From NCBI RefSeq assembly GCF_003334815.1, contig NZ_QOWO01000012.1: a stretch of 64,000 nucleotides of DNA. One strand, written 5' to 3'. Position numbers and translations under genes: made by a program. Of this stretch, positions 1 through 64,000 are shown piece by piece (positions within the stretch are counted from its first letter, which is position 1; every line of letters begins with the position of its first letter). Source of the DNA: Escherichia coli (lineage in GTDB: Bacteria > Pseudomonadota > Gammaproteobacteria > Enterobacterales > Enterobacteriaceae). The notes beneath the pieces were generated by a model. That model ran no database searches and was not told the DNA's origin. It was given only the letters and a program-made list of their open reading frames with translations.

Positions 1-1306
1 GGTTTTGATGTTACCCAAGCTCGATTCACGCCAGATGACCGAGCTTCTGGATAGCGAACAGCGTCAGGGGCTGATGATTGAGCAGCATGTCGAAGCGGAG
101 CTGGCGAACGATCCGCCCAACGATTTAATGTGGTGGCGGCGTCTGTTCCGGGCGATTGATAAGTGGGCACCGCCAGGACAGCGTTTGTTATTGGTGACCA
201 CCGAAGGCCGCGTGATCGGCGCTGAACGCAGCGAAATGCAGATCATTCGTAACTTTATTGGTCAGGCCGATAACGCCGATCATCCGCAGAAGAAAAAGTA
301 TGGCCGCGTGGAACTGGTCGGTCCGTTCTCCGTGCGTGATGGCGAAGATAATTACCAACTTTATCTGATTCGTCCGGCCAGCAGTTCTCAATCCGATTTC
401 ATTAACTTACTGTTTGACCGCCCGCTATTACTGCTGATTGTCACCATGTTGGTCAGTACGCCGCTGCTGTTGTGGTTGGCCTGGAGTCTGGCAAAACCGG
501 CGCGTAAGCTGAAAAACGCTGCCGATGAAGTTGCCCAGGGAAACTTACGCCAGCACCCGGAACTGGAAGCGGGGCCACAGGAATTCCTTGCCGCAGGTGC
601 CAGTTTTAACCAGATGGTCACCGCGCTGGAGCGCATGATGACCTCTCAGCAGCGTCTGCTTTCTGATATCTCTCACGAGCTGCGCACCCCGCTGACGCGT
701 CTGCAACTGGGTACGGCGTTACTGCGCCGTCGTAGCGGTGAAAGCAAGGAACTGGAGCGTATTGAAACCGAAGCGCAACGTCTGGACAGCATGATCAACG
801 ATCTGTTGGTGATGTCACGTAATCAGCAAAAAAACGCGCTGGTTAGCGAAACCATCAAAGCCAACCAGTTGTGGAGTGAAGTGCTGGATAACGCGGCGTT
901 CGAAGCCGAGCAAATGGGCAAGTCGTTGACAGTTAACTTCCCGCCTGGGCCGTGGCCGCTGTACGGCAATCCGAACGCCCTGGAAAGTGCGCTGGAAAAC
1001 ATTGTTCGTAATGCTCTGCGTTATTCCCATACGAAGATTGAAGTGGGCTTTGCGGTAGATAAAGACGGTATCACCATTACGGTGGACGACGATGGTCCTG
1101 GCGTTAGCCCGGAAGATCGCGAACAGATTTTCCGTCCGTTCTATCGTACCGATGAAGCACGCGATCGTGAATCTGGCGGTACAGGTTTGGGGCTGGCGAT
1201 TGTTGAAACCGCCATTCAGCAGCATCGTGGCTGGGTGAAGGCAGAAGACAGCCCGCTGGGCGGTTTACGGCTGGTGATTTGGTTGCCGCTGTATAAGCGG
1301 AGTTAA
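1..1306 (+). CDS. cpxA: Sensor histidine kinase CpxA, 5'-truncated by the window edge (stop TAA 1304-1306)
   Basis: ORF 5..1306 translation has the H-box SHELRTPLTRL and ATP-binding G-boxes (DDDGPGV, GGTGLGLAIV); recognised as CpxA from about residue 25 onward, so the start codon lies upstream of position 1. Confidence 0.95.
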   Translation, partial: VLMLPKLDSRQMTELLDSEQRQGLMIEQHVEAELANDPPNDLMWWRRLFRAIDKWAPPGQRLLLVTTEGRVIGAERSEMQIIRNFIGQADNADHPQKKKYGRVELVGPFSVRDGEDNYQLYLIRPASSSQSDFINLLFDRPLLLLIVTMLVSTPLLLWLAWSLAKPARKLKNAADEVAQGNLRQHPELEAGPQEFLAAGASFNQMVTALERMMTSQQRLLSDISHELRTPLTRLQLGTALLRRRSGESKELERIETEAQRLDSMINDLLVMSRNQQKNALVSETIKANQLWSEVLDNAAFEAEQMGKSLTVNFPPGPWPLYGNPNALESALENIVRNALRYSHTKIEVGFAVDKDGITITVDDDGPGVSPEDREQIFRPFYRTDEARDRESGGTGLGLAIVETAIQQHRGWVKAEDSPLGGLRLVIWLPLYKRS

Positions 1307-1320
1307 ACTTCGCATTTGCA

Positions 1321-1401
1321 GGCAGGATAAGGCGTTTACGCCGCATCCGGCATTTGAGCAGGATGCCTGATGCGACGCTGATAGCGTCTTATCAGGCCTA
1401 C
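1321..1401. repeat. REP/BIME palindromic units between cpxA and yiiM
   Basis: ggataaggcgtttacgccgcatccggca and gcctgatgcgacgctgatagcgtcttatcaggcctac match the enterobacterial REP consensus. Confidence 0.85.
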
Positions 1402-1411
1402 ACTCCGGGGG

Positions 1412-2086
1412 TTATTTTCCCCACAACCGGCGGGAAAAATCTTCGATCTTGCCGCTCAGTCGGCGCTTTTGCATCGTCCGCGTCCAGCTTTTCGATAACC
1501 CGGCAGCGGAGAGTAAACGGTGATATTGATCGTCATCAAACGGCATATGCCATGCGATGGCGGCAGCCTCCTGCACGGTCACATCGCTGACACGGGAAAC
1601 CAACTCCAGCGGCGCGTCCGCAGACACTTTCCCTGGCGCTATCACGCTATACAACCACCCCACCTTACCTGTGTTTTGCATCAACTGCGCTATATCGCTG
1701 ATATCAAAATGGTAATTGAGTTTATAGCAAGGCGAGCGCGGCTGGCTGACCTGAATTAATGCCTCTCCCCAGCGGAAAATATCGCCCATATAAACATTAC
1801 TTTCCGTCAGGCCGTCGGTTGAGAGGTTTTCACCAAACGCAGGCGCAACAAACAACTCCGCCTGTTCCGGAAATTCCCGCGCCCAGTAGAGATAATGCTC
1901 ACGAGGATAATGACACAGCGCTCTGTCTGGCCCGCCGTGAACCTTTTTCTCCGCCTGCTCGTCACCTTCCAGCCCCAGCTCCGTCAGCATCAACTCACCA
2001 TCAACCTGGATTTTAGCAATTGCGCTGGGTTTGCCTTCGGGATAAGCCTGAATCTTGCCTGTGTATACATCAACCGGATATCGCAT
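1412..2086 (-). CDS. yiiM: MOSC-domain protein YiiM
   Basis: ORF 1412..2116; ATG at 2086 (MRYPVDVYTGKIQ...) with upstream GGAGAG gives 224 aa; translation recognised as YiiM. Confidence 0.88.
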   Translation of the reverse strand: MRYPVDVYTGKIQAYPEGKPSAIAKIQVDGELMLTELGLEGDEQAEKKVHGGPDRALCHYPREHYLYWAREFPEQAELFVAPAFGENLSTDGLTESNVYMGDIFRWGEALIQVSQPRSPCYKLNYHFDISDIAQLMQNTGKVGWLYSVIAPGKVSADAPLELVSRVSDVTVQEAAAIAWHMPFDDDQYHRLLSAAGLSKSWTRTMQKRRLSGKIEDFSRRLWGK

Positions 2087-2234
2087 CTGTTCCCTCTCCA
2101 CGAGAAATTTCCCCATTAGACCATATTTATTTTATGTCAGGCGTGCTGTTTTCGCGGTAAGTATCCAGGCAGGAACTCAATAGCAAACCGGACGAACGTT
2201 AGTTCATCCGGCTGTGGGGATTAAGGAAGCAGGT

Positions 2235-3218
2235 TTATTTCACCGTACCTAAAATTTCGATTTTCGCTGCTCTGGCTTTGACTTTACGTGACCAGATAGA
2301 GGTAAGAATTGGCACCAGAATCGAAGTCACAATGACCGCCGTCGCTACCAGCGAAGTTGCTGCCGGAGCCATCGGTTTAAACGCAGGCACCATTTCTGCA
2401 ATCAGCACAGGTGTCGCTACCGCGGCCCCTGCGGAACTGGAAGCGGCAATTCCGGCAGTGCCATCGCCACCGCCAATCAATTTATCGGCGATAATCAACG
2501 GAATACCGGTCACGATAATTACTGCCACACCCAACAGGATCCCCAGCAAACCAGTCTGGGCAATCACAGTCAAATCAATGGTATTGCCCAGCGCGAAGGC
2601 AAAGAATGGAATCAGCGTTTGCACCGCTTTGCTGAAAAATTCTCGCAATTCAGGGTCAAGGTTCCCCAGGGCAAAGCCCACCAGGAACGGTAATACTGCG
2701 CCGACGAAAACATGCGGTTCAAACGAGGCAATCCCGGCAGTGCCCAGAATAATCATCGTCATGAGCGGCCCGGACTCCAACGACATCAACACAAATGCCC
2801 CAGCTTCTTCTTTTGTGCCGTACTGCTGCATGATGGAAGCGTAAAGTCCGCCATTGGTCATATCCATCGCCGCCACCAGCGCCAGCGTTGAAAGTCCGGC
2901 AAAGAATCCAACTTCAACACCATGTTCCGGAATAATACGCGAGGCAATTGCCGCAACCACCCACGCGACGGCAATTTTAGTTACCACCAGCGTACCGGAT
3001 TTACGCAGTACCGTTCCCGTCGCGCTTAATTTTATTGACGCCCCCATGCAAAAAAACCACACCGCCAGAATGGGCACCGTACCGGTAATCATCCCGTTGG
3101 TGAATGATCCAAAATATTTCCCCGCCCCCGGCGAGAAGGTGTGGCACAGTGCGCCAAGGAATAGCGGGACGAGCATCATCCCCCCCGGGATTTTCTCAAT
3201 CGAGCGTTTTATCTGCAT
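2235..3218 (-). CDS. kdgT: 2-keto-3-deoxygluconate permease KdgT
   Basis: ORF 2235..3227; ATG at 3218 ([13 protein letters not shown]...) with AGGTGA SD 7 nt upstream gives 327 aa; hydrophobic polytopic membrane protein recognised as KdgT. Confidence 0.9.
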
Positions 3219-3394
3219 TTCCATCACCTGTCGGCATATTTTTAAGGGCTGATGCGTAATTCCTCAATGGAGCATCAGTGTTGATGGAAACGAAGATAGA
3301 CATTCATTTAATCAATAAAAGTGATCAAAACCACACCAATTGAAACGCTGTTTTATTTTTATCGGATCATTGTTTTTATTTTGAAATTGATCAC

Positions 3395-3422
3395 AAAAAA
3401 ACCACCGCCGTTGGCGATGGTT
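3395..3422 (-). terminator. Intrinsic terminator downstream of sodA
   Basis: Minus strand reads ccatcgccaacggcggtgg followed by a T7 run, about 55 nt after the sodA stop; the plus strand also shows hairpin plus T-run, so it may act in both directions. Confidence 0.7.
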
Positions 3423-3477
3423 CATTTTTTAAGCTGATATGCGGCCTATACGCCTCATTGCAGCAGGCGGCAAATGA

Positions 3478-4098
3478 TTATTTTTTCGCCGCAAAACGTG
3501 CCGCTGCTTCGTCCCAGTTCACCACGTTCCAGAACTCTTTAATGTAGTCCGGACGGCGGTTCTGGAATTTCAGGTAGTAAGCATGTTCCCACACATCCAG
3601 GCCCATAATCGGGAAGCCGGAAGCGCCAGAAATAGCTTCACCCATCAGCGGAGAATCCTGGTTAGCAGTAGAAACCACCGCCAGTTTATCGCCTTTCAGC
3701 ACCAGCCATGCCCAGCCGGAACCAAAGCGGGAAGCTGCCGCTTTTTCAAATTCTGCTTTGAAGTTATCAACGGAGCCGAAGTCACGTTCGATAGCCGCTT
3801 TCAGGTCACCCTGCAGGGTGGTGCCTTTTTTCAGACCTTTCCAGAACAGGCTGTGGTTAGCGTGACCGCCAGCGTTGTTGCGCAGTACGGTTTTCTTGTC
3901 TGCTGGCAGCTGGTCCAGTTTGGTGATCAGCTCTTCAACCGGCAGGTTGGCAAATTCTGGCAGGCTTTCCAGCGCCGCGTTGGCGTTGTTTACGTAGGTC
4001 TGATGGTGTTTGGTGTGGTGGATTTCCATGGTCTGCTTATCGAAGTGCGGTTCCAGGGCATCGTAAGCATACGGCAGGGATGGCAGGGTATAGCTCAT
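3478..4098 (-). CDS. sodA: Manganese superoxide dismutase SodA
   Basis: ORF 3478..4104; ATG at 4098 ([20 protein letters not shown]...) with GGAGATG SD; 206 aa; Mn/Fe-SOD signature DVWEHAYY present. Confidence 0.97.
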
Positions 4099-4382
4099 AT
4101 TCATCTCCAGTATTGTCGGGCGGCCGATTGTTAATGCCGCGTAAGCAGTTGGTTCATTATAGTTAATTAAATGATATTGAAAATGATTATCAATGCCGTA
4201 CTTTTCGTAAGGGTATGGTTTTGCAGGAAAATGCCCGAGATGTGAAGCAAATCACCCACTTAATGCCGTGATTGCCAGTAAATCGACAACGGCGGCAACA
4301 GGCGAAAGGTTAATCGACAGCACGATTTTTACACTCATCTCGTCGGAGATGTGACGCGACGAAAAATGATGAGGATAAGAAG

Positions 4383-5417
4383 ATGAGTAACGCGATTACG
4401 ATGGGGATATTTTGGCATTTGATCGGCGCGGCCAGTGCAGCCTGTTTTTACGCTCCGTTCAAAAAAGTAAAAAAATGGTCATGGGAAACCATGTGGTCAG
4501 TCGGTGGGATTGTTTCGTGGATTATTCTGCCGTGGGCCATCAGCGCCCTGTTACTACCGAATTTCTGGGCGTATTACAGCTCGTTTAGTCTCTCTACGCT
4601 ACTGCCTGTTTTTCTGTTCGGCGCTATGTGGGGGATCGGTAATATCAACTACGGCCTGACCATGCGTTATCTCGGCATGTCGATGGGAATTGGCATCGCC
4701 ATTGGCATTACGTTGATTGTCGGTACGCTGATGACGCCAATTATCAACGGCAATTTCGATGTGTTGATTAGCACCGAAGGCGGACGCATGACGTTGCTCG
4801 GCGTTCTGGTGGCGCTGATTGGCGTAGGGATTGTAACTCGCGCCGGGCAGTTGAAAGAGCGCAAGATGGGCATTAAAGCCGAAGAGTTCAATCTGAAAAA
4901 AGGGCTGGTGCTGGCGGTGATGTGCGGCATTTTCTCTGCCGGGATGTCCTTTGCGATGAACGCCGCAAAACCGATGCATGAAGCCGCTGCCGCACTTGGC
5001 GTCGATCCACTGTATGTCGCTCTGCCAAGCTATGTTGTCATCATGGGCGGCGGCGCGATCATTAACCTCGGTTTCTGTTTTATTCGTCTGGCAAAAGTGA
5101 AGGATTTGTCGCTAAAAGCCGACTTCTCGCTGGCAAAATCGCTGATCATTCACAATGTGTTACTCTCGACACTGGGCGGGTTGATGTGGTATCTGCAATT
5201 CTTTTTCTATGCCTGGGGCCACGCCCGCATTCCGGCGCAGTATGACTACATCAGTTGGATGCTGCATATGAGTTTCTATGTATTGTGCGGCGGTATCGTC
5301 GGGCTGGTGCTGAAAGAGTGGAACAATGCAGGACGCCGTCCGGTAACGGTGTTGAGCCTCGGTTGTGTGGTGATTATTGTCGCCGCTAACATCGTCGGCA
5401 TCGGCATGGCGAATTAA
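4383..5417 (+). CDS. rhaT: L-rhamnose-proton symporter RhaT
   Basis: 344-aa ORF, ATG 4383 with GAGGA SD; translation recognised as RhaT. Confidence 0.95.
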
Positions 5418-6262
5418 TCTTTCTGCGAATTGAGATGACGCCACTGGCTGGGCGTCATCCCGGTTTCCCGGGTAAACACCACCGAAAAATAGTTACTATC
5501 TTCAAAGCCACATTCGGTCGAAATATCACTGATTAACAGGCGGCTATGCTGGAGAAGATATTGCGCATGACACACTCTGACCTGTCGCAGATATTGATTG
5601 ATGGTCATTCCAGTCTGCTGGCGAAATTGCTGACGCAAAACGCGCTCACTGCACGATGCCTCATCACAAAATTTATCCAGCGCAAAGGGACTTTTCAGGC
5701 TAGCCGCCAGCCGGGTAATCAGCTTATCCAGCAACGTTTCGCTGGATGTTGGCGGCAACGAATCACTGGTGTAACGATGGCGATTCAGCAACATCACCAA
5801 CTGCCCGAACAGCAACTCAGCCATTTCGTTAGCAAACGGCACATGCTGACTACTTTCATGCTCAAGCTGACCGATAACCTGCCGCGCCTGCGCCATCCCC
5901 ATGCTACCTAAGCGCCAGTGTGGTTGCCCTGCGCTGGCGTTAAATCCCGGAATCGCCCCCTGCCAGTCAAGATTCAGCTTCAGACGCTCCGGGCAATAAA
6001 TAATATTCTGCAAAACCAGATCGTTAACGGAAGCGTAGGAGTGTTTATCGTCAGCATGAATGTAAAAGAGATCGCCACGGGTAATGCGATAAGGGCGATC
6101 GTTGAGTACATGCAGGCCATTACCGCGCCAGACAATCACCAGCTCACAAAAATCATGTGTATGTTCAGCAAAGACATCTTGCGGATAACGGTCAGCCACA
6201 GCGACTGCCTGCTGGTCGCTGGCAAAAAAATCATCTTTGAGAAGTTTTAACTGATGCGCCAC
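5414..6262 (-). CDS. rhaR: AraC-family rhamnose regulator RhaR
   Basis: ORF 5414..6436; recalled RhaR N-terminus [13 protein letters not shown] corresponds to a GTG start at 6262, 73 nt after the rhaS stop; C-terminal AraC-type HTH. Confidence 0.85.
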
Positions 6263-6335
6263 CGTGGCTACCTCGGCCAGAGAACGAAGTTGATTATTCG
6301 CAATATGGCGTACAAATACGTTGAGAAGATTCGCG

Positions 6336-7172
6336 TTATTGCAGAAAGCCATCCCGTCCCTGGCGAATATCACGCGGTGACCAGTTAAACTCTCGGCGAA
6401 AAAGCGTCGAAAAGTGGTTACTGTCGCTGAATCCACAGCGATAGTCGATGTCAGTAACGCTGGCCTCGCTGTGGCGTAGCAGATGTCGGGCTTTCATCAG
6501 TCGCAGGCGGTTCAGGTATCGCTGAGGCGTCAGTCCCGTTTGCTGCTTAAGCTGCCGATGTAGCGTACGCAGTGAAAGAGAAAATTGATCCGCCACGGCA
6601 TCCCAATTCACCTCATCGGCAAAATGGTCCTCCAGCCAGGCCAGAAGCAAGTTGAGACGTGATGCGCTGTTTTCCAGGTTCTCCTGCAAACTGCTTTTAC
6701 GCAGCAAGAGCAGTAATTGCATAAACAAGATCTCGCGACTGGCGGTCGAGGGTAAATCATTTTCCCCTTCCTGCTGTTCCATCTGTGCAACCAGCTGTCG
6801 CACCTGCTGCAATACGCTGTGGTTAACGCGCCAGTGAGACGGATACTGCCCATCCAGCTCTTGTGGCAGCAACTGATTCAGCCCGGCGAGAAACTGAAAT
6901 CGATCCGGCGAGCGATACAGCACATTGGTCAGACACAGATTATCGGTATGTTCATACAGATGCCGATCATGATCGCGTACGAAACAGACCGTGCCACCGG
7001 TGATGGTATAGGGCTGCCCATTAAACACATGAATACCCGTGCCATGTTCGACAATCACAATTTCATGAAAATCATGATGATGTTCAGGAAAATCCGCCTG
7101 CGGGAGCCGGGGTTCTATCGCCACGGACGCGTTACCAGACGGAAAAAAATCCACACTATGTAATACGGTCAT
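6336..7172 (-). CDS. rhaS: AraC-family rhamnose activator RhaS
   Basis: 278-aa [26 protein letters not shown]... recognised as RhaS; cupin N-domain plus AraC HTH. Confidence 0.93.
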
Positions 7173-10185
<3,013 letters not shown>

Positions 10186-10190
10186 ACACT

Positions 10191-10414
10191 GCCGGATGCG
10201 GCGCGAGCGCCTTATCCGGCCTACGGGTCGGCAACAGTTGTAGGCCTGATAAGACGCGACAGCGTCGCATCAGGCATTGATTGCCGGATGCGGCACAAGT
10301 GCCTTATCCGGCCTACAGGTCGGCAATAGTTGTAGGCCTGATAAGACGCGACAGCGTCGCATCAGGCATTGATTGCCGGATGCGGCGCGAGCGCCTTATC
10401 CGGCCTACGGGTCG
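10191..10414. repeat. Tandem BIME: about 2.4 copies of a 92-bp unit of paired inverted REPs
   Basis: gccggatgcggc...cttatccggcctac...gtaggcctgataagacgcgacagcgtcgcatcaggca recurs with period 92 (unit starts 10191, 10283, 10375). Confidence 0.9.
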
Positions 10415-10451
10415 TGCATCCGACAACACCGAATTTACAGGAACACAGAAC

Positions 10452-11276
10452 ATGCAAAACATTACTCAGTCCTGGTTTGTCCAGGGAATGATCAAAGCCA
10501 CCACCGACGCCTGGCTGAAAGGCTGGGATGAGCGCAACGGCGGCAACCTGACGCTACGCCTGGATGACGCCGATATCGCACCATATCACGACAATTTCCA
10601 CCAACAACCGCGCTATATCCCGCTCAGCCAGCCCATGCCTTTACTGGCAAATACACCGTTTATTGTCACCGGCTCGGGCAAATTCTTCCGTAACGTCCAG
10701 CTTGATCCTGCGGCTAACTTAGGCATCGTAAAAGTCGACAGCGACGGCGCGGGCTACCACATTCTTTGGGGGTTAACCAACGAAGCCGTCCCCACTTCCG
10801 AACTTCCGGCTCACTTCCTTTCCCACTGCGAGCGCATTAAAGCCACCAACGGCAAAGATCGGGTGATCATGCACTGCCACGCCACCAACCTGATCGCCCT
10901 CACCTATGTACTTGAAAACGACACCGCGGTCTTCACTCGCCAACTGTGGGAAGGCAGCACCGAGTGTCTGGTGGTATTCCCGGATGGCGTTGGCATTTTG
11001 CCGTGGATGGTGCCCGGCACGGACGAAATCGGCCAGGCGACCGCACAAGAGATGCAAAAACATTCGCTGGTGTTGTGGCCCTTCCACGGCGTCTTCGGCA
11101 GCGGACCGACGCTGGATGAAACCTTCGGTTTAATCGACACCGCAGAAAAATCAGCACAAGTATTAGTGAAGGTTTATTCGATGGGCGGCATGAAACAGAC
11201 CATCAGCCGTGAAGAGTTGATAGCGCTCGGCAAGCGTTTCGGCGTTACGCCACTCGCCAGTGCGCTGGCGCTGTAA
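10452..11276 (+). CDS. rhaD: Rhamnulose-1-phosphate aldolase RhaD
   Basis: ORF 10281..11276 runs through the REP array; true start is the ATG at 10452 ([25 protein letters not shown]...), 274 aa, class II aldolase. Confidence 0.93.
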
Positions 11277-11285
11277 GGAGCAAAC

Positions 11286-11600
11286 ATGATCCGCAAAGCC
11301 TTTGTCATGCAGGTAAACCCCGACGCCCACGAAGAGTATCAGCGTCGGCATAATCCCATCTGGCCAGAACTGGAAGCAGTGCTGAAATCTCACGGTGCGC
11401 ATAACTACGCCATCTATCTCGACAAAGCGCGTAATCTGCTGTTTGCCATGGTAGAGATTGAATCTGAAGAACGCTGGAATGCGGTTGCCAGCACTGATGT
11501 TTGCCAACGTTGGTGGAAATATATGACCGATGTTATGCCCGCTAACCCGGATAACAGCCCGGTGAGTAGCGAGCTGCAAGAAGTGTTTTACCTGCCGTAA
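11286..11600 (+). CDS. rhaM: L-rhamnose mutarotase RhaM
   Basis: 104-aa [33 protein letters not shown]... recognised as RhaM (YiiL). Confidence 0.93.
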
Positions 11601-11900
11601 TTGCCCAATGTGCCAGAGATGCCTCCGGCACAATATTTTAAATTTCGATTTGAAAAATTAAACATATTACATCTCCCGGTAAGTTATATTTCCCTGATAC
11701 ATTGTGAGTAAATCACAAAAATAATGAATAACCCATTAATGATTCATGTGGTTTATTTAAATAACCATTATGTGCATTACTCCGCAAATCTGACCTTTCA
11801 CTCTGTCTCAAATTGTCATTGTTTACCGACATATCGCCTCTCATCACTTAATCGCTCCACCATTACAATTGATTAAAATATATTTTATGGAGTCCGATTA

Positions 11901-12347
11901 ATGGCAGCTCTTACTGCAAGCTGTATTGACCTGAATATTCAGGGCAATGGCGCTTATTCCGTTCTGAAGCAGTTGGCGACAATAGCGTTACAAAACGGTT
12001 TTATCACCGACTCACACCAGTTCCTGCAAACCCTGCTGCTGCGCGAAAAAATGCACTCTACTGGATTTGGTTCCGGTGTCGCCGTGCCGCACGGTAAAAG
12101 CGCCTGCGTTAAACAACCGTTCGTATTATTCGCCCGCAAAGCGCAGGCTATTGACTGGAAAGCCAGCGATGGCGAAGACGTCAATTGCTGGATCTGCCTC
12201 GGCGTGCCGCAAAGCGGCGAAGAGGATCAGGTCAAAATCATCGGCACACTGTGTCGCAAAATTATTCACAAGGAATTTATTCATCAACTGCAACAGGGCG
12301 ATACCGACCAGGTGCTTGCCTTGTTAAATCAAACCCTCAGCTCATAA
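11901..12347 (+). CDS. frvA: PTS fructose-like EIIA component FrvA
   Basis: 148-aa ORF with the PTS EIIA(Fru/Mtl)-type histidine motif (GSGVAVPHGK); recognised as FrvA. Confidence 0.85.
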   Translation: MAALTASCIDLNIQGNGAYSVLKQLATIALQNGFITDSHQFLQTLLLREKMHSTGFGSGVAVPHGKSACVKQPFVLFARKAQAIDWKASDGEDVNCWICLGVPQSGEEDQVKIIGTLCRKIIHKEFIHQLQQGDTDQVLALLNQTLSS

Positions 12348-12357
12348 GGAAGTGGCG

Positions 12358-13809
12358 ATGGAGTCATCCTTACGTATTGTCGCGATCACCAACTGCCCCG
12401 CCGGGATCGCTCACACCTACATGGTGGCGGAAGCCCTGGAACAGAAAGCCCGTTCTCTCGGTCATACCATAAAAGTGGAAACTCAAGGGTCCAGTGGCGT
12501 TGAAAACCGCTTATCCAGCGAAGAGATTGCCGCTGCCGATTACGTCATTCTCGCTACCGGGCGTGGCCTGAGCGGTGATGATCGCGCGCGGTTTGCCGGG
12601 AAGAAAGTTTATGAGATTGCCATCTCCCAGGCGTTGAAAAATATCGACCAGATTTTCAGCGAATTACCGACAAACTCGCAGCTTTTTGCCGCAGATAGCG
12701 GCGTGAAGCTTGGCAAACAGGAAGTGCAAAGCGGTAGCGTGATGAGCCACCTGATGGCGGGCGTCTCTGCGGCGCTGCCGTTTGTCATCGGCGGTGGTAT
12801 CCTGGTGGCGCTTGCCAACATGCTGGTGCAGTTCGGTTTGCCGTATACCGATATGTCGAAAGGCGCGCCGTCGTTTACCTGGGTAGTTGAATCCATCGGT
12901 TACCTTGGCTTCACCTTTATGATCCCCATCATGGGCGCTTATATTGCCTCGTCGATTGCCGATAAACCGGCTTTCGCTCCGGCGTTTCTGGTTTGCTATC
13001 TGGCGAACGACAAAGCGCTGCTCGGCACCCAGTCGGGTGCGGGATTCCTCGGCGCGGTGGTGCTGGGGCTGGCGATTGGCTATTTCGTCTTCTGGTTCCG
13101 CAAAGTGCGCCTTGGCAAAGCATTACAACCGCTGCTCGGTTCAATGCTGATCCCGTTCGTTACTCTGCTGGTTTTCGGCGTGCTCACTTACTACGTTATC
13201 GGGCCGGTGATGTCCGACCTCATGGGCGGGCTGCTCCACTTCCTGAATACCATTCCTCCATCAATGAAGTTTGCGGCAGCGTTTCTGGTCGGTGCGATGC
13301 TGGCGTTCGATATGGGCGGCCCCATCAATAAAACCGCCTGGTTCTTCTGCTTCTCACTGCTGGAAAAACACATTTATGACTGGTACGCCATCGTCGGCGT
13401 TGTCGCGCTGATGCCGCCCGTCGCGGCGGGTCTTGCGACGTTCATTGCGCCCAAACTGTTTACCCGACAGGAAAAAGAGGCTGCCAGTAGTGCCATTGTG
13501 GTCGGTGCCACAGTCGCAACCGAACCGGCTATTCCTTACGCTCTGGCAGCTCCGTTGCCGATGATTACCGCCAATACGCTGGCGGGCGGCATTACCGGCG
13601 TGCTGGTGATCGCTTTCGGAATCAAACGTCTGGCACCTGGTTTGGGTATCTTTGACCCGCTGATCGGCCTGATGTCGCCGGTGGGTTCGTTTTATCTGGT
13701 GCTGGCGATTGGCCTCGCGCTGAACATTTCATTCATTATCGTCCTGAAAGGATTGTGGTTACGCCGCAAAGCGAAAGCCGCGCAACAGGAGCTTGTCCAT
13801 GAACATTGA
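12358..13809 (+). CDS. frvB: PTS fructose-like EIIBC component FrvB
   Basis: ORF 12352..13809; ATG at 12358 with AAGGAAG SD; N-terminal EIIB cysteine motif (ITNCPAGIAHTYM) plus polytopic EIIC domain. Confidence 0.85.
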   Translation: MESSLRIVAITNCPAGIAHTYMVAEALEQKARSLGHTIKVETQGSSGVENRLSSEEIAAADYVILATGRGLSGDDRARFAGKKVYEIAISQALKNIDQIFSELPTNSQLFAADSGVKLGKQEVQSGSVMSHLMAGVSAALPFVIGGGILVALANMLVQFGLPYTDMSKGAPSFTWVVESIGYLGFTFMIPIMGAYIASSIADKPAFAPAFLVCYLANDKALLGTQSGAGFLGAVVLGLAIGYFVFWFRKVRLGKALQPLLGSMLIPFVTLLVFGVLTYYVIGPVMSDLMGGLLHFLNTIPPSMKFAAAFLVGAMLAFDMGGPINKTAWFFCFSLLEKHIYDWYAIVGVVALMPPVAAGLATFIAPKLFTRQEKEAASSAIVVGATVATEPAIPYALAAPLPMITANTLAGGITGVLVIAFGIKRLAPGLGIFDPLIGLMSPVGSFYLVLAIGLALNISFIIVLKGLWLRRKAKAAQQELVHEH

Positions 13810-14869
13810 GTTACTGCAACAGTTGTGCGAAGCCAGCGCCGTCAGCGGCGATGAACAGGAAGTTCGCGACATTCTGATAAACACGCTGGAACCTTGCGTG
13901 AATGAAATCACCTTCGATGGTCTGGGCAGCTTTGTTGCCCGTAAGGGGAATAAAGGTCCAAAAGTTGCCGTTGTCGGACATATGGATGAAGTCGGCTTTA
14001 TGGTCACCCACATCGACGAGAGCGGTTTTCTGCGTTTTACCACCATTGGCGGCTGGTGGAATCAGTCGATGCTCAACCACCGGGTAACCATACGCACACA
14101 CAAGGGAGTGAAAATCCCTGGTGTGATTGGTTCCGTCGCGCCTCATGCGTTAACGGAAAAGCAAAAGCAACAACCGCTGTCATTTGATGAGATGTTCATT
14201 GATATTGGCGCGAACAGTCGCGAAGAGGTGGAAAAGCGCGGCGTGGAAATTGGTAATTTTATTAGCCCGGAAGCCAATTTTGCCTGCTGGGGCGAAGATA
14301 AAGTGGTCGGCAAGGCGTTGGATAACCACATCGGCTGCGCAATGATGGCTGAACTATTGCAGACGGTGAATAATCCCGAAATTACGCTGTATGGCGTTGG
14401 CAGTGTGGAAGAAGAAGTTGGGCTACGCGGGGCGCAAACCTCGGCGGAACACATTAAACCGGACGTCGTGATCGTGTTGGATACCGCCGTAGCGGGCGAT
14501 GTTCCGGGCATTGATAACATTAAATACCCGCTGAAACTGGGCCAGGGGCCGGGGCTGATGCTGTTTGACAAGCGCTACTTCCCCAACCAGAAACTGGTAG
14601 CAGCGTTAAAAAGCTGTGCCGCACATAACGATTTACCGCTGCAATTTTCCACCATGAAAACCGGTGCGACGGATGGCGGGCGCTACAACGTGATGGGCGG
14701 CGGGCGTCCGGTTGTCGCGCTGTGTCTGCCAACTCGTTATCTGCACGCCAACAGCGGTATGATTTCAAAAGCCGATTACGAAGCTCTGCTCACGCTGATA
14801 CGGGGTTTTCTGACGACCTTAACTGCGGAGAAAGTCAACGCGTTTAGCCAGTTCCGTCAGGTGGATTAA
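13799..14869 (+). CDS. frvX: M42-family peptidase-like protein FrvX
   Basis: ORF 13793..14869; ATG at 13799 with CAGGAG SD, overlapping the frvB stop by 11 nt; 356 aa recognised as FrvX. Confidence 0.85.
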   Translation: MNIELLQQLCEASAVSGDEQEVRDILINTLEPCVNEITFDGLGSFVARKGNKGPKVAVVGHMDEVGFMVTHIDESGFLRFTTIGGWWNQSMLNHRVTIRTHKGVKIPGVIGSVAPHALTEKQKQQPLSFDEMFIDIGANSREEVEKRGVEIGNFISPEANFACWGEDKVVGKALDNHIGCAMMAELLQTVNNPEITLYGVGSVEEEVGLRGAQTSAEHIKPDVVIVLDTAVAGDVPGIDNIKYPLKLGQGPGLMLFDKRYFPNQKLVAALKSCAAHNDLPLQFSTMKTGATDGGRYNVMGGGRPVVALCLPTRYLHANSGMISKADYEALLTLIRGFLTTLTAEKVNAFSQFRQVD

Positions 14870-16617
14870 TGCTAAACGAACGCCAGTTAAAGATTGTCGA
14901 TCTGCTGGAGCAACAGCCGCGCACGCCTGGCGAGCTGGCGCAACAGACTGGCGTTTCAGGCAGGACCATCCTGCGTGATATTGACTATCTCAACTTCACC
15001 CTTAACGGCAAAGCCCGCATTTTCGCCAGTGGCAGTGCGGGCTATCAGCTGGAAATCTTCGAGCGCCGCAGCTTTTTTCAGTTGCTGCAAAAGCACGATA
15101 ACGACGATCGGCTGCTGGCGCTGTTATTACTGAATACTTTCACTCCCCGTGCGCAACTCGCCTCGGCGCTTAATTTGCCAGAAACGTGGGTAGCAGAGCG
15201 TCTGCCCCGGTTAAAACAGCGTTATGAACGCACTTGTTGCCTGGCCAGCCGCCCTGGTTTGGGCCATTTCATTGATGAGACAGAAGAGAAACGCGTTATC
15301 TTGCTGGCGAACTTGCTGCGCAAAGATCCGTTTTTAATTCCGCTGGCGGGCATAACACGAGACAACCTTCAGCATTTATCCACGGCCTGCGACAACCAAC
15401 ACCGCTGGCCGCTCATGCAGGGTGATTATCTCTCCAGCCTGATTCTGGCGATTTACGCCCTGCGTAATCAACTGACCGATGAGTGGCCGCAATATCCCGG
15501 TGACGAGATAAAACAAATCGTTGAACATAGCGGTCTGTTTCTTGGTGATAACGCTGTAAGAACCCTGACGGGTTTGATAGAGAAACAGCATCAGCAAGCG
15601 CAGGTAATTTCAGCCGATAATGTGCAGGGGTTGCTGCAAAGGGTGCCGGGCATCGCGTCATTGAATATTATTGATGCGCAGCTGGTTGAGAATATTACCG
15701 GGCATTTATTACGTTGCCTTGCCGCACCAGTGTGGATTGCTGAGCACCGCCAGAGCAGCATGAATAACCTGAAAGCCGCCTGGCCTGCGGCCTTTGATAT
15801 GAGTCTGCACTTTATTACGCTACTGCGTGAACAGCTCGATATTCCCCTTTTCGACAGCGATCTGATCGGTTTGTATTTTGCCTGTGCGCTGGAGCGGCAT
15901 CAAAACGAACGCCAGCCGATCATTTTGCTCTCGGACCAGAACGCGATTGCCACTATTAATCAGCTCGCCATTGAGCGCGATGTTTTAAATTGTCGGGTAA
16001 TTATTGCCCGTAGCTTAAGCGAACTTGTTGCCATTCGCGAAGAGATTGAGCCGTTATTGATCATTAACAACAGCCATTATTTACTGGATGACGCGGTAAA
16101 TAATTACATCACCGTAAAAAATATCATTACGGCTGCCGGTATCGAACAAATAAAACATTTTCTGGCGACGGCATTTATTCGCCAACAGCCGGAGCGTTTT
16201 TTCTCTGCCCCCGGAAGTTTTCATTATTCGAATGTACGCGGTGAAAGCTGGCAACATATTACCCGGCAAATTTGTGCGCAATTAGTCGCACAACACCATA
16301 TTACCGCCGATGAAGCACAACGCATCATCGCCCGCGAAGGCGAAGGTGAAAACCTGATTGTTAATCGCCTCGCCATCCCACATTGCTGGAGCGAACAGGA
16401 GCGACGTTTTCGTGGATTTTTTATTACCCTCGCCCAACCAGTTGAGGTGAATAACGAAGTCATTAACCATGTCTTGATCGCCTGCGCCGCCGCCGATGCG
16501 CGTCATGAGCTAAAAATATTTAGCTATCTGGCAAGCATATTGTGTCAGCATCCGGCGGAGATTATTGCCGGGTTAACAGGATATGAGGCATTTATGGAGT
16601 TACTTCACAAGGGGTGA
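14869..16617 (+). CDS. frvR: Putative frv operon transcriptional regulator FrvR
   Basis: 582-aa ORF whose ATG shares one base with the frvX stop (TAATG); N-terminal HTH-like region (PGELAQQTGVSGRTILRDIDYL). Confidence 0.8.
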   Translation: MLNERQLKIVDLLEQQPRTPGELAQQTGVSGRTILRDIDYLNFTLNGKARIFASGSAGYQLEIFERRSFFQLLQKHDNDDRLLALLLLNTFTPRAQLASALNLPETWVAERLPRLKQRYERTCCLASRPGLGHFIDETEEKRVILLANLLRKDPFLIPLAGITRDNLQHLSTACDNQHRWPLMQGDYLSSLILAIYALRNQLTDEWPQYPGDEIKQIVEHSGLFLGDNAVRTLTGLIEKQHQQAQVISADNVQGLLQRVPGIASLNIIDAQLVENITGHLLRCLAAPVWIAEHRQSSMNNLKAAWPAAFDMSLHFITLLREQLDIPLFDSDLIGLYFACALERHQNERQPIILLSDQNAIATINQLAIERDVLNCRVIIARSLSELVAIREEIEPLLIINNSHYLLDDAVNNYITVKNIITAAGIEQIKHFLATAFIRQQPERFFSAPGSFHYSNVRGESWQHITRQICAQLVAQHHITADEAQRIIAREGEGENLIVNRLAIPHCWSEQERRFRGFFITLAQPVEVNNEVINHVLIACAAADARHELKIFSYLASILCQHPAEIIAGLTGYEAFMELLHKG

Positions 16618-16620
16618 ACT

Positions 16621-16645
16621 GTGTCGGATGCGCCGCATCCGACAC
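16621..16645. terminator. Perfect palindrome at the frvR / yiiG convergent junction, likely bidirectional terminator
   Basis: gtgtcggatgcg-c-cgcatccgacac (12-bp arms) lies 4 nt after the frvR stop and about 20 nt after the yiiG stop; flanking U-tracts are weak. Confidence 0.55.
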
Positions 16646-16666
16646 TGCATTTATCATCAAAAACGT

Positions 16667-17722
16667 TTAACGCAGGCTATTATAGTCATCAACCATTTCG
16701 TTGTACTCGCGTAATGCTCTCGGGAAAGAGTCTTCGACCATCCAGCTTGAGTTTGCGTCCTGAAGTTGCTCTTTATCCCAGTCAGAGTACGGGACTTTAT
16801 CTCTGATGCGGCGAACGTATTTTTTAGCCTCGAGTTGATACTGGCCTGCCGAATTAATAAACGAGAAATTCATGCCGCCTTTATCCGCTTCTTTGGCCTG
16901 CGCCACTAGCGTTTCCAGTTCAGACACTTTCTTCATTGCCGCTTCTGCATCAAACTTATCTTGCGATATCAGGTTATTAATTTGTTTCGCTGAAATCATG
17001 ACTGCCAGAGAGTAGTAGTGGAATGTTTTCCCTTCTCTTTCTTCAATATTTTTCAGTTCCGCAAGCTGACGCTTATCATTAATTTCCTGAATCGCCGCAT
17101 GATAAGATTCGGCTACAGGTTCAAAGGCTTCCAGATTTTTTAAGAATGTCTGGTGCAGCGTTTTCCCTTTCGCAAACGCATCGTCTTTATAATTTTCCTG
17201 GGTGTAATATTTATCCATTTCGTTAATGGTATTACCCAACGCCACGGCAGCATCGATATAACTCACCGCCACGCCATCAATTGGTTGCAGCGCAGGCGTT
17301 AACGCCACAGCACTTTTTACGCCTTTTTCACACTCAGCGAGGTTGGATTCACTAATGCCGTAGATGCCATAAACAGTACGCTCTTCACCGGTAGGCCCCT
17401 GTTTAAAATCTTTCAGCCAGTCAGCATAACGCGCCAGACTGCGCTGTACCGGGATCTGTAACTTGTTGTAGCACTTGATATAGACATCCATTTTTTCGTC
17501 GAAAACCGCTTGTTCATCGACCACCGGTTGCGCAGGTGTTTCAGGTTTAGCTTCTGCTTTTGCAACGGGAGCTTCAGTAGGTTTCGCTTCAGGAGCTGGT
17601 GCGGCAGGTTGACTATTGGCAGGCGGGAGCGTTTCTGTTTCGGCTTTTTTATCATCACAACCCGTCAGACCGAGGGACATGATGGCGACTATAATAGCGG
17701 AAGATAATAAATTCCTTTTCAT
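16667..17722 (-). CDS. yiiG: Lipoprotein YiiG (DUF3829-type)
   Basis: 351-aa ORF with signal peptide and lipobox (MSLGLTGC), low-complexity Ala/Pro/Glu-rich linker; recognised as YiiG. Confidence 0.8.
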   Translation of the reverse strand: MKRNLLSSAIIVAIMSLGLTGCDDKKAETETLPPANSQPAAPAPEAKPTEAPVAKAEAKPETPAQPVVDEQAVFDEKMDVYIKCYNKLQIPVQRSLARYADWLKDFKQGPTGEERTVYGIYGISESNLAECEKGVKSAVALTPALQPIDGVAVSYIDAAVALGNTINEMDKYYTQENYKDDAFAKGKTLHQTFLKNLEAFEPVAESYHAAIQEINDKRQLAELKNIEEREGKTFHYYSLAVMISAKQINNLISQDKFDAEAAMKKVSELETLVAQAKEADKGGMNFSFINSAGQYQLEAKKYVRRIRDKVPYSDWDKEQLQDANSSWMVEDSFPRALREYNEMVDDYNSLR

Positions 17723-17831
17723 TTAATTGCCTTATAAATATATAGATAAGAGAGTGAACATAATAAATGAAAAAAGAAAACGCCACTACACGCATTTTGT
17801 TTATAAATAAAATAATAAAATTCACGAAATG

Positions 17832-17870
17832 AATAAGTCCTGCAATTTAATATATTTCGCAGGACTTATT
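17832..17870 (-). terminator. Hairpin downstream of fdhD (12-bp perfect stem, 15-nt loop)
   Basis: aataagtcctgc ... gcaggacttatt lies 5 nt beyond the fdhD stop and is followed by T-rich sequence on the minus strand. Confidence 0.6.
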
Positions 17871-17874
17871 TTAA

Positions 17875-18708
17875 TTAATTGCTCAAACGCTGCGGATGGG
17901 TATAAACCGTTGCCCGACCCGGTTTACAAAAACCTACCAGTGTCAGATTACAGCGCTCAGCCACTTCTACAGCAAGCGTGGTCGCGGCAGACACCGCAAA
18001 CAAAATCTCTACGCCGCACATCGCCGACTTTTGCACCATTTCATAACTGGCACGACTGGAAACCAGTACCGCACCTTGCTGCCAGCTTTCCCCTTCTTGT
18101 GACCGGCGGCCTAACAGTTTGTCCAGCGCCACATGGCGACCCACGTCTTCATGCCCGCCGACCAGTTCGCCAGATGGCAACATCCAGGCAGCGGCGTGAG
18201 TACAACCAGTCAGTTGCCCCACTGGCTGAAAATCGTTGAGATGACGTAATGCATCATCCAGTTTGTTGAGATCAAACGTCTGGGTGAACGGTAGCGGCTG
18301 CACCGGTTTTCCGATGTCATTAAGTTGCTCCACGCCGCATACGCCACAGCCCGTACGTCCCGCCAGCGCCCGGCGGCGCTCCTTCAACCCCATAAAGCGG
18401 CGGCTGGAAAGCTCAATTTGTACTTCAAGACCATTACAGGAAGGAACGACATCCATGCCGAAGATATCGCGCGGACTTTCGATAATCCCCTCGGAAAGCG
18501 AAAAACCGAGCGCAAAGTACTCAAGGTCTTTGGGCGACGCCATCATCACCACATGCGAAATGCCGTTGTAGACCAGCGCAACGGGAACTTCTTCCGCGAC
18601 CTCATCTAACCGTGGGTGTTGTAAATCATCACGCCGCCATAACTCAATTTGATGAACACCTGTGATATTTGTCACATTTTCGATTTCTTTTCGCTGTGTT
18701 TTTTTCAC
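17875..18708 (-). CDS. fdhD: Formate dehydrogenase sulfurtransferase FdhD
   Basis: 277-aa [21 protein letters not shown]... recognised as FdhD; the start codon appears to be GTG. Confidence 0.92.
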
Positions 18709-18901
18709 TTTCTCTTAACCAGATAAGAACACACACACCAACATTATGGTATTCTGTTACAAACCCTTCCTGGATGGAGGGAAATTGAGCCAATTCTGGA
18801 CCTTTGCGGCCCCTTCCGCAAAGAAAAATAACTCCCACTCCCTGCACACGCAGCAAGCGAATGTAAATGGGACGTGACAATGTCGAAACAAGGAGCAATC
18901 C

Positions 18902-21900
18902 ATGCAGGTCAGCAGAAGGCAGTTCTTTAAGATCTGCGCTGGCGGTATGGCAGGCACCACGGCAGCGGCACTGGGTTTTGCACCCAGCGTAGCACTCGCG
19001 GAAACCCGGCAGTATAAACTGCTGCGCACCCGCGAAACCCGTAATACCTGCACCTATTGTTCCGTAGGCTGTGGGCTGTTGATGTACAGCCTCGGTGACG
19101 GAGCAAAAAACGCCAAAGCATCTATCTTCCATATCGAAGGCGATCCGGATCACCCGGTCAACCGCGGTGCACTTTGTCCGAAAGGCGCTGGCCTGGTGGA
19201 TTTCATCCACTCCGAAAGCCGTCTGAAGTTTCCGGAATACCGTGCGCCAGGTTCTGATAAATGGCAGCAAATCAGTTGGGAAGAGGCGTTTGATCGCATC
19301 GCCAAACTGATGAAAGAAGACCGCGATGCTAACTACATTGCGCAAAACGCCGAAGGCGTGACTGTTAACCGCTGGCTCTCCACCGGGATGCTGTGTGCTT
19401 CCGCGTCGAGTAACGAAACCGGCTATTTAACGCAAAAATTCTCCCGCGCGCTGGGTATGCTCGCGGTCGACAACCAGGCGCGTGTCTGACACGGACCAAC
19501 GGTAGCAAGTCTTGCTCCAACATTTGGTCGCGGTGCGATGACCAACCACTGGGTCGACATCAAGAACGCCAACCTCGTCGTGGTGATGGGCGGTAACGCC
19601 GCTGAAGCTCACCCGGTCGGGTTCCGCTGGGCGATGGAAGCCAAAATTCACAACGGCGCGAAGCTGATTGTGATCGATCCTCGCTTTACGCGTACGGCGG
19701 CGGTAGCTGACTACTATGCCCCTATTCGTTCCGGTACTGACATTGCTTTCCTGTCAGGCGTATTGCTGTACCTGCTGAACAATGAAAAATTCAACCGCGA
19801 ATACACCGAAGCCTATACCAACGCCAGCCTGATCGTGCGTGAGGATTACGGCTTTGAAGATGGCCTGTTCACCGGCTACGACGCGGAAAAACGCAAGTAC
19901 GATAAATCCTCCTGGACTTATGAACTGGACGAAAACGGCTTCGCCAAACGCGATACCACGCTGCAACATCCGCGCTGCGTGTGGAACTTGCTGAAACAGC
20001 ACGTTTCCCGCTACACGCCAGATGTGGTTGAAAACATCTGTGGTACGCCAAAAGACGCGTTCCTGAAAGTCTGCGAATACATCGCAGAAACCAGTGCTCA
20101 CGATAAAACTGCCTCGTTCCTGTATGCCCTCGGCTGGACGCAACACTCCGTTGGTGCGCAAAACATTCGTACGATGGCGATGATCCAGCTGCTGCTCGGC
20201 AATATGGGGATGGCAGGCGGCGGCGTTAACGCCCTGCGCGGTCACTCCAATATTCAGGGGCTGACGGACCTGGGGCTGCTGTCGCAGAGCCTGCCAGGTT
20301 ACATGACGCTGCCAAGCGAGAAGCAGACCGATCTGCAAACCTACCTTACCGCCAACACGCCAAAACCGCTGCTGGAAGGCCAGGTAAACTACTGGGGCAA
20401 CTACCCGAAATTCTTCGTCTCTATGATGAAGGCCTTCTTTGGTGATAAAGCGACGGCGGAAAATAGCTGGGGCTTTGACTGGTTGCCGAAGTGGGATAAA
20501 GGCTACGACGTCCTGCAATACTTCGAGATGATGAAAGAGGGCAAGGTCAATGGCTATATCTGCCAGGGCTTTAACCCTGTTGCCTCATTCCCGAACAAAA
20601 ACAAAGTGATCGGTTGTCTGTCGAAACTGAAGTTCCTCGTCACCATCGACCCACTGAACACTGAAACCTCTAACTTCTGGCAGAACCACGGTGAGCTGAA
20701 CGAAGTTGACTCGTCGAAGATCCAGACCGAAGTGTTCCGTCTGCCATCGACCTGCTTCGCGGAAGAGAACGGTTCTATCGTTAACTCAGGTCGCTGGTTA
20801 CAGTGGCACTGGAAAGGTGCGGACGCCCCGGGGATTGCGCTGACTGACGGCGAGATCCTCTCCGGTATCTTCCTGCGCTTGCGCAAGATGTATGCCGAAC
20901 AGGGTGGCGCGAACCCGGACCAGGTGCTGAACATGACATGGAACTACGCCATTCCGCATGAGCCATCTTCAGAAGAAGTGGCGATGGAGAGCAACGGTAA
21001 GGCGCTGGCCGATATTACCGATCCGGCAACCGGTGCGGTTATCGTCAAGAAAGGCCAACAACTTAGTTCGTTCGCCCAATTGCGCGATGACGGTACAACC
21101 TCCTGTGGCTGCTGGATTTTCGCCGGTAGCTGGACGCCGGAAGGCAACCAGATGGCACGCCGTGATAACGCCGATCCGTCTGGCCTCGGTAACACGCTGG
21201 GCTGGGCATGGGCATGGCCGCTTAACCGCCGCATTCTGTATAACCGCGCCTCCGCAGATCCGCAGGGTAACCCGTGGGATCCGAAGCGTCAGTTGCTGAA
21301 ATGGGACGGCACTAAGTGGACCGGCTGGGATATTCCGGACTACAGCGCAGCGCCTCCGGGTAGCGGCGTCGGGCCGTTTATCATGCAGCAGGAAGGCATG
21401 GGGCGTCTGTTTGCCCTCGATAAGATGGCGGAAGGTCCGTTCCCGGAACACTACGAGCCGTTTGAAACGCCGCTGGGAACTAACCCGCTGCATCCAAACG
21501 TTATCTCGAACCCGGCTGCACGTATCTTTAAAGACGACGCCGAAGCATTGGGTAAAGCCGATAAGTTCCCGTATGTCGGAACCACCTATCGTCTGACCGA
21601 GCACTTCCACTACTGGACCAAACACGCGCTGTTGAACGCGATTTTGCAGCCAGAGCAGTTTGTGGAAATCGGGGAGTCGCTGGCGAATAAACTTGGCATT
21701 GCCCAGGGCGATACCGTGAAAGTCTCCTCCAACCGTGGCTATATCAAAGCCAAAGCGGTGGTGACCAAACGTATTCGCACGCTGAAAGCGAACGGCAAAG
21801 ATATCGATACCATCGGTATTCCGATTCACTGGGGCTATGAAGGCGTAGCTAAAAAAGGCTTTATTGCCAATACTTTAACGCCATTCGTTGGTGATGCGAA

Positions 21901-21952
21901 CACGCAGACGCCGGAGTTTAAGTCCTTCCTTGTGAATGTGGAAAAGGTGTAA
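18902..21952 (+). CDS. fdoG: Formate dehydrogenase-O catalytic subunit FdoG (selenoprotein; in-frame UGA at 19487-19489 read as Sec)
   Basis: ORFs 18902..19489 and 19538..21952 are in the same frame; joined they give 1016 aa. Sequence across the TGA reads ...ARV-U-HGPTVASLAPTFGRGAMTNHW, the conserved molybdopterin FDH active-site region. N-terminal twin-arginine signal (SRRQFFK...ALA). Confidence 0.93.
19487..19489 (+). other. Selenocysteine (UGA) recoding codon of fdoG
   Basis: In-frame TGA within the conserved active-site motif; reading frame continues for 820 further codons. Confidence 0.9.
19490..19530 (+). promoter_or_regulatory. Putative bacterial SECIS stem-loop immediately 3' of the UGA
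   Basis: cacggaccaacggtagcaagtcttgctccaacatttggtcg can fold (gcaag/cttgc apical stem with GUC-containing loop), resembling the fdhF-type SECIS; fold not computed. Confidence 0.6.
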
Positions 21953-21964
21953 CGGAGACGACAT

Positions 21965-22867
21965 ATGGCTTATCAATCTCAAGATATCATTCGTCGTTCC
22001 GCGACTAACGGTCTGACCCCCGCGCCTCAGGCGCGGGACTTCCAGGAAGAAGTGGCGAAACTCATCGACGTTACCACCTGTATCGGCTGTAAAGCCTGTC
22101 AGGTGGCGTGTTCAGAGTGGAACGACATTCGCGATACCGTCGGCAATAACATTGGGGTGTACGACAACCCCAATGATTTAAGCGCCAAATCGTGGACGGT
22201 AATGCGCTTCTCGGAAGTGGAGCAGAACGACAAACTGGAATGGCTGATCCGCAAAGACGGCTGTATGCACTGTTCCGATCCAGGCTGCCTGAAAGCGTGC
22301 CCGGCGGAAGGTGCAATTATTCAGTATGCCAACGGTATCGTCGACTTCCAGTCCGAGCAGTGCATTGGCTGCGGTTATTGCATTGCGGGCTGTCCGTTCG
22401 ACATTCCGCGCCTCAACCCGGAAGACAACCGCGTCTACAAATGTACGCTGTGCGTTGACCGCGTGGTGGTTGGGCAAGAACCAGCCTGCGTGAAGACCTG
22501 CCCAACGGGCGCGATTCACTTCGGTACGAAAGAGTCGATGAAAACGCTGGCGAGCGAGCGCGTTGCTGAGCTGAAAACCCGCGGTTACGACAATGCGGGT
22601 CTGTACGATCCGGCAGGCGTCGGTGGTACACACGTCATGTACGTGCTGCACCATGCTGACAAGCCAAATCTGTATCATGGCTTGCCGGAGAACCCGGAAA
22701 TCAGCGAAACCGTGAAATTCTGGAAAGGCATCTGGAAACCGCTCGCGGCTGTTGGCTTTGCGGCTACCTTTGCGGCCAGTATCTTCCACTACGTGGGTGT
22801 CGGTCCGAACCGTGCGGATGAGGAAGAGAATAATCTGCACGAAGAGAAAGACGAGGAGCGCAAATGA
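21965..22867 (+). CDS. fdoH: Formate dehydrogenase-O iron-sulfur subunit FdoH
   Basis: 300-aa ORF with multiple CxxCxxCxxxCP ferredoxin motifs and a C-terminal hydrophobic anchor. Confidence 0.95.
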
Positions 22868-23499
22868 AACGACGTGACACCATCGTGCGCTACACCGCGC
22901 CGGAACGTATCAACCACTGGATCACCGCCTTCTGCTTCATCCTGGCGGCGGTGAGCGGGCTGGGCTTTTTGTTCCCGTCCTTCAACTGGTTGATGCAAAT
23001 CATGGGCACACCGCAGCTGGCGCGAATTCTGCACCCGTTTGTCGGCGTGGTTATGTTTGCCTCGTTCATCATCATGTTTTTCCGTTACTGGCATCACAAC
23101 CTAATCAATCGGGATGATATCTTTTGGGCGAAGAATATTCGTAAGATCGTCGTCAACGAGGAAGTAGGTGACACCGGGCGTTATAACTTCGGTCAGAAAT
23201 GCGTTTTCTGGGCGGCGATTATTTTCCTGGTTCTGCTGCTGGTGAGCGGCGTGATTATCTGGCGTCCTTATTTTGCGCCTGCTTTCTCAATCCCGGTGAT
23301 CCGATTCGCGTTAATGCTGCATTCATTTGCCGCAGTGGCGTTAATTGTGGTTATCATGGTGCATATCTACGCCGCCCTTTGGGTGAAAGGCACGATTACC
23401 GCCATGGTGGAAGGATGGGTTACCAGCGCCTGGGCGAAGAAACATCACCCGCGCTGGTACCGTGAGGTCCGCAAGACAACGGAAAAGAAAGCTGAATGA
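22864..23499 (+). CDS. fdoI: Formate dehydrogenase-O cytochrome b556 subunit FdoI
   Basis: 211-aa ORF with four hydrophobic helices and conserved His residues; start overlaps the fdoH stop (ATGA). Confidence 0.93.
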
Positions 23500-24425
23500 G
23501 TATTCGCATAATCCCGCAAGATGAGCTGGGTTCAAGCGAGAAACGTACGGCGGATATGATTCCGCCGTTATTGTTCCCTCGGCTCAAGAATTTATACAAC
23601 CGCCGCGCCGAGCGTCTGCGCGAGCTGGCAGAAAATAATCCTCTGGGTGATTACCTGCGCTTTGCTGCGCTTATCGCCCACGCCCAGGAAGTGGTGCTGT
23701 ACGACCATCCGCTGGAGATGGATCTGACTGCGCGCATTAAAGAAGCCAGCGCACAAGGCAAGCCCCCGCTGGATATTCACGTTCTGCCGCGTGATAAGCA
23801 CTGGCAAAAGCTGCTGATGGCGCTGATTGCTGAGCTGAAACCTGAAATGAGCGGCCCGGCGCTGGCAGTGATTGAGAATCTGGAGAAGGCATCGACTCAG
23901 GAGCTGGAAGATATGGCCAGCGCGCTGTTTGCCTCTGATTTCTCGTCCGTCAGCAGCGATAAAGCGCCGTTTATCTGGGCTGCACTGTCGCTCTACTGGG
24001 CGCAGATGGCCAATCTGATCCCCGGCAAAGCCCGCGCTGAATACGGCGAGCAACGTCAATATTGCCCGGTTTGTGGTTCTATGCCGGTGTCCAGCATGGT
24101 GCAAATTGGCACCACTCAGGGGCTACGTTACCTGCACTGCAACCTGTGTGAAACTGAATGGCACGTAGTGCGCGTAAAATGCAGCAACTGCGAGCAGAGC
24201 GGCAAACTGCATTACTGGTCGCTGGATGACGAACAGGCCGCGATTAAAGCCGAAAGCTGCGATGACTGCGACACTTACCTGAAAATTCTCTATCAGGAAA
24301 AAGATCCAAAAATCGAAGCCGTAGCAGATGACCTCGCCTCTCTGGTACTGGACGCACGAATGGAGCAAGAAGGCTATGCCCGCAGTTCCATCAACCCGTT
24401 CCTGTTTCCGGGTGAAGGAGAGTAA
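23496..24425 (+). CDS. fdhE: Formate dehydrogenase formation protein FdhE
   Basis: 309-aa ORF with CxxC pairs ([27 protein letters not shown]); start overlaps the fdoI stop. Confidence 0.93.
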
Positions 24426-24606
24426 TCTCTGACGTTTTCCGGGTGGCGCAGGTCGCCCGGATTACAGCTCATAGGGTGTGACGACACCATCTCTCGTATT
24501 CCGCGTTACCACCTCAAGCTATGCCGCCAGTGCCGGTTTGGCCTCAATTTACCCACCACCACATCAATAAGGTTATGGGCATGAGACTGATGACAAGCGT
24601 AAGATT

Positions 24607-24705
24607 GCCTGATGCGCTGCGCTTATCAGGCCTACCAATAAACTGCAATACATTGAATTTATACGACTTTGTAGGCCGGATAAGGCGTTCACGCCGCATC
24701 CGGCA
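24607..24705. repeat. REP elements downstream of fdhE
   Basis: gcctgatgcgctgcgcttatcaggcctac and gtaggccggataaggcgttcacgccgcatccggca. Confidence 0.85.
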
Positions 24706-24754
24706 TGAACAACGCGCACGTTGTCAGCAATCTGATTGACATCATTTTTTCCCA

Positions 24755-24973
24755 TTACCATTCCTCGCGCAGCTTACGCTGATATTCGACACCATCTTCC
24801 TCACACCCTTGCCAGATGCCAGGAACACTGGTTCTTGCTGTTTGCGATTGATTTATCAGGTATTGATCTACCGCTTCCCTTAATAGGTCCGCACGAGGAA
24901 GATTACGCTGCACCTCGAGATCATCAAGTTGCTTAATCACCTCATTCGATAAATCGAGTAAAATTCTGCCCAT
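24755..24973 (-). CDS. yiiF: Small ribbon-helix-helix (CopG/Arc-like) protein, 72 aa
   Basis: ORF 24755..24997; ATG at 24973 gives [39 protein letters not shown]...; the N-terminal beta-strand plus two-helix pattern is typical of RHH DNA-binding proteins. The yiiF versus yiiE name is assigned by gene order and may be swapped. Confidence 0.72.
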
Positions 24974-25088
24974 ATCTATACCTGCCAGAGAGTTCATAAA
25001 TATCTCGCCAATATCATTTTTGAATCTATGGAGAGAAAAGTACCCTTGCCGAATCTTTAAAGAAAGCTCATTTACGCATCATTTTTTA

Positions 25089-35447: not shown

Positions 35448-37484
35448 ATGGATACGCCACGTCCACAGTTATTAGATTTTCAATTTCATCAGAATAACGA
35501 CAGTTTTACCCTACATTTTCAACAACGTCTTATTTTAACCCATAGCAAAGATAATCCTTGTTTATGGATTGGCTCAGGTATAGCGGATATCGATATGTTC
35601 CGCGGTAATTTCAGCATTAAAGATAAACTACAGGAGAAAATTGCGCTTACCGACGCCATCGTCAGCCAGTCACCGGATGGTTGGTTAATTCATTTCAGCC
35701 GTGGTTCTGACATTAGCGCCACGCTGAATATCTCTGCCGACGATCAGGGGCGTTTATTGCTGGAACTACAAAACGACAACCTTAACCACAACCGTATCTG
35801 GCTGCGCCTTGCCGCTCAACCAGAGGACCATATCTACGGCTGCGGCGAACAGTTTTCCTACTTCGATCTGCGTGGCAAACCGTTCCCGCTATGGACCAGT
35901 GAACAAGGCGTTGGTCGCAACAAACAAACCTATGTCACCTGGCAGGCCGACTGCAAAGAAAATGCGGGCGGCGACTATTACTGGACTTTCTTCCCACAGC
36001 CTACGTTTGTCAGCACGCAGAAGTATTACTGCCATGTTGATAACAGTTGCTATATGAACTTCGACTTTAGTGCCCCGGAATACCATGAACTGGCGCTGTG
36101 GGAAGACAAAGCAACGCTGCGTTTTGAATGTGCTGACACATACATTTCCCTGCTGGAAAAATTAACCGCCCTGCTGGGACGCCAGCCAGAACTGCCCGAC
36201 TGGATTTATGACGGAGTAACGCTCGGCATTCAGGGCGGGACGGAAGTGTGCCAGAAGAAACTGGACACCATGCGTAACGCGGGCGTGAAGGTCAACGGCA
36301 TCTGGGCGCAGGACTGGTCCGGTATTCGTATGACCTCTTTTGGCAAACGCGTGATGTGGAACTGGAAGTGGAACAGCGAAAACTACCCGCAACTGGATTC
36401 ACGCATTAAGCAGTGGAATCAGGAGGGCGTGCAGTTCCTGGCCTATATCAACCCGTATGTTGCCAGCGATAAAGATCTCTGCGAAGAAGCGGCACAACAC
36501 GGCTATCTGGCAAAAGATGCCTCTGGCGGTGACTATCTGGTGGAGTTTGGCGAGTTTTACGGCGGCGTTGTCGATCTCACTAATCCAGAAGCCTACGCCT
36601 GGTTCAAGGAAGTGATCAAAAAGAACATGATTGAACTCGGCTGCGGCGGCTGGATGGCTGACTTCGGCGAGTATCTGCCCACCGACACGTACCTGCATAA
36701 CGGCGTCAGTGCCGAAATTATGCATAACGCCTGGCCTGCGCTGTGGGCGAAGTGTAACTACGAAGCCCTTGAAGAAACGGGCAAGCTCGGCGAGATCCTT
36801 TTCTTTATGCGCGCCGGTTCTACCGGTAGCCAGAAATACTCCACCATGATGTGGGCGGGCGACCAGAACGTCGACTGGAGTCTCGACGATGGCCTGGCGT
36901 CGGTTGTCCCGGCGGCGCTGTCGCTGGCAATGACCGGACATGGCCTGCACCACAGCGACATTGGCGGTTACACCACCCTGTTTGAGATGAAGCGCAGCAA
37001 AGAGCTGCTGCTGCGCTGGTGCGATTTCAGCGCCTTCACGCCGATGATGCGCACCCACGAAGGTAACCGTCCTGGCGACAACTGGCAGTTTGACGGCGAC
37101 GCAGAAACCATCGCCCATTTCGCCCGTATGACCACCGTCTTCACCACCCTGAAACCTTACCTGAAAGAGGCCGTCGCGCTGAATGCGAAGTCCGGCCTGC
37201 CGGTTATGCGCCCGCTGTTCCTGCATTACGAAGACGATGCGCACACTTACACCCTGAAATATCAGTACCTGTTAGGTCGCGACATTCTGGTCGCTCCGGT
37301 GCATGAAGAAGGCCGTAGCGACTGGACGCTCTATCTGCCGGAGGATAACTGGGTCCACGCCTGGACGGGTGAAGCGTTCCGGGGCGGGGAAGTTACCGTT
37401 AATGCGCCCATCGGCAAGCCGCCGGTCTTTTATCGCGCCGATAGCGAATGGGCGGCACTGTTCGCGTCGTTAAAAAGCATCTAA
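35448..37484 (+). CDS. yihQ: Sulfoquinovosidase YihQ (glycoside hydrolase family 31)
   Basis: 678-aa ORF with GH31-type catalytic region (WAQDWSG...WMADFGEY); recognised as YihQ. Confidence 0.92.
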   Translation: MDTPRPQLLDFQFHQNNDSFTLHFQQRLILTHSKDNPCLWIGSGIADIDMFRGNFSIKDKLQEKIALTDAIVSQSPDGWLIHFSRGSDISATLNISADDQGRLLLELQNDNLNHNRIWLRLAAQPEDHIYGCGEQFSYFDLRGKPFPLWTSEQGVGRNKQTYVTWQADCKENAGGDYYWTFFPQPTFVSTQKYYCHVDNSCYMNFDFSAPEYHELALWEDKATLRFECADTYISLLEKLTALLGRQPELPDWIYDGVTLGIQGGTEVCQKKLDTMRNAGVKVNGIWAQDWSGIRMTSFGKRVMWNWKWNSENYPQLDSRIKQWNQEGVQFLAYINPYVASDKDLCEEAAQHGYLAKDASGGDYLVEFGEFYGGVVDLTNPEAYAWFKEVIKKNMIELGCGGWMADFGEYLPTDTYLHNGVSAEIMHNAWPALWAKCNYEALEETGKLGEILFFMRAGSTGSQKYSTMMWAGDQNVDWSLDDGLASVVPAALSLAMTGHGLHHSDIGGYTTLFEMKRSKELLLRWCDFSAFTPMMRTHEGNRPGDNWQFDGDAETIAHFARMTTVFTTLKPYLKEAVALNAKSGLPVMRPLFLHYEDDAHTYTLKYQYLLGRDILVAPVHEEGRSDWTLYLPEDNWVHAWTGEAFRGGEVTVNAPIGKPPVFYRADSEWAALFASLKSI

Positions 37485-37529
37485 TCACATCCGCCCGTGG
37501 GGAAACTCATGGGCAAAGGGAGAACATCG

Positions 37530-38915
37530 ATGAGTCACATCACAACGGAAGATCCAGCAACTTTACGCCTGCCCTTTAAAGAGAAACTCTCTTACGGTAT
37601 TGGCGACCTGGCCTCTAACATCCTGCTGGATATCGGTACGCTTTATCTTTTGAAGTTTTATACCGACGTTCTGGGGCTGCCAGGCACCTATGGCGGCATT
37701 ATCTTTTTGATTTCAAAATTCTTTACTGCGTTTACCGATATGGGTACCGGCATTATGTTGGATTCCCGACGCAAGATCGGTCCAAAAGGTAAGTTCCGTC
37801 CTTTTATTCTGTATGCGTCATTCCCGGTCACCTTACTGGCGATCGCCAACTTTGTCGGCACACCGTTTGATGTCACCGGTAAAACGGTGATGGCCACTAT
37901 TCTGTTTATGCTTTACGGACTGTTTTTCAGCATGATGAACTGCTCCTACGGCGCAATGGTTCCCGCTATCACCAAAAACCCCAACGAACGCGCCTCACTG
38001 GCGGCATGGCGTCAGGGCGGCGCTACGCTGGGCCTGCTGCTGTGCACGGTGGGATTCGTGCCAGTTATGAATCTTATCGAAGGTAATCAGCAACTTGGCT
38101 ATATCTTCGCCGCCACGCTGTTTTCACTGTTTGGCCTGCTGTTTATGTGGATCTGCTACTCGGGCGTGAAAGAGCGTTATGTCGAAACCCAGCCTGCTAA
38201 TCCGGCGCAAAAGCCGGGCCTGCTGCAATCTTTCCGCGCAATTGCGGGTAACCGCCCGCTGTTCATTCTGTGCATTGCCAACCTCTGCACTTTAGGGGCG
38301 TTTAACGTCAAGCTCGCCATCCAGGTCTATTACACCCAGTACGTGCTTAACGATCCCATCCTGTTGTCGTATATGGGATTTTTCAGCATGGGCTGTATTT
38401 TCATCGGCGTATTCCTGATGCCTGCCTCAGTCAGACGTTTTGGCAAGAAGAAAGTTTATATCGGCGGCCTGCTGATTTGGGTGCTGGGCGATCTGCTCAA
38501 CTATTTCTTCGGCGGCGGTTCGGTCAGCTTCGTGGCGTTCTCCTGCCTGGCGTTCTTTGGCTCAGCGTTTGTTAACAGCCTGAACTGGGCGCTGGTTTCC
38601 GACACCGTCGAGTACGGCGAGTGGCGCACCGGCGTGCGTTCGGAAGGAACGGTCTACACCGGTTTTACCTTCTTTCGCAAAGTGTCTCAGGCGCTGGCTG
38701 GTTTCTTCCCCGGCTGGATGCTGACGCAAATTGGCTATGTGCCGAACGTCGCACAGGCTGACCACACCATTGAAGGGTTACGCCAGTTGATCTTCATCTA
38801 CCCAAGCGCACTGGCGGTAGTCACCATTGTGGCGATGGGTTGCTTCTACAGCCTGAACGAGAAGATGTATGTCCGCATTGTGGAAGAGATAGAAGCCCGT
38901 AAACGCACGGCGTAA
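37530..38915 (+). CDS. yihP: GPH-family sugar:cation symporter YihP
   Basis: ORF 37497..38915; ATG at 37530 (MSHITTEDPATLRL...) with AAAGGGAGA SD gives 461 aa; start choice is moderately certain. Confidence 0.85.
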   Translation: MSHITTEDPATLRLPFKEKLSYGIGDLASNILLDIGTLYLLKFYTDVLGLPGTYGGIIFLISKFFTAFTDMGTGIMLDSRRKIGPKGKFRPFILYASFPVTLLAIANFVGTPFDVTGKTVMATILFMLYGLFFSMMNCSYGAMVPAITKNPNERASLAAWRQGGATLGLLLCTVGFVPVMNLIEGNQQLGYIFAATLFSLFGLLFMWICYSGVKERYVETQPANPAQKPGLLQSFRAIAGNRPLFILCIANLCTLGAFNVKLAIQVYYTQYVLNDPILLSYMGFFSMGCIFIGVFLMPASVRRFGKKKVYIGGLLIWVLGDLLNYFFGGGSVSFVAFSCLAFFGSAFVNSLNWALVSDTVEYGEWRTGVRSEGTVYTGFTFFRKVSQALAGFFPGWMLTQIGYVPNVAQADHTIEGLRQLIFIYPSALAVVTIVAMGCFYSLNEKMYVRIVEEIEARKRTA

Positions 38916-38957
38916 TAATAATAAACGACGCCCTGCGGGGCGTTATAAGGAGTGATT

Positions 38958-40361
38958 ATGTCTGACCATAATCCACTGACATTAAAACTGAATCTGCGGG
39001 AAAAAATCGCCTATGGTATGGGCGACGTCGGTTCGAATTTAATGCTCTGCATCGGTACTCTGTATCTCCTCAAATTTTATACCGATGAATTAGGGATGCC
39101 TGCTTACTATGGCGGGATTATCTTTCTGGTGGCGAAGTTTTTTACCGCGTTTACCGATATGCTCACCGGATTTTTACTCGACTCGCGGAAAAATATTGGG
39201 CCTAAAGGCAAATTTCGTCCCTTTATTTTATATGCAGCGGTTCCGGCGGCGTTAATTGCAACGCTCCAGTTTATCGCCACCACCTTTTGTTTGCCGGTTA
39301 AAACGACGATTGCCACCGCGCTGTTTATGATGTTTGGACTTTCATACAGTCTGATGAACTGCTCGTATGGTGCGATGATCCCGGCAATTACCAAAAACCC
39401 GAATGAGCGCGCGCAGCTCGCGGCTTACCGCCAGGGTGGTGCAACCATAGGGCTATTGATTTGTACCGTGGCGTTTATTCCGTTGCAGTCGCTTTTTTCT
39501 GACTCAACCGTCGGTTATGCCTGTGCGGCACTTATGTTCTCCATTGGCGGCTTTATTTTTATGATGCTGTGCTACAGAGGCGTCAAAGAGCATTATGTGG
39601 ACACAACGCCAACCGGACATAAAGCCAGTATTCTCAAATCATTTTGCGCGATATTTCGGAATCCGCCATTGCTGGTTTTATGCATTGCTAACTTGTGTAC
39701 CCTGGCGGCATTTAATATCAAACTGGCGATTCAGGTCTATTACACCCAGTATGTGCTGAATGATATTAATTTATTGTCGTGGATGGGATTCTTCAGTATG
39801 GGATGCATCCTCATCGGCGTATTACTGGTGCCATTAACTGTAAAATGTTTTGGTAAAAAACAGGTTTATCTGGCTGGCATGGTGCTGTGGGCGGTGGGTG
39901 ATATACTGAATTATTTCTGGGGAAGTAACTCTTTCACTTTCGTCATGTTCTCTTGTGTCGCCTTTTTTGGCACGGCCTTTGTAAACAGCCTGAACTGGGC
40001 ACTGGTACCAGATACCGTAGATTACGGTGAATGGAAAACCGGTATTCGTGCCGAAGGTTCTGTTTATACCGGTTATACCTTCTTTCGTAAAATTTCTGCC
40101 GCACTTGCTGGCTTCTTGCCAGGCATTATGCTGACGCAAATTGGTTATGTTCCCAACATCGCGCAAAGCGATGCGACATTACAGGGTTTGCGTCAGCTCA
40201 TTTTTATCTGGCCTTGTGCACTGGCAATTATTGCTGCATTGACGATGGGATTCTTTTACACACTCAATGAAAAACGGTTTGCATTGATTATTGAGGAAAT
40301 CAACCAACGCAAAAATAAAGAGATGGCGACAGAAGAAAAAACGGCTTCCGTAACGTTATAA
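38958..40361 (+). CDS. yihO: GPH-family transporter YihO (sulfoquinovose / sulfoquinovosyl-glycerol uptake)
   Basis: ORF 38952..40361; ATG at 38958 (MSDHNPLTLKLN...) with AAGGAG SD; 467 aa; close paralog of the adjacent yihP product. Confidence 0.85.
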   Translation: MSDHNPLTLKLNLREKIAYGMGDVGSNLMLCIGTLYLLKFYTDELGMPAYYGGIIFLVAKFFTAFTDMLTGFLLDSRKNIGPKGKFRPFILYAAVPAALIATLQFIATTFCLPVKTTIATALFMMFGLSYSLMNCSYGAMIPAITKNPNERAQLAAYRQGGATIGLLICTVAFIPLQSLFSDSTVGYACAALMFSIGGFIFMMLCYRGVKEHYVDTTPTGHKASILKSFCAIFRNPPLLVLCIANLCTLAAFNIKLAIQVYYTQYVLNDINLLSWMGFFSMGCILIGVLLVPLTVKCFGKKQVYLAGMVLWAVGDILNYFWGSNSFTFVMFSCVAFFGTAFVNSLNWALVPDTVDYGEWKTGIRAEGSVYTGYTFFRKISAALAGFLPGIMLTQIGYVPNIAQSDATLQGLRQLIFIWPCALAIIAALTMGFFYTLNEKRFALIIEEINQRKNKEMATEEKTASVTL

Positions 40362-40428
40362 ATGTCAATAGCCGCTATTTCCATCCTGGTGGGTGGCGGC
40401 CTCCCTACGTTTAAAAAATGGACTTATT

Positions 40429-41121
40429 ATGAAAAAGATTAATGCAATAATTTTATTATCTTCTCTGACCTCTGCCTCGGTATTTGCTGGCGCATACGTC
40501 GAAAACAGGGAGGCATATAATCTTGCCTCCGATCAGGGCGAGGTTATGCTACGTGTGGGTTATAACTTCGATATGGGCGCGGGTATTATGTTAACCAATA
40601 CCTACAACTTTCAGCGAGAAGATGAACTAAAACATGGATATAACGAAATTGAAGGCTGGTATCCGTTATTTAAACCAACCGATAAATTAACCATCCAGCC
40701 CGGTGGCTTAATTAATGATAAGAGTATCGGTTCGGGTGGTGCAGTGTATCTGGACGTCAACTATAAATTTGTACCATGGTTTAATCTGACAGTACGAAAT
40801 CGCTATAACCATAATAACTATAGTTCAACAGATTTGAGCGGGGAACTGGATAATAATGACACCTATGAAATTGGCACCTACTGGAATTTTAAAATCACCG
40901 ATAAATTTTCCTATACATTTGAGCCACATTACTTCATGCGAGTGAATGACTTTAATAGTAGCAACGGGAAAGATCATCATTGGGAAATCACTAACACCTT
41001 CCGTTACCGTATTAATGAACACTGGCTCCCTTATTTCGAATTGCGCTGGTTAGACCGCAACGTCGAACCGTACCACCGCGAGCAAAACCAGATCCGTATC
41101 GGGACGAAGTATTTCTTCTGA
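40429..41121 (+). CDS. ompL: Outer-membrane porin OmpL
   Basis: ORF 40393..41121; ATG at 40429 (MKKINAIILLSSLTSASVFA...) gives 230 aa with signal peptide and a C-terminal aromatic residue (…GTKYFF). Confidence 0.85.
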   Translation: MKKINAIILLSSLTSASVFAGAYVENREAYNLASDQGEVMLRVGYNFDMGAGIMLTNTYNFQREDELKHGYNEIEGWYPLFKPTDKLTIQPGGLINDKSIGSGGAVYLDVNYKFVPWFNLTVRNRYNHNNYSSTDLSGELDNNDTYEIGTYWNFKITDKFSYTFEPHYFMRVNDFNSSNGKDHHWEITNTFRYRINEHWLPYFELRWLDRNVEPYHREQNQIRIGTKYFF

Positions 41122-41130
41122 TGTGAAACT

Positions 41131-41207
<77 letters not shown>

Positions 41208-41211
41208 TTAA

Positions 41212-42477
41212 TTAAGCTTCAGCCGCCAGCATCTCTTTCTTACGTTGGCTAATACGCTTAACCAGCATTACGGAAACCACCGCACCACTGAATGCGAAGC
41301 AGGCCATAATGCCAAACACGATTTTGTAGCCAATAATCCCCGGATTTAAATCCAGAATGTAGCCATACAGACTGAAGCAGAACATCGCCGGAGCGTAACC
41401 AATAAAGCTACCCAACGCCATCGCCGCACCTGTTTTATTTTCAGCAATTTTTGCTTCGCCGATAGGTGCAAAAAATACGGCTCGCTGTGTAAAGACTATC
41501 GCGCCAAAGCCCAGCGTACATGCCATCCCTAAATAGACCGGCATACTTTCGTGCGGCAGCATAATCAACAGTACGAGCGCAGCGGTACTAATGATAAAGG
41601 TGTAGCATAGATATTTACTTGGCGATTTCAGGATCTTATCTGAAATCATGCCACCAATCGGTCCACCAATCATTTTCAGACAGTATTGGTTAATGATGCC
41701 GTAAGCCCCCACCAGCGCAACGGGCAATAGATAGATGTTTTTCAGGAATGGAATGAAGAATGTCAGGCCACAGTAAACCGCGTAAACGAAGAAGACGTTA
41801 AAAGCGATAAGCCAGATAGTTTTGTCTTTCAGCACCGAGGTCATACTGGTGTTTTTCGATGCTCCGTCTTCTTTTTTCACCTCAACGGACGGTGCCTCTT
41901 CTTTGTCATTCAGGACAAAGAAAATAATAATGCCTACGGCAATCACAATAAGGGAATAGAACCAGATGCCTGCTTTAAAACCTAATAAGCCACTGCCAAA
42001 CCAGGTAAATACTGCCAACGCAGAAAATGCCACCACGGTATCGACAATGCCACGCCCTGTTTCGAAGAAGCCAAACAACCGACCTTGTTGTTCGCTATTG
42101 CCCAATCGACTTACCGACTTGAGCAAGACCGGCCAGTTCATCATGTCGCAAGTAACGCCAAATAGCGCCCAGACAAAGAGGATGCCCCAATACCCCGGCA
42201 TTGTCGTCAAATAAACACCCAGTAATCCTGTCGCAATGAGTGAGAATGACATGGTGTATCTGCGCGGTAGTTTATCGGCAAAATAAATAGACAGAAAAAA
42301 GCCCACTGTGGTGACAAATGAGTTTACCGACATAGCATTACCAATTTGACCATTGGTCAAATGGAAATATTCCTGCATCGGGATATAAAACGCATCTTTC
42401 AGCGACGGTAATTTATAAATTGTACCGCCACACAGTGTTAATAGACTAAATAACGCCCATTTCTTTTTCGTGAGCAT
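41212..42477 (-). CDS. yihN: MFS transporter YihN
   Basis: 421-aa 12-helix-type hydrophobic ORF recognised as YihN. Confidence 0.85.
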   Translation of the reverse strand: MLTKKKWALFSLLTLCGGTIYKLPSLKDAFYIPMQEYFHLTNGQIGNAMSVNSFVTTVGFFLSIYFADKLPRRYTMSFSLIATGLLGVYLTTMPGYWGILFVWALFGVTCDMMNWPVLLKSVSRLGNSEQQGRLFGFFETGRGIVDTVVAFSALAVFTWFGSGLLGFKAGIWFYSLIVIAVGIIIFFVLNDKEEAPSVEVKKEDGASKNTSMTSVLKDKTIWLIAFNVFFVYAVYCGLTFFIPFLKNIYLLPVALVGAYGIINQYCLKMIGGPIGGMISDKILKSPSKYLCYTFIISTAALVLLIMLPHESMPVYLGMACTLGFGAIVFTQRAVFFAPIGEAKIAENKTGAAMALGSFIGYAPAMFCFSLYGYILDLNPGIIGYKIVFGIMACFAFSGAVVSVMLVKRISQRKKEMLAAEA

Positions 42478-42578
42478 AACATCCCCTAAGCGATTTTTAA
42501 AATCACTGTTTTAAAGGCAATAAGATACCGACCATTCATATGGAATGGTTTTATTAACTGCGTATGAGTTAAAACTTA

Positions 42579-43559
42579 TTAGTGGTTCAGAAGATGGTTT
42601 GCCTCTTGTTTGATTTGTTGTAGTACGTTACGCACATGATTTATCTGATTAATTGCATCTTCTTTTTCTTTACGTAACCGCGCATCCAGTAAATGATTTT
42701 CTGGCAATGGTGTTTCACTCATCTGGCGATAAGGGATCCACGGATTATCATCTTCGTCTTCAAAGCGGAACGCCGGCGCATAGTAATCAACCTCTTCTTC
42801 CAGGCCATATGCCGTCACCTGCGGCTCATCATCACCCAGGCAGATAAGGTGCGTTAATAACGCTTTGAACGGCATATCACCCTGACCTGAAATACAGGCT
42901 TTATGACCCAGGCCACCCGGTTCTTTAACGATCAAGGCATCTTTGATATGGACCTGGGTAATATGCGGTGCCATCGTTTTTAAAGCGTCGATGGGATGCT
43001 CATTTGCATTGATCATGTTCGCAAAATCAAACAGTAAGGAAAGAGATTCCATCTCACTTTCTTTGACCAGCGACACCAGCTCATGACTTTTTAAATCTTC
43101 ATGCTGCTCGATCGTAAAAGTCAGGCCGCTGTCCTGATACGTTTCCCGTACATAGGCAATGTCGTTAGCGATAATCGATAATACGTCGCGCAAATTACCT
43201 TCATAACGTGGATAAAAACGTACGGACGATGCCCCAGTTTTCAACGCGATGGCGACGGCTTCGTCAATAGATGCCTTATCTGAGGCGCTGGTTTCAATAT
43301 GAATATCAAGGTTCAGACGGCGGGCTTTATCCCCAAAGGCAGAGAGTTCTTTATCGTCCATATTACCAAGAGAAAAACGCTCGCCATCGAGAACATGGAT
43401 TTTGACGCCACGTAGATTATTTTCACTTGCGATATCAAGTAAATCAGCAGGCAACACTCTTTCCAGCCGCATATTTAAATGAAAGGCATAAGCATGTAAA
43501 TAAAGAGGAAGAGTGTCGACACGTTGTAGAATCTTTCTTGCGTTATTTATTGTCACCAT
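42579..43559 (-). CDS. yihM: Sugar-phosphate isomerase/epimerase-like (xylose-isomerase-like TIM barrel) protein YihM
   Basis: 326-aa ORF recognised as YihM. Confidence 0.83.
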   Translation of the reverse strand: MVTINNARKILQRVDTLPLYLHAYAFHLNMRLERVLPADLLDIASENNLRGVKIHVLDGERFSLGNMDDKELSAFGDKARRLNLDIHIETSASDKASIDEAVAIALKTGASSVRFYPRYEGNLRDVLSIIANDIAYVRETYQDSGLTFTIEQHEDLKSHELVSLVKESEMESLSLLFDFANMINANEHPIDALKTMAPHITQVHIKDALIVKEPGGLGHKACISGQGDMPFKALLTHLICLGDDEPQVTAYGLEEEVDYYAPAFRFEDEDDNPWIPYRQMSETPLPENHLLDARLRKEKEDAINQINHVRNVLQQIKQEANHLLNH

Positions 43560-43566
43560 AAAACAC

Positions 43567-44277
43567 CTACAGATTAATGATGAGGTCTACGGCCTCAAAT
43601 CGCCAATATTCAATATCTATTTGGACAATATTGCCTTGCTGGTCGGCGCGATGCTTTTCAATTAAGATCGCTGGCATACCCGCAGAACCGCCAAGATACT
43701 TGCTGATATCGCCCGGCATTCTGACGGGTTTGAAAATCAATTTTTTTACTACCGTCTCTTTTTGGTAGCACTTTTCCCAGACTGCAGAAAATGAGTGGTT
43801 TTCAAGTTGTTCAATAAAGCCCGGAGCAACTTCAGGATTAATATATGTTTCGTGATAGAAAACTTTATGTCCTTCCAGCGCCCCCCAGCCGGTGATGCGA
43901 TAGAGTTCAGTTGATGGCGTCACTGCAATCAGTGGCGCGAGCGTCTCGGGAATATCGCTGGTACGGTTTTTCTCGGTAAACCCCCAGGAAGGCTCTCGCC
44001 CTTGCTCAATTGCGGCCCGCTGAAAGCTCGCCGACAGCTCCGGACTGTAATTAAATCGCGGCTGGGTCACGAACCACCCCTTACGATCCTTACGGAAGAT
44101 TTTGGATTCTGCCTCGAGGTTCAACAACGCCTGGCGCAGCGTCATACGTTTAATGCCCAGCAGTTCTCCCAGCTCTCTTTCTGAAGGGAGTTTTCCACCC
44201 GGCGTGGTGATGCCATCTTTCAACCACCGATCCAGTTTCTCTTTTGCATTTTCTACGGTGGATTGATTCTCCGCCAT
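43567..44277 (-). CDS. yihL: GntR-family transcriptional regulator YihL
   Basis: 236-aa ORF with N-terminal winged HTH (LPSERELGELLGIKRMTLRQAL) and UTRA-like C-domain. Confidence 0.85.
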   Translation of the reverse strand: MAENQSTVENAKEKLDRWLKDGITTPGGKLPSERELGELLGIKRMTLRQALLNLEAESKIFRKDRKGWFVTQPRFNYSPELSASFQRAAIEQGREPSWGFTEKNRTSDIPETLAPLIAVTPSTELYRITGWGALEGHKVFYHETYINPEVAPGFIEQLENHSFSAVWEKCYQKETVVKKLIFKPVRMPGDISKYLGGSAGMPAILIEKHRADQQGNIVQIDIEYWRFEAVDLIINL

Positions 44278-44443
44278 TATTTAATCCTTTTGGTTTAAAC
44301 CAGATGAAGCATCTTACGCTTACGCCAAAAAAGAAAGCAATTAACGGCGTATGACTTTGCAGATAATTGTGACAAAGCTCTCTATTGACGTAACCACAGA
44401 CTTATAAGGGAGATACTCGCATTGGTGTGCGCTCACGACAGGC

Positions 44444-44476
44444 AAAAAAAAACCTGCCATCGCTGGCAGGTTTTTT
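44444..44476 (-). terminator. Intrinsic terminator of typA
   Basis: Minus strand: cctgccagcgatggcagg followed by a T9 run, about 20 nt after the typA stop. Confidence 0.85.
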
Positions 44477-44493
44477 ATGACTAAAAAACGAAA

Positions 44494-64000: not shown

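Follow-up and report, generated by a model that had tools for sequence, protein, structure and literature searches.

The rhaSR region and the start of rhaR

The analysed window, a stretch of 64,000 nt of Escherichia coli DNA, contains the sodA-rhaT-rhaR-rhaS-rhaBA locus. The gene order rhaS-rhaR, adjoining rhaT and divergent from rhaBAD, is common to Salmonella, Enterobacter and other loci. Compared with the K-12 record over 5 kb, the window has differences outside rhaR only, namely RhaS A243D, RhaB W51R and residue 73 of RhaT. The RhaR protein itself is identical to that of K-12 (b3906), where the gene likewise starts with GTG 73 nt after rhaS and has the same neighbours (rhaS, rhaT and rhaBAD). 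The following features are referred to below:

6336..7172, minus strand: rhaS coding sequence (278 aa), start codon ATG 7172..7170, stop codon TAA 6338..6336
7183..7178, minus strand: rhaS Shine-Dalgarno sequence AGGAGG, duplex with the 16S 3' end of -10.3 kcal/mol
5414..6262, minus strand: rhaR coding sequence (282 aa plus stop codon TAA 5416..5414), GTG start, translation identical to RefSeq WP_001336056.1
6260..6262, minus strand: rhaR start codon GTG, read directly
6270..6274, minus strand: rhaR Shine-Dalgarno sequence GAGGU, 7 nt 5' of the GTG
6263..6335, minus strand: intercistronic spacer between rhaS and rhaR (73 nt), read directly
6293..6335, minus strand: conserved block (43 nt) with CGCGAA 6335..6330, TCAACGTATTT 6324..6314 and AATAAT 6298..6293
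6350..6352, minus strand: upstream in-frame ATG within the last rhaS codons (formed by GAT GGC), the older start of a 312-aa RhaR
6434..6436, minus strand: GTG that opens a mechanical 340-aa open reading frame, not a plausible start

The sequence-only reading had placed the start of rhaR at the GTG at 6262, behind an untranslated spacer of 73 nt. Both positions were found in the DNA: GTG 6262..6260 is followed by GCG CAT CAG TTA AAA CTT CTC, i.e. (M)AHQLKLL, the same N-terminus as in RefSeq, and the spacer extends from 6335 to 6263 directly behind the rhaS stop codon. A Shine-Dalgarno sequence, which was to be sought on the minus strand within 6263..6280, is present as GAGGU at 6274..6270, and its duplex with the 16S 3' end has a predicted energy of -7.2 kcal/mol. 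In RefSeq/PGAP, rhaR is a gene of 849 nt that begins 73 nt after rhaS (K-12 and other E. coli records; all 5 of the 5 compared annotate the GTG), and the encoded protein equals WP_001336056.1, the RhaR of K-12 and of strain 52F4. The start at GTG 6262 is thus already known, and our analysis re-derives the current RefSeq annotation.

The protein family data are in agreement with this start. The 282-aa RhaR scores 578.2 bits against the NCBIfam profile NF010025 (cut-off 525; profile positions 1-281 of 282) and 568.8 bits against NF010027 (cut-off 384; profile positions 1-282 of 282). Precomputed matches on the identical or a near-identical protein to Pfam PF02311, PF12833 and PF00165 give the architecture of an N-terminal AraC-type ligand-binding (cupin) domain followed by two AraC-type helix-turn-helix motifs. 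By score, by an N-terminus at profile position 1, by domains and by gene order the protein is a RhaR equivalog of the AraC/XylS family. E. coli RhaR is also represented in the PDB by 5U93 and 5U9E; the crystallised N-terminal domain (5U93) begins with MAHQLKLL and shares its N-terminus with the RhaR of the window. Residue 8 of RhaS aligns with residue 11 of RhaR, such that the short form of RhaR matches its paralogue. Among the 120 best homologue clusters, 100 have a length of 282 aa, while a length of 312 aa is found in E. coli clusters only.

We then compared the start across relatives. The position of the RhaR N-terminus is constant in 34 related genomes and in 42 unique metagenome junctions. 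At the aligned start codon 27 of the 34 genome loci have GTG and 4 have TTG; three loci from Budviciaceae use an ATG one codon downstream of the aligned position. The metagenome junctions start with GTG (31), ATG (8) or TTG (2). GTG or TTG is thus found at 31/34 genome loci and 33/42 metagenome junctions, with GTG e.g. in Salmonella, Enterobacter and Superficieibacter and TTG in Atlantibacter, while ATG occurs in the Citrobacter freundii group and in Budviciaceae. Within the 30 nt before the start the only conserved positions are the G's of the Shine-Dalgarno sequence (pairwise identity 0.77 and 0.88). Since both the codon and these G's are conserved, chance does not account for the alignment of the start. 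Of 5,426 E. coli genomes, 5,418 share the junction of rhaS and rhaR at 95-100% identity and thus provide no power for finding natural knock-outs of the upstream frame. Overall, Enterobacterales share the position of the RhaR N-terminus and its Shine-Dalgarno sequence, and the start is the one used in curated annotation, in the family profiles and in the constructs that were crystallised.

Longer forms of RhaR

The frame of rhaR remains open upstream of the GTG. As the sequence-only reading had pointed out, a 340-aa open reading frame (5414..6436) overlaps the 3' end of rhaS in another frame, and we found the overlap to comprise the last 101 nt of rhaS. This reading frame is mechanical: GTG 6436, the "upstream M" of the sequence-only reading, lies 98 nt inside rhaS and is listed only as the first possible start codon behind a stop, and relatives have not kept the frame. 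The one real rival to GTG 6262 is a different codon and the one annotated historically, ATG 6352..6350, from which a protein of 312 aa would be made. The older annotation shares the frame and the 282 C-terminal residues with the current one and adds 30 residues, whose frame is uninterrupted in E. coli and its closest relative (L003) alone.

One explanation for the older annotation is that translation begins wholly or partly at ATG 6352..6350, with ribosomes that terminate on rhaS reinitiating a few bases upstream by translational coupling. The frame from 6352 to 6262 is open in E. coli and L003, and the ATG sits 11 nt 5' of the rhaS stop codon TAA 6338..6336, i.e. a start near a stop as in coupled cistrons. 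Termination-reinitiation is feasible with this arrangement, and a small amount of the 312-aa form may be made by it. The purine run before the ATG gives a duplex of -7.8 kcal/mol; this Shine-Dalgarno-like run, however, abuts the ATG with essentially zero spacing. The 312-aa protein is deposited on at least 1000 contigs in public databases, yet a match of this form to the NCBIfam RhaR profiles begins only at residue 32. The 30-aa extension has no match in the equivalog profiles NF010025 and NF010027 (282 positions) and no counterpart in RhaS, and the N-terminal domain in 5U93 folds and crystallises without it.

Outside E. coli and L003, a stop within 25 codons interrupts the frame 5' of rhaR in 31/33 loci, this stop often being the TGA inside the tGAGGt Shine-Dalgarno sequence itself. 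Stops or frameshifts close the 312-aa extension in the same number of loci, including a 94%-identical relative (L004) in which 1 nt is deleted and a TGA lies in frame 3 codons 5' of the GTG. None of these 33 loci has a start equivalent to ATG 6352. Moreover, an E. coli change from GGC to GGT that is synonymous in rhaS replaces Ala by Val in the extension, indicating that selection follows the rhaS frame. Initiation at ATG 6352 is in our view very improbable. Forms of 288 aa in the databases were considered as evidence for an interrupted frame as well and were rejected, being calls of a CTG start.

The reading that we favour, with a probability of roughly 0.87, is that rhaR, the second gene of the rhaSR operon, is translated from GTG 6262..6260 into a product of 282 aa. 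Its own GAGGU Shine-Dalgarno sequence 7 nt upstream would serve initiation, and the rhaS terminus at a distance of 73 nt would play no part in it. That the frame extends further upstream in E. coli, giving 312 aa from ATG 6352 or 340 aa from GTG 6436, would be accidental, no stop having arisen there.

As this gene is well studied and the point already in print, the location of the start in itself matters very little. In public databases, however, RhaR forms of 282 aa, 312 aa and even 288 aa coexist, such that residue numbering, construct design and rhamnose-inducible cassettes can be off by 30 residues. Older genetics (e.g. RhaR D276) is numbered on the 312-aa form.

Levels of RhaR and RhaS

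The sequence-only reading had further proposed that the GTG start and the spacer keep RhaR below RhaS, which we consider plausible. In all 32 loci of 32 compared rhaS starts with ATG, while rhaR has GTG or TTG in most lineages, and the Shine-Dalgarno duplex of rhaS is the stronger of the two (-10.3 vs -7.2 kcal/mol). A GTG or TTG start behind a 5-nt Shine-Dalgarno sequence, compared with ATG behind 6 nt for rhaS, would yield less RhaR than RhaS per transcript. A lower level would suit a sensor-activator that is needed in small amounts only. The weak start codon is not obligatory though, given the ATG of rhaR in the C. freundii group and in Budviciaceae.

Data from 10,643 E. coli genomes published in 2024 show that the start codon of rhaR is almost always non-ATG and group the gene with other sugar regulators (PMC11445065). 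In nearly all E. coli the GTG of rhaR is kept, and sugar-regulator genes such as lacI, cra and mlc have non-ATG start codons as well (PMC11445065). When the GTG of lacI was changed to ATG, LacI was raised and adaptation to lactose was delayed (PMC11445065). The same paper provides a general figure of 8- to 12-fold by which a non-ATG start lowers the protein level, which is not specific to rhaR. The likeness is also limited in that RhaR is an activator encoded by the second cistron of an operon, whereas regulators of the lacI type are separately transcribed repressors. A start-codon swap in rhaR has not been reported in the accessible literature.

The rhaS-rhaR spacer

The spacer between the two genes is not a passive gap. 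Directly after the rhaS stop codon, relatives share the pattern CGCGA-N6-TCAMCGTTTT-N13-19-RATAAT (6335..6293 in the window). Across 32 Enterobacteriaceae loci, 16 alignment columns of this block have a pairwise identity of at least 0.9, compared to a mean of 0.50 at 4-fold degenerate positions in rhaR. This stretch, the first 43 nt of the spacer, is therefore under strong sequence constraint, far above that of synonymous sites. In metagenomes 61 of 80 matches to the motif lie at rhaS-rhaR junctions. The other 19 are unrelated and alike in pattern only, which led us to reject a dispersed repeat as an origin of the block. Neither Rfam nor the searchable literature provided a description of the block; it is new here, and any function given to it below is a candidate one.

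Several simple origins were considered and rejected. Read-through of the rhaS stop codon into the block does not fit, since in Buttiauxella and Cedecea the TAA is followed by an extra T, which disrupts the frame. A relic of a RhaR or RhaS half-site was suggested by the likeness of the E. coli sequence to ATCGACGTTTTTTACG of the rhaSR promoter and to ATCTTCTC of the RhaS sites, but this likeness is not conserved. The RhaR half-sites that are conserved among 32 aligned promoters, TCTTrAAAAA..GAC and its inverse, bear no resemblance to the conserved block. An intrinsic terminator was not found in the spacer.

In relatives the spacer measures 71-158 nt, the long ones containing REP/BIME-like or other palindromic insertions. 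REP/BIME elements are known to occur between cistrons, e.g. between malE and malF. In Salmonella, Citrobacter and some Buttiauxella, palindromes of the GCCGGATG...CTTATCCGGCCTAC type lie between the block and the Shine-Dalgarno sequence. The spacer of the window, unlike those of Salmonella and Citrobacter, is free of REP and shows no marked structure over its 73 nt.

The constraint could act at the level of RNA, i.e. the block could form a hairpin, a processing site or a structure that masks the Shine-Dalgarno sequence and thereby tunes rhaR translation from the rhaSR transcript. Kluyvera-like spacers fold into a long hairpin with ACCUCA paired to the UGAGGU of the Shine-Dalgarno sequence (z -4.6 to -5.7). 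The only match of a Kluyvera locus in Rfam 15 was a chance one to a snoRNA, below the gathering score, and no match was obtained for 6150..6450 of the window. Among 47 unique spacers z was below -2 in 19%, with a mean of -1.0; the E. coli spacer, with z of +0.59 and +0.74, folds no more stably than its shuffled versions. A T-run and an A-run can pair in many lineages (73.6% of cells paired). However, RNAalifold returned no consensus structure in either 20 or 47 sequences, covariation for the proposed hairpin is weak, with 2 of its 7 pairs broken in about half of the sequences, and the invariant bases are kept even where their pairing partners are not. We thus regard an element acting in RNA as unlikely.

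An element acting at the level of DNA has somewhat better prospects, although it is tentative as well. Most simply, the first 43 nt would be a factor-assisted internal promoter, with a -10-like RATAAT (6298..6293) and a protein site over the -35 region, from which RhaR would be made independently of rhaS transcription. The candidate -10 element AATAAT of the window matches TATAAT at 5 of 6 positions, and RATAAT or AATACT is conserved in 31/32 Enterobacteriaceae loci. Invariant within the hexamer are A-11, T-10, A-9 and T-7, which by an established promoter rule carry the greatest weight in sigma-70 -10 elements. REP insertions, which occurred independently in several genera, always lie 3' of the block and left it intact.

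No -35 hexamer is present at 16-18 nt, and a consensus scan of the spacer returned no promoter; by eye, the best hexamer at a spacing of 17 nt reads ACGTAT in E. coli and CCGTTT in other loci. The centre of CGCGA-N6-TCAMC lies about 29.5 nt 5' of the -10-like hexamer, which corresponds to the geometry of a class II activator. With CRP as this activator, however, the variable base (C or A in TCAMC) is the one that a CRP site should keep, and by our own estimate about one 7/10 match to a CRP core should arise by chance in every two such spacers. The pattern T-C-A-x-NNNx-T-T also fits, by eye, the IHF core WATCAANNNNTTR. In the searchable literature we found nothing on an internal promoter in this spacer.

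It is conceivable, though doubtful, that the block is a conserved, locus-specific cis-element of Enterobacteriaceae that sets rhaR expression apart from that of rhaS, e.g. as a factor-assisted internal promoter supplying the basal RhaR with which rhamnose is sensed. If the block was indeed an internal promoter, RhaR would be raised independently of RhaS rather than lowered. Control of RhaR independently of RhaS by the block would extend the textbook rhamnose cascade by one step and, if true, would concern the many vectors into which the rhaSR fragment has been built.

The rhaR gene and its GTG start

This part of the window is the rhamnose regulatory locus of E. coli; its genes, in window coordinates, are:

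3478..4104, minus strand, sodA
4383..5417, plus strand, rhaT
6262..6260, minus strand, GTG start of rhaR, a gene of 849 nt in RefSeq
7172..6336, minus strand, rhaS (278 aa), stop codon TAA at 6338..6336
7460..8929, plus strand, rhaB

Every test applied identifies the gene next to rhaS as rhaR: score against the profiles, domain composition, register of the N-terminus and order of the genes. A 340-aa frame (5414..6436) overlaps the 3' end of rhaS by 101 nt in a different reading frame. It is a mechanical product of ORF listing, since a listed frame opens at the first start-type codon past a stop. Four in-frame start-type codons lie within it: GTG 6436, GTG 6373, ATG 6352 and GTG 6262. The sequence-only reading had placed the start at GTG 6262 behind an untranslated spacer of 73 nt, and all its coordinates were borne out on the minus strand. 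After the GTG at 6262..6260 the codons read AHQLKLL, and the spacer (6335..6263) is 73 nt long. In the interval it had named for a Shine-Dalgarno search, GAGGU is found at 6274..6270, 7 nt before the GTG, with a predicted pairing to the 16S rRNA 3' end of -7.2 kcal/mol.

Annotation, family profiles, structures and comparative loci all support this start. In RefSeq, rhaR begins 73 nt past rhaS in K-12 MG1655 as well as in every other E. coli record fetched. Two NCBIfam RhaR equivalog profiles of 282 positions each match the 282-aa protein from end to end. Two structures of the RhaR N-terminal domain share its N-terminus, 5U93 opening with MAHQLKLL. RhaR residue 11 aligns with RhaS residue 8, such that the 282-aa form and RhaS are equal in N-terminal length. 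Current annotation already has both the GTG start and the 73-nt spacer, and a published paper (PMC11445065) has commented on the non-ATG start, so that neither is new. A 288-aa RhaR (MAEVATV...), called from a CTG that precedes the GTG by six codons, is annotated in some assemblies of Shigella dysenteriae and E. coli (loci L042, L043 and L044, position 1201). Their DNA is otherwise that of the usual junction, which makes this call an annotation oddity.

The convergent genes rhaR (minus) and rhaT (plus) share the 4 nt 5414..5417, in which their stop codons overlap; a terminator would not fit between the two genes. In E. coli strain 5735 (L142, 3384..4767) an ISVsa5 element (IS4-like) is located in the rhaT 3' end, adjoining the rhaR stop and beside a short rhaT remnant annotated as a pseudogene. 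RhaT residue 73 is R in L001, from a K-12 MG1655 isolate (NZ_CP032667.1), and L in the window (4600) and 32 other loci; the R is probably private to this laboratory isolate.

A 2-kb query from the locus was matched by 5,424 of 5,426 complete E. coli genomes. The sole perfect match free of an insertion was strain 52F4 (NZ_CM147848.1), the same at every base. Among the loci and E. coli records compared, only this strain has in common with the window RhaS A243D (6445, rhaS codon 243) and RhaB W51R (7610, rhaB codon 51). The former is two residues off D241, which is reported as a sigma-70 contact. Both residues are otherwise invariant (A243 in 43 loci, W51 in 25); the substitutions may be genuine and cause loss of function, or may stem from sequencing error.

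Comparison across Enterobacterales and the ATG at 6352

The strongest line of evidence for the GTG start is the comparison of related sequences. With one genome scanned per species, 34 Enterobacterales loci with a rhaS-rhaR pair were obtained. Of these, 27 have GTG as the codon aligned to E. coli residue 1 and four have TTG (Atlantibacter and one mislabelled relative), and in the three Budviciaceae an ATG lies one codon downstream. At the same position 42 further unique junctions from metagenomes had GTG (31), ATG (8) or TTG (2); in the remaining one the alignment was shifted by one codon, with a GTG one codon upstream. GTG is used in Salmonella, Enterobacter hormaechei and Superficieibacter, ATG in Citrobacter freundii. 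Within the 30 nt upstream, the Shine-Dalgarno G's are conserved (pairwise identity 0.77 and 0.88), as is the start codon itself, with 0.25-0.49 at the other positions. Conservation limited in this way is characteristic of an initiation region that acts independently.

Leaving aside E. coli and the relative L003, which is 98% identical to it, 31 of 33 loci have an in-frame stop at most 25 codons upstream. In 16 loci it is just 3 codons away, usually as the TGA within a tGAGGt Shine-Dalgarno sequence, and the 94%-identical relative L004 combines a 1-nt deletion in the spacer with a TGA within the Shine-Dalgarno sequence. The true competitor of GTG 6262 would be ATG 6352 rather than GTG 6436, giving the 312-aa RhaR of older annotation, perhaps as a minor long form. 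We consider this very improbable. The ATG, which arises from the rhaS codons GAT GGC, precedes the rhaS stop by 11 nt, a spacing able to support termination-reinitiation, and its frame is open in E. coli; however, a purine run abuts it with zero spacing, and neither start nor extension is conserved in relatives, an equivalent start being found in 0 of the 33 other loci. The profiles match the 312-aa form from residue 32 on, such that the 30-residue extension matches nothing in them, nor has it a counterpart in the paralogue RhaS. Moreover, E. coli polymorphisms that are silent for rhaS alter it. In public data both forms are found on at least 1000 contigs each. Among the best 120 homologue clusters 100 have 282 aa, and the 312-aa length is restricted to E. 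coli clusters.

A conserved block in the rhaS-rhaR spacer

Judged from the alignments, the spacer upstream of GTG 6262 is not in free drift. Across Enterobacteriaceae its first 43 nt vary much less than synonymous sites do: in 32 loci, chosen without regard to this block, 16 columns within the initial ~45 nt had a pairwise identity of at least 0.9, compared to a mean of 0.50 at 4-fold degenerate sites of rhaR (1 of 28 at 0.9). The conserved order is CGCG, then TCA.CGT.TT, then ATA.T, and the motif CGCGA-N6-TCAMCGTTTT-N13-19-RATAAT covers 6293..6335 on the minus strand with these elements:

6335..6330, minus strand, CGCGAA
6324..6314, minus strand, TCAACGTATTT
6298..6293, minus strand, AATAAT

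In metagenomes the pattern matched 91 stretches with 80 readable sites, 61 of which are rhaS-rhaR junctions. The other 19 are alike in pattern alone, so that the block is locus-specific and no repeat family.

Spacers of 105-158 nt are found in Salmonella, Citrobacter, some Buttiauxella and Atlantibacter. They result from inserted REP/BIME-like (GCCGGATG...CTTATCCGGCCTAC) or other palindromes, in Atlantibacter a different, GC-rich one. Without exception the palindromes are inserted between the block and the Shine-Dalgarno sequence. The loci concerned are:

L047 (Salmonella), 1149..1300; L049 (C. freundii), 1144..1300
L005, L010, L034, L017, L020-L022; L023-L025, L030

In E. coli NCTC9064 (L045, 1788..2571) everything from fdhD as far as mid-spacer is lost through an IS1-associated deletion, whose end lies 2 nt upstream of AATAAT (window 6300). 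Intact rhaR and rhaT are kept; rhaS and rhaBAD are gone.

The block matched no Rfam family and was not found in the searchable literature, which includes only part of the primary rha papers. No consensus RNA structure was found for it, the one proposable hairpin being poorly supported, and a function at the DNA level would fit the pattern of invariant bases better. Our leading guess, a tentative one, is an internal promoter. The -10-like hexamer has invariant A-11, T-10, A-9 and T-7, and a conserved 22-nt stretch over the -35 region is CRP-site-like at class II distance, or IHF-core-like; yet a consensus scan returned no -35 hexamer in the spacer, and the variable base of the block is the one that CRP should keep. 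An IHF/CRP-type site is likewise a guess. An operator relic of RhaR or RhaS was rejected by promoter comparison.

Translation of rhaR relative to rhaS

The E. coli spacer does not exceed shuffled sequence in predicted structure (z +0.59 and +0.74), and nothing suggests masking of the Shine-Dalgarno sequence in this organism. In Kluyvera-like spacers (L035, L007, L008, L052, L062, L127) the rhaR UGAGGU Shine-Dalgarno sequence pairs with ACCUCA within a long hairpin (z -2.1 to -5.7 versus shuffles), a fold absent from E. coli and Enterobacter. This looks like translational masking specific to that lineage and missing from E. coli.

Most probably rhaR is translated from its own initiation region 73 nt past the rhaS stop, a distance that precludes coupling by overlap. 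The sequence-only reading had added that the non-ATG start and the spacer would keep RhaR low relative to RhaS. Against this corollary counts that ATG suffices for rhaR in the C. freundii group and Budviciaceae. An 8- to 12-fold lower yield is cited for GTG/TTG starts in general, and in the case of lacI the GTG was shown to matter in the mouse gut (PMC11445065). Since rhaS starts with ATG in 32 of 32 loci behind a strong Shine-Dalgarno sequence (AGGAGG, -10.3 kcal/mol in E. coli), whereas rhaR mostly has GTG or TTG and a 5-nt Shine-Dalgarno sequence, it is reasonable that RhaR would be produced more slowly than RhaS.

Follow-up and report, generated by a model that had tools for sequence, protein, structure and literature searches.

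A five-REP BIME-2 allele between rhaA and rhaD of the rhaBAD operon in an Escherichia coli strain

REP elements within operons and the rhaA-rhaD spacer

One of the closest described systems is the intercistronic REP element of malE-malF, which, in work attributed to Newbury et al. in 1987 and to Khemici and Carpousis in 2004, reportedly protects the upstream mRNA from 3' exonucleases. Like the rha locus, malE-malF carries its REPs between cistrons of a sugar-utilisation operon, but it is a REP pair with a reportedly demonstrated effect, whereas the rha element is a multi-unit tandem array for which we infer one. A second system, REP325, located between yjdM and yjdN in K-12, is, like the rha element, a Y/Z2 tandem array of the BIME-2 type inside an operon of co-oriented genes. 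Experimental data identify REP325 as an mRNA stabiliser and a partial Rho-dependent attenuator, roles that are proposed by analogy for the rha array. The two differ in period (100 in REP325, 92 in rha) and in linkers (17 and 13 nt versus 15 and 7 nt); REP325 has 12 REPs, and their orientation relative to the operon mRNA is opposite to that of the rha array. Across the genome, tandem gene pairs that are separated by REPs show a higher ratio of upstream to downstream expression. A 2026 preprint describes REP effects as context-dependent, with mRNA half-lives not uniformly changed, and REPs placed after a reporter gene have often failed to stabilise its mRNA in the literature.

Two classes of these elements have been defined. 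BIME-2 consists of y and z2 REPs with a short S linker and an s/l/r flank, in tandem copy numbers that vary among strains, whereas BIME-1, found in single copies, contains z1 and a long L linker that often includes an IHF site (PMC3333891). The K-12 element between rhaA and rhaD has been named REP299a-i, after EcoCyc, and placed within rhaBAD (bioRxiv 10.1101/2024.07.17.603846), and the same interval, "rhaA>-rhaD>", was entered as a BIME-2 of 401 bp by Sutormin et al. 2019 (PMC6379681 Table DS3).

The locus described here lies in a 64,000-nt stretch of E. coli DNA that was analysed as a whole (the window). Its array shares with K-12 REP299a-i the locus, the Y and Z2 REPs, the linkers and the 92-bp period, and the flanks of the two are 100% identical over 800 nt. 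The K-12 allele has 9 REPs, 4.4 units and a spacer of 450 bp, versus 5 REPs, 2.4 units and a spacer of 266 bp in the window; removing exactly two internal units (184 bp) from the K-12 allele gives the window allele. The main reading, to which we give a probability of roughly 85%, is that the array is the window strain's five-REP BIME-2 allele of REP299a-i, inside rhaBAD and between rhaA and rhaD, acting by the mechanism proposed below. The element is already catalogued, its class and the functional ideas about it are already in the literature, and nothing about it is new here.

Composition of the array

Positions 9900-10700 of the window match E. coli strain H2 (NZ_CP010163.1) at 100% identity, and in H2 the RefSeq genes at the locus are rhaS, rhaR, rhaB, rhaA, rhaD, rhaM and frvABX. 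Gene positions were carried over from the RefSeq annotation of H2 (window coordinate = locus coordinate + 5899).

In the preliminary description, the rhaA-rhaD interval was said to hold a tandem BIME built from inverted REP pairs, with a 92-bp period, two inverted REPs per unit and starts at 10191, 10283 and 10375, and all of this was recovered by TRF, a repeat search and pattern parsing. A single array was reported by TRF at 10190-10414 (period 92, 2.4 copies, 93% matches, 0% indels, score 415), and it was the sole tandem repeat with a score of at least 60 in the whole 64-kb window. The repeat search of the array found three 92-nt copies in register, at spacings of 92 and 92, as well as nested inverted repeats of the kind expected for REP palindromes; the three starts are those of the Y REP stems. 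For the REP core GTAGGCCKGATAAG, shuffles predict 0.02 occurrences in the window; 13 are present, 5 of them inside the array. Pattern parsing gave five REP hairpins in the order Y>, Z2<, Y>, Z2<, Y>, each matching the Y or Z2 pattern with zero mismatches and each carrying GTAGGCC(G/T)GATAAG on the appropriate strand, with linkers of 15 nt (tail-to-tail) and 7 nt (head-to-head). The features of the spacer and its flanks are as follows.

8926..10185, plus strand: rhaA, L-rhamnose isomerase coding sequence (RefSeq H2; stop codon TAA at 10183-10185)
10186..10190, plus strand: spacer ACACT, 5 nt, from the rhaA stop codon to the first paired base of REP 1
10191..10224, plus strand: REP 1, Y type, forward, GCCGGATGCGGCGCGAGCGCCTTATCCGGCCTAC (RNA hairpin -21.3 kcal/mol)
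10225..10239: tail-to-tail short linker GGGTCGGCAACAGTT, 15 nt
10240..10275, minus strand: REP 2, Z2 type, inverted, GTAGGCCTGATAAGACGCGACAGCGTCGCATCAGGC (hairpin -21.9 kcal/mol)
10276..10282: head-to-head linker ATTGATT, 7 nt (contains an in-frame TGA at 10278-10280 and the TTG at 10281)
10283..10316, plus strand: REP 3, Y type, forward (inner-stem variant GGCAC/GTGCC)
10317..10331: tail-to-tail short linker AGGTCGGCAATAGTT, 15 nt
10332..10367, minus strand: REP 4, Z2 type, inverted (same sequence as REP 2)
10368..10374: head-to-head linker ATTGATT
10375..10408, plus strand: REP 5, Y type, forward (same sequence as REP 1)
10416..10426: GCATCCGACAA in the rhaD leader, complementary to the Y-REP head TTGCCGGATGC (inverted repeats)
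10439..10442, plus strand: Shine-Dalgarno-like AGGA, 9 nt before the rhaD ATG and unpaired in the predicted fold
10281..10451, plus strand: spurious 57-codon upstream extension of the rhaD open reading frame (ORF), reading through REPs 3-5
10452..11276, plus strand: rhaD, rhamnulose-1-phosphate aldolase, true coding sequence of 274 aa (RefSeq, PDB 1gt7, NCBIfam)

The rhaA-rhaD spacer is 266 bp long in the window, and a leader of 43 nt separates REP 5 from the rhaD ATG. The segment GCATCCGACAA within this leader is probably a relic half-REP. The inner stem of REP 3 (GGCAC/GTGCC, 10295-10304) differs from that of REPs 1 and 5 (GGCGC/GCGCC, 10203-10212 in REP 1) by a compensatory change from G:C to A:T that keeps the palindrome, and one-sided intermediates of this Y inner stem (GCACGAGCGC) are present in other strains.

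Read directly from its sequence, the array is a BIME-2. Inverted Y and Z2 REPs alternate in it, its tandem copy number at this one locus varies between strains, and the whole array is extragenic, beginning after the rhaA stop (10185) and ending before the rhaD start (10452). Judged by length, the linkers of both kinds are short (15 and 7 nt). The hallmarks of BIME-1, namely a Z1 REP, a long L linker with an IHF consensus and a single copy, are absent from the array.

REPs occur at other places in the window as well. Y/Z2 pairs lie at 1321-1398, 24622-24684 and 51111-51194, single REPs lie near 41151, 48191 and 63825, and none of these other sites is a multi-unit tandem array.

Copy number among E. 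coli genomes

With a query of 800 nt made up of the flanks only (400 nt from the 3' end of rhaA and 400 nt from the 5' end of rhaD), the locus was present in 5,403 of 5,426 complete E. coli genomes. In BW25113 (NZ_CP193896.1), the rhaD segment of the query matched in its 3' part only, which is consistent with the known engineered deletion of rhaBAD in this laboratory strain. Spacer lengths were taken from 59 genomes picked at regular intervals along the ranked matches, and were distributed as follows.

82 bp: 10 of 59 genomes
92 bp: 2 of 59 genomes
174 bp: 10 of 59 genomes
176 bp: 2 of 59 genomes
184 bp: 2 of 59 genomes
241 bp: 7 of 59 genomes
266 bp: 5 of 59 genomes
276 bp: 1 of 59 genomes
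358 bp: 2 of 59 genomes
368 bp: 1 of 59 genomes
450 bp: 15 of 59 genomes
460 bp: 1 of 59 genomes
723 bp: 1 of 59 genomes

These sampled genomes, together with the fetched loci, bear out the earlier expectation that array copy number differs between strains. Pattern parsing of representative loci gave Y(Z2-Y)n, where n is 0, 1, 2, 3, 4 or 7. The spacers that are 10 bp longer than another class reflect a 10-bp difference in the leader, as seen in the one such allele fetched (L007). A Y REP located 5 nt after the rhaA stop is kept in every allele examined. A B2-type allele with a 266-bp spacer (L010) carries Y variants unlike those of the 266-bp allele in the window, and the same copy number has therefore been reached independently.

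Some alleles depart from simple changes in unit number. The largest allele seen (strain 23CRST011, L003:401-1123) has 15 REPs (n = 7) in 723 bp, with a 3-bp deletion in its first Z2 REP. The last REP of the 176-bp spacer of strain YJ1 (L011:401-576) is chimeric, combining a Y outer stem with a Z2 inner stem, which suggests recombination or gene conversion between the Y and Z2 types. The 241-bp allele (strain OkiPb01708, L004:401-641) has only one REP, of Y type, and after it a dispersed, GC-rich palindromic repeat of an unrelated kind, about 159 bp long (ccctcacccc...gggtgagggg), which is found full-length in 787 of the 5,426 genomes, at a median of 2 places per genome. In about 12% of the sampled genomes this unrelated repeat replaces the expanded units.

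As for the origin of the array, the REP-associated tyrosine transposase TnpA-REP may have spread the REPs by recognising a GTAG-flanked hairpin, and the copy number would then shift through unequal recombination or slippage between 92-bp units. The REPs of the array are imperfect palindromes flanked by a conserved GTAG, as are TnpA-REP substrates.

The alternative that survives best is that the array is a selfish or neutral repeat with no meaningful effect on rha expression, tolerated in a non-essential intercistronic spacer. The span of 1 to 15 REPs in natural isolates speaks for this, as do the independent arrival at equal copy number on different allelic backgrounds and the allele in which repeat units have been replaced by an unrelated dispersed repeat; the natural range and this replacement argue against a strong constraint on the array. 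The uneven effects of REPs on half-lives and on reporter mRNAs noted above point in the same direction. On the other hand, at least one Y REP has been kept at its fixed position next to rhaA in every allele examined, compensatory substitutions preserve the stems, gyrase cleavage has been measured at the K-12 rhaA-rhaD locus, and upstream genes of REP-separated tandem pairs are favoured in expression genome-wide. Taken together, neutrality is possible, but we consider it unlikely, and a functional BIME-2 allele of REP299a-i is the preferred reading.

Possible roles in RNA, DNA and protein

Under this preferred reading, one level at which the array would act is RNA. The RNA of 10170-10470 has a predicted folding energy of -145.3 kcal/mol (z = -7.8 compared with shuffles); the hairpin of a single REP reaches about -21 kcal/mol, and a duplex of neighbouring Y and Z2 REPs between -45 and -54 kcal/mol. 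Neither promoter-like (sigma-70-like) sites nor sites resembling intrinsic terminators (with a U-tract) were found in 9800-10800, and the array should therefore be transcribed within the rhaBAD mRNA. There it could form five very stable hairpins or long Y:Z2 duplexes. By analogy with described REPs, such hairpins should stop exonucleases that degrade from the 3' end, leaving the rhaBA segment protected, and they may also reduce read-through into rhaD to some extent, which would shift expression towards RhaB and RhaA at the expense of RhaD. The structure that a REP stabiliser or attenuator of mRNA requires, stable hairpins located 3' of the protected cistron, is present in the predicted folds. 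The preliminary description had suggested stabilised upstream mRNA and differential expression inside the rhaBAD transcript, a reasonable expectation in view of other REP arrays. By analogy with REP325, mRNA stabilisation or attenuation between rhaBA and rhaD is plausible; literature searches found no measurement of rhaBAD mRNA decay, termination, translation or polarity. REP325 fragments of 2-4 hairpins have been described as lacking Rho dependence (2026 preprint), and the five-REP allele may thus be a weak attenuator.

An effect on translation may be added to this. When a REP lies at most 15 nt after a stop codon, the gene upstream is translated less, according to Liang, Rudd and Deutscher 2015 as recounted in PMC12306157. 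In the window only 5 nt separate the end of the rhaA stop (10185) from the first paired base (10191), which places the first hairpin within the range reported to impede terminating ribosomes.

Strong hairpins in the region could also be taken to mean that the array is an intrinsic terminator that ends the rhaBA transcript, with rhaD transcribed from a promoter of its own. An intrinsic, Rho-independent terminator consists of a GC-rich hairpin followed by a U-tract. In 9800-10800 neither a terminator-like site with such a U-tract nor a sigma-70-like promoter was found, and on this ground both an internal promoter and an intrinsic terminator at the array were rejected. Moralejo et al. reportedly found, in 1993, no promoter activity upstream of rhaD, which also counts against a promoter of its own for this gene. 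This alternative is very improbable.

An equally improbable proposal is that the array encodes naRNA4-like nucleoid-associated RNAs, which would act with HU to condense the chromosome. Two minus-strand segments of the array do score above the gathering score (59.5) of Rfam RF02564, naRNA4: 10335-10405 at 77.0 bits and 10243-10313 at 76.6 bits, each being a Z2-linker-Y segment. On the mRNA-sense strand, the matches reach 56.5 and 53.2 bits, which is below the threshold. The model, however, was built from REP325, and it also matches the Y/Z2 pairs at 1321-1398 and 51114-51191, two pairs of the window that pass its threshold. RF02564 therefore detects the Y/Z2 repeat family rather than a dedicated sRNA gene, and a naRNA4 gene at the array was rejected because these matches are generic to such pairs. 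In addition, an RNA in the sense of the model would be read from the strand opposite to rhaBAD, where no promoter-like site turned up in 9800-10800, and the 2026 preprint reports that REP325/naRNA4 has no measurable effect on nucleoid compaction. Other Rfam matches that reached the gathering threshold in the window were the following.

53435-53688, minus strand: CsrC
54717-54835, minus strand: Spot 42
46399-46506, minus strand: ES222
19484-19542, plus strand: SECIS_3 selenocysteine insertion element
44441-44509, minus strand: STnc370

At the DNA level, the array would be a preferred site of gyrase binding and cleavage. Topo-Seq of a K-12 derivative mapped gyrase cleavage sites in the K-12 rhaA-rhaD BIME-2 under four conditions: 4 sites with ciprofloxacin (Cfx), 2 with rifampicin and ciprofloxacin (RifCfx), 1 with microcin B17 (Micro) and 0 with oxolinic acid (Oxo) (PMC6379681 Table DS3). 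Across the genome, BIME-2 elements contain more gyrase cleavage sites than expected, most of them in Y REPs, and their number rises when transcription is blocked (PMC6379681). Gyrase association is thus supported, as a measured property of the nine-REP K-12 allele and, by extension from it, as an expected one of the five-REP allele in the window.

The preliminary description had named gyrase and IHF as proteins that arrays of this kind can bind, and while gyrase association is backed by the cleavage sites that Topo-Seq mapped in K-12, IHF binding finds no support in this BIME-2, which has neither an L linker nor an exact IHF consensus. No exact match to the IHF consensus WATCAANNNNTTR is present in the array, and the sole match in the 64-kb window is at 60348. 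Matches with 1 mismatch to WATCAANNNNTTR were found on the minus strand at both 7-nt linkers (10270-10282 and 10362-10374), and they are what could be cited for regarding the array as a BIME-1 or RIB-RIP element that recruits IHF. Like the array, BIME-1 and RIB-RIP elements contain inverted REP pairs that include a Y REP, but their Z1 REP, their long L linker with an IHF site and their occurrence as single copies have no counterpart in the array, which is tandem (PMC3333891). An IHF site was rejected after the scan for the exact consensus, and it is hardly conceivable that the array belongs to this class.

At the protein level, the array inflates the predicted rhaD ORF, as the preliminary description had pointed out when it placed the real start at the ATG at 10452. 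The mechanical ORF list gives an ORF at 10281..11276 that starts at TTG and encodes 331 aa; the in-frame TGA of the first ATTGATT linker and the adjacent TTG bound this spurious ORF. In RefSeq, rhaD starts at the ATG at 10452 (a coding sequence of 825 nt) in every allele fetched. Residues 1-274 of the PDB RhaD chains (1gt7, 1ojr and others; 274 aa) align with residues 58-331 of the ORF, and position 1 of the NCBIfam equivalog profiles NF002963 and TIGR02624 aligns at residue 58. The in-frame extension upstream of the rhaD ATG is 0, 24, 31 or 57 codons long among natural alleles, and in the allele with the 241-bp spacer the frame is closed by a stop codon only 21 nt ahead of the ATG. The peptide of the extension is the REP palindrome translated. 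The evidence thus points to the ATG at 10452 and not to initiation upstream of it, and the 331-aa "rhaD" ORF is a mechanical artefact of reading through REPs. That translation of RhaD begins at TTG 10281 and adds 57 residues to its N-terminus, a reading favoured by the mechanical ORF list alone, can practically be dismissed, since RefSeq, the PDB chains and the NCBIfam profiles all begin RhaD at ORF residue 58, the extension is variable in length among alleles and consists of translated REP palindrome, and AGGA sits 9 nt before the ATG; such an N-terminal extension was rejected on these PDB, NCBIfam, RefSeq and allele comparisons.

A further ORF of 92 aa, starting with ATG, runs antisense at 9992-10270 (minus strand) across the 3' end of rhaA, REP 1 and most of REP 2, and is probably another REP-associated spurious ORF. 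The value of these observations lies mainly in annotation quality, REP and BIME arrays being a classic source of inflated or spurious ORFs; curated annotation already avoids the false 57-codon extension of rhaD.

The variation at this locus also allows a more speculative suggestion, which we consider rather improbable: BIME-2 copy number, with its range of 1-15 REPs and its recurrent changes by whole 92-bp units, could be a heritable, strain-specific dial of the RhaBA:RhaD ratio. Such a dial would work through graded mRNA protection and Rho-dependent attenuation, and the flux and toxicity of rhamnulose-1-phosphate and lactaldehyde would then be set by copy number. The two-unit deletion of the window strain relative to K-12 would, in that case, have a measurable expression phenotype. 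The E. coli strains provide a clean natural allelic series (1, 3, 5, 7, 9 and 15 REPs) of an intra-operon BIME-2, and this series could be a convenient system for studying how polarity inside an operon is tuned by the number of REPs.

What the first reader, a model, noticed from the sequence alone, without database searches (positions are those of the whole stretch)
11601..16645. Cryptic frv PTS operon with an embedded peptidase-like gene and a large regulator
frvA-frvB-frvX-frvR are tightly packed (5-nt gap, 11-nt overlap, 1-nt overlap), downstream of a 300-bp strongly AT-rich leader (11601..11900) with no obvious sigma70 -35/-10 pair. The operon combines a fructose-type EIIA and EIIBC with an M42 aminopeptidase/cellulase-like protein and a 582-aa regulator, which is atypical for a simple sugar PTS. 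Its substrate is, to my knowledge, unknown. The AT-rich leader suggests silencing under laboratory conditions.
Basis: partly seen in the sequence, partly recalled or inferred. Interest (0 to 1): 0.45.

Follow-up and report, generated by a model that had tools for sequence, protein, structure and literature searches.

The report
Known cryptic frv sugar-uptake operon
This is the long-annotated but never characterised frvABXR sugar-transport operon of E. coli; comparison with other species shows it is a selection-maintained unit with its own conserved activator-type promoter and operator, which makes its unknown function easier to test.

Summary
Window 11901-16617 is frvA-frvB-frvX-frvR (E. coli K-12 b3900-b3897), tightly packed behind a 300-bp leader of 33% GC. 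One detail is wrong: the frvA-frvB gap is 10 nt, not 5.

The operon is already known and its substrate is still unknown. New results here:
- The four-gene order is conserved in 25 Enterobacteriaceae loci and 8 of 9 Listeria loci (frvX is reduced to a fragment in the ninth). dN/dS is 0.01-0.17.
- The leader is not promoterless. It has a CRP-like site, an inverted repeat TGTCA-N8-CGACA (11814-11831), a weak -35 and a -10 TACAAT (11864-11869). The repeat lies exactly 32 nt before a TAnnnT hexamer in all 39 loci examined.
- FrvR is an Mga/MtlR-class regulator: two HTH domains, two PRD-like domains, an EIIB-like domain without Cys, and an EIIA domain. It has two conserved histidines, H279 and H505.
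- The K-12 leader is a deletion derivative. Other E. coli carry a divergent RafY-type porin gene here.
- Relatives pair the transporter with M42 or M20 hydrolases and PatB C-S lyases. This suggests an amino-acid-linked sugar.

H-NS silencing is untested. The window's FrvX carries a private R177H change.

The parts
11609..11655 (+). Two hairpins just after the rhaM stop codon (11609-11632 is GC-rich; 11636-11655 is AU-rich). This is the likely end of the rhaBADM transcript and would insulate frv from read-through.
   Evidence: Fold at -15.2 kcal/mol, z = -3.2. The strict terminator scan did not list it.
11602..11712 (.). Upstream leader segment specific to the K-12 type (porin-less). In O157-type E. 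coli this position holds a 1395-nt RafY-family porin gene and about 290 nt more intergenic DNA.
   Evidence: It has no counterpart in L004. The adjoining stretch 11620-11770 occurs in 2831 of 5426 genomes. GC of 11601-11770 is 0.306.
11771..11786 (+). CRP-like site TGTGCATTACTCCGCA (TGTG-N8-CGCA; consensus across genera is TGTG-N8-CACA).
   Evidence: TGTG and C-CA are invariant or nearly so in 25 enterobacterial leaders. L044 has a near-perfect TGTGA-N6-TCGCA. Binding was not tested.
11814..11831 (+). Inverted repeat TGTCATTGTTTACCGACA, the predicted FrvR operator, centred about -53.5 from the inferred transcription start.
   Evidence: It is the only match in the 64-kb window. Of 35 matches in 664 kb of related loci, 33 lie 83-124 nt upstream of frvA, including all 9 Listeria loci. 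It is also present in distant FrvR-family loci L041, L043 and L044.
11841..11846 (+). Weak -35-like hexamer TCATCA (3/6), 17 nt upstream of the -10.
   Evidence: The conserved GCTCAT(C) block in enterobacterial leaders. The sequence was read.
11864..11869 (+). -10 hexamer TACAAT (5/6). The inferred transcription start is near 11876.
   Evidence: A TAnnnT hexamer lies exactly 32 nt after the inverted repeat in 37/39 loci by regex. The remaining two were checked by eye.
11889..11892 (+). Shine-Dalgarno GGAG, 8 nt before the frvA ATG.
   Evidence: Invariant in all aligned leaders.
11901..12347 (+). frvA, a fructose/mannitol-type PTS EIIA (148 aa) with His64 in a VPHG motif.
   Evidence: NF007389 at 289.9 bits (cut-off 151) and TIGR00848 at 146.6 bits (cut-off 103.5). 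Motif position.
12358..13809 (+). frvB, a fructose-family PTS EIIBC (483 aa) with Cys13 in an NCPAG motif.
   Evidence: NF008493 at 1034 bits, plus TIGR00829 and TIGR01427 above their cut-offs. It is 77-78% identical to the Listeria orthologues.
13799..14869 (+). frvX, an M42 dinuclear metallo-aminopeptidase (356 aa). Ligands H61, D175, E206, D228 and H316 and the catalytic E205 are all present.
   Evidence: Pfam PF05343 at 2.4e-101. PDB relatives 1VHE, 5DS0 and PhTET2 1Y0R, with residue alignments.
14328..14328 (+). Private G-to-A substitution giving FrvX R177H, two residues after the metal-bridging Asp175.
   Evidence: MG1655 has CGC. Arg is present in 37/37 orthologues. The A allele is in 0 of 5426 genomes.
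14869..16617 (+). frvR, an Mga/MtlR-class regulator (582 aa). Approximate domains: HTH 1-63, second wHTH 66-135, PRD1-like 139-246, PRD2 249-344 (H279), EIIB-like 349-440 (no Cys), EIIA 451-582 (H505).
16621..16645 (.). Perfect 11-12-bp palindromic hairpin between the convergent frvR and yiiG genes. It probably marks or stabilises the 3' end.
   Evidence: -22.4 kcal/mol, z = -4.3, 0 of 200 shuffles as stable. No T-run follows it.

Best explanation
Window 11901-16617 is the known frvABXR operon. It is an intact, selection-maintained, inducible PTS uptake and catabolic unit, and it looks cryptic in the laboratory mainly because its inducer is missing.

Shown:
- FrvA (EIIA, His64) and FrvB (EIIBC, Cys13) form a fructose-family PTS permease.
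- FrvX is an M42 metallo-aminopeptidase with a complete active site.
- FrvR has the domain layout of Mga/MtlR-class PTS-controlled regulators.
- The four genes travel together across two phyla.
- An inverted repeat sits at a fixed 32-nt distance from a conserved -10 in every locus examined.

Inferred:
- FrvR binds the repeat TGTCA-N8-CGACA (11814-11831, about -53.5) as an activator. It compensates for the poor -35 (TCATCA), helped in enterobacteria by cAMP-CRP at the TGTG-N8-CGCA site (11771-11786).
- FrvR activity is set by PTS phosphorylation. HPr~P would act on the single retained PRD2 histidine (H279), giving an activating, catabolite-linked signal. The Frv EIIA/EIIB would act on H505 of the EIIA-like domain when no substrate is being transported, giving an inhibitory signal.
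- The substrate is a hexose linked to an amino acid or short peptide. FrvB imports and phosphorylates the sugar, and FrvX then cleaves the aminoacyl or peptide amide bond in the cytoplasm.
- In lineages that keep it, the neighbouring RafY-type porin may admit this bulky compound across the outer membrane.
For: Identity: equivalog HMM hits for all four proteins and the MG1655 annotation b3897-b3900.

Maintained function: the operon is present in 4185 of 5426 complete E. coli genomes. dN/dS is 0.01-0.17 for all four genes against O157, Citrobacter, Salmonella, Trabulsiella and Buttiauxella, similar to rhaM. The order A-BC-X-R is conserved in 25 Enterobacteriaceae and 8 of 9 Listeria loci (frvX is reduced to a fragment in L035).

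Promoter and operator: phylogenetic footprints. The repeat matches 35 times in 664 kb, 33 of them upstream of frvA, and once in the window. A TAnnnT hexamer lies exactly 32 nt downstream in 39 of 39 loci, including FrvR relatives of only 24-40% identity. FrvR is the only DNA-binding protein inherited together with the repeat.

Substrate class: M42 is conserved in the unit. In Firmicute relatives it is replaced by, or joined with, an M20 hydrolase and a PatB-type C-S lyase or aminotransferase. One locus adds a peptide-binding SBP_bac_5 protein. M20 PepV followed by PatB is a documented two-step route for a cysteinyl-peptide conjugate (PMC11742315).

Not fully silent: FrvA appears in an LB proteome.
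Against: - No experiment supports any step of the regulatory model. The transcription start, FrvR binding, CRP binding and phosphorylation are all inferred from sequence.
- Pfam does not detect a PRD in FrvR itself. The second PRD2 histidine is Tyr336 and the EIIB-like domain lacks Cys. The phospho-logic copied from MtlR may therefore not apply.
- The E. coli CRP-like site is weak (core TGTGC/CCGCA), and its centre at about -97.5 is not a textbook CRP position.
- A repeat ending at -45 could also serve a repressor.
- Enterobacterial operons lack the PatB gene, and one Firmicute locus lacks any peptidase. The enzyme set is therefore not uniform.
- No glycosidase, deglycase or kinase is present to suggest the sugar's fate.
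- The porin is separated from frv in Citrobacter and Kluyvera, and is kept in B2 strains that lost frv. Its link to frv is therefore loose.
Confidence: 0.5

Rival explanations
1. The operon is foreign-looking DNA kept off by H-NS bound to the AT-rich leader. It has no functional promoter of its own under normal conditions.
For: The leader GC of 0.333 is in the lowest 1.1% of the window. No consensus promoter was found. The operon is variably present in E. coli: 77% overall, and absent from ST131/B2. The O157 porin-frvA intergenic region is also 0.348 GC. frvA is listed among genes with altered RNAP occupancy, together with many horizontally acquired genes.
Against: A promoter and operator architecture is conserved across two phyla. 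Citrobacter, Salmonella and Buttiauxella leaders are not AT-rich (0.47-0.49). Purifying selection is strong. FrvA protein is detected in LB. No H-NS binding data for this locus were found. H-NS could still add a layer on top of FrvR control; the two ideas are not exclusive.
Confidence: 0.2
2. FrvR is a repressor, not an activator. It occupies the inverted repeat and blocks RNA polymerase or CRP until the substrate is transported.
For: Palindromic operators near promoters are typical of repressors. The repeat lies between the CRP-like site and the -35. The operon is silent or low under laboratory conditions.
Against: The repeat ends 9 nt upstream of a poor, conserved -35 (3/6) and keeps an exact 32-nt distance to the -10 in 39 loci. 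This fits a factor that contacts RNA polymerase. All structural relatives (Mga, AtxA, AcpB) and the MtlR/LicR class are activators by established knowledge.
Confidence: 0.15
3. It is an ordinary, redundant fructose PTS. FrvX is a general housekeeping aminopeptidase that happens to sit in the operon.
For: FrvA and FrvB hit the fructose subfamily domain models above their cut-offs. M42 enzymes characterised so far are broad aminopeptidases.
Against: FrvB scores 271 bits against the FruA equivalog (cut-off 793), about the same as against the mannosylglycerate permease (256 bits). It is therefore a separate branch of a family that is not restricted to fructose. The peptidase or amidohydrolase is co-inherited across phyla, with overlapping reading frames, and is displaced by a same-clan M20 enzyme in relatives. 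PatB-type genes are embedded in the Firmicute versions.
Confidence: 0.1
4. In this particular lineage the system is a decaying relic. The porin and the upstream regulatory DNA are lost and FrvX carries a damaging substitution, so nothing functional remains to be found in K-12.
For: The porin gene and about 290 nt of intergenic DNA are missing relative to O157-type strains. R177H changes an invariant residue next to the metal-bridging Asp. Whole-operon loss happens in other lineages, in B2 and through IS1 in TW14425.
Against: All four reading frames are intact and the core promoter region 11771-11900 is retained. The porin-less type is the majority type (2831 genomes) and is still under purifying selection. 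R177H is private to this sequence and is not a K-12 feature. Two of the other scattered differences tested, 18653 and 9768, are also private or nearly so.
Confidence: 0.1

Closest known systems
MtlR / LicR / ManR-type PRD-containing transcription activators of Firmicutes
   Same: The domain order is the same: HTH, Mga-like wHTH, PRD1, PRD2, EIIB(Gat)-like, EIIA(Mtl/Fru)-like. The canonical homologue P0109 shows it in full. The gene is encoded in the PTS operon it presumably controls. A conserved His sits at the first PRD2 position and in the EIIA domain. The binding site lies just upstream of a weak -35.
   Different: FrvR is shorter (582 aa). Pfam no longer recognises its PRDs. The second PRD2 His is Tyr in 44 of 58 relatives, and the EIIB-like domain has no Cys. 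It sits in a Gram-negative host with a CRP-like site in place of a cre. It forms a small separate family, with 195 representatives among 1.84 billion proteins.
Mga / AtxA / AcpB / MgaSpn 'PRD-containing virulence regulators' (PDB 5WAY, 3SQN, 4R6I, 9ATX)
   Different: They lack the C-terminal EIIA domain, control virulence genes rather than a cognate PTS, and share only 13-14% sequence identity with FrvR.
E. coli fry (fryBC-ypdF-ypdE-fryA) and sgc (sgcXBCQAER) operons
   Same: Both are cryptic PTS operons that embed an M42 paralogue. YpdE is 34% and SgcX 29% identical to FrvX. Their substrates are also unknown.
   Different: The regulators differ (an AraC-type neighbour YpdC; a DeoR-type SgcR). 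fry adds an M24 peptidase and sgc uses a galactitol-type PTS. Neither has an FrvR-type regulator.
MngA/MngB 2-O-alpha-mannosyl-D-glycerate system (fructose-family PTS for a glycoside)
   Same: FrvB matches MngA about as well as it matches FruA (256 vs 271 bits). The logic of 'import and phosphorylate a sugar conjugate, then split it inside the cell' is the working model here.
   Different: The splitting enzyme there is a glycosidase, by established knowledge. Here it is a metallo-aminopeptidase, which implies an amide bond rather than a glycosidic one.
[quoted passage not shown]
   Same: A metallopeptidase followed by a PatB lyase is a documented sequence for a Cys-Gly S-conjugate (PMC11742315). 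Listeria and other Firmicute frv-type operons encode this enzyme pair next to the PTS.
   Different: In staphylococci the genes are not clustered and uptake is by a peptide transporter. The E. coli frv operon has no PatB gene.
RafY glycoporin of the plasmid raf operon
   Same: The gene next to frvA in O157-type E. coli matches Pfam Porin_8 (RafY) at 5e-152. At the protein level it is about 79% identical to the plasmid raf-operon porin (86% at the DNA level).
   Different: It is chromosomal, divergent from frv rather than part of a raf operon, and absent from the window.

Membership tests
PTS fructose/mannitol-type EIIA (FrvA) | Match to the EIIA(Fru) model above the curated cut-off | tested here: met
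   TIGR00848 at 146.6 bits (cut-off 103.5) and NF007389 at 289.9 bits (cut-off 151).
PTS fructose/mannitol-type EIIA (FrvA) | Phosphorylatable active-site histidine | tested here: met
   His64 in GVAVPHGK. Assigned from the motif only; phosphorylation was not tested.
PTS fructose-family EIIBC (FrvB) | EIIB(Fru) and EIIC(Fru) domain models above cut-off; active-site Cys in EIIB | tested here: met
   TIGR00829 at 102.8 bits (cut-off 76.85) and TIGR01427 at 196 bits (cut-off 157.55). Cys13 lies in ITNCPAGIAHT.
FruA (bona fide fructose permease) | Equivalog-level similarity to FruA | tested here: not met
   NF007984 at 271 bits against a cut-off of 793.
Peptidase family M42 (FrvX) | M42 profile match over the full length | tested here: met
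   PF05343 at 2.4e-101, covering residues 43-333 against model positions 1-292 of 292.
Peptidase family M42 (FrvX) | Five metal ligands (PhTET2 H68, D182, E213, D235, H323) and the catalytic Glu212 | tested here: met
   H61, D175, E205/E206, D228 and H316 align with PhTET2 1Y0R. The ligand list comes from PMC3511314 and from memory of the PhTET2 papers.
Peptidase family M42 (FrvX) | Conserved Arg two residues after the bridging Asp (D-[DN]-R) | tested here: not met
   The window has His177. Arg is present in 37/37 orthologues, in YpdE and SgcX, and in the four PDB relatives whose alignments were printed. This is a private SNP at 14328.
Peptidase family M42 (FrvX) | Aminopeptidase activity and dodecameric TET assembly | not testable with these tools
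   No assay or oligomer prediction was run.
MtlR/LicR-class PRD-containing activator (FrvR) | N-terminal HTH plus a second Mga-type winged helix | tested here: met
   HTH_11 at 8e-10. The fold matches 5WAY, 3SQN, 4R6I and 9ATX. Mga Pfam hits occur in 17/58 homologues.
MtlR/LicR-class PRD-containing activator (FrvR) | Two PRD domains recognisable as such | tested here: inconclusive
   [not shown]
MtlR/LicR-class PRD-containing activator (FrvR) | Both conserved histidines in PRD2 | tested here: not met
   The first His is present (H279, 58/58). The second position is Tyr336 (Tyr 44/58, His 12/58).
MtlR/LicR-class PRD-containing activator (FrvR) | EIIB(Gat)-like domain with a phosphorylatable Cys | tested here: not met
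   An alpha/beta domain at 349-440 aligns with the PTS_IIB hit of P0109, but the Cys position is Leu/Ser (IILLSDQ).
MtlR/LicR-class PRD-containing activator (FrvR) | C-terminal EIIA(Mtl/Fru)-like domain with a conserved His | tested here: met
   [not shown]
MtlR/LicR-class PRD-containing activator (FrvR) | Activates the cognate PTS operon and is controlled by HPr and EII phosphorylation | not testable with these tools
   Inferred only from the operator position and the conserved histidines.
AraC family (as FrvR is listed in PMC4797297, Table 1) | AraC-type double HTH at the C-terminus | tested here: not met
   There is no AraC/HTH_18 hit, and the C-terminus is an EIIA domain.
H-NS-silenced locus | AT-rich DNA relative to the genome | tested here: met
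   GC 0.333 against 0.506.
H-NS-silenced locus | H-NS occupancy and de-repression in an hns mutant | not testable with these tools
   No data were found in the searched literature.
CRP-dependent promoter | TGTGA-N6-TCACA site at a helically phased position upstream of the promoter | tested here: inconclusive
   TGTGC-N6-CCGCA at 11771-11786 matches 7 of 10 core positions. TGTG/CACA is conserved across genera. Its centre is about -97.5 from an inferred start.

The most novel reading that the evidence does not exclude
FrvR-family regulators, a fructose-family EIIA/EIIBC pair, an MH-clan amidohydrolase (M42 or M20) and often a PatB-type C-S lyase together define one cross-phylum catabolic pathway (Enterobacterales and Firmicutes). 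Its substrate would be a not yet identified sugar joined to an amino acid or peptide, possibly a cysteine S-conjugate. All members would be driven from a promoter with the same operator geometry (TGTCA-N8/9-TGACA, 32 nt before the -10). E. coli FrvR would then be a PTS-phosphorylation-controlled Mga/MtlR-class activator working with sigma-70 and CRP in a Gram-negative host.
Probability: 0.3. Interest if true: 0.65.

Novelty: already known. Interest (0 to 1): 0.38.

Why it matters
The frv operon is one of several PTS systems of E. coli K-12 that have been annotated for decades without a substrate. The embedded M42 peptidases of frv, fry and sgc are an unexplained recurring feature.

The finding as written restates the annotation. 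The follow-up turns it into testable statements:
- a specific operator (11814-11831) and promoter (-10 at 11864-11869);
- two candidate regulatory histidines in FrvR (H279 and H505);
- a natural comparison set, namely Listeria operons with a PatB lyase and O157-type E. coli with a RafY-type porin, that narrows the substrate to amino-acid-linked sugars.

If this is confirmed, it would assign a function to an orphan PTS. It would also document a Firmicute-style PTS-controlled activator operating in enterobacteria.

Tried and rejected
- Rfam at permissive E-value over 11300-17000 gave only two sub-threshold chance hits. There is no riboswitch or leader RNA.
- The strict sigma-70 and terminator scan found nothing in the leader.
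- A sequence search of FrvR against the PDB gave no hit at E <= 1. Fold comparison was needed.
- BLASTP of FrvA against the FrvR EIIA domain gave no alignment. The regulator's EIIA is not a recent copy of FrvA.
- The search for related loci with the 13-sequence alignment A3 failed for lack of a conserved stretch. The 6-sequence alignment A4 worked.
- The P0017 contig was too short to show any context.
- The palindrome TTGTGA-N5-TCACAA at 11702-11718 looked CRP-like at first. Its spacing is wrong (N5), and it lies in K-12-specific sequence with no counterpart elsewhere. I set it aside as unexplained.
- No second copy of the operator lies near the porin start in O157, even allowing 2 mismatches. 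Co-regulation of the porin by FrvR is therefore unsupported.
- Literature searches for frv gene names, H-NS plus frvA, and M42 plus PTS found no functional study. Many 'FrvA' hits are the unrelated Listeria P-type ATPase.
- NCBIfam has no model for the porin. Pfam identified it.

Full report
**What is there.** The window is E. coli K-12-like. The stretch 10460-11640 is 100% identical to K-12 strains, and the window aligns to MG1655 with about 15 isolated substitutions outside the REP array upstream of rhaD, where the copy number differs. Downstream of rhaBADM lie four same-strand ORFs: frvA 11901-12347, frvB 12358-13809, frvX 13799-14869 and frvR 14869-16617. These starts are the ones used in RefSeq and in MG1655, where the genes are b3900-b3897. 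Each protein matches its own NCBIfam equivalog far above the cut-off. The frvA-frvB gap is 10 nt with the annotated ATG, which has a good Shine-Dalgarno sequence, or 4 nt with an upstream GTG. It is not 5 nt. The 10-13-nt gap and the frvB/frvX overlap recur in the other genera.

**The leader composition.** The 300-bp leader has GC 0.333. This is in the lowest 1.1% of 300-nt windows here, although about eight other stretches of the window are comparable. The consensus promoter scan finds nothing in it.

**The proteins.**
- FrvA carries the EIIA histidine (His64) and FrvB the EIIB cysteine (Cys13).
- FrvB is no closer to the true fructose permease (271 bits, cut-off 793) than to the mannosylglycerate permease (256 bits). 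'Fructose-type' therefore names the family, not the substrate.
- FrvX is a full-length M42 peptidase (Pfam 2.4e-101). Its solved relatives include B. subtilis YsdC 1VHE and P. horikoshii TET2 1Y0R.
- In the residue alignments the metal ligands and the catalytic glutamate are all present: H61, D175, E205/E206, D228 and H316.
- The 'cellulase' label attached to this family was shown to be wrong (PMC3511314).

**FrvR.** Pfam sees only an N-terminal HTH_11 and a C-terminal PTS_EIIA_2 domain, and no PDB sequence matches. The family is small: 195 representatives among 1.84 billion proteins.
- Among 58 aligned homologues, 18 carry Pfam PRD, 17 Mga and 7 PTS_IIB.
- One distant member, P0109, shows the complete HTH-Mga-PRD-PRD-EIIB-EIIA layout.
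- An AlphaFold model built on that alignment is confident (pLDDT 92.3, pTM 0.84).
- Mapping through the alignment shows that H279 is the first conserved histidine of PRD2 and is invariant. The second PRD2 histidine is replaced by Tyr336 in most of the family. The EIIB-like domain has no cysteine. H505 is the EIIA histidine.

FrvR is therefore a trimmed member of the Mga/MtlR class with two plausible phosphorylation sites. It is not an AraC-family protein, as one published table lists it.

**Conservation.** A genome scan with FrvR relatives returned 34 loci. They come from Escherichia, Citrobacter, Kluyvera, Klebsiella spallanzanii, Salmonella diarizonae and arizonae, Trabulsiella, Enterobacter, Huaxiibacter, Buttiauxella, Atlantibacter and nine Listeria sensu lato species. 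The order frvA-frvB-frvX-frvR holds in nearly all, although L028 and L039 show truncated or missing matches and L035 retains only a frvX fragment.

| Protein | Identity, E. coli vs Listeria |
|---|---|
| FrvB | 77-78% |
| FrvX | 60-65% |
| FrvA | 36-39% |
| FrvR | 32-35% |

A permease this similar across phyla is hard to explain without horizontal transfer. Pairwise dN/dS for all four genes is 0.01-0.17, like that of the neighbouring rhaM. The genes are therefore under selection and are not decaying.

**The promoter.** Aligning the 220 nt upstream of frvA from 25 enterobacterial loci shows conserved blocks. In window coordinates they are:
- TGTG-N8-CGCA at 11771-11786, which is CRP-like;
- an inverted repeat TGTCA-N8-CGACA at 11814-11831;
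- GCTCATC, containing a weak -35 (TCATCA, 11841-11846);
- TACAAT at 11864-11869;
- GGAG at 11889-11892.

The nine Listeria leaders carry the same repeat (TGTCA-N9-TGACA) and a TATAAT or TATACT hexamer. Between the two, most carry a cre-like sequence AGTAAGCGTTATCA instead of the CRP-like site.

The repeat pattern occurs 35 times in 664 kb of fetched loci, and 33 of these lie 83-124 nt upstream of frvA. It occurs once in the 64-kb window, at the leader, against 0.31 expected by chance. A TAnnnT hexamer lies exactly 32 nt downstream of the repeat in 37 of 39 loci by regex, and in the other two by inspection. This includes operons whose FrvR is only 24-40% identical.

The regulator gene is the only DNA-binding function that travels with this repeat. 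I therefore assign the repeat to FrvR. Its position (about -62 to -45 from an inferred start near 11876), next to a poor -35 and at a rigid distance from the -10, suggests an activator, as do the class precedents. All of this is inference, because no transcription start or binding data exist.

**The leader is a remnant.** In O157:H7 a 464-aa RafY-family glycoporin gene (Pfam Porin_8, 5e-152) lies between rhaM and frvA. It is divergent from frvA across a 477-bp intergenic region. It is about 86% identical in DNA to the porin of the plasmid raf operon.

The window lacks this gene. Only 11713-12000 aligns to the O157 region, at 81% identity, and 11602-11712 has no counterpart.

| Feature | Complete E. 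coli genomes (of 5426) |
|---|---|
| K-12-type leader | 2831 |
| Porin gene | 2544 |
| frv operon | 4185 |

By subtraction, roughly 1350 genomes have both porin and frv, and about 1190 keep the porin but have lost frvABXR and part of yiiG. The latter are mostly B2-like strains, in line with a report that ST131 lacks frv. The divergent porin-frvA arrangement also occurs in Escherichia sp., Trabulsiella and Enterobacter. In Citrobacter and Kluyvera an XRE-cupin/AzlC module is inserted between the two genes. The conserved promoter core is intact in the window.

**Substrate clues.**
- The Listeria operons carry an extra gene between frvX and frvR. It is a PatB-family C-S lyase (TIGR04350, 358-362 bits, cut-off 340).
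- More distant FrvR-family operons read as follows:

| Locus | Gene order |
|---|---|
| L041 | EIIA-EIIBC-R-aminotransferase fold-M20 |
| L043 | EIIA-EIIBC-aminotransferase fold-R |
| L044 | EIIA-EIIBC-M42-R |
| L046 | SBP_bac_5, then EIIA-EIIBC-aminotransferase fold-R-M20 |

- E. coli itself embeds M42 paralogues in two other cryptic PTS operons, fry and sgc.
- A metallopeptidase followed by a PatB lyase is a documented route for a cysteinyl-glycine S-conjugate in staphylococci (PMC11742315).

Taken together, the cargo most likely contains an amino acid or short peptide attached to the sugar. Whether the link is an amide, an S-linkage or something else cannot be decided from sequence.

**Silencing.** H-NS binding could not be tested, and no data for this locus were found. 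The low GC content is shared with Trabulsiella, Enterobacter kpr-6 and (low-GC) Listeria leaders but not with Citrobacter, Salmonella or Buttiauxella, and half of it lies in the lineage-specific segment. FrvA was quantified in an LB proteome of MG1655, and RNA polymerase occupancy at frvA was measurable in wild type. H-NS may add a layer of repression, but the simpler reason for crypticity is the absence of the inducer.

**Other checks.**
- A hairpin with a U-rich tail right after rhaM (11609-11655) probably ends the rha transcript.
- A perfect palindrome at 16621-16645 follows frvR.
- No Rfam family matches the leader.

**An oddity in this copy.** Position 14328 is A, where MG1655 and every one of 5426 complete genomes have G. 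This changes FrvX Arg177 to His. Arg177 lies two residues after the metal-bridging aspartate. It is invariant in 37 of 37 orthologues and in YpdE, SgcX and the solved M42 structures. Two other differences from MG1655 that I tested, at 18653 and 9768, are also private or nearly so. The window therefore seems to carry scattered unique substitutions, and I would not build biology on R177H.

**Verdict.** This is a real, correctly located and already known operon of unknown function. The silencing interpretation is untested and is not the most economical one. Interest is moderate: nothing here is a new kind of system, but the conserved operator and promoter, the FrvR domain and residue map, and the enzyme partners in other phyla make an old open question directly testable.

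Noticed in passing
[not shown]
   Followed up: partly
window 14328: A G-to-A substitution gives FrvX R177H at a residue that is invariant in 37/37 orthologues and in solved M42 structures. The allele is found in none of 5426 complete E. coli genomes.
   Followed up: yes
window 3336, 4600, 6445, 7610, 9768, 18653, 26583, 31132, 36693, 44279, 44771, 53618, 60432, 61357: About 15 isolated single-base differences from MG1655 are scattered over the window. The two others tested (18653 in fdhD, 9768 in rhaA) are present in 0 and 1 of about 5400 genomes. The window therefore looks like a K-12 sequence with private substitutions: a mutated line, sequencing errors or introduced changes.
   Followed up: partly
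window 10190-10418: The REP/BIME array between rhaA and rhaD has a different repeat copy number from MG1655. The alignment breaks here, with a 77-nt offset.
   Followed up: no
window 11702-11718: A perfect palindrome TTGTGA-N5-TCACAA lies in the K-12-specific part of the leader. Its spacing is not that of a CRP site, and it has no counterpart in O157 or other genera. It remains unexplained.
   Followed up: partly
L030-L038, about 8770-9996 in L030: Listeria sensu lato frv operons carry a PatB-family C-S lyase gene between frvX and frvR. Seven of the nine also have a cre-like sequence (AGTAAGCGTTATCA or a close variant) between the operator and the -10, at the place where enterobacteria have an upstream CRP-like site.
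   Followed up: partly
L030-L038 compared with window 12358-13809: FrvB is 77-78% identical between E. coli and Listeria, whereas FrvA and FrvR are only 32-39% identical. This suggests horizontal transfer of the operon, with fast divergence of the two proteins that must interact with host components.
   Followed up: no
L002 6115-6812 (E. coli TW14425): An IS1 element sits 59 nt after rhaM and replaces frvABXR and the 3' part of yiiG. This is an independent, IS-mediated loss of the operon.
   Followed up: no
L007 5224-6533 and the same position in L008-L017 and L024: In Citrobacter, Kluyvera, Salmonella diarizonae and Huaxiibacter, an XRE-cupin regulator gene and an azlC-like gene are inserted upstream of frvA. 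They separate it from the porin or from rhaM.
   Followed up: no
literature (PMC4797297 Table 1; PMC9205054): FrvR is listed as a characterised AraC-family factor, which the domain analysis contradicts. An E. coli pangenome paper explains frvA by citing the unrelated Listeria FrvA iron-efflux ATPase.
   Followed up: yes
window 16621-16645: A perfect 11-12-bp palindrome (GTGTCGGATGCG.CGCATCCGACAC) lies between the convergent frvR and yiiG genes. It is very stable but has no T-run on either strand.
   Followed up: partly

What the first reader, a model, noticed from the sequence alone, without database searches (positions are those of the whole stretch)
16621..16645. Perfect 25-bp palindrome at the frvR / yiiG convergent junction
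gtgtcggatgcg-c-cgcatccgacac sits in the 49-nt gap between two convergent stop codons and would form the same 12-bp hairpin in transcripts from either side. It lacks a clean U-tract on either strand, so it may be a Rho-assisted or RNA-stabilising element rather than a classical intrinsic terminator. The core tcggatgcg/cgcatccga resembles half of a REP unit.
Basis: seen in the sequence. Interest (0 to 1): 0.25.

Follow-up and report, generated by a model that had tools for sequence, protein, structure and literature searches.

The report
Collapsed REP pair between frvR and yiiG
The 25-bp perfect palindrome is real, but it is the already catalogued E. coli repeat REP298, the fused outer ends of an older pair of inverted REP repeats, and it most likely acts as an ordinary protective RNA hairpin at the ends of two converging genes.

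Summary
GTGTCGGATGCG-C-CGCATCCGACAC lies at 16621-16645, in the 49-nt gap between the frvR and yiiG stop codons. Both transcripts fold it into an 11-bp, 3-nt-loop hairpin of -18.2 kcal/mol, and neither has a U-tract.

The window is E. coli K-12 MG1655, and the element is already annotated as REP298.

Comparative data show its origin. About 200 E. coli genomes of several divergent haplotypes, and another Escherichia species, carry a form 46 bp longer at the same spot. That form is a degenerate forward REP plus a canonical reverse REP, and it folds into one long hairpin. The K-12 palindrome is exactly the basal stem of that hairpin, so it is an internal-deletion product. It has lost the GTAG tag and the mismatch bulge that the REP transposase RAYT needs, so it is probably an immobile relic.

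Published data place a Rho-binding peak over it and a bicyclomycin-sensitive termination region about 115 nt downstream on the yiiG strand. This fits the known model in which a REP hairpin protects the mRNA 3' end while Rho terminates further on. No 3'-end mapping at the hairpin was found, so function is inferred.

Already known; low interest.

The parts
16621..16645 (.). Perfect 25-bp palindrome (12-nt arms, central C). It forms an RNA hairpin of 11 bp with a 3-nt loop on both transcripts.
16622..16642 (.). Extent annotated as REP298 in the MG1655 reference (NC_000913.3 4088082-4088102).
   Evidence: Supplementary table of bioRxiv 10.64898/2026.03.23.713779. Coordinates mapped as window x = 4104724 - genome position.
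16630..16631 (.). Junction of the 46-bp deletion relative to the long (two-REP) alleles. The left REP head GTCGGATG is joined to the right REP arm CGCCGCATCCGAC. The placement is ambiguous by 1-2 nt because of microhomology in the imperfect direct repeat C[A/G]CCGC.
   Evidence: MAFFT alignments.
16615..16617 (+). frvR stop codon (TGA), 3 nt before the stem.
16667..16669 (-). yiiG stop codon (TAA on the - strand), 21 nt before the stem.
16528..16660 (-). Published Rho rut peak P_R10_3411 (4088064-4088196, yiiG-sense strand), overlapping REP298 by 20 bp. C/G is 1.32 across the peak and 1.9 in the first 80 nt after the hairpin.
   Evidence: literature table; composition.
16505..16505 (-). Position of the highest Rho score (3.0, p = 4.8e-5) for bicyclomycin-dependent readthrough on the yiiG-sense strand, antisense to frvR (NC_000913.3 4088219). 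Resolution is low because 800-nt windows were used.
   Evidence: Adams et al. 2021, supplementary file 2.
16655..16656 (.). Site of a separate 6-bp indel in the yiiG 3' UTR. It is absent in K-12 and present as ACCAAA or AGCAAA in other alleles.

Best explanation
The palindrome is REP298, a catalogued but atypical member of the E. coli REP family.

Origin (shown by comparison). The ancestral frvR/yiiG spacer held two inverted REP units, tail to tail. One was a degenerate forward unit next to frvR. The other was a canonical reverse unit (GTAG-GTCGGATAAGGCG-TTTA-CGCCGCATCCGAC) next to yiiG. In the lineage that now makes up most E. coli, 46 bp between the imperfect direct repeats C[A/G]CCGC were lost. 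This fused the two outer REP heads into a perfect 25-bp palindrome. The product keeps a hairpin of REP strength. It has lost the GTAG tag and the internal mismatch bulge that the REP transposase RAYT needs, so it should be an immobile relic.

Function (inferred from the established REP/Rho model plus locus-specific published data). The hairpin is transcribed into the 3' UTR of both converging mRNAs. On the yiiG transcript, RNA polymerase passes the hairpin. Rho loads on the C-rich RNA just downstream and terminates roughly 100 nt further on, inside antisense frvR. 3'-to-5' exonucleases then trim back to the hairpin, which protects the mRNA. The same hairpin would protect frvR mRNA when that operon is expressed. 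Because it begins only 3 nt after the frvR stop codon, it may also hinder translation termination there.

Confidence is about 0.9 for identity and origin and about 0.45 for the protective-hairpin function.
For: Identity.
- The window is 100% identical to MG1655.
- The element is listed as REP298 between convergent frvR and yiiG.
- The 8-mer CGGATGCG of the REP head occurs 15 times in the window against 3.6 expected, mostly in canonical REPs.

Origin.
- The long form is present in 202-205 of 5426 E. coli genomes. Its haplotypes are 84.7-100% identical to one another and include strain SE15.
- The long form is also present in Escherichia sp. MOD1-EC7003.
- The yiiG-proximal full REP is also present in E. 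whittamii and Escherichia sp. E1V33.
- The short form is nearly invariant: 3608 of 3981 copies of the 71-mer are identical. It always sits on a derived frvR 3' haplotype.
- An ETEC group carries the long form with the K-12-type right flank.
- The alignment shows one clean 46-bp gap.
- The long form folds as a single hairpin of -41 and -39 kcal/mol whose basal stem is the K-12 arms. A single REP scores -18.8 and -19.2 kcal/mol, against -18.2 for the palindrome.
- The Rfam REP-based model naRNA4 gives 30-39 bits on the long-form REP and nothing on the K-12 palindrome at E <= 10.
- RAYT binding needs the GTAG tag and the mismatch bulge.

Function.
- There is no U-tract on either strand.
- A Rho rut peak and a bicyclomycin-sensitive transcript overlap the element.
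- A Rho termination region lies about 115 nt downstream on the yiiG strand.
- C/G is 1.9 in the 80 nt after the hairpin.
- The general model is that REPs and other U-less stem-loops protect Rho-terminated transcripts.
- REP-containing convergent pairs show elevated expression.
Against: - No mapped 3' end at the hairpin was found. The held Term-seq tables of Adams et al. have no yiiG or frvR entry.
- Read counts at the locus are low: 53 upstream and 27 downstream without bicyclomycin.
- REPs are not uniformly associated with longer mRNA half-lives.
- frv is poorly expressed (my own knowledge). About 1200 E. coli genomes lack frv and the palindrome altogether, so the element is dispensable.
- E. 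albertii has a short palindrome at the same place. Under my polarity this requires a second, parallel deletion.
- Flanking haplotypes are mosaic, so no clean allele tree supports the polarity.
Confidence: 0.6

Rival explanations
1. It is a neutral fossil. The palindrome is just what a deletion left of a REP pair, and it has no effect on either gene.
For: - It is a deletion product.
- About 1200 genomes lack it along with the frv operon.
- The E. albertii counterpart is a much weaker hairpin, -11.8 kcal/mol.
- No 3' end is mapped at it.
- The invariance of the short allele can be explained by its youth.
- REP effects are reported to be context-dependent and often undetectable.
Against: - The hairpin is as stable as a full REP, and stable 3' stem-loops generally block exonucleases.
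- In K-12-type alleles the stem is two pairs longer than the REP itself, through matching changes on both sides: ATG..CAT became GTG..CAC.
- A hairpin occupies this convergent junction even in Superficieibacter, with an unrelated sequence.
Confidence: 0.3
2. It is a bidirectional terminator that stops RNA polymerase at the hairpin itself. This could be a weak intrinsic terminator or one helped by head-on polymerase collisions between the converging genes.
For: - A GC-rich hairpin lies between convergent genes.
- A stem-loop is required to position collision-driven termination.
- 78 REPs lie within predicted bidirectional terminators.
- The + strand tail UGCAUUUAUCAUC has some U.
Against: - Tail scores of 1.48 and 0.64 lie within the window-wide background (mean 0.71, sd 0.73). 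There is no mirrored A-tract and U-tract. The hairpins at bipA and CsrC in the same window do have them.
- The terminator scan does not call the site.
- Bicyclomycin-sensitive readthrough beyond the hairpin shows that polymerase passes it on the yiiG strand.
- frv transcription is probably too low to give frequent collisions (my own knowledge).
Confidence: 0.1
3. It is a translation-damping REP for frvR. A hairpin starting 3 nt after the stop codon stalls the terminating ribosome and lowers FrvR output. This is not exclusive of the best explanation.
For: REPs fewer than 16 nt from a stop codon are reported to down-regulate translation of the upstream gene (Liang, Rudd and Deutscher 2015, as summarised in PMC12306157). 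The gap between the frvR stop and the stem is 3 nt.
Against: - This has not been tested for this locus, and the primary paper was not held.
- The long alleles also place the left REP head 4 nt from the stop, so nothing about this role is specific to the palindrome.
- yiiG is 21 nt from the stem and falls outside the rule.
Confidence: 0.15
4. It is a DNA-level element: a protein operator, a gyrase or IHF site of the kind found in BIMEs, or a cruciform.
For: It is a perfect palindrome. BIMEs are known to bind gyrase, IHF and Pol I (my own knowledge).
Against: - The units and linker motifs that define BIMEs are deleted.
- The sequence is explained entirely by REP heads.
- It occurs at a single locus per genome.
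- The preprint reports no long-range REP-REP chromosomal contacts (section headings).
Confidence: 0.03

Closest known systems
E. coli REP / palindromic units (Y-type), as catalogued in the MG1655 annotation (REP1-REP355)
   Same: - It is extragenic and lies at gene 3' ends.
- The head sequence is (T)GTCGGATGCG / CGCATCCGAC(A).
- The 13-nt arm CGCCGCATCCGAC is identical to that of the orthologous full REP.
- The RNA hairpin has REP-like stability.
- It is already listed as REP298.
   Different: - It is 21-25 bp, not about 35 bp.
- The stem is perfect, without the AA/GC mismatch bulge.
- The centre is 1 nt rather than an apical stem-loop.
- There is no GTAG/CTAC tag.
- Both arms are 'head' arms.
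- The 25-mer is single-copy.
REPIN / BIME inverted REP doublets (Bertels and Rainey; Gilson and Bachellier)
   Same: The long alleles at this locus are such a doublet and fold into one long hairpin. The K-12 element is the base of that hairpin.
   Different: K-12 retains only the two outer heads. There is no spacer, no second arm of either unit, and no RAYT recognition features.
Protective 3' stem-loops of Rho-terminated transcripts (Peters et al. 2012; Dar and Sorek 2018)
   Same: - A stable stem-loop without a U-tract sits just after the ORF.
- C exceeds G downstream.
- A rut peak and a bicyclomycin-sensitive region lie downstream on the yiiG strand.
   Different: A steady-state 3' end at the hairpin and dependence on exonucleases have not been shown for this locus.
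Bidirectional intrinsic terminators at convergent genes
   Same: A single palindromic hairpin is shared by two converging transcripts.
   Different: It lacks the flanking A-tract and U-tract that the hairpins at window 44447-44476 (just after bipA) and 53446-53481 (CsrC 3' end) have.

Membership tests
REP / palindromic unit (E. coli) | Extragenic location at the 3' end of genes | tested here: met
   It lies in the 49-nt gap between the convergent stop codons.
REP / palindromic unit (E. coli) | Conserved head sequence G(C/T)CGGATGCG(G/A)CG shared with other copies | tested here: met
   On the - strand, CGGATGCGGCG matches the heads of canonical REPs in the window. The arm CGCCGCATCCGAC is identical to that of the full REP in orthologous long alleles.
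REP / palindromic unit (E. coli) | Imperfect stem of about 35 nt with a conserved mismatch bulge and an apical loop | tested here: not met
   The stem is perfect with 12-nt arms and one central base. Canonical copies have GGATAAGGCG opposite CGCCGCATCC.
REP / palindromic unit (E. coli) | 5' GTAG (3' CTAC) tetranucleotide, required with the bulge for RAYT binding and cleavage | tested here: not met
   The flanks are AACT|GTGTCGG and CCGACAC|TGCA, with no GTAG or CTAC. The long allele L006 has GTAG. The requirement comes from Messing et al. 2012.
REP / palindromic unit (E. coli) | Present in many copies per genome | tested here: inconclusive
   The 25-mer occurs at one locus per genome. Its halves belong to a multi-copy family, and similar REP-head mini-hairpins occur at about 5 loci per genome.
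REP / palindromic unit (E. coli) | Curated annotation as a REP in the MG1655 reference | tested here: met
   It is listed as REP298, 4088082-4088102, convergent frvR/yiiG. The copy of NC_000913.3 available here shows no repeat features, so the annotation could not be cross-checked.
Rfam naRNA4 (RF02564, REP-pair RNA) | Covariance-model match | tested here: not met
   There is no hit at E <= 10 in 16400-16900. Four BIMEs in the window pass the gathering score. The long-form REP scores 30-39 bits, below threshold.
REPIN / BIME doublet | [quoted passage not shown] | tested here: not met
   K-12 keeps only the two heads. The feature is met in the long alleles of 202-205 genomes and in Escherichia sp. 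MOD1-EC7003.
Intrinsic (Rho-independent) terminator, bidirectional | GC-rich stem-loop followed by a U-tract (at least 5 U in 8) on each transcribed strand | tested here: not met
   The stem is present. The tails have 4 of 8 U and 2 of 8 U, with scores of 1.48 and 0.64. The scan does not call the site.
Intrinsic (Rho-independent) terminator, bidirectional | Mapped RNA 3' end a few nt after the stem | tested here: inconclusive
   The held Term-seq tables have no yiiG or frvR entry. Expression is low, and other data sets were not held.
Protective stem-loop of a Rho-terminated transcript | Stable U-less stem-loop after the ORF, with a C>G region or rut site immediately downstream | tested here: met
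   The hairpin scores -18.2 kcal/mol. C/G is 1.9 over the next 80 nt on the yiiG-sense RNA. A published rut peak overlaps it.
Protective stem-loop of a Rho-terminated transcript | Bicyclomycin-sensitive readthrough downstream | tested here: met
   This comes from the literature only: Rho score 3.0 at 4088219 (+), and an overlapping bicyclomycin-sensitive transcript at 4087941-4088943.
Protective stem-loop of a Rho-terminated transcript | Steady-state 3' end at the stem base that depends on PNPase and RNase II trimming | not testable with these tools
   This needs 3'-end mapping in wild-type and exonuclease-mutant strains.
Translation-regulating REP (Liang, Rudd and Deutscher 2015) | Hairpin begins fewer than 16 nt after the stop codon | tested here: met
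   The gap is 3 nt after the frvR stop, so the feature is met for frvR. The gap is 21 nt after the yiiG stop, so it is not met for yiiG. The rule is as summarised.
Translation-regulating REP (Liang, Rudd and Deutscher 2015) | Ribosome stalling and trans-translation at the stop codon | not testable with these tools
   This needs reporter fusions or ribosome profiling.

The most novel reading that the evidence does not exclude
Inverted REP doublets may collapse recurrently into short perfect 'head-to-head' palindromes. The collapse would occur by slippage between the GCG-N-CGC motif that both REP heads carry. That motif is itself palindromic, so it forms a built-in direct repeat in an inverted pair. 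The products lose the GTAG tag and the bulge, and so escape RAYT, but keep a REP-strength RNA hairpin. This would be a route by which a mobile repeat becomes a fixed, host-serving 3'-end element.

Hints:
- E. albertii carries the same design of head-to-head palindrome at the same place, with a different central base (T instead of C). Under my polarity this arose independently of E. coli.
- A palindrome of the form GCCGGATGCG-C-CGCATCCGGC lies at mglC/preA.
- The phoE/crl junction shows a doublet versus mini-hairpin polymorphism, though its junction differs.
Probability: 0.3. Interest if true: 0.35.

Novelty: already known. Interest (0 to 1): 0.12.

Why it matters
It matters little beyond housekeeping. 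The element is a catalogued REP at a poorly expressed locus, and its likely role is the standard one for REPs at convergent junctions.

The modest added value is evolutionary. The locus gives a clean natural before-and-after pair, a two-REP doublet versus its collapsed 25-bp stem. That pair could be used to test two questions. The first is what a REP hairpin does for mRNA 3' ends independently of REP-specific sequence features. The second is how REPs lose mobility and become fixed.

Tried and rejected
Rejected explanations
1. Intrinsic terminator. Rejected on the tail scores and the scan.
2. Other genomic copies of the palindrome. There are none at 20 or more of 25 matched bases. The two 'places' per genome are the two strands of the same site.
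3. Origin by simple deletion inside one REP. By inspection this would give GTCGGAT|GCCGC..., which lacks the CG that is present.
4. Origin by template-switch 'perfecting' of a single REP. Rejected because the left arm and its flank are orthologous to the left unit of the long alleles.
5. Short form ancestral, long form an insertion. Rejected because the insertion would have to recreate a canonical REP exactly. In addition, the long alleles are diverse and shared across species, while the short allele is uniform and sits on a derived flank. The short palindrome in E. albertii remains a caveat.
6. Known RNA family. Rfam gives nothing significant.

Dead ends
7. The NC_000913.3 copy available here shows no repeat features.
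8. Liang et al. 2015, its follow-up, and the SEnd-seq paper were not held.
9. The supplements of Dar and Sorek 2018 and of two other 3'-end studies were not held.
10. I did not build an allele tree from the flanks, because the haplotypes are visibly mosaic.

Full report
OBSERVATION

Window 16621-16645 reads GTGTCGGATGCG-C-CGCATCCGACAC, a perfect palindrome with 12-nt arms. It lies in the 49-nt gap between the frvR stop codon (TGA, 16615-16617, + strand) and the yiiG stop codon (TAA, 16667-16669, - strand). The stem starts 3 nt after the frvR stop and 21 nt after the yiiG stop.

No shuffle of the window reproduces the pattern. Perfect hairpins with arms of at least 12 nt and loops of at most 8 nt are expected 0.03 times in 64 kb. 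Five occur. The other four are:
- a hairpin just after bipA;
- a hairpin at the CsrC 3' end;
- a 13+0 palindrome just after dsbA;
- a head-to-head REP pair.

As RNA, both strands give the same hairpin of 11 pairs with a 3-nt loop, at -18.2 kcal/mol and z-scores of -4.5 and -5.4. The twelfth pair cannot close over a 1-nt loop.

Neither strand has a U-tract. The consensus scan does not call the site. T-tract scores are 1.48 for UGCAUUUAUCAUC on the + strand and 0.64 for AGUUCACCCC on the - strand. A true U-run scores about 5-7, and the window-wide mean is 0.71.

IDENTITY

The window is E. coli K-12 MG1655 (100% identity). Window position x corresponds to NC_000913.3 position 4104724 - x.

A supplementary table of Harris et al. 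2026 (bioRxiv 10.64898/2026.03.23.713779) lists 'REP298', convergent, frvR/yiiG, at 4088082-4088102. This equals window 16622-16642. The element is therefore already catalogued as a REP.

Within the window, the REP-head 8-mer CGGATGCG occurs 15 times against 3.6 expected. Most of these hits lie in canonical units of the form tGCCGGATGCGgcg....cgcCTTATCCGGCCTAC.

ORIGIN

Allele counts among 5426 complete E. coli genomes:

| Allele | Genomes |
|---|---|
| Short form (71-mer, at least 80% covered) | 3981, of which 3608 identical |
| Long form | 202-205 |
| frv operon and palindrome absent | about 1200 |

The long form reads: frvR stop - ATGTCGGATGCACCGCTAACACGGCTTAACGACGTTTAG - GTCGGATAAGGCGTTTACGCCGCATCCGAC - yiiG. 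It consists of a degenerate forward REP followed by a canonical reverse REP. One haplotype carries the full GTAG tag (L006).

The reverse unit is a genuine multi-copy REP. By megablast it hits a median of 5-6 places per genome. It also gives 30-39-bit, below-threshold matches to Rfam's REP-derived model naRNA4. The K-12 palindrome gives no match at all at E <= 10.

MAFFT alignments show a single clean 46-bp gap in K-12-type alleles. GTCGGATG is joined directly to CGCCGCATCCGAC, and the gap is flanked in the long form by the imperfect direct repeat C[A/G]CCGC.

Polarity. Four observations point to the long form being ancestral.
- The long form occurs in Escherichia sp. MOD1-EC7003. The yiiG-proximal full REP also occurs in E. 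whittamii and Escherichia sp. E1V33.
- Long haplotypes are diverse, 84.7-100% identical, and include strain SE15.
- All short E. coli alleles share a derived frvR 3' haplotype, GGAG..CACAAG..AACTGTG. Long alleles and the E. albertii remnant share GGCG..CGCCAG..AAT[GA]AT.
- An ETEC O169:H41 group carries the long form with the K-12-type right flank.

An insertion that exactly rebuilt a canonical REP from a 25-bp palindrome is implausible. I conclude that the palindrome is a deletion derivative.

Structure. The long form folds as one long hairpin (-41 and -39 kcal/mol) in which the two outer heads pair. K-12 retains exactly that basal stem. A single REP scores -18.8 and -19.2 kcal/mol against -18.2 for the palindrome, so hairpin strength was preserved.

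Caveats. E. albertii lacks frvR apart from about 40 nt of its 3' end. It has its own short palindrome, TCGGATGCG-T-CGCATCCGA, at the same position. Under my polarity this is a parallel deletion. In addition, the flanking haplotypes are mosaic, so no clean allele tree is available.

A possible reason for recurrence (inference): the inner part of each REP head, GCG-N-CGC, is itself palindromic. An inverted REP pair therefore carries it as a direct repeat, and slippage between the two copies yields exactly ...GGATGCG-N-CGCATCC....

Related mini-hairpins built from REP heads sit at other convergent junctions:

| Junction | Sequence |
|---|---|
| phoE/crl | TTGCCGGATG-TGATG-CATCCGGCA |
| yceI/trhO | TTGCCGGATG-GCACG-CATCCGGCAA |
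| mglC/preA | ATTGCCGGATGC-GCT-GCATCCGGCAAT |
| mglC/preA, strain 21F61 | ...GCG-C-CGC... |

At phoE/crl, one divergent strain carries a doublet about 70 bp longer, made of a canonical REP and a degenerate inverted REP. Nearly all other genomes have the short hairpin. Its junction does not match the simple slippage rule.

MOBILITY

Messing et al. 2012 showed that RAYT (TnpA-REP) needs the 5' GTAG tag. They also showed that correcting the AA/GC mismatch bulge abolishes binding. The K-12 palindrome has neither feature. It should therefore no longer be a RAYT substrate. This is an inference.

FUNCTION

The evidence is indirect.

Evidence on the yiiG-sense strand (window - strand):
- The preprint's supplementary table intersects REP298 with a Rho rut peak, P_R10_3411, at 4088064-4088196, with log10 enrichment 0.55 in the 'NusG minus' set. 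I take this to be a helicase-SELEX data set, which is my inference. The table also lists an overlapping bicyclomycin-sensitive transcript at 4087941-4088943.
- Adams et al. 2021 list a Rho termination region at 4088219 (+), antisense to frvR. Its Rho score is 3.0 and p = 4.8e-5. Read counts are 53 upstream and 27 downstream untreated, and 92 and 141 with bicyclomycin. This position is window 16505, about 115 nt past the hairpin.
- The 80 nt after the hairpin have C/G = 1.9.

This is the arrangement described by Peters et al. 2012 and by Dar and Sorek 2018. A stable stem-loop without a U-tract is followed by a rut site. Rho terminates downstream, and exonucleases trim back to the protective stem. 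REP-containing convergent gene pairs also show elevated expression of both genes.

Evidence against, or missing:
- The held Term-seq tables have no 3' end for yiiG or frvR.
- Expression at the locus is low.
- REP effects on mRNA half-life are not uniform.

On the frvR side there are no data. [quoted passage not shown]

Superficieibacter electus also has convergent frvR and yiiG, with an unrelated GC-rich hairpin in the gap. This is weakly consistent with a hairpin being useful at this junction.

VERDICT

The element is an already annotated REP (REP298). Structurally it is a collapsed REP doublet. It fails the REP features linked to mobility (GTAG tag, mismatch bulge) but keeps the RNA hairpin. 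Its most likely role is the standard REP role at a Rho-terminated 3' end, and it could equally be a neutral relic. Interest is low.

Noticed in passing
L002 (NZ_CP122448.1) versus window 16667-16686: About 1200 of 5426 E. coli genomes lack the frv operon. In strain 85.0412, rhaM is followed by a carbohydrate porin gene and then a yiiG pseudogene. Homology to K-12 resumes about 19 nt inside the 3' end of yiiG, so the rearrangement breakpoint abuts the position of the REP element.
   Followed up: partly
L022 (phoE/crl, K-12-like) and L029 (strain AH21I008): The phoE/crl convergent junction carries a REP-head mini-hairpin, TTGCCGGATG-TGATG-CATCCGGCA (-19.4 kcal/mol), in 5348 of 5426 genomes. One divergent strain has a form about 70 bp longer, made of a canonical REP plus a degenerate inverted REP. 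This is the same kind of polymorphism as at frvR/yiiG.
   Followed up: partly
L021 (strain 21F61) and L025 (strain EC596), mglC/preA spacer: A canonical-flavour twin of the palindrome, ATTGCCGGATGCG-C-CGCATCCGGCAAT, precedes a run of full REPs in one strain. Another strain has a GCT centre and far fewer REPs, which indicates copy-number variation in this BIME cluster.
   Followed up: no
L010 (E. albertii NBRC 107761), just downstream of yiiG: E. albertii lacks frvR but keeps about 40 nt resembling its 3' end. This is followed by its own short palindrome, TCGGATGCG-T-CGCATCCGA (-11.8 kcal/mol).
   Followed up: partly
window 44447-44476 and 53446-53481: Two hairpins have mirrored A-tracts and T-tracts: AAAAAACCTGCCA-TCGC-TGGCAGGTTTTTT just after bipA (overlapping an Rfam STnc370 hit) and GAAAAAAGGCGACAGA-TTAC-TCTGTCGCCTTTTTTC at the CsrC 3' end. 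They are a useful contrast to the tract-less palindrome.
   Followed up: no
window 60637-60662: A perfect 26-bp palindrome with no spacer, AAAGCCCGTGAAT|ATTCACGGGCTTT, lies about 18 nt after the dsbA stop.
   Followed up: no
window 1321-1398, 10243-10313, 10335-10405, 51114-51191: Four BIME units pass the Rfam gathering score for naRNA4 (RF02564). The rhaD-rhaA spacer (about 10190-10430) holds three tandem REP units at a 92-bp period.
   Followed up: no
L004 (NMBU_W05E18) and L020 (E597): In these short-form strains yiiG is annotated as a pseudogene (missing N-terminus). The 3' UTR also carries 6 extra bp (ACCAAA) compared with K-12.
   Followed up: no
L012 (Superficieibacter electus): frvR (63% amino-acid identity) is convergent with yiiG here too. 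The spacer holds an unrelated GC-rich hairpin, GCCCGG..CCGGGC, so the gene arrangement predates the genus Escherichia.
   Followed up: partly

What the first reader, a model, noticed from the sequence alone, without database searches (positions are those of the whole stretch)
18902..19540. Selenocysteine recoding site in fdoG with a downstream stem-loop, explaining the split ORF
The ORF track splits the gene at an in-frame TGA (19487..19489). The flanking peptide ARV-U-HGPTVASLAPTFGRG is the conserved formate dehydrogenase active site, and the frame continues to a 1016-aa product. The 40 nt after the UGA can form a hairpin with a GUC-containing apical loop, as expected for a bacterial SECIS element. 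The N-terminus carries a twin-arginine signal (SRRQFFK), and the downstream fdoH, fdoI and fdhE genes overlap by 4 nt each.
Basis: partly seen in the sequence, partly recalled or inferred. Interest (0 to 1): 0.4.

Follow-up and report, generated by a model that had tools for sequence, protein, structure and literature searches.

The report
Known selenocysteine recoding site in fdoG
The in-frame TGA in this gene is the well-known selenocysteine codon of E. coli formate dehydrogenase O, followed by its recoding hairpin, so the finding is correct but is textbook biology.

Summary

**What the window is.** It is E. coli K-12-like DNA. The gene at 18902..21952 is 100% identical to fdoG (b3894), which reference genomes annotate as one CDS running through the TGA.

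**The site.**
- TGA at 19487..19489 is codon 196 of a 1016-codon frame.
- It aligns with the non-standard residue (X196) of the solved FdnG structure 1kqf.
- Rfam SECIS_3 matches 19484..19542 at 84.3 bits (gathering score 63).
- The predicted hairpin has a GUC apical loop, a bulged U17, and G23/U24 at the same distance from the UGA as in fdhF.

**Strength of the evidence.** Folding energy alone is not significant (z = -1.45). The comparative evidence is strong:
- In 47 distinct Sec-type homologues the upper helix is 96.7% paired, and 4 of its 7 pairs show compensatory changes.
- The four Cys-type homologues found lose this pairing.
- Across 21 enterobacterial loci, the SECIS region (codons 195-216) is the only long stretch of the gene with frozen synonymous sites.
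- Published mass spectrometry found Sec196.

- fdoG and fdoH are separated by 12 nt and do not overlap.
- The generic Tat-signal profile scores below its cut-off, although the SRRQFFK motif is present.

The parts
18902..21952 (+). fdoG, catalytic (alpha) subunit of formate dehydrogenase O. 1016 codons, including Sec196.
   Evidence: Translation. 100% identical to NC_000913.3 b3894. TIGR01553 1574.6 bits against cut-off 814.2. PDB 1kqf_A 1902 bits over residues 1-1015. Pfam Molybdop_Fe4S4, Molybdopterin and Molydop_binding.
18902..19000 (+). Coding region for the N-terminal twin-arginine (Tat) signal peptide, residues 1-33. It has SRRQFFK at residues 4-10 and ends in A-L-A before ETRQYK.
   Evidence: The motif is read directly from the translation. 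The region aligns with the N-terminus of FdnG/TIGR01553. The generic Tat profile TIGR01409 scores only 10.4 bits against a 16.7 cut-off. The cleavage site is inferred, not tested.
19487..19489 (+). UGA codon 196, decoded as selenocysteine.
   Evidence: It aligns with X196 of 1kqf. TGA is conserved at this position in 77 of 81 FdnG/FdoG-type loci from many phyla; the other 4 have TGY, coding Cys. Sec196 was seen by MS (PMC3636253).
19484..19542 (+). Bacterial SECIS element as delimited by the Rfam model SECIS_3 (RF01989).
   Evidence: 84.3 bits against gathering score 63, E = 2e-19, full-length match to model positions 1-59. E. coli fdnG gives the same score.
19501..19518 (+). Upper stem-loop, the presumed SelB-binding minihelix. 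It consists of G15-G16, bulged U17 (19503), the helix A18-A22 with U26-U30, then C31-C32. It starts 11 nt after the UGA.
   Evidence: MFE fold. RNAalifold recovers helix 18-22/26-30 independently. The helix is 96.7% paired in 47 distinct sequences and 4 of 7 pairs change on both sides. The spacing is the same as in fdhF. SelB binding itself is inferred from established knowledge of the fdhF SECIS.
19509..19511 (+). Apical loop G23-U24-C25. If the A22-U26 pair is open, the loop is A-G-U-C-U, 19508..19512.
   Evidence: G23 is present in 45 of 47 distinct Sec-type sequences. U24 is present in 47 of 47, although it is a third codon position in AGU or GGU.
19489..19499 (+). 5' strand of the lower stem (positions 3-13 from the U of UGA).
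   Evidence: MFE fold. The helix is only 80.6-84.4% paired across homologues, and its register is ambiguous between the MFE and Rfam versions.
19524..19534 (+). 3' strand of the lower stem (positions 38-48).
19484..19554 (+). Block of 71 nt with frozen synonymous sites. It is identical between fdoG and fdnG of E. coli and in most enterobacterial homologues. It extends 20 nt beyond the 3' end of the hairpin.
   Evidence: It is the longest identical run between the paralogues, which are 74.9% identical overall. Codons -1 to +21 are 0.95-1.0 identical, against 0.2-0.7 in the flanks. The identical run spans -3..+68 in most cross-genus comparisons. It is the only run of more than 2 degenerate codons at 0.9 identity or above in the whole gene.
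21965..22867 (+). fdoH, iron-sulfur (beta) subunit. It starts 12 nt after the fdoG stop codon.
   Evidence: TIGR01582 478.7 bits against 334.7. Junction. Annotation.
22864..23499 (+). fdoI, cytochrome b556 (gamma) subunit. ATGA overlap with fdoH.
   Evidence: NF007924 453.3 bits against 341. Junction.
23496..24425 (+). fdhE, formate dehydrogenase accessory protein. ATGA overlap with fdoI.
   Evidence: NF002925 604 bits against 426. Junction.
17875..18708 (-). [quoted passage not shown]
   Evidence: TIGR00129 340 bits against 140.9. Annotation. Role from PMC6239281.

Best explanation
This is the selenocysteine recoding site of fdoG, the catalytic subunit of the aerobically expressed formate dehydrogenase O of E. 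coli.

**Proposed mechanism.**
- When the ribosome reaches UGA196 (19487..19489), the mRNA just downstream presents a SECIS hairpin.
- The upper stem-loop of that hairpin (19501..19518) has a bulged U17 and G23/U24 in the loop, and starts 11 nt after the UGA.
- The specialised elongation factor SelB binds this stem-loop while carrying Sec-tRNA(Sec), the selC product.
- SelB delivers the tRNA to the A site in competition with release factor 2, so selenocysteine is inserted and translation continues to the 1016-residue protein.
- Sec196 then becomes the protein ligand of the molybdenum in the bis-MGD cofactor.
- The protein is exported by the Tat pathway and works with FdoH and FdoI. FdhD and FdhE act as maturation factors.

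**Shown here:** the codon, the frame, the gene identity, the family-level match of the RNA, its covariation and its synonymous-site constraint.

**Taken from the literature or established knowledge:** SelB binding, competition with RF2, Mo ligation and Tat export.
For: **Sequence and identity**
- In-frame TGA at codon 196 of a continuous 1016-codon frame.
- 100% identity to fdoG b3894, annotated as one CDS across the TGA.
- TIGR01553 far above its cut-off.
- 1kqf_A aligns end to end, with its non-standard residue X196 opposite the TGA.

**RNA element**
- Rfam SECIS_3 at 19484..19542, 84.3 bits against a gathering score of 63. fdnG gives the same score, and fdhF hits the sister family SECIS_2 at 87.1 bits.
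- Predicted hairpin with a GUC loop.
- All four criteria of the published bSECIS model are met (PMC13188914): a 3-nt loop starting with G-U, a 7-bp upper stem, 19 nt between the UGA and the loop, and MFE -14.6, against a required -7.5 or lower.
- U17, G23 and U24 lie at the same distance from the UGA as in fdhF.

**Comparative evidence**
- Of 81 FdnG/FdoG-type loci found by a pattern that left the downstream sequence free, 77 have TGA and 4 have TGY.
- 43 of 47 distinct Sec-type sequences keep all 6 upper-stem pairs that were scored. The 4 Cys-type sequences keep 1-4.
- The upper helix is 96.7% paired, with 4 of 7 pairs changed on both sides. No shuffle out of 500 reached the observed covariation score, and slid controls pair at only 31-57%.
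- RNAalifold recovers the apical helix independently.
- The 71 nt from 19484 are the longest identical run between fdoG and fdnG.
- Codons 195-216 are the only long stretch with frozen synonymous sites across 21 enterobacterial loci.
- The 101 nt around the site are present in all 5426 complete E. coli genomes.

**Machinery and experiment**
- selA, selB and selC are annotated in the K-12 genome.
- MS identified VU196HGPTVASLAPTFGR and never Cys at 196. The same paper states that translation stops at codon 196 without Sec-tRNA(Sec) (PMC3636253).
- A selC mutant lacks Fdh-N/O activity (PMC3160892).
Against: - The thermodynamic stability of the hairpin is not exceptional: z = -1.45 for 49 nt and -0.59 for 101 nt. 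Cys-type homologues fold about as stably, with mean MFE -19.7 against -20.4 kcal/mol.
- The lower stem is only 80.6-84.4% paired across homologues, and its register differs between the MFE and Rfam structures.
- The diagnostic tryptic peptide is identical in FdoG and FdnG. The MS evidence therefore does not assign Sec196 to FdoG alone.
- SelB binding to this particular RNA was not tested here.
It was also selected on A-R(CGN)-V-[U/C]-H-G-P.
- Only four Cys-type FdnG-like sequences were available as a contrast.
Confidence: 0.97

Rival explanations
1. The TGA is a true stop. The locus would then be a split or decayed gene giving a 195-aa N-terminal fragment and, perhaps, a separately initiated 804-aa product from the ATG at 19538.
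For: The mechanical ORF list shows exactly these two ORFs. Without Sec-tRNA(Sec), translation is reported to terminate at codon 196 (PMC3636253).
Against: - The TGA is conserved at the same codon in 77 loci from Proteobacteria, Acidobacteria, Actinomycetota and others.
- It is present in all 5426 complete E. coli genomes.
- Homology to 1kqf is continuous across the site.
- No ribosome-binding context was sought or needed for 19538.
- The selenopeptide spanning the site was observed by MS.
Confidence: 0.01
2. The hairpin is only a by-product of encoding the conserved active-site peptide HGPTVASLAPTFGRG and has no RNA-level function. Recoding would then depend on something else.
For: - The energy z-score is unremarkable.
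- Many invariant columns are first or second codon positions of invariant residues.
- Cys-type homologues fold with similar energy.
Against: - Third-position sites are constrained. G15 is present in 46 of 47 sequences and U24 in 47 of 47.
- The compensatory changes at pairs 18-30 and 21-27 are synonymous.
- Cys-type homologues that encode a similar peptide lose the pairing, keeping 1-4 of 6 pairs.
- Synonymous sites are frozen only here in the 1016-codon gene.
Confidence: 0.015
3. The UGA is read through by a near-cognate tRNA (Trp or Cys) rather than by Sec-tRNA(Sec).
For: Low-level UGA read-through by tRNA-Trp is a general property of E. coli (established knowledge). Nothing specific to this site was found.
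Against: - MS never found Cys at position 196 and did find Sec.
- A selC mutant lacks Fdh-N/O activity.
- The position aligns with Sec in solved homologues.
Confidence: 0.005

Closest known systems
SECIS of E. coli fdnG (formate dehydrogenase N alpha subunit), Rfam SECIS_3 RF01989
   Same: - The nucleotide sequence is identical for 71 nt, from 3 nt before the UGA to 68 nt from its first base.
- The Rfam score is the same, 84.3 bits.
- The Sec codon number is the same, 196.
- The proteins are 77% identical.
   Different: - The host operon and its regulation differ. fdoGHI-fdhE is also expressed aerobically, whereas fdnGHI is induced by nitrate under anaerobiosis (PMC6239281).
- Outside the 71-nt block the genes are only about 75% identical.
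SECIS of E. coli fdhF (formate dehydrogenase H), Rfam SECIS_2 RF01988, the experimentally dissected prototype
   Same: - The layout is the same: UGA, 11 nt, then a GG-U(bulge)-4-bp-stem minihelix.
- U17, G23 and U24 are at identical distances from the UGA.
- It lies inside the coding region at the same active-site position, ARV-U-HGP.
   Different: - It belongs to a different Rfam family. The window scores only 28.1 bits on SECIS_2 against a gathering score of 70, while fdhF scores 87.1 bits.
- The fdhF loop is the 4-nt GGUC. The fdoG loop is AGUCU, or GUC closed by A22-U26, with one extra nucleotide on the 3' side.
- The downstream peptide and the lower stem differ.
Published general bacterial SECIS model (bSECISearch consensus, as summarised in PMC13188914)
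   Same: All four listed constraints are met:
- a loop of 3-9 nt;
- G followed by G or U at the start of the loop;
- 16-37 nt between the UGA and the loop (19 nt here);
- MFE of -7.5 kcal/mol or lower (-14.6 here).
   Different: None of substance. The model is permissive and would not by itself prove function.
Cys-type FdnG-like formate dehydrogenases (Snodgrassella, Vogesella and Orbaceae loci L019, L042, L064, L067)
   Same: The active-site peptide is the same, ARV-C-HGP(T/S)VS(A/S)LA..(F/Y)GRGAMTN.
   Different: - They have TGY instead of TGA.
- The upper-stem pairing is lost, with 1-4 of 6 pairs kept.
- Three of the four lack G23 and U24 in the loop positions; L064 (AGT) retains both.

Membership tests
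Bacterial SECIS element (Rfam SECIS_3, RF01989) | Covariance-model score at or above the curated gathering score. | tested here: met
   84.3 bits against 63, E = 2e-19, full-length match at 19484..19542.
Bacterial SECIS element (general bSECIS model) | An in-frame UGA at a position occupied by Sec or Cys in homologues. | tested here: met
   Codon 196 aligns with X196 of 1kqf. 77 TGA and 4 TGY were found among 81 FdnG-type loci.
Bacterial SECIS element (general bSECIS model) | Stem-loop immediately downstream: apical loop of 3-9 nt, upper stem of 4-16 bp, G in the first two loop positions followed by G or U. | tested here: met
   Loop G-U-C at 19509..19511. Upper stem of 7 bp with bulged U17. 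Criteria from PMC13188914.
Bacterial SECIS element (general bSECIS model) | 16-37 nt between the UGA and the apical loop, and MFE of -7.5 kcal/mol or lower. | tested here: met
   19 nt (19490..19508). MFE -14.6 kcal/mol.
Bacterial SECIS element | The structure is supported by compensatory base changes across homologues. | tested here: met
   Upper helix: 96.7% paired, 4 of 7 pairs changed on both sides, no shuffle out of 500 reaching the observed covariation score. RNAalifold agrees. The lower helix is only weakly supported.
Bacterial SECIS element | Thermodynamic stability beyond that of shuffled sequence. | tested here: not met
z = -1.45, and 19 of 200 shuffles fold as well. z = -0.59 in a 101-nt context.
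Bacterial SECIS element | Binds SelB and directs Sec insertion in vivo. | not testable with these tools
   Literature only. Sec196 peptide by MS (PMC3636253). A selC mutant lacks activity (PMC3160892). The peptide is shared with FdnG.
Bacterial SECIS element | [quoted passage not shown] | tested here: met
   selA, selB and selC are annotated in NC_000913.3. selD was not looked up. None of these genes lies in the window.
Formate dehydrogenase O/N alpha subunit (NCBIfam TIGR01553) | Whole-protein score above the curated cut-off, and the Mo-bisPGD enzyme domain set. | tested here: met
   1574.6 bits against 814.2. Pfam PF04879, PF00384 and PF01568. 1kqf_A 1902 bits.
fdoG specifically (rather than fdnG) | Identity to b3894 and the genomic context fdhD / fdoGHI-fdhE. 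| tested here: met
   100% identical to NC_000913.3 b3894. Neighbours fdhD, fdoH, fdoI and fdhE. FdoI hits NF007924 (cytochrome b556 subunit) at 453.3 bits, against 243.6 bits for the Fdh-N gamma model. PGAP records label the gene 'fdnG'; this is a naming artefact.
Twin-arginine (Tat) signal peptide | S/T-R-R-x-F-L-K motif followed by a hydrophobic stretch and an A-x-A site. | tested here: met
   S4-R-R-Q-F-F-K10, then ICAGGMAGTTAAALGFAPSVALA.
Twin-arginine (Tat) signal peptide | Generic Tat-signal profile (TIGR01409) above its cut-off. | tested here: not met
   10.4 bits against 16.7. Pfam reported no TAT_signal domain. Short signal profiles often miss true cases. Export itself was not testable here.

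The most novel reading that the evidence does not exclude
In Enterobacterales the block of frozen synonymous sites (19484..19554) runs 20 nt beyond the 3' end of the predicted SECIS hairpin (19535..19554, GCG AUG ACC AAC CAC UGG GU). Its 3' boundary falls at the same position in most cross-genus and paralogue comparisons. This could mark an undescribed 3' extension of the recoding signal, for example a contact or spacing requirement for SelB or the ribosome after the hairpin. The alternatives are preference for optimal codons or recurrent fdnG/fdoG gene conversion.
Probability: 0.12. Interest if true: 0.3.

Novelty: already known. Interest (0 to 1): 0.06.

Why it matters
It matters mainly as a check on the scan. 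A reader working from raw sequence correctly recognised a programmed UGA recoding event that naive ORF calling splits into two genes.

Biologically it adds nothing new. fdoG is one of only three E. coli genes that encode selenoproteins, and Sec196 with its SECIS is annotated, curated in Rfam and confirmed by mass spectrometry.

The one small addition is quantitative. The SECIS is the only stretch of the 1016-codon gene with frozen synonymous sites across Enterobacterales, and that frozen block is about 20 nt longer than the hairpin.

Tried and rejected
- **Folding energy as a significance test.** Rejected as uninformative. z was -1.45 and -0.59, and Cys-type homologues fold equally well.
- **Choosing between the Rfam and MFE registers of the lower stem.** Neither is clearly better, at 84.4% against 80.6% paired with little covariation. 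I report the lower stem as weakly supported.
- **Generic Tat-signal profiles.** TIGR01409 and TIGR02811 scored below their cut-offs, and Pfam gave no TAT_signal hit. The Tat claim rests on the motif and on homology.
- **Primary papers.** I tried to read Sawers 1991 (PubMed 1650339) and Abaibou 1995 (PubMed 8522521). Neither is held in the library.
- **Gene conversion alone as the cause of the fdoG/fdnG identity.** Considered unlikely. The same 71-nt block is identical across genera whose flanks are only 74-82% identical, with the same boundaries.
- **Exact provenance.** The window is not an exact copy of MG1655. It has about 15 scattered SNPs and a repeat copy-number difference of roughly 184 nt. 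None of these falls in fdoG.
Full report
**1. What is in the sequence**

The window carries an ATG at 18902, preceded by AAGGAG, and an in-frame TGA at 19487..19489. The mechanical ORF list therefore breaks the gene into 18902..19489 (195 aa) and 19538..21952 (804 aa). Translated straight through, the frame has a single internal stop at codon 196 and ends at TAA 21950..21952. That gives 1016 codons, with the peptide ...DNQARV-U-HGPTVASLAPTFGRGAMTN around the stop.

Downstream lie fdoH (21965..22867), fdoI (22864..23499) and fdhE (23496..24425). The fdoH/fdoI and fdoI/fdhE junctions are ATGA overlaps. Residues 4-10 are SRRQFFK.

**2. Identity**

The stretch 18700..22000 is 100% identical to several E. 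coli genomes, including K-12 MG1655, and is present in all 5426 complete E. coli genomes. The gene is base-for-base identical to fdoG b3894 of NC_000913.3, where it is annotated as one CDS running through the TGA. PGAP-annotated records call it 'fdnG', a naming quirk.

| Protein | Best family hit | Score (bits) | Cut-off (bits) |
|---|---|---|---|
| FdoG | NCBIfam TIGR01553 | 1574.6 | 814.2 |
| FdoH | TIGR01582 | 478.7 | 334.7 |
| FdoI | NF007924 | 453.3 | 341 |
| FdhE | NF002925 | 604 | 426 |
| FdhD | TIGR00129 | 340 | 140.9 |

Pfam finds the Fe4S4, molybdopterin and dinucleotide-binding domains in FdoG. The closest solved structure is E. coli FdnG, 1kqf_A, at 1902 bits over residues 1-1015. 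Its non-standard residue X196 aligns with the TGA, as does the equivalent residue of the D. gigas enzyme 1h0h.

**3. The RNA element**

Rfam's SECIS_3 model (RF01989) matches 19484..19542 over its full length at 84.3 bits, against a gathering score of 63 (E = 2e-19). E. coli fdnG gives the same score. fdhF belongs to the sister family SECIS_2, where it scores 87.1 bits; the window scores only 28.1 bits on that model.

The minimum-energy fold of 19487..19535 is a hairpin of -14.6 kcal/mol. It has these parts:
- a lower stem, 19489..19499 paired with 19524..19534;
- an upper stem, G15-G16, bulged U17, then A18-A22 paired with U26-U30, then C31-C32 (19501..19518);
- the loop G23-U24-C25 (19509..19511).

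The same hairpin appears when 101 nt are folded.

Compared with fdhF, the layout is the same: UGA, 11 nt, then the GG-U(bulge)-stem minihelix, with U17, G23 and U24 at identical distances from the UGA. fdoG has one extra nucleotide on the 3' side of the loop. The element meets all four constraints of the published bacterial SECIS model, namely loop size, G followed by G or U, 16-37 nt spacing (19 nt here) and MFE of -7.5 or lower (PMC13188914).

**4. Is it more than chance?**

Energy alone says no. z is -1.45, with 19 of 200 shuffles folding as well, and -0.59 in the larger context.

*Paralogue comparison.* Within E. coli K-12, fdoG and fdnG are 74.9% identical in DNA and 77% in protein. The longest identical run between them is 71 nt, and it starts at 19484. 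All 20 degenerate codons in codons 196-216 are identical, against 58% gene-wide. A run that long arose in 13 of 5000 shuffles.

*Homologues from other species.* A scan of one genome per species used a pattern covering only A-R-V-[TGA/TGY]-H-G-P and left the downstream bases free. They fell into three classes:

| Class | Loci | TGA | TGY |
|---|---|---|---|
| FdnG/FdoG-type | 81 | 77 | 4 |
| FdhF-type | 19 | 9 | 10 |
| Chance matches | 20 | 5 | 15 |

- Among 47 distinct Sec-type FdnG sequences, 43 keep all six upper-stem pairs that were scored. The four Cys-type sequences keep 1-4.
- Mean folding energies do not differ, at -20.4 against -19.7 kcal/mol.

*Pair counts on the ungapped alignment A1.*
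- The upper helix is 96.7% paired, and 4 of its 7 pairs change on both sides. Pair 18-30 is seen as G-C, A-U and C-G. Pair 21-27 is seen as A-U, C-G and G-C. Pair 19-29 is seen as G-C and U-G.
- No shuffle out of 500 reached the observed covariation score, and structures slid by 1-3 columns pair at only 31-57%.
- The changes at pairs 18-30 and 21-27 sit at synonymous third positions, so protein coding does not explain them.
- G15 and U24 are third codon positions, yet they are present in 46 of 47 and 47 of 47 sequences.
- RNAalifold, run without my structure, recovers the apical helix and loop.
- The lower helix is weaker, at 80.6-84.4% paired with an ambiguous register. From my own recollection of the fdhF SECIS literature (not checked here), the upper minihelix is sufficient for SelB binding there, which would fit this.

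*Synonymous-site profile.* Across 21 enterobacterial fdnG/fdoG loci the mean codon identity at 861 degenerate codons is 0.578. The only run longer than two codons at 0.9 or above is the 20-degenerate-codon run spanning codons 195-216. The sliding mean there is 0.99, against 0.576 with sd 0.089 elsewhere.

*Within the species.* The 101 nt around the site occur in all 5426 complete E. coli genomes, at 99% identity or above in 5425 of 5434 records.

**5. Mechanism**

*Shown here:* the codon, the frame, the gene, the RNA family membership, covariation, synonymous-site constraint, and the presence of selA, selB and selC in the K-12 genome.

*Taken from the literature:*
- The three formate dehydrogenases are the only E. 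coli proteins that decode UGA as Sec.
- The peptide VU196HGPTVASLAPTFGR was found by MS, and Cys was never found at that position.
- Translation terminates at codon 196 without Sec-tRNA(Sec) (PMC3636253).
- A selC mutant lacks Fdh-N/O activity (PMC3160892).
- Sec ligates the bis-MGD molybdenum, and FdhD is needed for all three enzymes (PMC6239281).

*Inferred from the fdhF prototype:* SelB carrying Sec-tRNA(Sec) binds the 19501..19518 minihelix at the entrance of the mRNA channel while UGA196 is in the A site.

*Caveat:* the diagnostic peptide is identical in FdoG and FdnG, so the MS result does not by itself assign Sec to FdoG.

**6. Rivals**

- A real stop or split gene is excluded by conservation, continuous homology and the selenopeptide.
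- A hairpin that is only a by-product of coding is excluded by synonymous compensatory changes, loss of pairing in Cys forms, and the uniquely frozen block.
- Near-cognate read-through is excluded by the MS and selC data.

**7. Comparison with what is known, and novelty**

This is the annotated, Rfam-curated and experimentally supported SECIS of fdoG. It is identical to the fdnG element and is a close structural relative of the fdhF prototype. Novelty: already known. Interest is low.

The only point I could not find explained concerns the extent of the frozen block in Enterobacterales (19484..19554):
- It extends 20 nt past the hairpin.
- Its boundaries are the same (-3..+68) in most comparisons between genera, whose flanks are only 74-82% identical.
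- Only four degenerate sites lie in the extension, and all use preferred codons, so codon bias is a sufficient mundane explanation.
- I give a functional 3' extension a probability of about 0.12.

**8. Seen in passing**

- **fdhD variant.** The window is not exactly MG1655. One SNP at 18653 changes FdhD Arg19 to His, and no complete E. coli genome matches those 107 nt at 100%.
- **Other differences from MG1655.** About 14 further SNPs and an extra stretch of roughly 184 nt made of ~92-nt repeats near 10190..10418 separate the window from NC_000913.3.
- **Sub-threshold Rfam hit.** The model 'FdoG-1 5' UTR thermometer' matches 18695..18931 at 36.4 bits, against a gathering score of 50.
- **REP-like hits.** naRNA4 and ES036 hits lie downstream of fdhE at 24571..24710.

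Noticed in passing
window 19535..19554 (within the frozen block 19484..19554): Synonymous sites stay frozen for 20 nt beyond the 3' end of the SECIS hairpin in Enterobacterales. The -3..+68 boundaries are the same in most cross-genus and fdoG/fdnG comparisons. Outside Enterobacterales these sites vary. The cause could be codon bias, gene conversion or an extra constraint, and is unresolved.
   Followed up: partly
window 18653 (fdhD, minus strand, codon 19): There is a single-base difference from MG1655, C to T on the + strand, which changes CGT to CAT and gives FdhD R19H. No complete E. coli genome among 5426 matches the surrounding 107 nt at 100%; the best match is 99.1%. It may be a private variant or a sequence error. 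Its effect is unknown.
   Followed up: partly
window 10190..10418 and scattered positions (3336, 4600, 6445, 7610, 9768, 14328, 26583, 31132, 36693, 44279, 44771, 53618, 60432, 61357): The window is the reverse complement of about NC_000913.3 4040724..4104723, but not an exact copy. It has about 15 scattered SNPs. It also has roughly 184 extra nt, two additional copies of a ~92-nt tandem repeat, near 10190..10418. No difference falls in fdoG.
   Followed up: partly
window 18695..18931 (+), the fdhD-fdoG intergenic region and the start of fdoG: A sub-threshold Rfam hit to RF02778 'FdoG-1 5' UTR thermometer': 36.4 bits against a gathering score of 50, E = 3.1e-06, over the full model length. It suggests sequence homology of the fdoG leader to a described thermosensor candidate. 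I did not test it.
   Followed up: no
window 24571..24710, downstream of fdhE: REP-like palindromic elements give sub-threshold Rfam hits: naRNA4 at 38.2 bits against 59.5, and ES036 at 36.8 bits against 37.6.
   Followed up: no
window 19481..19493: A small palindrome, CGUG-UCUGA-CACG, would place the UGA in a 5-nt loop. It appears in the 101-nt MFE fold and competes with the base of the lower SECIS stem. The Val codon GUC just before the UGA is 100% conserved in enterobacterial loci. It may be chance.
   Followed up: no
locus L001 (NZ_CP032667.1) 3703..6753, equivalent to window 18902..21952: PGAP-annotated RefSeq records label this gene 'fdnG / formate dehydrogenase-N subunit alpha', although its neighbours are fdoH and fdoI and NC_000913.3 calls it fdoG. 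The equivalog model TIGR01553 does not separate the two paralogues.
   Followed up: yes
loci L043 and L098 (Desulfovibrio/Mailhella-type FdhA): These Sec-type homologues (HGPTVPALAESFGRG) keep the TGA but do not form the fdoG-register upper stem, keeping only 1-2 of 6 pairs. They presumably use a differently placed SECIS.
   Followed up: no

What the first reader, a model, noticed from the sequence alone, without database searches (positions are those of the whole stretch)
37530..40361. yihP and yihO are tandem duplicate GPH transporters
The two adjacent transporters share long near-identical blocks (e.g. GGIIFL..KFFTAFTDM.TG..LDSR..IGPKGKFRPFILYA and NCSYGAM.PAITKNPNERA.LAA.RQGGAT). The six-frame track even shows homologous antisense ORFs inside both (37688..37897 and 39107..39394), indicating nucleotide-level similarity. 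Tandem paralogs in a catabolic island suggest substrate specialisation, for example free sulfoquinovose versus sulfoquinovosyl glycerol, or importer versus product exporter.
Basis: seen in the sequence. Interest (0 to 1): 0.3.

Follow-up and report, generated by a model that had tools for sequence, protein, structure and literature searches.

The report
Known, ancient yihP–yihO transporter gene pair
The two neighbouring genes are the already described E. coli sulfoquinovose-pathway transporters YihP and YihO: a real but very old tandem duplication whose published division of labour (sugar in, sulfonate waste out) has still not been tested.

Summary
Window 37530-38915 (yihP) and 38958-40361 (yihO) encode GPH-family transporters that are 65% identical in protein and in DNA, against 25-38% for other GPH members. 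The window is E. coli, in the sulfo-EMP (yih) cluster.

The pair is already known. The 65% identity and the "YihO imports sulfoquinovose, YihP may export DHPS" idea are both published. Only the yihO knockout phenotype is experimental.

What the tools add:
- The duplication is ancient. Synonymous sites are saturated, and the order yihQ-yihP-yihO-ompL holds in 60 genomes across Enterobacterales and in one Anaerobiospirillum MAG, with no gene conversion.
- Both copies are under strong purifying selection.
- Both share a pocket without MelB's two sugar-binding Asp residues and with an invariant Arg-Lys pair.
- Residues fixed differently in the two copies concentrate in helix XI.
- A TauE/SafE putative sulfonate exporter sits in 17 of 72 clusters and in about a third of long-cassette E. 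coli, though not in this window. It usually coexists with yihP and twice stands where yihP is missing. The exporter role of YihP therefore stays unproven.

Verdict: ordinary, already known, low interest.

The parts
37530..38915 (+). yihP coding sequence (461 aa from ATG 37530; an in-frame GTG at 37497 would add 11 codons). GPH-family transporter, proposed DHPS exporter.
   Evidence: ORF. Annotated yihP in E. coli genomes at 100% identity. TIGR00792 537 bits. Orthologues start about 45 bp after the yihQ stop, which fits the ATG start.
38958..40361 (+). yihO coding sequence (467 aa). GPH-family transporter, sulfoquinovose importer.
   Evidence: ORF. Annotated yihO. TIGR00792 529 bits. AlphaFold model pLDDT 85.8, TM-score 0.86-0.88 to MelB structures. 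The yihO deletion mutant does not grow on SQ (Denger 2014, as cited in PMC6278857).
38916..38957 (+). 42-bp yihP-yihO spacer: run of TAA triplets, GC hairpin at 38928-38943 (ACGCCC-TGCG-GGGCGT), Shine-Dalgarno AAGGAG at 38947-38952, then ATG at 38958.
   Evidence: Sequence read. The hairpin was listed by the scan, on the - strand only. No promoter-like site lies on the + strand in the spacer, which is consistent with co-transcription. The function of the hairpin was not tested.
37688..37897 (-). Antisense ORF inside yihP (69 aa). A by-product, not a gene.
   Evidence: open over the whole stretch in 37/62 orthologues.
39107..39394 (-). Antisense ORF inside yihO (95 aa). A by-product, not a gene.
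   Evidence: open in 1/64 orthologues.
35448..37484 (+). yihQ (sulfoquinovosidase), always immediately upstream of yihP.
40393..41121 (+). ompL (porin), downstream of yihO; last gene of the yihU-to-ompL run.
35241..35391 (.). AT-rich stretch of about 150 bp between yihR and yihQ. It occupies the place where 1296 other E. coli genomes carry a TauE/SafE gene.

Best explanation
SHOWN.
- yihP and yihO are tandem paralogues of the GPH (MFS_2) family inside the E. coli sulfo-EMP (yih) cluster.
- They descend from one duplication that predates the spread of this cluster through Enterobacterales.
- Both have been kept under strong purifying selection, in the same order, without gene conversion.
- Both have the MelB fold but a remodelled pocket. 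MelB's Lys18, Asp19, Asp124, Trp128 and Arg149 are replaced by Ser, Asn, Asn, Gly and Gln. An invariant Arg-Lys pair sits at MelB positions 376-377, next to where the sugar C6 lies in MelB. The coupling Asp59 is kept and Asp55 is lost.

INFERRED.
- Both proteins bind a sulfonate through the Arg-Lys site. C6 of sulfoquinovose carries the sulfonate, and DHPS is the C4-C6 fragment of sulfoquinovose.
- The two differ in the rest of the pocket, mainly on helix XI and at Tyr130/Phe133 and Tyr373/Phe379.
- Division of labour: YihO takes up sulfoquinovose (knockout evidence from the literature). YihP performs a different, non-redundant sulfonate transport step, most likely release of DHPS, probably as proton symport running outward.

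I put the exporter assignment itself at about 0.45. The rest of the statement is near certain.
For: Paralogy and age:
- 65% identity.
- pS 0.76, i.e. saturated; dN 0.26.
- The O+P clade has 100% bootstrap support against all outgroups.
- The order yihQ-yihP-yihO-ompL recurs in 60 genomes. Within-genome O-P identity is 58-71%, median 68%.

Selection:
- dN/dS is 0.02-0.04 within Escherichia for both genes.
- dN/dS is 0.03-0.11 in TauE-bearing lineages.

Fold: pLDDT 85.8; TM-score 0.86-0.88 to MelB 7L16/9OLI/8FQ9.

Pocket:
- The mapping is invariant across 66 O and 66 P sequences.
- MelB residue roles are taken from PMC8329300.
- The Arg-Lys pair is shared with relatives found in uronate/glucuronide clusters, which fits anion binding.

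Divergence:
- 18 of 457 columns are fixed differently in the two clades.
- 5 of these lie in helix XI (hypergeometric p = 0.0035).
- 3-4 lie at MelB pocket positions (Fisher p = 0.04 and 0.008).

Roles:
- The yihO knockout does not grow on SQ.
- Both genes are induced by SQ.
- The nearest outgroup, P0121, is the only GPH in a Firmicute sulfo-TAL cluster, where it is the predicted SQ importer SftA beside a separate exporter.
- In Chimaeribacter the yihO slot holds an SftA-like GPH while yihP is kept.
- In Lelliottia L047 and Enterobacter MAG L070, yihP is absent and a TauE/SafE gene (PF01925, E = 2.6e-34) lies between yihQ and yihO.
Against: - No transport assay exists for either protein. EcoCyc 2016 says neither the importer nor the exporter is firmly established.
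- Characterised GPH members are uptake symporters (own knowledge).
- 15 of 17 TauE-bearing clusters, and about 1296 E. coli genomes, keep yihP together with TauE, with all three genes under purifying selection. This would be odd if YihP and TauE did the same job.
- The link between yihP loss and TauE presence is not significant: 2/17 against 1/53, Fisher p = 0.14.
- The polarity of the fixed differences is ambiguous. The nearest outgroups share more states with P; distant ones share more with O.
- The relative-rate test is not significant: 37 against 29 unique changes, p = 0.32.
- yihP always travels with yihQ and ompL, the uptake side of the cluster.
Confidence: 0.5

Rival explanations
1. Two importers. 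YihO takes up free sulfoquinovose and YihP takes up sulfoquinovosyl glycerol or other SQ glycosides, the substrates of cytoplasmic YihQ. DHPS leaves by another route: TauE/SafE where the cluster has one, and an unlinked exporter in K-12.
For: - GPH members are typically glycoside uptake symporters (own knowledge).
- yihP is always adjacent to yihQ, inside the module yihQ-yihP-yihO-ompL. That module is kept even where the enzyme genes yihT/R/S are replaced by non-homologous ones.
- TauE, YihP and YihO coexist in 15 clusters and in about a third of long-cassette E. coli. Each is under purifying selection, which fits three distinct transport jobs.
- TauE-type proteins are the usual predicted C3-sulfonate exporters in SQ clusters.
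- The yihO deletion phenotype on free SQ is equally compatible with this reading.
Against: - Where yihP is missing (L047, L070), yihQ and yihO remain intact, so YihO would then have to carry the glycoside as well.
- The single GPH of sulfo-TAL clusters sits next to a GH31 sulfoquinovosidase and is presumed to serve both substrates.
- K-12 has no other exporter candidate in the cluster, yet the literature reports that it excretes DHPS.
Confidence: 0.33
2. Precursor/product exchange. One or both proteins exchange external sulfoquinovose for internal DHPS, both being monoanions. This would resemble the lactose/galactose exchange of the GPH member LacS. The two copies would differ in mode or affinity rather than in direction.
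For: - DHPS corresponds to the C4-C6 sulfonate end of SQ (pathway chemistry).
- Both proteins share an identical sulfonate-side pocket.
- Exchange by LacS is known (own knowledge).
Against: - There is no direct evidence.
- Both keep the Asp59-equivalent coupling residue, which fits symport.
- The idea does not explain why two copies are kept for so long.
Confidence: 0.1
3. Redundant duplicates kept for dosage, with the same substrate and direction.
For: Very similar pockets; both induced by SQ.
Against: - The yihO deletion mutant alone fails to grow on SQ.
- The yihO and yihP deletions differ in an antibiotic-resistance phenotype.
- 18 positions are fixed differently and are enriched in helix XI.
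- The pair has persisted since before Enterobacterales diversified, without gene conversion.
- Inter-genus dN is about 2.4-fold lower for P than for O.
Confidence: 0.04
4. The similarity is only the general family resemblance of two unrelated GPH genes that happen to be neighbours.
For: None beyond shared family membership.
Against: 65% identity against 25-39% for other GPH members and 50-52% for the nearest outgroup. The O+P clade has 100% bootstrap support.
Confidence: 0.01

Closest known systems
E. coli K-12 YihO (b3876) and YihP (b3877) of the sulfo-EMP cluster (Denger et al. 2014)
   Same: They are the same genes. The region is 100% identical in DNA to many E. coli genomes annotated yihP, yihO, yihQ and ompL, with the same synteny from yihW to yihN.
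   Different: Nothing differs. This window carries the K-12-type cassette without the TauE/SafE gene that 1296 other E. coli genomes have between yihR and yihQ.
MelB, melibiose:Na+/H+ symporter (GPH prototype; PDB 7L16, 7L17, 8FQ9)
   Same: Same fold (TM-score 0.86-0.88) and 12 helices. The Asp59, Thr373 and Lys377 equivalents are conserved.
   Different: Only 25-27% identical and below the MelB equivalog cut-off (215-220 against 456 bits). The sugar-binding Lys18, Asp19, Asp124, Trp128, Arg149 and Trp342 are all replaced, Val376 becomes Arg, and the cation-site Asp55 and Asn58 become Thr.
SftA, the single GPH symporter of Firmicute sulfo-TAL clusters (Bacillus aryabhattai SOS1; Frommeyer et al. 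2020)
   Same: It is the nearest outgroup (P0121, 50-52% identity). It lies in an SQ cluster next to a GH31 sulfoquinovosidase and shares the pocket signature, including Arg-Lys.
   Different: It is a single copy paired with an exporter from a different family, and it keeps Asp55.
GusB/UidB-type glucuronide transporters
   Same: This is the second-best NCBIfam model (289-295 bits). Relatives such as P0124 lie in uronate/beta-glucuronidase clusters and share the Arg-Lys pair. Both groups carry anionic sugars.
   Different: Below the equivalog cut-off of 528 bits, 37-39% identity, and a different genomic context.
TauE/SafE (TSUP) putative sulfonate/sulfite exporters
   Same: They may perform the job assigned to YihP. 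One occupies the yihP position in L047 and L070.
   Different: An unrelated family (PF01925, about 290 aa). It usually coexists with YihP.

Membership tests
GPH:cation symporter family (TC 2.A.2; TIGR00792; Pfam MFS_2 PF13347) | Score above the curated cut-off of the family model over its full length | tested here: met
   TIGR00792: YihP 537 bits and YihO 529 bits against a cut-off of 231.35, covering profile positions 1-437 of 437. Close homologues carry precomputed PF13347.
GPH:cation symporter family | MelB-like 12-helix MFS fold | tested here: met
   YihO model pLDDT 85.8 and pTM 0.81. The best PDB matches are MelB structures, TM-score 0.86-0.90, then MFSD2A. YihP was not modelled; it is 65% identical.
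GPH:cation symporter family | Carboxylates of the helix II cation site (MelB Asp55 and Asp59) | tested here: inconclusive
   The Asp59 equivalent is invariant (D67 in YihO, D70 in YihP). Asp55 and Asn58 are Thr in all 132 O and P sequences, while the outgroups keep Asp55. This suggests H+ rather than Na+ coupling, but that is inference.
GPH:cation symporter family | Cation-coupled substrate transport activity | not testable with these tools
   No assay was found in the literature searched.
YihO/YihP of the E. coli sulfo-EMP cluster | Sequence identity and synteny with the annotated genes | tested here: met
   100% DNA identity to annotated E. coli genomes; present in 3897 of 5426 genomes. The flanking order is yihW, yihV, yihU, yihT, yihS, yihR, yihQ, then ompL and yihN.
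Recent tandem duplicate (the reading implied by 'near-identical' and 'nucleotide-level similarity') | Low synonymous divergence, or paralogues of one genome clustering together | tested here: not met
   pS 0.76 (saturated) and third-position identity 40%. The O and P lineages separate across genera. Within-genome identity is 58-71% in 60 genomes.
MelB equivalog (NF007749) and glucuronide transporter equivalog (NF007353) | Score above the equivalog cut-off | tested here: not met
   MelB 215-220 against 456 bits; glucuronide transporter 289-295 against 528 bits.
DHPS exporter (the role assigned to YihP) | DHPS efflux that depends on the protein | not testable with these tools
   Comparative proxies are mixed. 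yihP is lost only where TauE is present or in a decaying symbiont genome, yet TauE and yihP coexist in 15 clusters. Fisher p = 0.14.

The most novel reading that the evidence does not exclude
YihP is not the DHPS exporter that reviews describe. It would instead be a second importer specialised for sulfoquinovosyl glycerol or other SQ glycosides. DHPS would leave through a TauE/SafE-type protein, which is encoded inside the cassette in about a third of long-cassette E. coli and in many other Enterobacterales, and by an unlinked exporter in K-12. That would correct the textbook sulfo-EMP scheme.
Probability: 0.33. Interest if true: 0.4.

Novelty: already known. Interest (0 to 1): 0.15.

Why it matters
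[quoted passage not shown] E. coli turns it into DHPS, which feeds sulfide-producing gut bacteria. Which proteins bring the sugar in and let DHPS out is still formally open: EcoCyc said so in 2016, and a 2026 review still cites YihP as the exporter without an assay.

The finding itself adds nothing to the literature. The comparative results here sharpen the experiment that is needed. They point to the helix XI residues and the two Tyr/Phe switches for swap mutants. They also show that natural cassettes with and without TauE/SafE exist within E. coli and can be compared.

Tried and rejected
1. I used orthologue comparisons instead.
2. Gene conversion or recent homogenisation: rejected. Within-genome identity is 58-71% everywhere, and the longest exact run is 20 bp.
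3. Antisense ORFs as genes: rejected.
4. Asymmetric evolution since the duplication: Tajima's relative-rate test is not significant for E. coli (37 against 29, p = 0.32). YihO does carry more unique changes in 57 of 60 genomes, and its inter-genus dN is about 2.4 times that of YihP.
5. Deciding which copy is derived: the outgroups disagree, so I make no claim of neofunctionalisation of either copy.
6. The base of the tree is weak. Bootstrap support is 59% for all P, 34% for enterobacterial O and 93% for core P. The Yersinia/Serratia P sequences and the Anaerobiospirillum O sequence are not placed securely. Only the O+P clade (100%) and the cross-genus separation are used.
7. Association of yihP loss with TauE: not significant.
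8. GC3 difference between yihP and yihO (0.66 against 0.50) as a sign of separate acquisition: a lower GC3 in yihO and ompL is seen in most genomes, so it is not specific evidence.
9. A solved structure of YihO or YihP: none exists; only MelB and MFSD2A are related.
10. Promoter and terminator scan of 37300-41300: promoter-like sites are at the chance level, and terminator-like sites (11 found against 5.0 expected) are mostly inside coding sequence. Nothing was built on this.
Full report
WHAT IS THERE

The window around the finding is the E. coli sulfo-EMP (yih) cluster, read on the strand opposite to the K-12 map:

| Gene | Coordinates | Strand |
|---|---|---|
| yihW | 29270-30079 | - |
| yihV | 30089-30991 | - |
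| yihU | 31153-32049 | + |
| yihT | 32073-32951 | + |
| yihS | 32953-34209 | + |
| yihR | 34323-35249 | + |
| yihQ | 35448-37484 | + |
| yihP | 37530-38915 | + |
| yihO | 38958-40361 | + |
| ompL | 40393-41121 | + |
| yihN | 41212-42477 | - |

A megablast of 37400-40450 finds the stretch in 3897 of 5426 complete E. coli genomes, many at 100% identity. It is annotated there as yihQ, yihP, yihO and ompL.

OBSERVATION CHECK

- The two proteins align over 456 residues with 65% identity, 81% positives and three gaps.
- Codon-aligned DNA is 65.1% identical. Identity is 71%, 84% and 40% at codon positions 1, 2 and 3. The proportion of synonymous differences is 0.76, which is saturation, and dN is 0.26. 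The longest exact nucleotide run is 20 bp.
- The nucleotide similarity is therefore real, but it is wholly a consequence of protein constraint.
- The two antisense ORFs exist and are homologous. They are not conserved as open frames in orthologues: 37/62 for yihP and 1/64 for yihO. They are by-products.
- Baseline for the family: MelB is 25-27% identical to either protein, other GPH relatives 31-39%, and the nearest outgroup 50-52%. The refutation criterion in the finding ('identity below that expected for general GPH members') is clearly not met.

FAMILY AND FOLD

- Both proteins score 529-537 bits on TIGR00792 (GPH:cation symporter, cut-off 231). Both are below the equivalog cut-offs for the glucuronide transporter, YagG and MelB.
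- An AlphaFold model of YihO built on 48 sequences has pLDDT 85.8 and 12 transmembrane helices plus a C-terminal helix.
- Its best solved-structure matches are MelB (TM-score 0.86-0.90) and then MFSD2A.
- No structure of YihO or YihP exists.

AGE AND STABILITY OF THE PAIR

One scan of species-representative genomes returned 72 loci.
- The order yihQ-yihP-yihO(-ompL) recurs in Escherichia, Citrobacter, Salmonella, Enterobacter, Klebsiella, Kosakonia, Pantoea, Mixta, Rahnella, Yersinia, Serratia, Hafnia, Budvicia, Limnobaculum and Pectobacterium. It also occurs in an Anaerobiospirillum MAG.
- In 60 genomes with both genes intact, the within-genome O-P identity is 58-71%, median 68%. There has been no homogenisation.
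- In a neighbour-joining tree rooted on MelB, O plus P form a clade with 100% bootstrap support. The core P clade, including Anaerobiospirillum, has 93%. The deepest branching inside the clade is poorly resolved.
- The duplication therefore predates the spread of this cluster in Enterobacterales.
- Both genes are under strong purifying selection: dN/dS is 0.02-0.04 within Escherichia.
- YihP orthologues are a median 90% identical to E. coli YihP, and YihO orthologues 77%. Inter-genus dN is about 0.055 for P against 0.134 for O.
- A relative-rate test against the outgroup is not significant. I therefore do not claim that either copy is the derived one, and the outgroup states are mixed as well.

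NEAREST RELATIVES

- A profile search of 1.84 billion representatives shows a sharp drop after the O/P group: 597 bits for P0121, then 376 bits and below.
- P0121 is the only GPH gene in a Firmicute cluster with the order GPH, transaldolase, DUF4867, GH31, isomerase, GntR, aldehyde dehydrogenase, membrane exporter. This is the sulfo-TAL cluster, in which that symporter is the predicted SQ importer SftA (PMC7491151).
- The next relative, P0124, sits among uronate and beta-glucuronidase genes.
- The O/P clade thus arose within transporters of anionic sugars.

POCKET

I mapped the MelB sugar and cation residues (from PMC8329300) onto 66 O and 66 P sequences. In both paralogues, invariantly:

| MelB residue | YihO/YihP |
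|---|---|
| Lys18 | Ser |
| Asp19 | Asn |
| Asp124 | Asn |
| Trp128 | Gly |
| Arg149 | Gln |
| Trp342 | Asn |
| Val376 | Arg |
| Lys377 | Lys |
| Asp55 | Thr |
| Asn58 | Thr |
| Asp59 | Asp |

- In MelB, Lys377 and Gln372 lie within 5 A of the sugar C6-OH. In sulfoquinovose, C6 carries the sulfonate.
- I infer that the Arg-Lys pair binds the sulfonate, and that loss of the two acidic sugar ligands avoids repelling it.
- The Arg-Lys pair is shared with the glucuronide-type outgroups, whereas Asp55-to-Thr is specific to O plus P.

DIFFERENCES BETWEEN THE COPIES

- Of 457 aligned columns, 252 are conserved and identical in both clades. 18 are conserved within each clade but differ between them.
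- Five of the 18 lie in helix XI (YihO 368, 373, 376, 381, 387; hypergeometric p = 0.0035).
- Three or four fall on MelB pocket positions:
  - Tyr130 in O, Phe133 in P, at MelB Tyr120.
  - Tyr373 in O, Phe379 in P, at MelB Gln372.
  - Thr339 in O, Ser345 in P, at MelB Thr338.
  - Phe126 in O, Tyr129 in P, at MelB Trp116.
- This is the signature of long-standing specialisation around a shared sulfonate site. It does not reveal the substrates.

WHAT THE LITERATURE ALREADY SAYS

- The scheme 'YihO imports SQ, YihP exports DHPS' goes back to Denger et al. 2014 and is repeated in PMC6278857, PMC8006165, PMC8873060 and PMC12890257.
- The yihO deletion mutant fails to grow on SQ.
- Both genes are induced more than 30-fold by SQ.
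- One preprint states the 65% identity explicitly and notes that YihP has not been characterised.
- EcoCyc wrote in 2016 that neither importer nor exporter is firmly established.
- In Salmonella, yihO, yihP and yihQ mutants were linked to O-antigen capsule and desiccation survival.
- The finding is therefore already known in both observation and interpretation.

COMPARATIVE EVIDENCE ON THE ROLES

1. In Lelliottia nimipressuralis (L047) and an Enterobacter MAG (L070), yihP is absent. A 292-aa TauE/SafE protein (PF01925, E = 2.6e-34) lies between yihQ and yihO.
2. The same TauE gene is present in 17 of 72 loci, and in 15 of them together with both yihP and yihO. It lies either between yihR and yihQ or between yihQ and yihP.
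3. Within E. coli, 1296 of 5426 genomes carry it between yihR and yihQ. In this window a stretch of about 150 bp of AT-rich DNA (35241-35391) stands in its place.
4. In TauE-bearing lineages yihP, yihO and tauE are all under purifying selection, with dN/dS of 0.02-0.11.
5. In Chimaeribacter the yihO position is filled by an SftA-like GPH (45-47% identical) while a yihP orthologue is kept.

Points 1 and 5 fit 'O is the importer, and P overlaps in function with an exporter'. Points 2 to 4 fit three separate jobs, that is, two importers plus TauE as exporter. The association of yihP loss with TauE is not significant (Fisher p = 0.14).

I keep the published reading as the most likely, at about 0.45 for the exporter step. 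The two-importer reading gets about 0.33, exchange about 0.1, and pure redundancy about 0.04.

VERDICT

This is a correct observation of a textbook gene pair. Novelty: already known. Interest: low. The side observations below may be of more use than the finding itself.

Noticed in passing
window 35241-35391; L082 9055-9930 (NZ_CP042899.1); L001 5504-6376: The E. coli yih cassette has a third structural form. 1296 of 5426 complete genomes carry a TauE/SafE family gene between yihR and yihQ, as a clean insertion/deletion difference of about 1 kb relative to this K-12-type window. The 2025 paper on long and short cassettes (PMC12608037) does not mention it.
   Followed up: partly
L045 9992-11422 (Candidatus Symbiopectobacterium endolongispinus), compared with L069: The single GPH gene here is a natural yihP-yihO hybrid. 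Roughly the first 135-150 residues are 95-100% identical to the yihP of a sister genome, and the rest is 88-100% identical to its yihO. The switch lies in or near the conserved NCSYGAM...RQGGAT block. This implies unequal recombination between the tandem paralogues. yihQ is fragmented in the same locus.
   Followed up: yes
L044 2913-6278; likewise L050-L052, L055, L056, L061, L063, L066, L067, L071: Clusters in Yersinia, Serratia, Hafnia and Chimaeribacter keep yihW, yihV, yihU, yihQ, yihP and yihO (with ompL in Yersinia, Hafnia and most Serratia loci). They replace yihT, yihR and yihS with a class II ketose-bisphosphate aldolase, a GalM-type mutarotase and an SftI-type sulfoquinovose isomerase. 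This is a hybrid of the two enzyme sets.
   Followed up: partly
window 32953-41121 compared with L002, L020, L054, L007, L014: The E. coli cassette looks mosaic. YihS is 95-96% identical to Citrobacter wls619 and Superficieibacter. YihP is only 84-86% identical to that group (and to UBA5654, L054) but 92-93% identical to Citrobacter, Klebsiella and Enterobacter. YihO is closest to UBA5654 and wls619 (83-89%). This suggests recombination breakpoints inside the cluster, including between yihP and yihO.
   Followed up: partly
window 38928-38943: There is a GC-rich hairpin (ACGCCC-TGCG-GGGCGT) in the 42-bp yihP-yihO spacer, just before the yihO Shine-Dalgarno sequence. It has no T-run on the + strand. 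It might affect relative expression of the two genes or mRNA stability.
   Followed up: no
window 34323-35249 (yihR): yihR is by far the most divergent gene of the cluster: 52-61% protein identity to most genera, against 70-71% for a few and 88% for E. whittamii. It also has the highest dN/dS within E. coli (0.17). The local G+C dips to 0.43 around 34500-36000.
   Followed up: no
NZ_AP027800.1 (hit H1); L004 10001-11422; L071 7841-12890: There are examples of decay. The annotation under the match in one E. coli genome lists an IS5 transposase and a split MFS transporter gene, apparently yihO. yihO is split into two ORFs in Salmonella enterica subsp. diarizonae. yihQ and yihO are split and yihP is shortened in Yersinia aldovae. 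The literature reports a yihP frameshift in Shigella flexneri.
   Followed up: no
window 37530-41121 and 60 related loci: Third-position G+C falls along the operon in most genomes, with yihP above yihO and yihO above ompL. The drop is largest in Escherichia (0.66-0.69, 0.50, 0.51).
   Followed up: no

What the first reader, a model, noticed from the sequence alone, without database searches (positions are those of the whole stretch)
41212..44277. Uncharacterised yihL-yihM-yihN module next to the sulfoquinovose island
A GntR-family regulator, a xylose-isomerase-like TIM-barrel protein and an MFS transporter are arranged as a compact minus-strand unit (gaps of 7 and 101 nt) with a 216-bp upstream region before typA. 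This has the architecture of a self-contained substrate-inducible uptake-plus-conversion system for an unknown sugar or sugar acid. It sits immediately beside the sulfoquinovose genes and ompL, so it could act on a related sulfo-sugar or plant-derived substrate, but nothing in the sequence identifies the ligand.
Basis: partly seen in the sequence, partly recalled or inferred. Interest (0 to 1): 0.5.

Follow-up and report, generated by a model that had tools for sequence, protein, structure and literature searches.

The report
Self-contained yihLMN catabolic operon, substrate unknown
The three E. coli genes yihL, yihM and yihN are a real, widely conserved and portable repressor, enzyme and transporter unit that shuts itself off through one perfectly conserved 12-bp DNA site. 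It is independent of the neighbouring sulfoquinovose genes, and its substrate is still unknown, though gene neighbours in other bacteria hint at a small nitrogen-containing phosphate compound.

Summary
In detail: yihN (41212-42477), yihM (42579-43559) and yihL (43567-44277) lie on the minus strand, with gaps of 7 and 101 nt and 216 nt before typA.

**Supported.** This is an autonomous regulated uptake-plus-conversion module.
- L-M-N is kept in the same order in 52 of 53 species genomes whose YihM is at least 55% identical, in many unrelated flanks and under strong purifying selection.
- A 12-bp palindrome, TGGTTTAAACCA (44291-44302), lies just before yihL in 53 of 54 loci.
- It falls inside the single strong published YihL ChIP-exo peak.
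- A CRP-like site sits at a conserved position upstream.
- YihM is a confidently modelled xylose-isomerase-like TIM barrel that keeps the metal and base residues.

**Not supported.** There is no link to sulfoquinovose.
- Some genomes have the module without the island, and some have the island without the module.
- It is absent from the SQ-induced genes listed in the held tables of a 2025 RNA-seq study.

**Inferred only.** The substrate may be a small aminated organophosphate or phosphonate-like compound.
- YihL is closest to PhnR, and YihN is a remote GlpT relative.
- Neighbours of YihM homologues elsewhere include 2-AEP-type ABC transporters, two non-homologous histidinol-phosphatase-like enzymes, phosphate transporters, RidA and MocR regulators.

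This is an ordinary kind of system with an orphan ligand.

The parts
43567..44277 (-). yihL: GntR/HutC-subfamily repressor (winged-helix domain plus UTRA effector domain). Its closest curated family is PhnR.
   Evidence: ORF. NCBIfam TIGR03337 phnR scores 183 bits, below the cut-off of 297. PDB relatives are YvoA/NagR and DasR. Orthologues carry Pfam GntR+UTRA. ChIP-exo shows autoregulatory binding.
42579..43559 (-). yihM: metal-dependent xylose-isomerase-like TIM-barrel enzyme of an uncharacterised subfamily, with a conserved C-terminal extension (about residues 255-326).
   Evidence: Pfam PF01261, E=2e-8. AF2 model pLDDT 96. Foldseek finds only 10-17% identical TIM barrels. Invariant residues E151, H153, E154, D178, N181, H204, R114, R265, S281, E298. 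The family profile hits Art22 at 1.8e-19 and AsbF at 2.5e-15.
41212..42477 (-). yihN: 12-TM MFS permease, a remote relative of the organophosphate:phosphate antiporters.
   Evidence: ORF. NCBIfam PgtP subfamily scores 72.5 bits. The family profile hits only GlpT (4e-9) and SLC37A4 in the PDB. Published data show reduced dye accumulation in a yihN deletion strain.
44291..44302 (.). YihL operator: perfect 12-bp palindrome TGGTTTAAACCA, 14-25 nt upstream of the yihL ATG and overlapping the predicted transcription start.
   Evidence: Only exact copy in the 64-kb window. Present before the yihL orthologue in 53 of 54 loci, with variable flanks. Maps inside the ChIP-exo peak 4058436-4058459, signal/noise 60.
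44311..44340 (-). Predicted sigma-70 promoter of the operon: -35 TTGCTT (44340-44335), 18-nt spacer, -10 TAAGAT (44316-44311).
   Evidence: Read from the sequence. A TTG and a -10-like hexamer keep the same register across orthologous loci. The stricter consensus scan did not call it, so this is a prediction.
44368..44383 (.). CRP-like site AGAGAGCTTTGTCACA (8 of 10 consensus positions), centred about 70-72 nt upstream of the predicted start (class I position).
   Evidence: A TGnGA-N6-TCACA match of at least 8/10 occurs in 47 of 61 loci, in nearly all of them 72-76 nt (range 66-79) upstream of the palindrome. A published analysis lists yihLM as a predicted Crp-activated unit.
44447..44476 (-). 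Intrinsic terminator of typA (13-bp perfect stem followed by a T run). It insulates the yihL promoter from typA read-through.
   Evidence: Inverted repeat I1 and sequence. Also covered by the Rfam STnc370 match at 44441-44509.
42478..42578 (-). yihM-yihN spacer (101 nt): no terminator and no minus-strand promoter detected, and no significant RNA structure.
   Evidence: Consensus scan. RNA fold z = -1.5. In orthologues this spacer varies from about 20 to 230 nt, always on the same strand.
41122..41211 (.). REP-type palindromic elements between the convergent ends of ompL and yihN; this is the 3' boundary of the module.
   Evidence: Sequence. Including this stretch produces 126,948 megablast places, median 21 per genome. 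Sub-threshold naRNA4/REP matches.

Best explanation
yihLMN is an autonomous, horizontally portable catabolic operon.

**Proposed mechanism**
1. One promoter lies upstream of yihL. It is insulated from typA by a strong terminator and probably helped by CRP at a class I site.
2. YihL, a HutC-type GntR repressor, keeps the promoter shut. A YihL dimer binds the single palindrome TGGTTTAAACCA, which overlaps the transcription start.
3. A small-molecule inducer bound by the UTRA domain would release YihL.
4. YihN, an MFS permease remotely related to organophosphate:phosphate antiporters, then imports the substrate.
5. YihM, a mononuclear-metal TIM-barrel enzyme, converts the substrate in one step into a mainstream metabolite. 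Its predicted metal site is E151, D178, H204 and E252, with an E-x-H base motif as in AsbF-type dehydratases. The reaction would go through a metal-stabilised enolate, either as an isomerisation/epimerisation or as a beta-elimination.

**Substrate.** It is not a sulfo-sugar. The most likely class is a small anionic compound that is probably phosphorylated (or a phosphonate) and probably carries an amino group.

**Shown and inferred**
- Shown: the anatomy, module conservation, operator conservation, in-vivo YihL binding (published), the fold, the conserved catalytic residues, and independence from the SQ island.
- Inferred: repression polarity, the CRP role, co-transcription of yihN, direction of transport, reaction type and substrate class.

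**Confidence by part:** architecture and regulation about 0.85; substrate class about 0.35-0.4. The single confidence figure of 0.6 is for the statement as a whole.
For: **Module conservation**
- L-M-N occurs in the same order in 52 of 53 species genomes with YihM at least 55% identical.
- These span Enterobacterales, Aeromonas, Photobacterium, Neisseriaceae and Acinetobacter, in unrelated flanks.
- dN/dS is 0.02-0.06 for all three genes wherever dS could be computed.

**Regulation**
- The palindrome is unique in the window.
- It is invariant before yihL orthologues in 53 of 54 loci while its flanks vary.
- It is kept even where YihL is only 41-44% identical, as 2-4 tandem copies in divergent promoter regions.
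- Published ChIP-exo found one strong YihL site (signal/noise 60) that covers the palindrome, plus two weak ones.
- A CRP-like site is positionally conserved, and a published analysis predicts yihLM to be Crp-activated.
- The typA terminator is clear.

**Enzyme**
- Pfam PF01261, AF2 pLDDT 96, TIM-barrel fold matches.
- Invariant E151, H153, E154, D178, N181, H204, aligned to the corresponding motifs of 3tva, Art22 and AsbF.

**Substrate class**
- YihL's best family is PhnR, the 2-aminoethylphosphonate regulator, at 183 bits.
- The YihN profile hits only GlpT and the glucose-6-phosphate exchanger in the PDB.
- The 63%-identical Pseudogulbenkiania YihM sits with a PhnR-like regulator (267 bits), a PhnS/PhnT2-like ABC transporter and a Na/Pi-PhoU transporter.
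- Rhizobial and Marinobacterium homologues are coupled to an IMPase-type HisN-like phosphatase. Crenobacter instead has a non-homologous HAD-type histidinol-phosphatase-like enzyme.
- In Marinobacterium the HisN-like gene and a PiT+DUF47 phosphate transporter share the operator-bearing divergent region.
- MocR-type (amine-sensing) regulators replace YihL in rhizobia, Paracoccus and an actinobacterium.
- RidA is inserted in the Photobacterium and Proteus versions.
Against: - No ligand, inducer or reaction has been measured for any family member.
- All clues to the substrate class come from gene neighbourhoods of homologues at 45-63% identity or from a sister subfamily (RidA). Their specificity may differ from that of E. 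coli YihM.
- The E. coli trio has no phosphatase.
- In the profile alignment, the two phosphate-binding arginines of GlpT are not matched by arginines in YihN. YihN is also far below the curated PgtP cut-off (72 bits against 408).
- The transporters paired with YihM homologues are chemically heterogeneous: MFS, PotD-type ABC, Opp-type ABC, polar-amino-acid ABC and NCS1.
- Co-transcription of yihN is not demonstrated. One paper lists the unit as 'yihLM', and the yihM-yihN gap is 101 nt.
- The promoter hexamers are weak and were not called by the consensus scan.
- The module is missing from about 18% of complete E. coli genomes and is hit by insertion sequences (IS) in several strains. It is therefore dispensable.
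Confidence: 0.6

Rival explanations
1. Sugar-phosphate scavenging module. YihN works like UhpT or GlpT and imports an uncommon, nitrogen-free sugar phosphate in exchange for phosphate. YihM, acting like the L-xylulose-5-phosphate 3-epimerase UlaE, epimerises or isomerises it directly into a glycolytic or pentose-phosphate intermediate, so no kinase is needed. YihL senses the sugar phosphate, as many HutC regulators do.
For: The RefSeq name is 'sugar phosphate isomerase/epimerase family protein'. The only solved relatives of YihN are GlpT and the glucose-6-phosphate exchanger. UlaE and ketose 3-epimerases are among the fold matches. A one-enzyme module makes sense if the substrate arrives already phosphorylated. 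A CRP site fits use as a carbon source. Phosphate transporters and phosphatases sit next to homologues.
Against: YihM scores only 15 bits on the L-ribulose-5-phosphate 3-epimerase model, against a cut-off of 200, and is 10-17% identical to all epimerases. This rival does not explain several recurring neighbours: PhnR-like and MocR-type regulators, 2-AEP-type ABC transporters, histidinol-phosphatase-like enzymes of two different folds, and RidA.
Confidence: 0.22
2. Accessory to sulfoquinovose metabolism. The module takes up and converts a related sulfo-sugar or plant sulfolipid product and belongs functionally with ompL-yihOPQRSTUVW.
For: Physical adjacency in E. coli K-12. An anion-type MFS and a sugar-isomerase-like fold would be compatible with a sulfonated sugar.
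Against: The adjacency is lineage-specific. The trio occurs without SQ genes in many genera and at the same typA-yihX position in Pseudocitrobacter, Raoultella and Enterobacter. The SQ island occurs without the trio in E. coli WB61. Prevalence differs: 4423 against 4018 of 5426 genomes. YihL ChIP-exo shows no site in the SQ genes. A 2025 study defines the cassette as ompL-yihOPQRSTUVW, and yihLMN are not in its held tables of SQ-induced genes although neighbouring ompL is up 2^7.3-fold. No homologue context contains sulfonate enzymes.
Confidence: 0.04
3. Module for an amino-sugar, Amadori or opine-type compound. YihM acts like FrlC (fructoselysine 3-epimerase) or as an isomerase-deaminase on an N-substituted ketose or amino sugar. 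RidA clears the imine or enamine product where it is present.
For: FrlC and FrlR are precedents for a xylose-isomerase-like enzyme paired with a HutC regulator (established knowledge). Homologue contexts include an opine/peptide-type SBP, a polar-amino-acid ABC transporter plus an aminotransferase-domain protein, a DAO-type oxidase and an AlaDH/PNT-domain protein, MocR regulators and RidA.
Against: No kinase or deglycase partner occurs in any locus. This rival does not explain the recurrent phosphatases and phosphate transporters, or the PhnR/PhnS/PhnT2 similarity. The contexts with DAO or AlaDH belong to homologues of only 35-41% identity.
Confidence: 0.1
4. Cryptic or decaying remnant in E. 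coli. The module is silent and functionless in this species and persists only through recent ancestry.
For: It is absent from 1003 of 5426 complete genomes. IS903B, IS4, IS30 and ISEc31 insertions are seen in several strains, and WB61 has a clean deletion. No phenotype linked to a substrate has been reported.
Against: All three reading frames are intact in 4238 genomes. Purifying selection across genera is strong (dN/dS 0.02-0.06). The operator and CRP site are conserved. YihL is expressed well enough to give a strong ChIP signal from its tagged native locus. A yihN deletion changes dye accumulation.
Confidence: 0.07

Closest known systems
PhnR with phnSTUV/phnWX, the 2-aminoethylphosphonate regulon of Salmonella (NCBIfam TIGR03337)
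   Same: YihL's best curated family is PhnR (E=5e-54, full-length). Regulators next to YihM homologues in Pseudogulbenkiania and Crenobacter score 267-280 bits, close to the cut-off, and sit beside PhnS/PhnT2-like ABC transporters. Both are HutC-type repressors of a small uptake-plus-catabolism unit.
   Different: YihL is below the PhnR cut-off (183 bits against 297). No phnW, phnX or any known C-P-cleaving enzyme occurs in any locus. The transporter in E. coli is an MFS, not an ABC system. The enzyme is a xylose-isomerase-like TIM barrel that is unknown in phosphonate pathways.
NagR (YvoA) and DasR: HutC-subfamily GntR repressors with palindromic operators (dre sites)
   Same: These are the closest solved structures to YihL (E=5e-13 and 1e-10, full-length). 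They share the winged-helix plus UTRA architecture and the operator logic of a palindrome with TGGT...ACCA arms (established knowledge for dre sites), placed to block the promoter.
   Different: Sequence similarity is low. The effectors of NagR and DasR are GlcN-6-P and GlcNAc-6-P, while YihL's effector is unknown. ChIP-exo suggests that the YihL regulon in E. coli is a single operon.
Xylose-isomerase-like TIM-barrel enzymes: Art22 isomerase (8z1i), AsbF 3-dehydroshikimate dehydratase (3dx5), ketose 3-epimerases, UlaE
   Same: Same fold. The metal and base motifs align: E151-x-H153 with the E-x-H of AsbF, D178-x-x-N181, and H204-x-K206.
   Different: Only 10-17% identity and TM-scores of 0.5-0.6. 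No curated family cut-off is reached. YihM has a family-specific C-terminal extension with invariant R265, S281 and E298. Its reaction is unknown.
GlpT, UhpT, PgtP, SLC37 and AepP: organophosphate:phosphate antiporter family of MFS
   Same: These are the only solved relatives of the YihN family profile, with a full-length alignment to GlpT at E=4e-9. The best NCBIfam model is PgtP. AepP, a GlpT relative, is a published precedent for an MFS of this family carrying 2-aminoethylphosphonate.
   Different: The relationship is very remote: single-sequence phmmer finds nothing in the PDB. In the alignment, the positions of GlpT's phosphate-binding arginines hold Ser and Tyr in YihN. The substrate and the mode of transport are untested.
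Sulfo-EMP cassette ompL-yihOPQRSTUVW, regulated by CsqR
   Same: Chromosomal neighbour in E. coli K-12. Both are repressor-controlled catabolic units that include MFS transporters.
   Different: Different regulator (DeoR-type CsqR against HutC-type YihL). Their distributions are independent. No shared operator. yihLMN do not appear among the listed SQ-induced genes.

Membership tests
GntR family, HutC subfamily (YihL) | N-terminal winged-helix GntR DNA-binding domain | tested here: met
   Full-length matches to YvoA and DasR, and matches of the HTH domain alone. Multiple GntR-family NCBIfam hits on residues about 10-75. Orthologues carry PF00392.
GntR family, HutC subfamily (YihL) | C-terminal UTRA (chorismate-lyase-like) effector domain | tested here: met
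   Orthologues carry PF07702 UTRA. Alignments to PhnR, PhnF and YvoA extend to residues 216-234. A published SCOP assignment places UTRA at residues 60-234.
GntR family, HutC subfamily (YihL) | Binds a palindromic operator at its own or target promoter | tested here: met
   The perfect palindrome TGGTTTAAACCA is conserved in 53 of 54 loci and lies inside the published ChIP-exo peak with signal/noise 60. Binding of purified protein to this exact sequence has not been tested.
PhnR equivalog (TIGR03337, 2-AEP utilisation regulator) | Score at or above the curated cut-off (296.75 bits) | tested here: not met
   183.4 bits. YihL is a paralogue, not PhnR itself.
PhnR equivalog (TIGR03337, 2-AEP utilisation regulator) | Linked to phnSTUV and phnWX | tested here: not met
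   No phnW or phnX appears in the window region or in any of the loci annotated. PhnS/PhnT2-like ABC components occur only next to distant YihM homologues, and they score below their cut-offs.
Xylose isomerase-like TIM barrel (Pfam PF01261) (YihM) | Profile match and (beta/alpha)8 barrel fold | tested here: met
   PF01261 at E=2e-8 over residues 44-238. AF2 model with pLDDT 96 and pTM 0.93, showing eight strand-helix units. All top Foldseek hits are members of this fold.
Xylose isomerase-like TIM barrel (Pfam PF01261) (YihM) | Glu-Asp-His-Glu metal site at the ends of strands 5-8 | tested here: met
   E151, D178 and H204 are invariant in 26 sequences reaching down to 26% identity. The strand-8 Glu (LEEE, about E252) is kept in most and is Gln in four distant members. 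The motifs align with those of 3tva, Art22 and AsbF. Metal binding itself has not been measured.
Ketose or sugar-phosphate 3-epimerases (UlaE/SgbU, DPEase) | Curated family score or close sequence relationship | tested here: not met
   L-ribulose-5-phosphate 3-epimerase model: 15.2 bits against a cut-off of 200. Identity in fold matches is 11-16%.
AsbF/QuiC-type 3-dehydroshikimate dehydratases | E-x-H motif (metal-ligand Glu plus catalytic His) and dehydratase activity | tested here: inconclusive
   The family profile hits AsbF at E=2.5e-15, with E151 and H153 aligned to its E-T-H motif. One metagenomic homologue sits next to a shikimate-dehydrogenase-like gene. Activity was not testable, and no aromatic-catabolism context is seen in the trio loci.
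Organophosphate:phosphate antiporter family (GlpT/UhpT/PgtP) (YihN) | Family-level sequence relationship | tested here: inconclusive
   The YihN profile hits only GlpT (4e-9, full-length) and SLC37A4 in the PDB. However, TIGR00881 scores 72.5 bits against a cut-off of 407.75, and single-sequence searches find nothing.
Organophosphate:phosphate antiporter family (GlpT/UhpT/PgtP) (YihN) | The two phosphate-binding arginines (GlpT R45 in TM1 and R269 in TM7; established knowledge) | tested here: not met
   In the HMM alignment these positions face Ser and Tyr in YihN. Invariant K22, K27 and K268 lie nearby. The alignment is uncertain at this level of divergence.
Sulfo-EMP (sulfoquinovose) cassette | Co-inheritance with yihO-yihW | tested here: not met
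   Trio without island. Island without trio. Different prevalence in E. coli.
Sulfo-EMP (sulfoquinovose) cassette | Induction by SQ or control by CsqR | tested here: not met
   yihLMN are not in the held tables of SQ-induced genes, although ompL and yihO-U are listed at log2FC 7.3-10. The paper does not mention them. The tables are selections, so this is suggestive rather than final.

The most novel reading that the evidence does not exclude
The YihM family would be the signature enzyme of an unrecognised, widespread pathway for small aminoalkyl phosphate esters or diesters, or phosphonates. Candidate substrates include phosphoethanolamine-type compounds such as glycerophosphoethanolamine or serine-ethanolamine phosphodiester, and 2-AEP derivatives. 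The enzyme would carry out a metal-dependent cleavage or beta-elimination that has not been described for this fold. Different lineages would complete the pathway with a histidinol-phosphatase-like enzyme, a phosphate exporter and RidA. In enterics the system would be reduced to repressor, enzyme and a GlpT-like permease. This reading fits every neighbour seen: PhnR or MocR regulators, PhnS/PhnT2-like ABC transporters, two non-homologous amino-alcohol-phosphate phosphatases, PiT or Na/Pi transporters, RidA, and eut adjacency in Morganella. It rests on context alone.
Probability: 0.2. Interest if true: 0.7.

Novelty: new member of a known kind. Interest (0 to 1): 0.4.

Why it matters
yihL, yihM and yihN are among the remaining orphan genes of E. 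coli K-12. This analysis turns them into a well-defined target for finding their function.

- **One repressor, one invariant operator.** This makes a ready biosensor: a PyihL reporter.
- **An enzyme family with conserved catalytic residues.** The family is small: about 47 clusters at 50% identity with E ≤ 1e-30.
- **A short, testable candidate list.** Aminated phosphate and phosphonate compounds, then sugar phosphates, instead of 'any sugar'.

The work also removes a misleading guilt-by-association link to sulfoquinovose.

If the substrate proves to be a phosphoethanolamine- or aminophosphonate-type compound, it would add a new enzyme chemistry to organophosphorus turnover. That chemistry would operate in gut, soil and marine bacteria.

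Tried and rejected
1. **Literature on yihL, yihM, yihN and their b-numbers**. No functional study was found. yihL::kan appears only as a linked marker. The useful items were the ChIP-exo supplement, the Crp prediction and the dye study.
2. **Art22, the best solved relative.** Two literature searches found nothing relevant, so its reaction could not be used.
3. **Single-sequence PDB searches with YihN** found nothing even at E ≤ 10. Only the family profile reached GlpT.
4. **Metagenome scan for tandem operators** (TGGTTTAAACCA-N6-30-TGGTTTAAACCA). It returned 34 contigs, but none encodes a relative of YihL, YihM, YihN or any of 14 context proteins. These are unrelated repeats, so the regulon was not extended.
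5. **Context look-ups for more distant homologues.** They were short or uninformative or heterogeneous.
6. **Two ORFs downstream of YihM in locus L074** have no Pfam or NCBIfam match and are probably miscalled.
7. **Enterobacterial flanking genes.** These are unrelated housekeeping genes (cpxRA, yiiM, narU, tyrosine phenol-lyase, yihX). They give no functional hint beyond showing that the module is portable.
8. **A regulatory RNA or second operator in the yihM-yihN spacer.** The small hairpin there is not significant (z = -1.5) and no terminator was found.
9. **An Endo IV-like trinuclear phosphodiesterase site in YihM.** Considered and not favoured, because the conserved residues follow the mononuclear E-D-H-E pattern. 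It is not excluded.

Full report
**Observation**

The window at this position is E. coli K-12-like chromosome. It is 100% identical to K-12 ER2796 over 41212-44277. The ORF list shows three minus-strand genes:

| Gene | Coordinates | Length |
|---|---|---|
| yihN | 41212-42477 | 421 aa |
| yihM | 42579-43559 | 326 aa |
| yihL | 43567-44277 | 236 aa |

RefSeq annotation of identical DNA gives the same names. It places the trio between ompL plus the sulfoquinovose genes yihO-yihW and typA-glnALG.

**Boundaries and promoter region**

- *Upstream boundary.* typA ends in a textbook intrinsic terminator: a 13-bp perfect stem at 44447-44476 followed by a T run. yihL therefore needs its own promoter.
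- *Promoter.* Reading the minus strand gives a plausible sigma-70 promoter: TTGCTT (44340-44335), an 18-nt spacer and TAAGAT (44316-44311). It is too weak for the strict consensus scan.
- *Operator.* Directly after the -10 comes a perfect 12-bp palindrome, TGGTTTAAACCA (44291-44302). This is 14-25 nt before the ATG. It is the only exact copy in 64 kb.
- *CRP-like site.* AGAGAGCTTTGTCACA lies at 44368-44383, about 70-72 nt upstream of the predicted start.
- *Downstream boundary.* yihN is followed by REP elements and the convergent ompL.
- *yihM-yihN spacer.* It has no terminator, no minus-strand promoter and no significant RNA structure.

**Conservation of the module**

A scan of one genome per species with a YihM family alignment returned 80 loci.

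- ORF clustering showed that the only recurrent partners of YihM are a YihN-like MFS and a YihL-like regulator.
- With tblastn, 52 of 53 loci whose YihM is at least 55% identical and that have room on both sides carry L-M-N in the same order and strand.
- These genomes include Escherichia, Citrobacter, Pseudocitrobacter, Raoultella, Serratia, Buttiauxella, Morganella, Edwardsiella, Budvicia, Pragia, Aeromonas, Photobacterium, Uruburuella (Neisseriaceae) and Acinetobacter.
- The flanks differ completely. They include the eut operon in Morganella, cpxRA and yiiM, narU, tyrosine phenol-lyase, and c-di-GMP or efflux genes in Aeromonas.
- Between genera dS is saturated while dN stays low. dN/dS is 0.02-0.06 for all three genes wherever dS could be computed.

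The trio is therefore a portable functional unit under selection.

**Regulation**

- *Operator conservation.* In 53 of 54 loci with a YihL orthologue, TGGTTTAAACCA lies 11-31 nt before the start codon. A paralogous group has TGGTTTATACCA instead. The flanking bases are not conserved.
- *Distant lineages.* The motif persists in Marinobacterium, an Oceanospirillaceae MAG and a Rhodobacterales MAG, where YihL is only 41-44% identical. There, 2-4 tandem copies fill the region upstream of L-M, which in the first three loci is a divergent region shared with an ABC-transporter operon.
- *Published experiment.* ChIP-exo of YihL-8myc in MG1655 found three sites (Gao et al. 2021, PMC8464067, supplementary file 5).
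  - One is dominant: 4058436-4058459, signal/noise 60.5, nearest gene yihL.
  - Two are weak, with signal/noise about 5.
- *Coordinate mapping.* In NC_000913.3 the palindrome is at 4060422-4060433 and yihL starts at 4060447. The paper's coordinates are offset by 1977 nt. I checked this offset with a cspA site from the same table. The palindrome therefore corresponds to 4058445-4058456, inside the peak.
- *Reading.* YihL thus binds essentially one place in the genome, its own promoter. Its position over the transcription start argues for repression; this polarity is inferred.
- *CRP.* A CRP-like site with at least 8 of 10 consensus positions occurs in 47 of 61 loci. In nearly all of them it lies 72-76 nt (range 66-79) upstream of the palindrome. 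An independent study lists yihLM as a predicted Crp-activated unit. This fits a catabolic operon.

**The proteins**

*YihL.* It is a HutC-type GntR regulator. Its closest solved structures are YvoA/NagR and DasR. Its best curated family is PhnR, the 2-aminoethylphosphonate regulator, at 183 bits against a cut-off of 297. It is therefore a paralogue, not PhnR itself.

*YihM.*
- It matches PF01261.
- An AF2 model built on a 26-sequence alignment has pLDDT 96.
- The model matches only xylose-isomerase-like TIM barrels, at 10-17% identity.
- The family is small: 47 clusters at 50% identity with E ≤ 1e-30.
- Invariant residues include E151, H153, E154, D178, N181 and H204, plus R114, R265, S281 and E298. 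The last three lie in a family-specific C-terminal extension.
- These residues align with the metal and base motifs of 3tva, Art22 and AsbF, including AsbF's E-x-H. The catalytic apparatus is intact.
- No curated enzyme family is reached.

*YihN.* It is an MFS whose family profile finds only GlpT and the glucose-6-phosphate exchanger SLC37A4 among solved structures. It is very remote from them, and the two phosphate-binding arginines of GlpT are not matched. A published screen found lower accumulation of many cationic dyes in a yihN deletion strain. That effect may be pleiotropic.

**Relation to the sulfoquinovose island**

- Pseudocitrobacter, Raoultella and an Enterobacter have typA-yihLMN-yihX-yihY-dtd with no SQ genes or ompL in between.
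- E. coli WB61 keeps ompL and yihOPQR but retains only 66 nt of yihN.
- Among 5426 complete E. coli genomes, 4423 carry the module (4238 nearly complete) and 4018 carry yihS.
- A 2025 study defines the SQ cassette as ompL-yihOPQRSTUVW and never mentions yihLMN. Its held tables list ompL and yihO-U as induced 2^7 to 2^10-fold on SQ, but not yihLMN.

I conclude that the adjacency comes from two separate units at the same site and is not a functional link.

**Clues to the substrate (all inferred from context)**

- *Pseudogulbenkiania.* The 63%-identical YihM sits with a PhnR-like regulator (267 bits), a PhnS/PhnT2-like ABC transporter and a Na/Pi-PhoU transporter.
- *Crenobacter.* It has a PhnR-like regulator (280 bits), the same type of ABC transporter, a HAD-IB histidinol-phosphatase-like enzyme and an SMR-family (small multidrug resistance) protein next to YihM.
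- *Rhizobia* (Ensifer, Rhizobium, Aminobacter, Shinella and others). They share a conserved arrangement: a divergent MocR-type regulator, then the ABC transporter, then YihM, then an overlapping IMPase-type HisN-like phosphatase.
- *Marinobacterium.* The operator-bearing divergent region controls an Opp-type ABC transporter, a HisN-like phosphatase (283 bits) and a PiT+DUF47 phosphate transporter.
- *Paracoccus and an actinobacterium.* They pair MocR with YihM and a YihN-like MFS.
- *RidA.* It is inserted in Photobacterium (L-M-RidA-N). In Proteus it lies in RidA-N-M, with a different regulator. Both belong to a sister subfamily of YihN.
- *Morganella.* The trio abuts the eut operon.

Three features recur independently:
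- two non-homologous enzymes resembling histidinol-phosphate phosphatase, that is, amino-alcohol-phosphate phosphatases;
- phosphate transporters;
- regulators and transporters of amine or aminophosphonate type.

Together they suggest a small aminated phosphate ester (or phosphonate). A metal-stabilised-enolate reaction, either isomerisation or beta-elimination, is what the YihM active site suggests.

I hold this substrate class at about 0.35-0.4. The homologues concerned are 45-63% identical. The associated transporters are heterogeneous. Nothing has been measured.

**Verdict**

- The 'self-contained inducible uptake-plus-conversion system' reading is supported and now has a defined operator and promoter logic.
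- The sulfo-sugar suggestion is not supported.
- The system is an ordinary kind, a HutC-repressed and CRP-assisted catabolic operon, whose enzyme subfamily and ligand remain orphan.
- Interest is moderate. It is a clean deorphanisation target with a ready-made biosensor.
- There is an outside chance that it reveals new organophosphorus chemistry.

Noticed in passing
window 44441-44509 (-): Rfam STnc370 (enterobacterial sRNA) matches the last codons of typA plus its terminator at 55.6 bits, just above the gathering score of 54. This may be a 3'-UTR-derived sRNA.
   Followed up: no
window 41122-41211: REP palindromic elements lie between ompL and yihN. Including them in a query gave 126,948 megablast places (median 21 per genome). 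They also give sub-threshold naRNA4 matches.
   Followed up: partly
window 41212-44277, in other E. coli genomes (hits H2-H7, H11, H33): Several strains carry IS insertions inside the module (IS903B, IS4/ISVsa5, IS30, ISEc31). About 18% of complete genomes lack it, and strain WB61 has a clean deletion that leaves 66 nt of yihN. The module is an accessory ('soft-core') trait in E. coli.
   Followed up: partly
L011 and L048 (both from Citrobacter sp. R56 chromosome NZ_CP069159.1); also L012/L052 and L056/L062: Some Citrobacter genomes carry two L-M-N copies. One is 82-83% identical to E. coli YihM and has the operator TGGTTTAAACCA. The other is about 61% identical and has the variant operator TGGTTTATACCA, with a YihN of a different subfamily. 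This suggests two related substrates with insulated regulation.
   Followed up: partly
L004/L005 (Proteus mirabilis) 7486-10975: Here the module is rearranged as RidA-MFS-YihM. A divergent YheO-like (PAS_6/HTH_22) regulator replaces YihL, and no TGGTTTAAACCA site is present.
   Followed up: no
window 44279 versus MG1655 (L092 position 2246): There is a single-base difference two bases before the yihL ATG: the window reads ...TTAAATAATG and MG1655 reads ...TTAAACAATG. The window is therefore K-12-like but not identical to MG1655 here.
   Followed up: no
L095-L128 (metagenome contigs): Tandem TGGTTTAAACCA copies also occur in unrelated repetitive DNA. One contig has seven copies with a 39-nt period, and another has 12 copies in 13 kb. 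None has yihLMN-like genes nearby, and their origin is unknown.
   Followed up: partly
L063, L066, L077, L083 (marine Gammaproteobacteria and Alphaproteobacteria): A BetA-like GMC oxidoreductase (above the choline dehydrogenase cut-off), an aldehyde dehydrogenase, an agmatinase-like ureohydrolase and an NCS1 permease recur next to the L-M-phosphatase cluster. In L074 the ureohydrolase overlaps the YihM gene by 4 nt. Whether they belong to the same pathway is unknown.
   Followed up: partly
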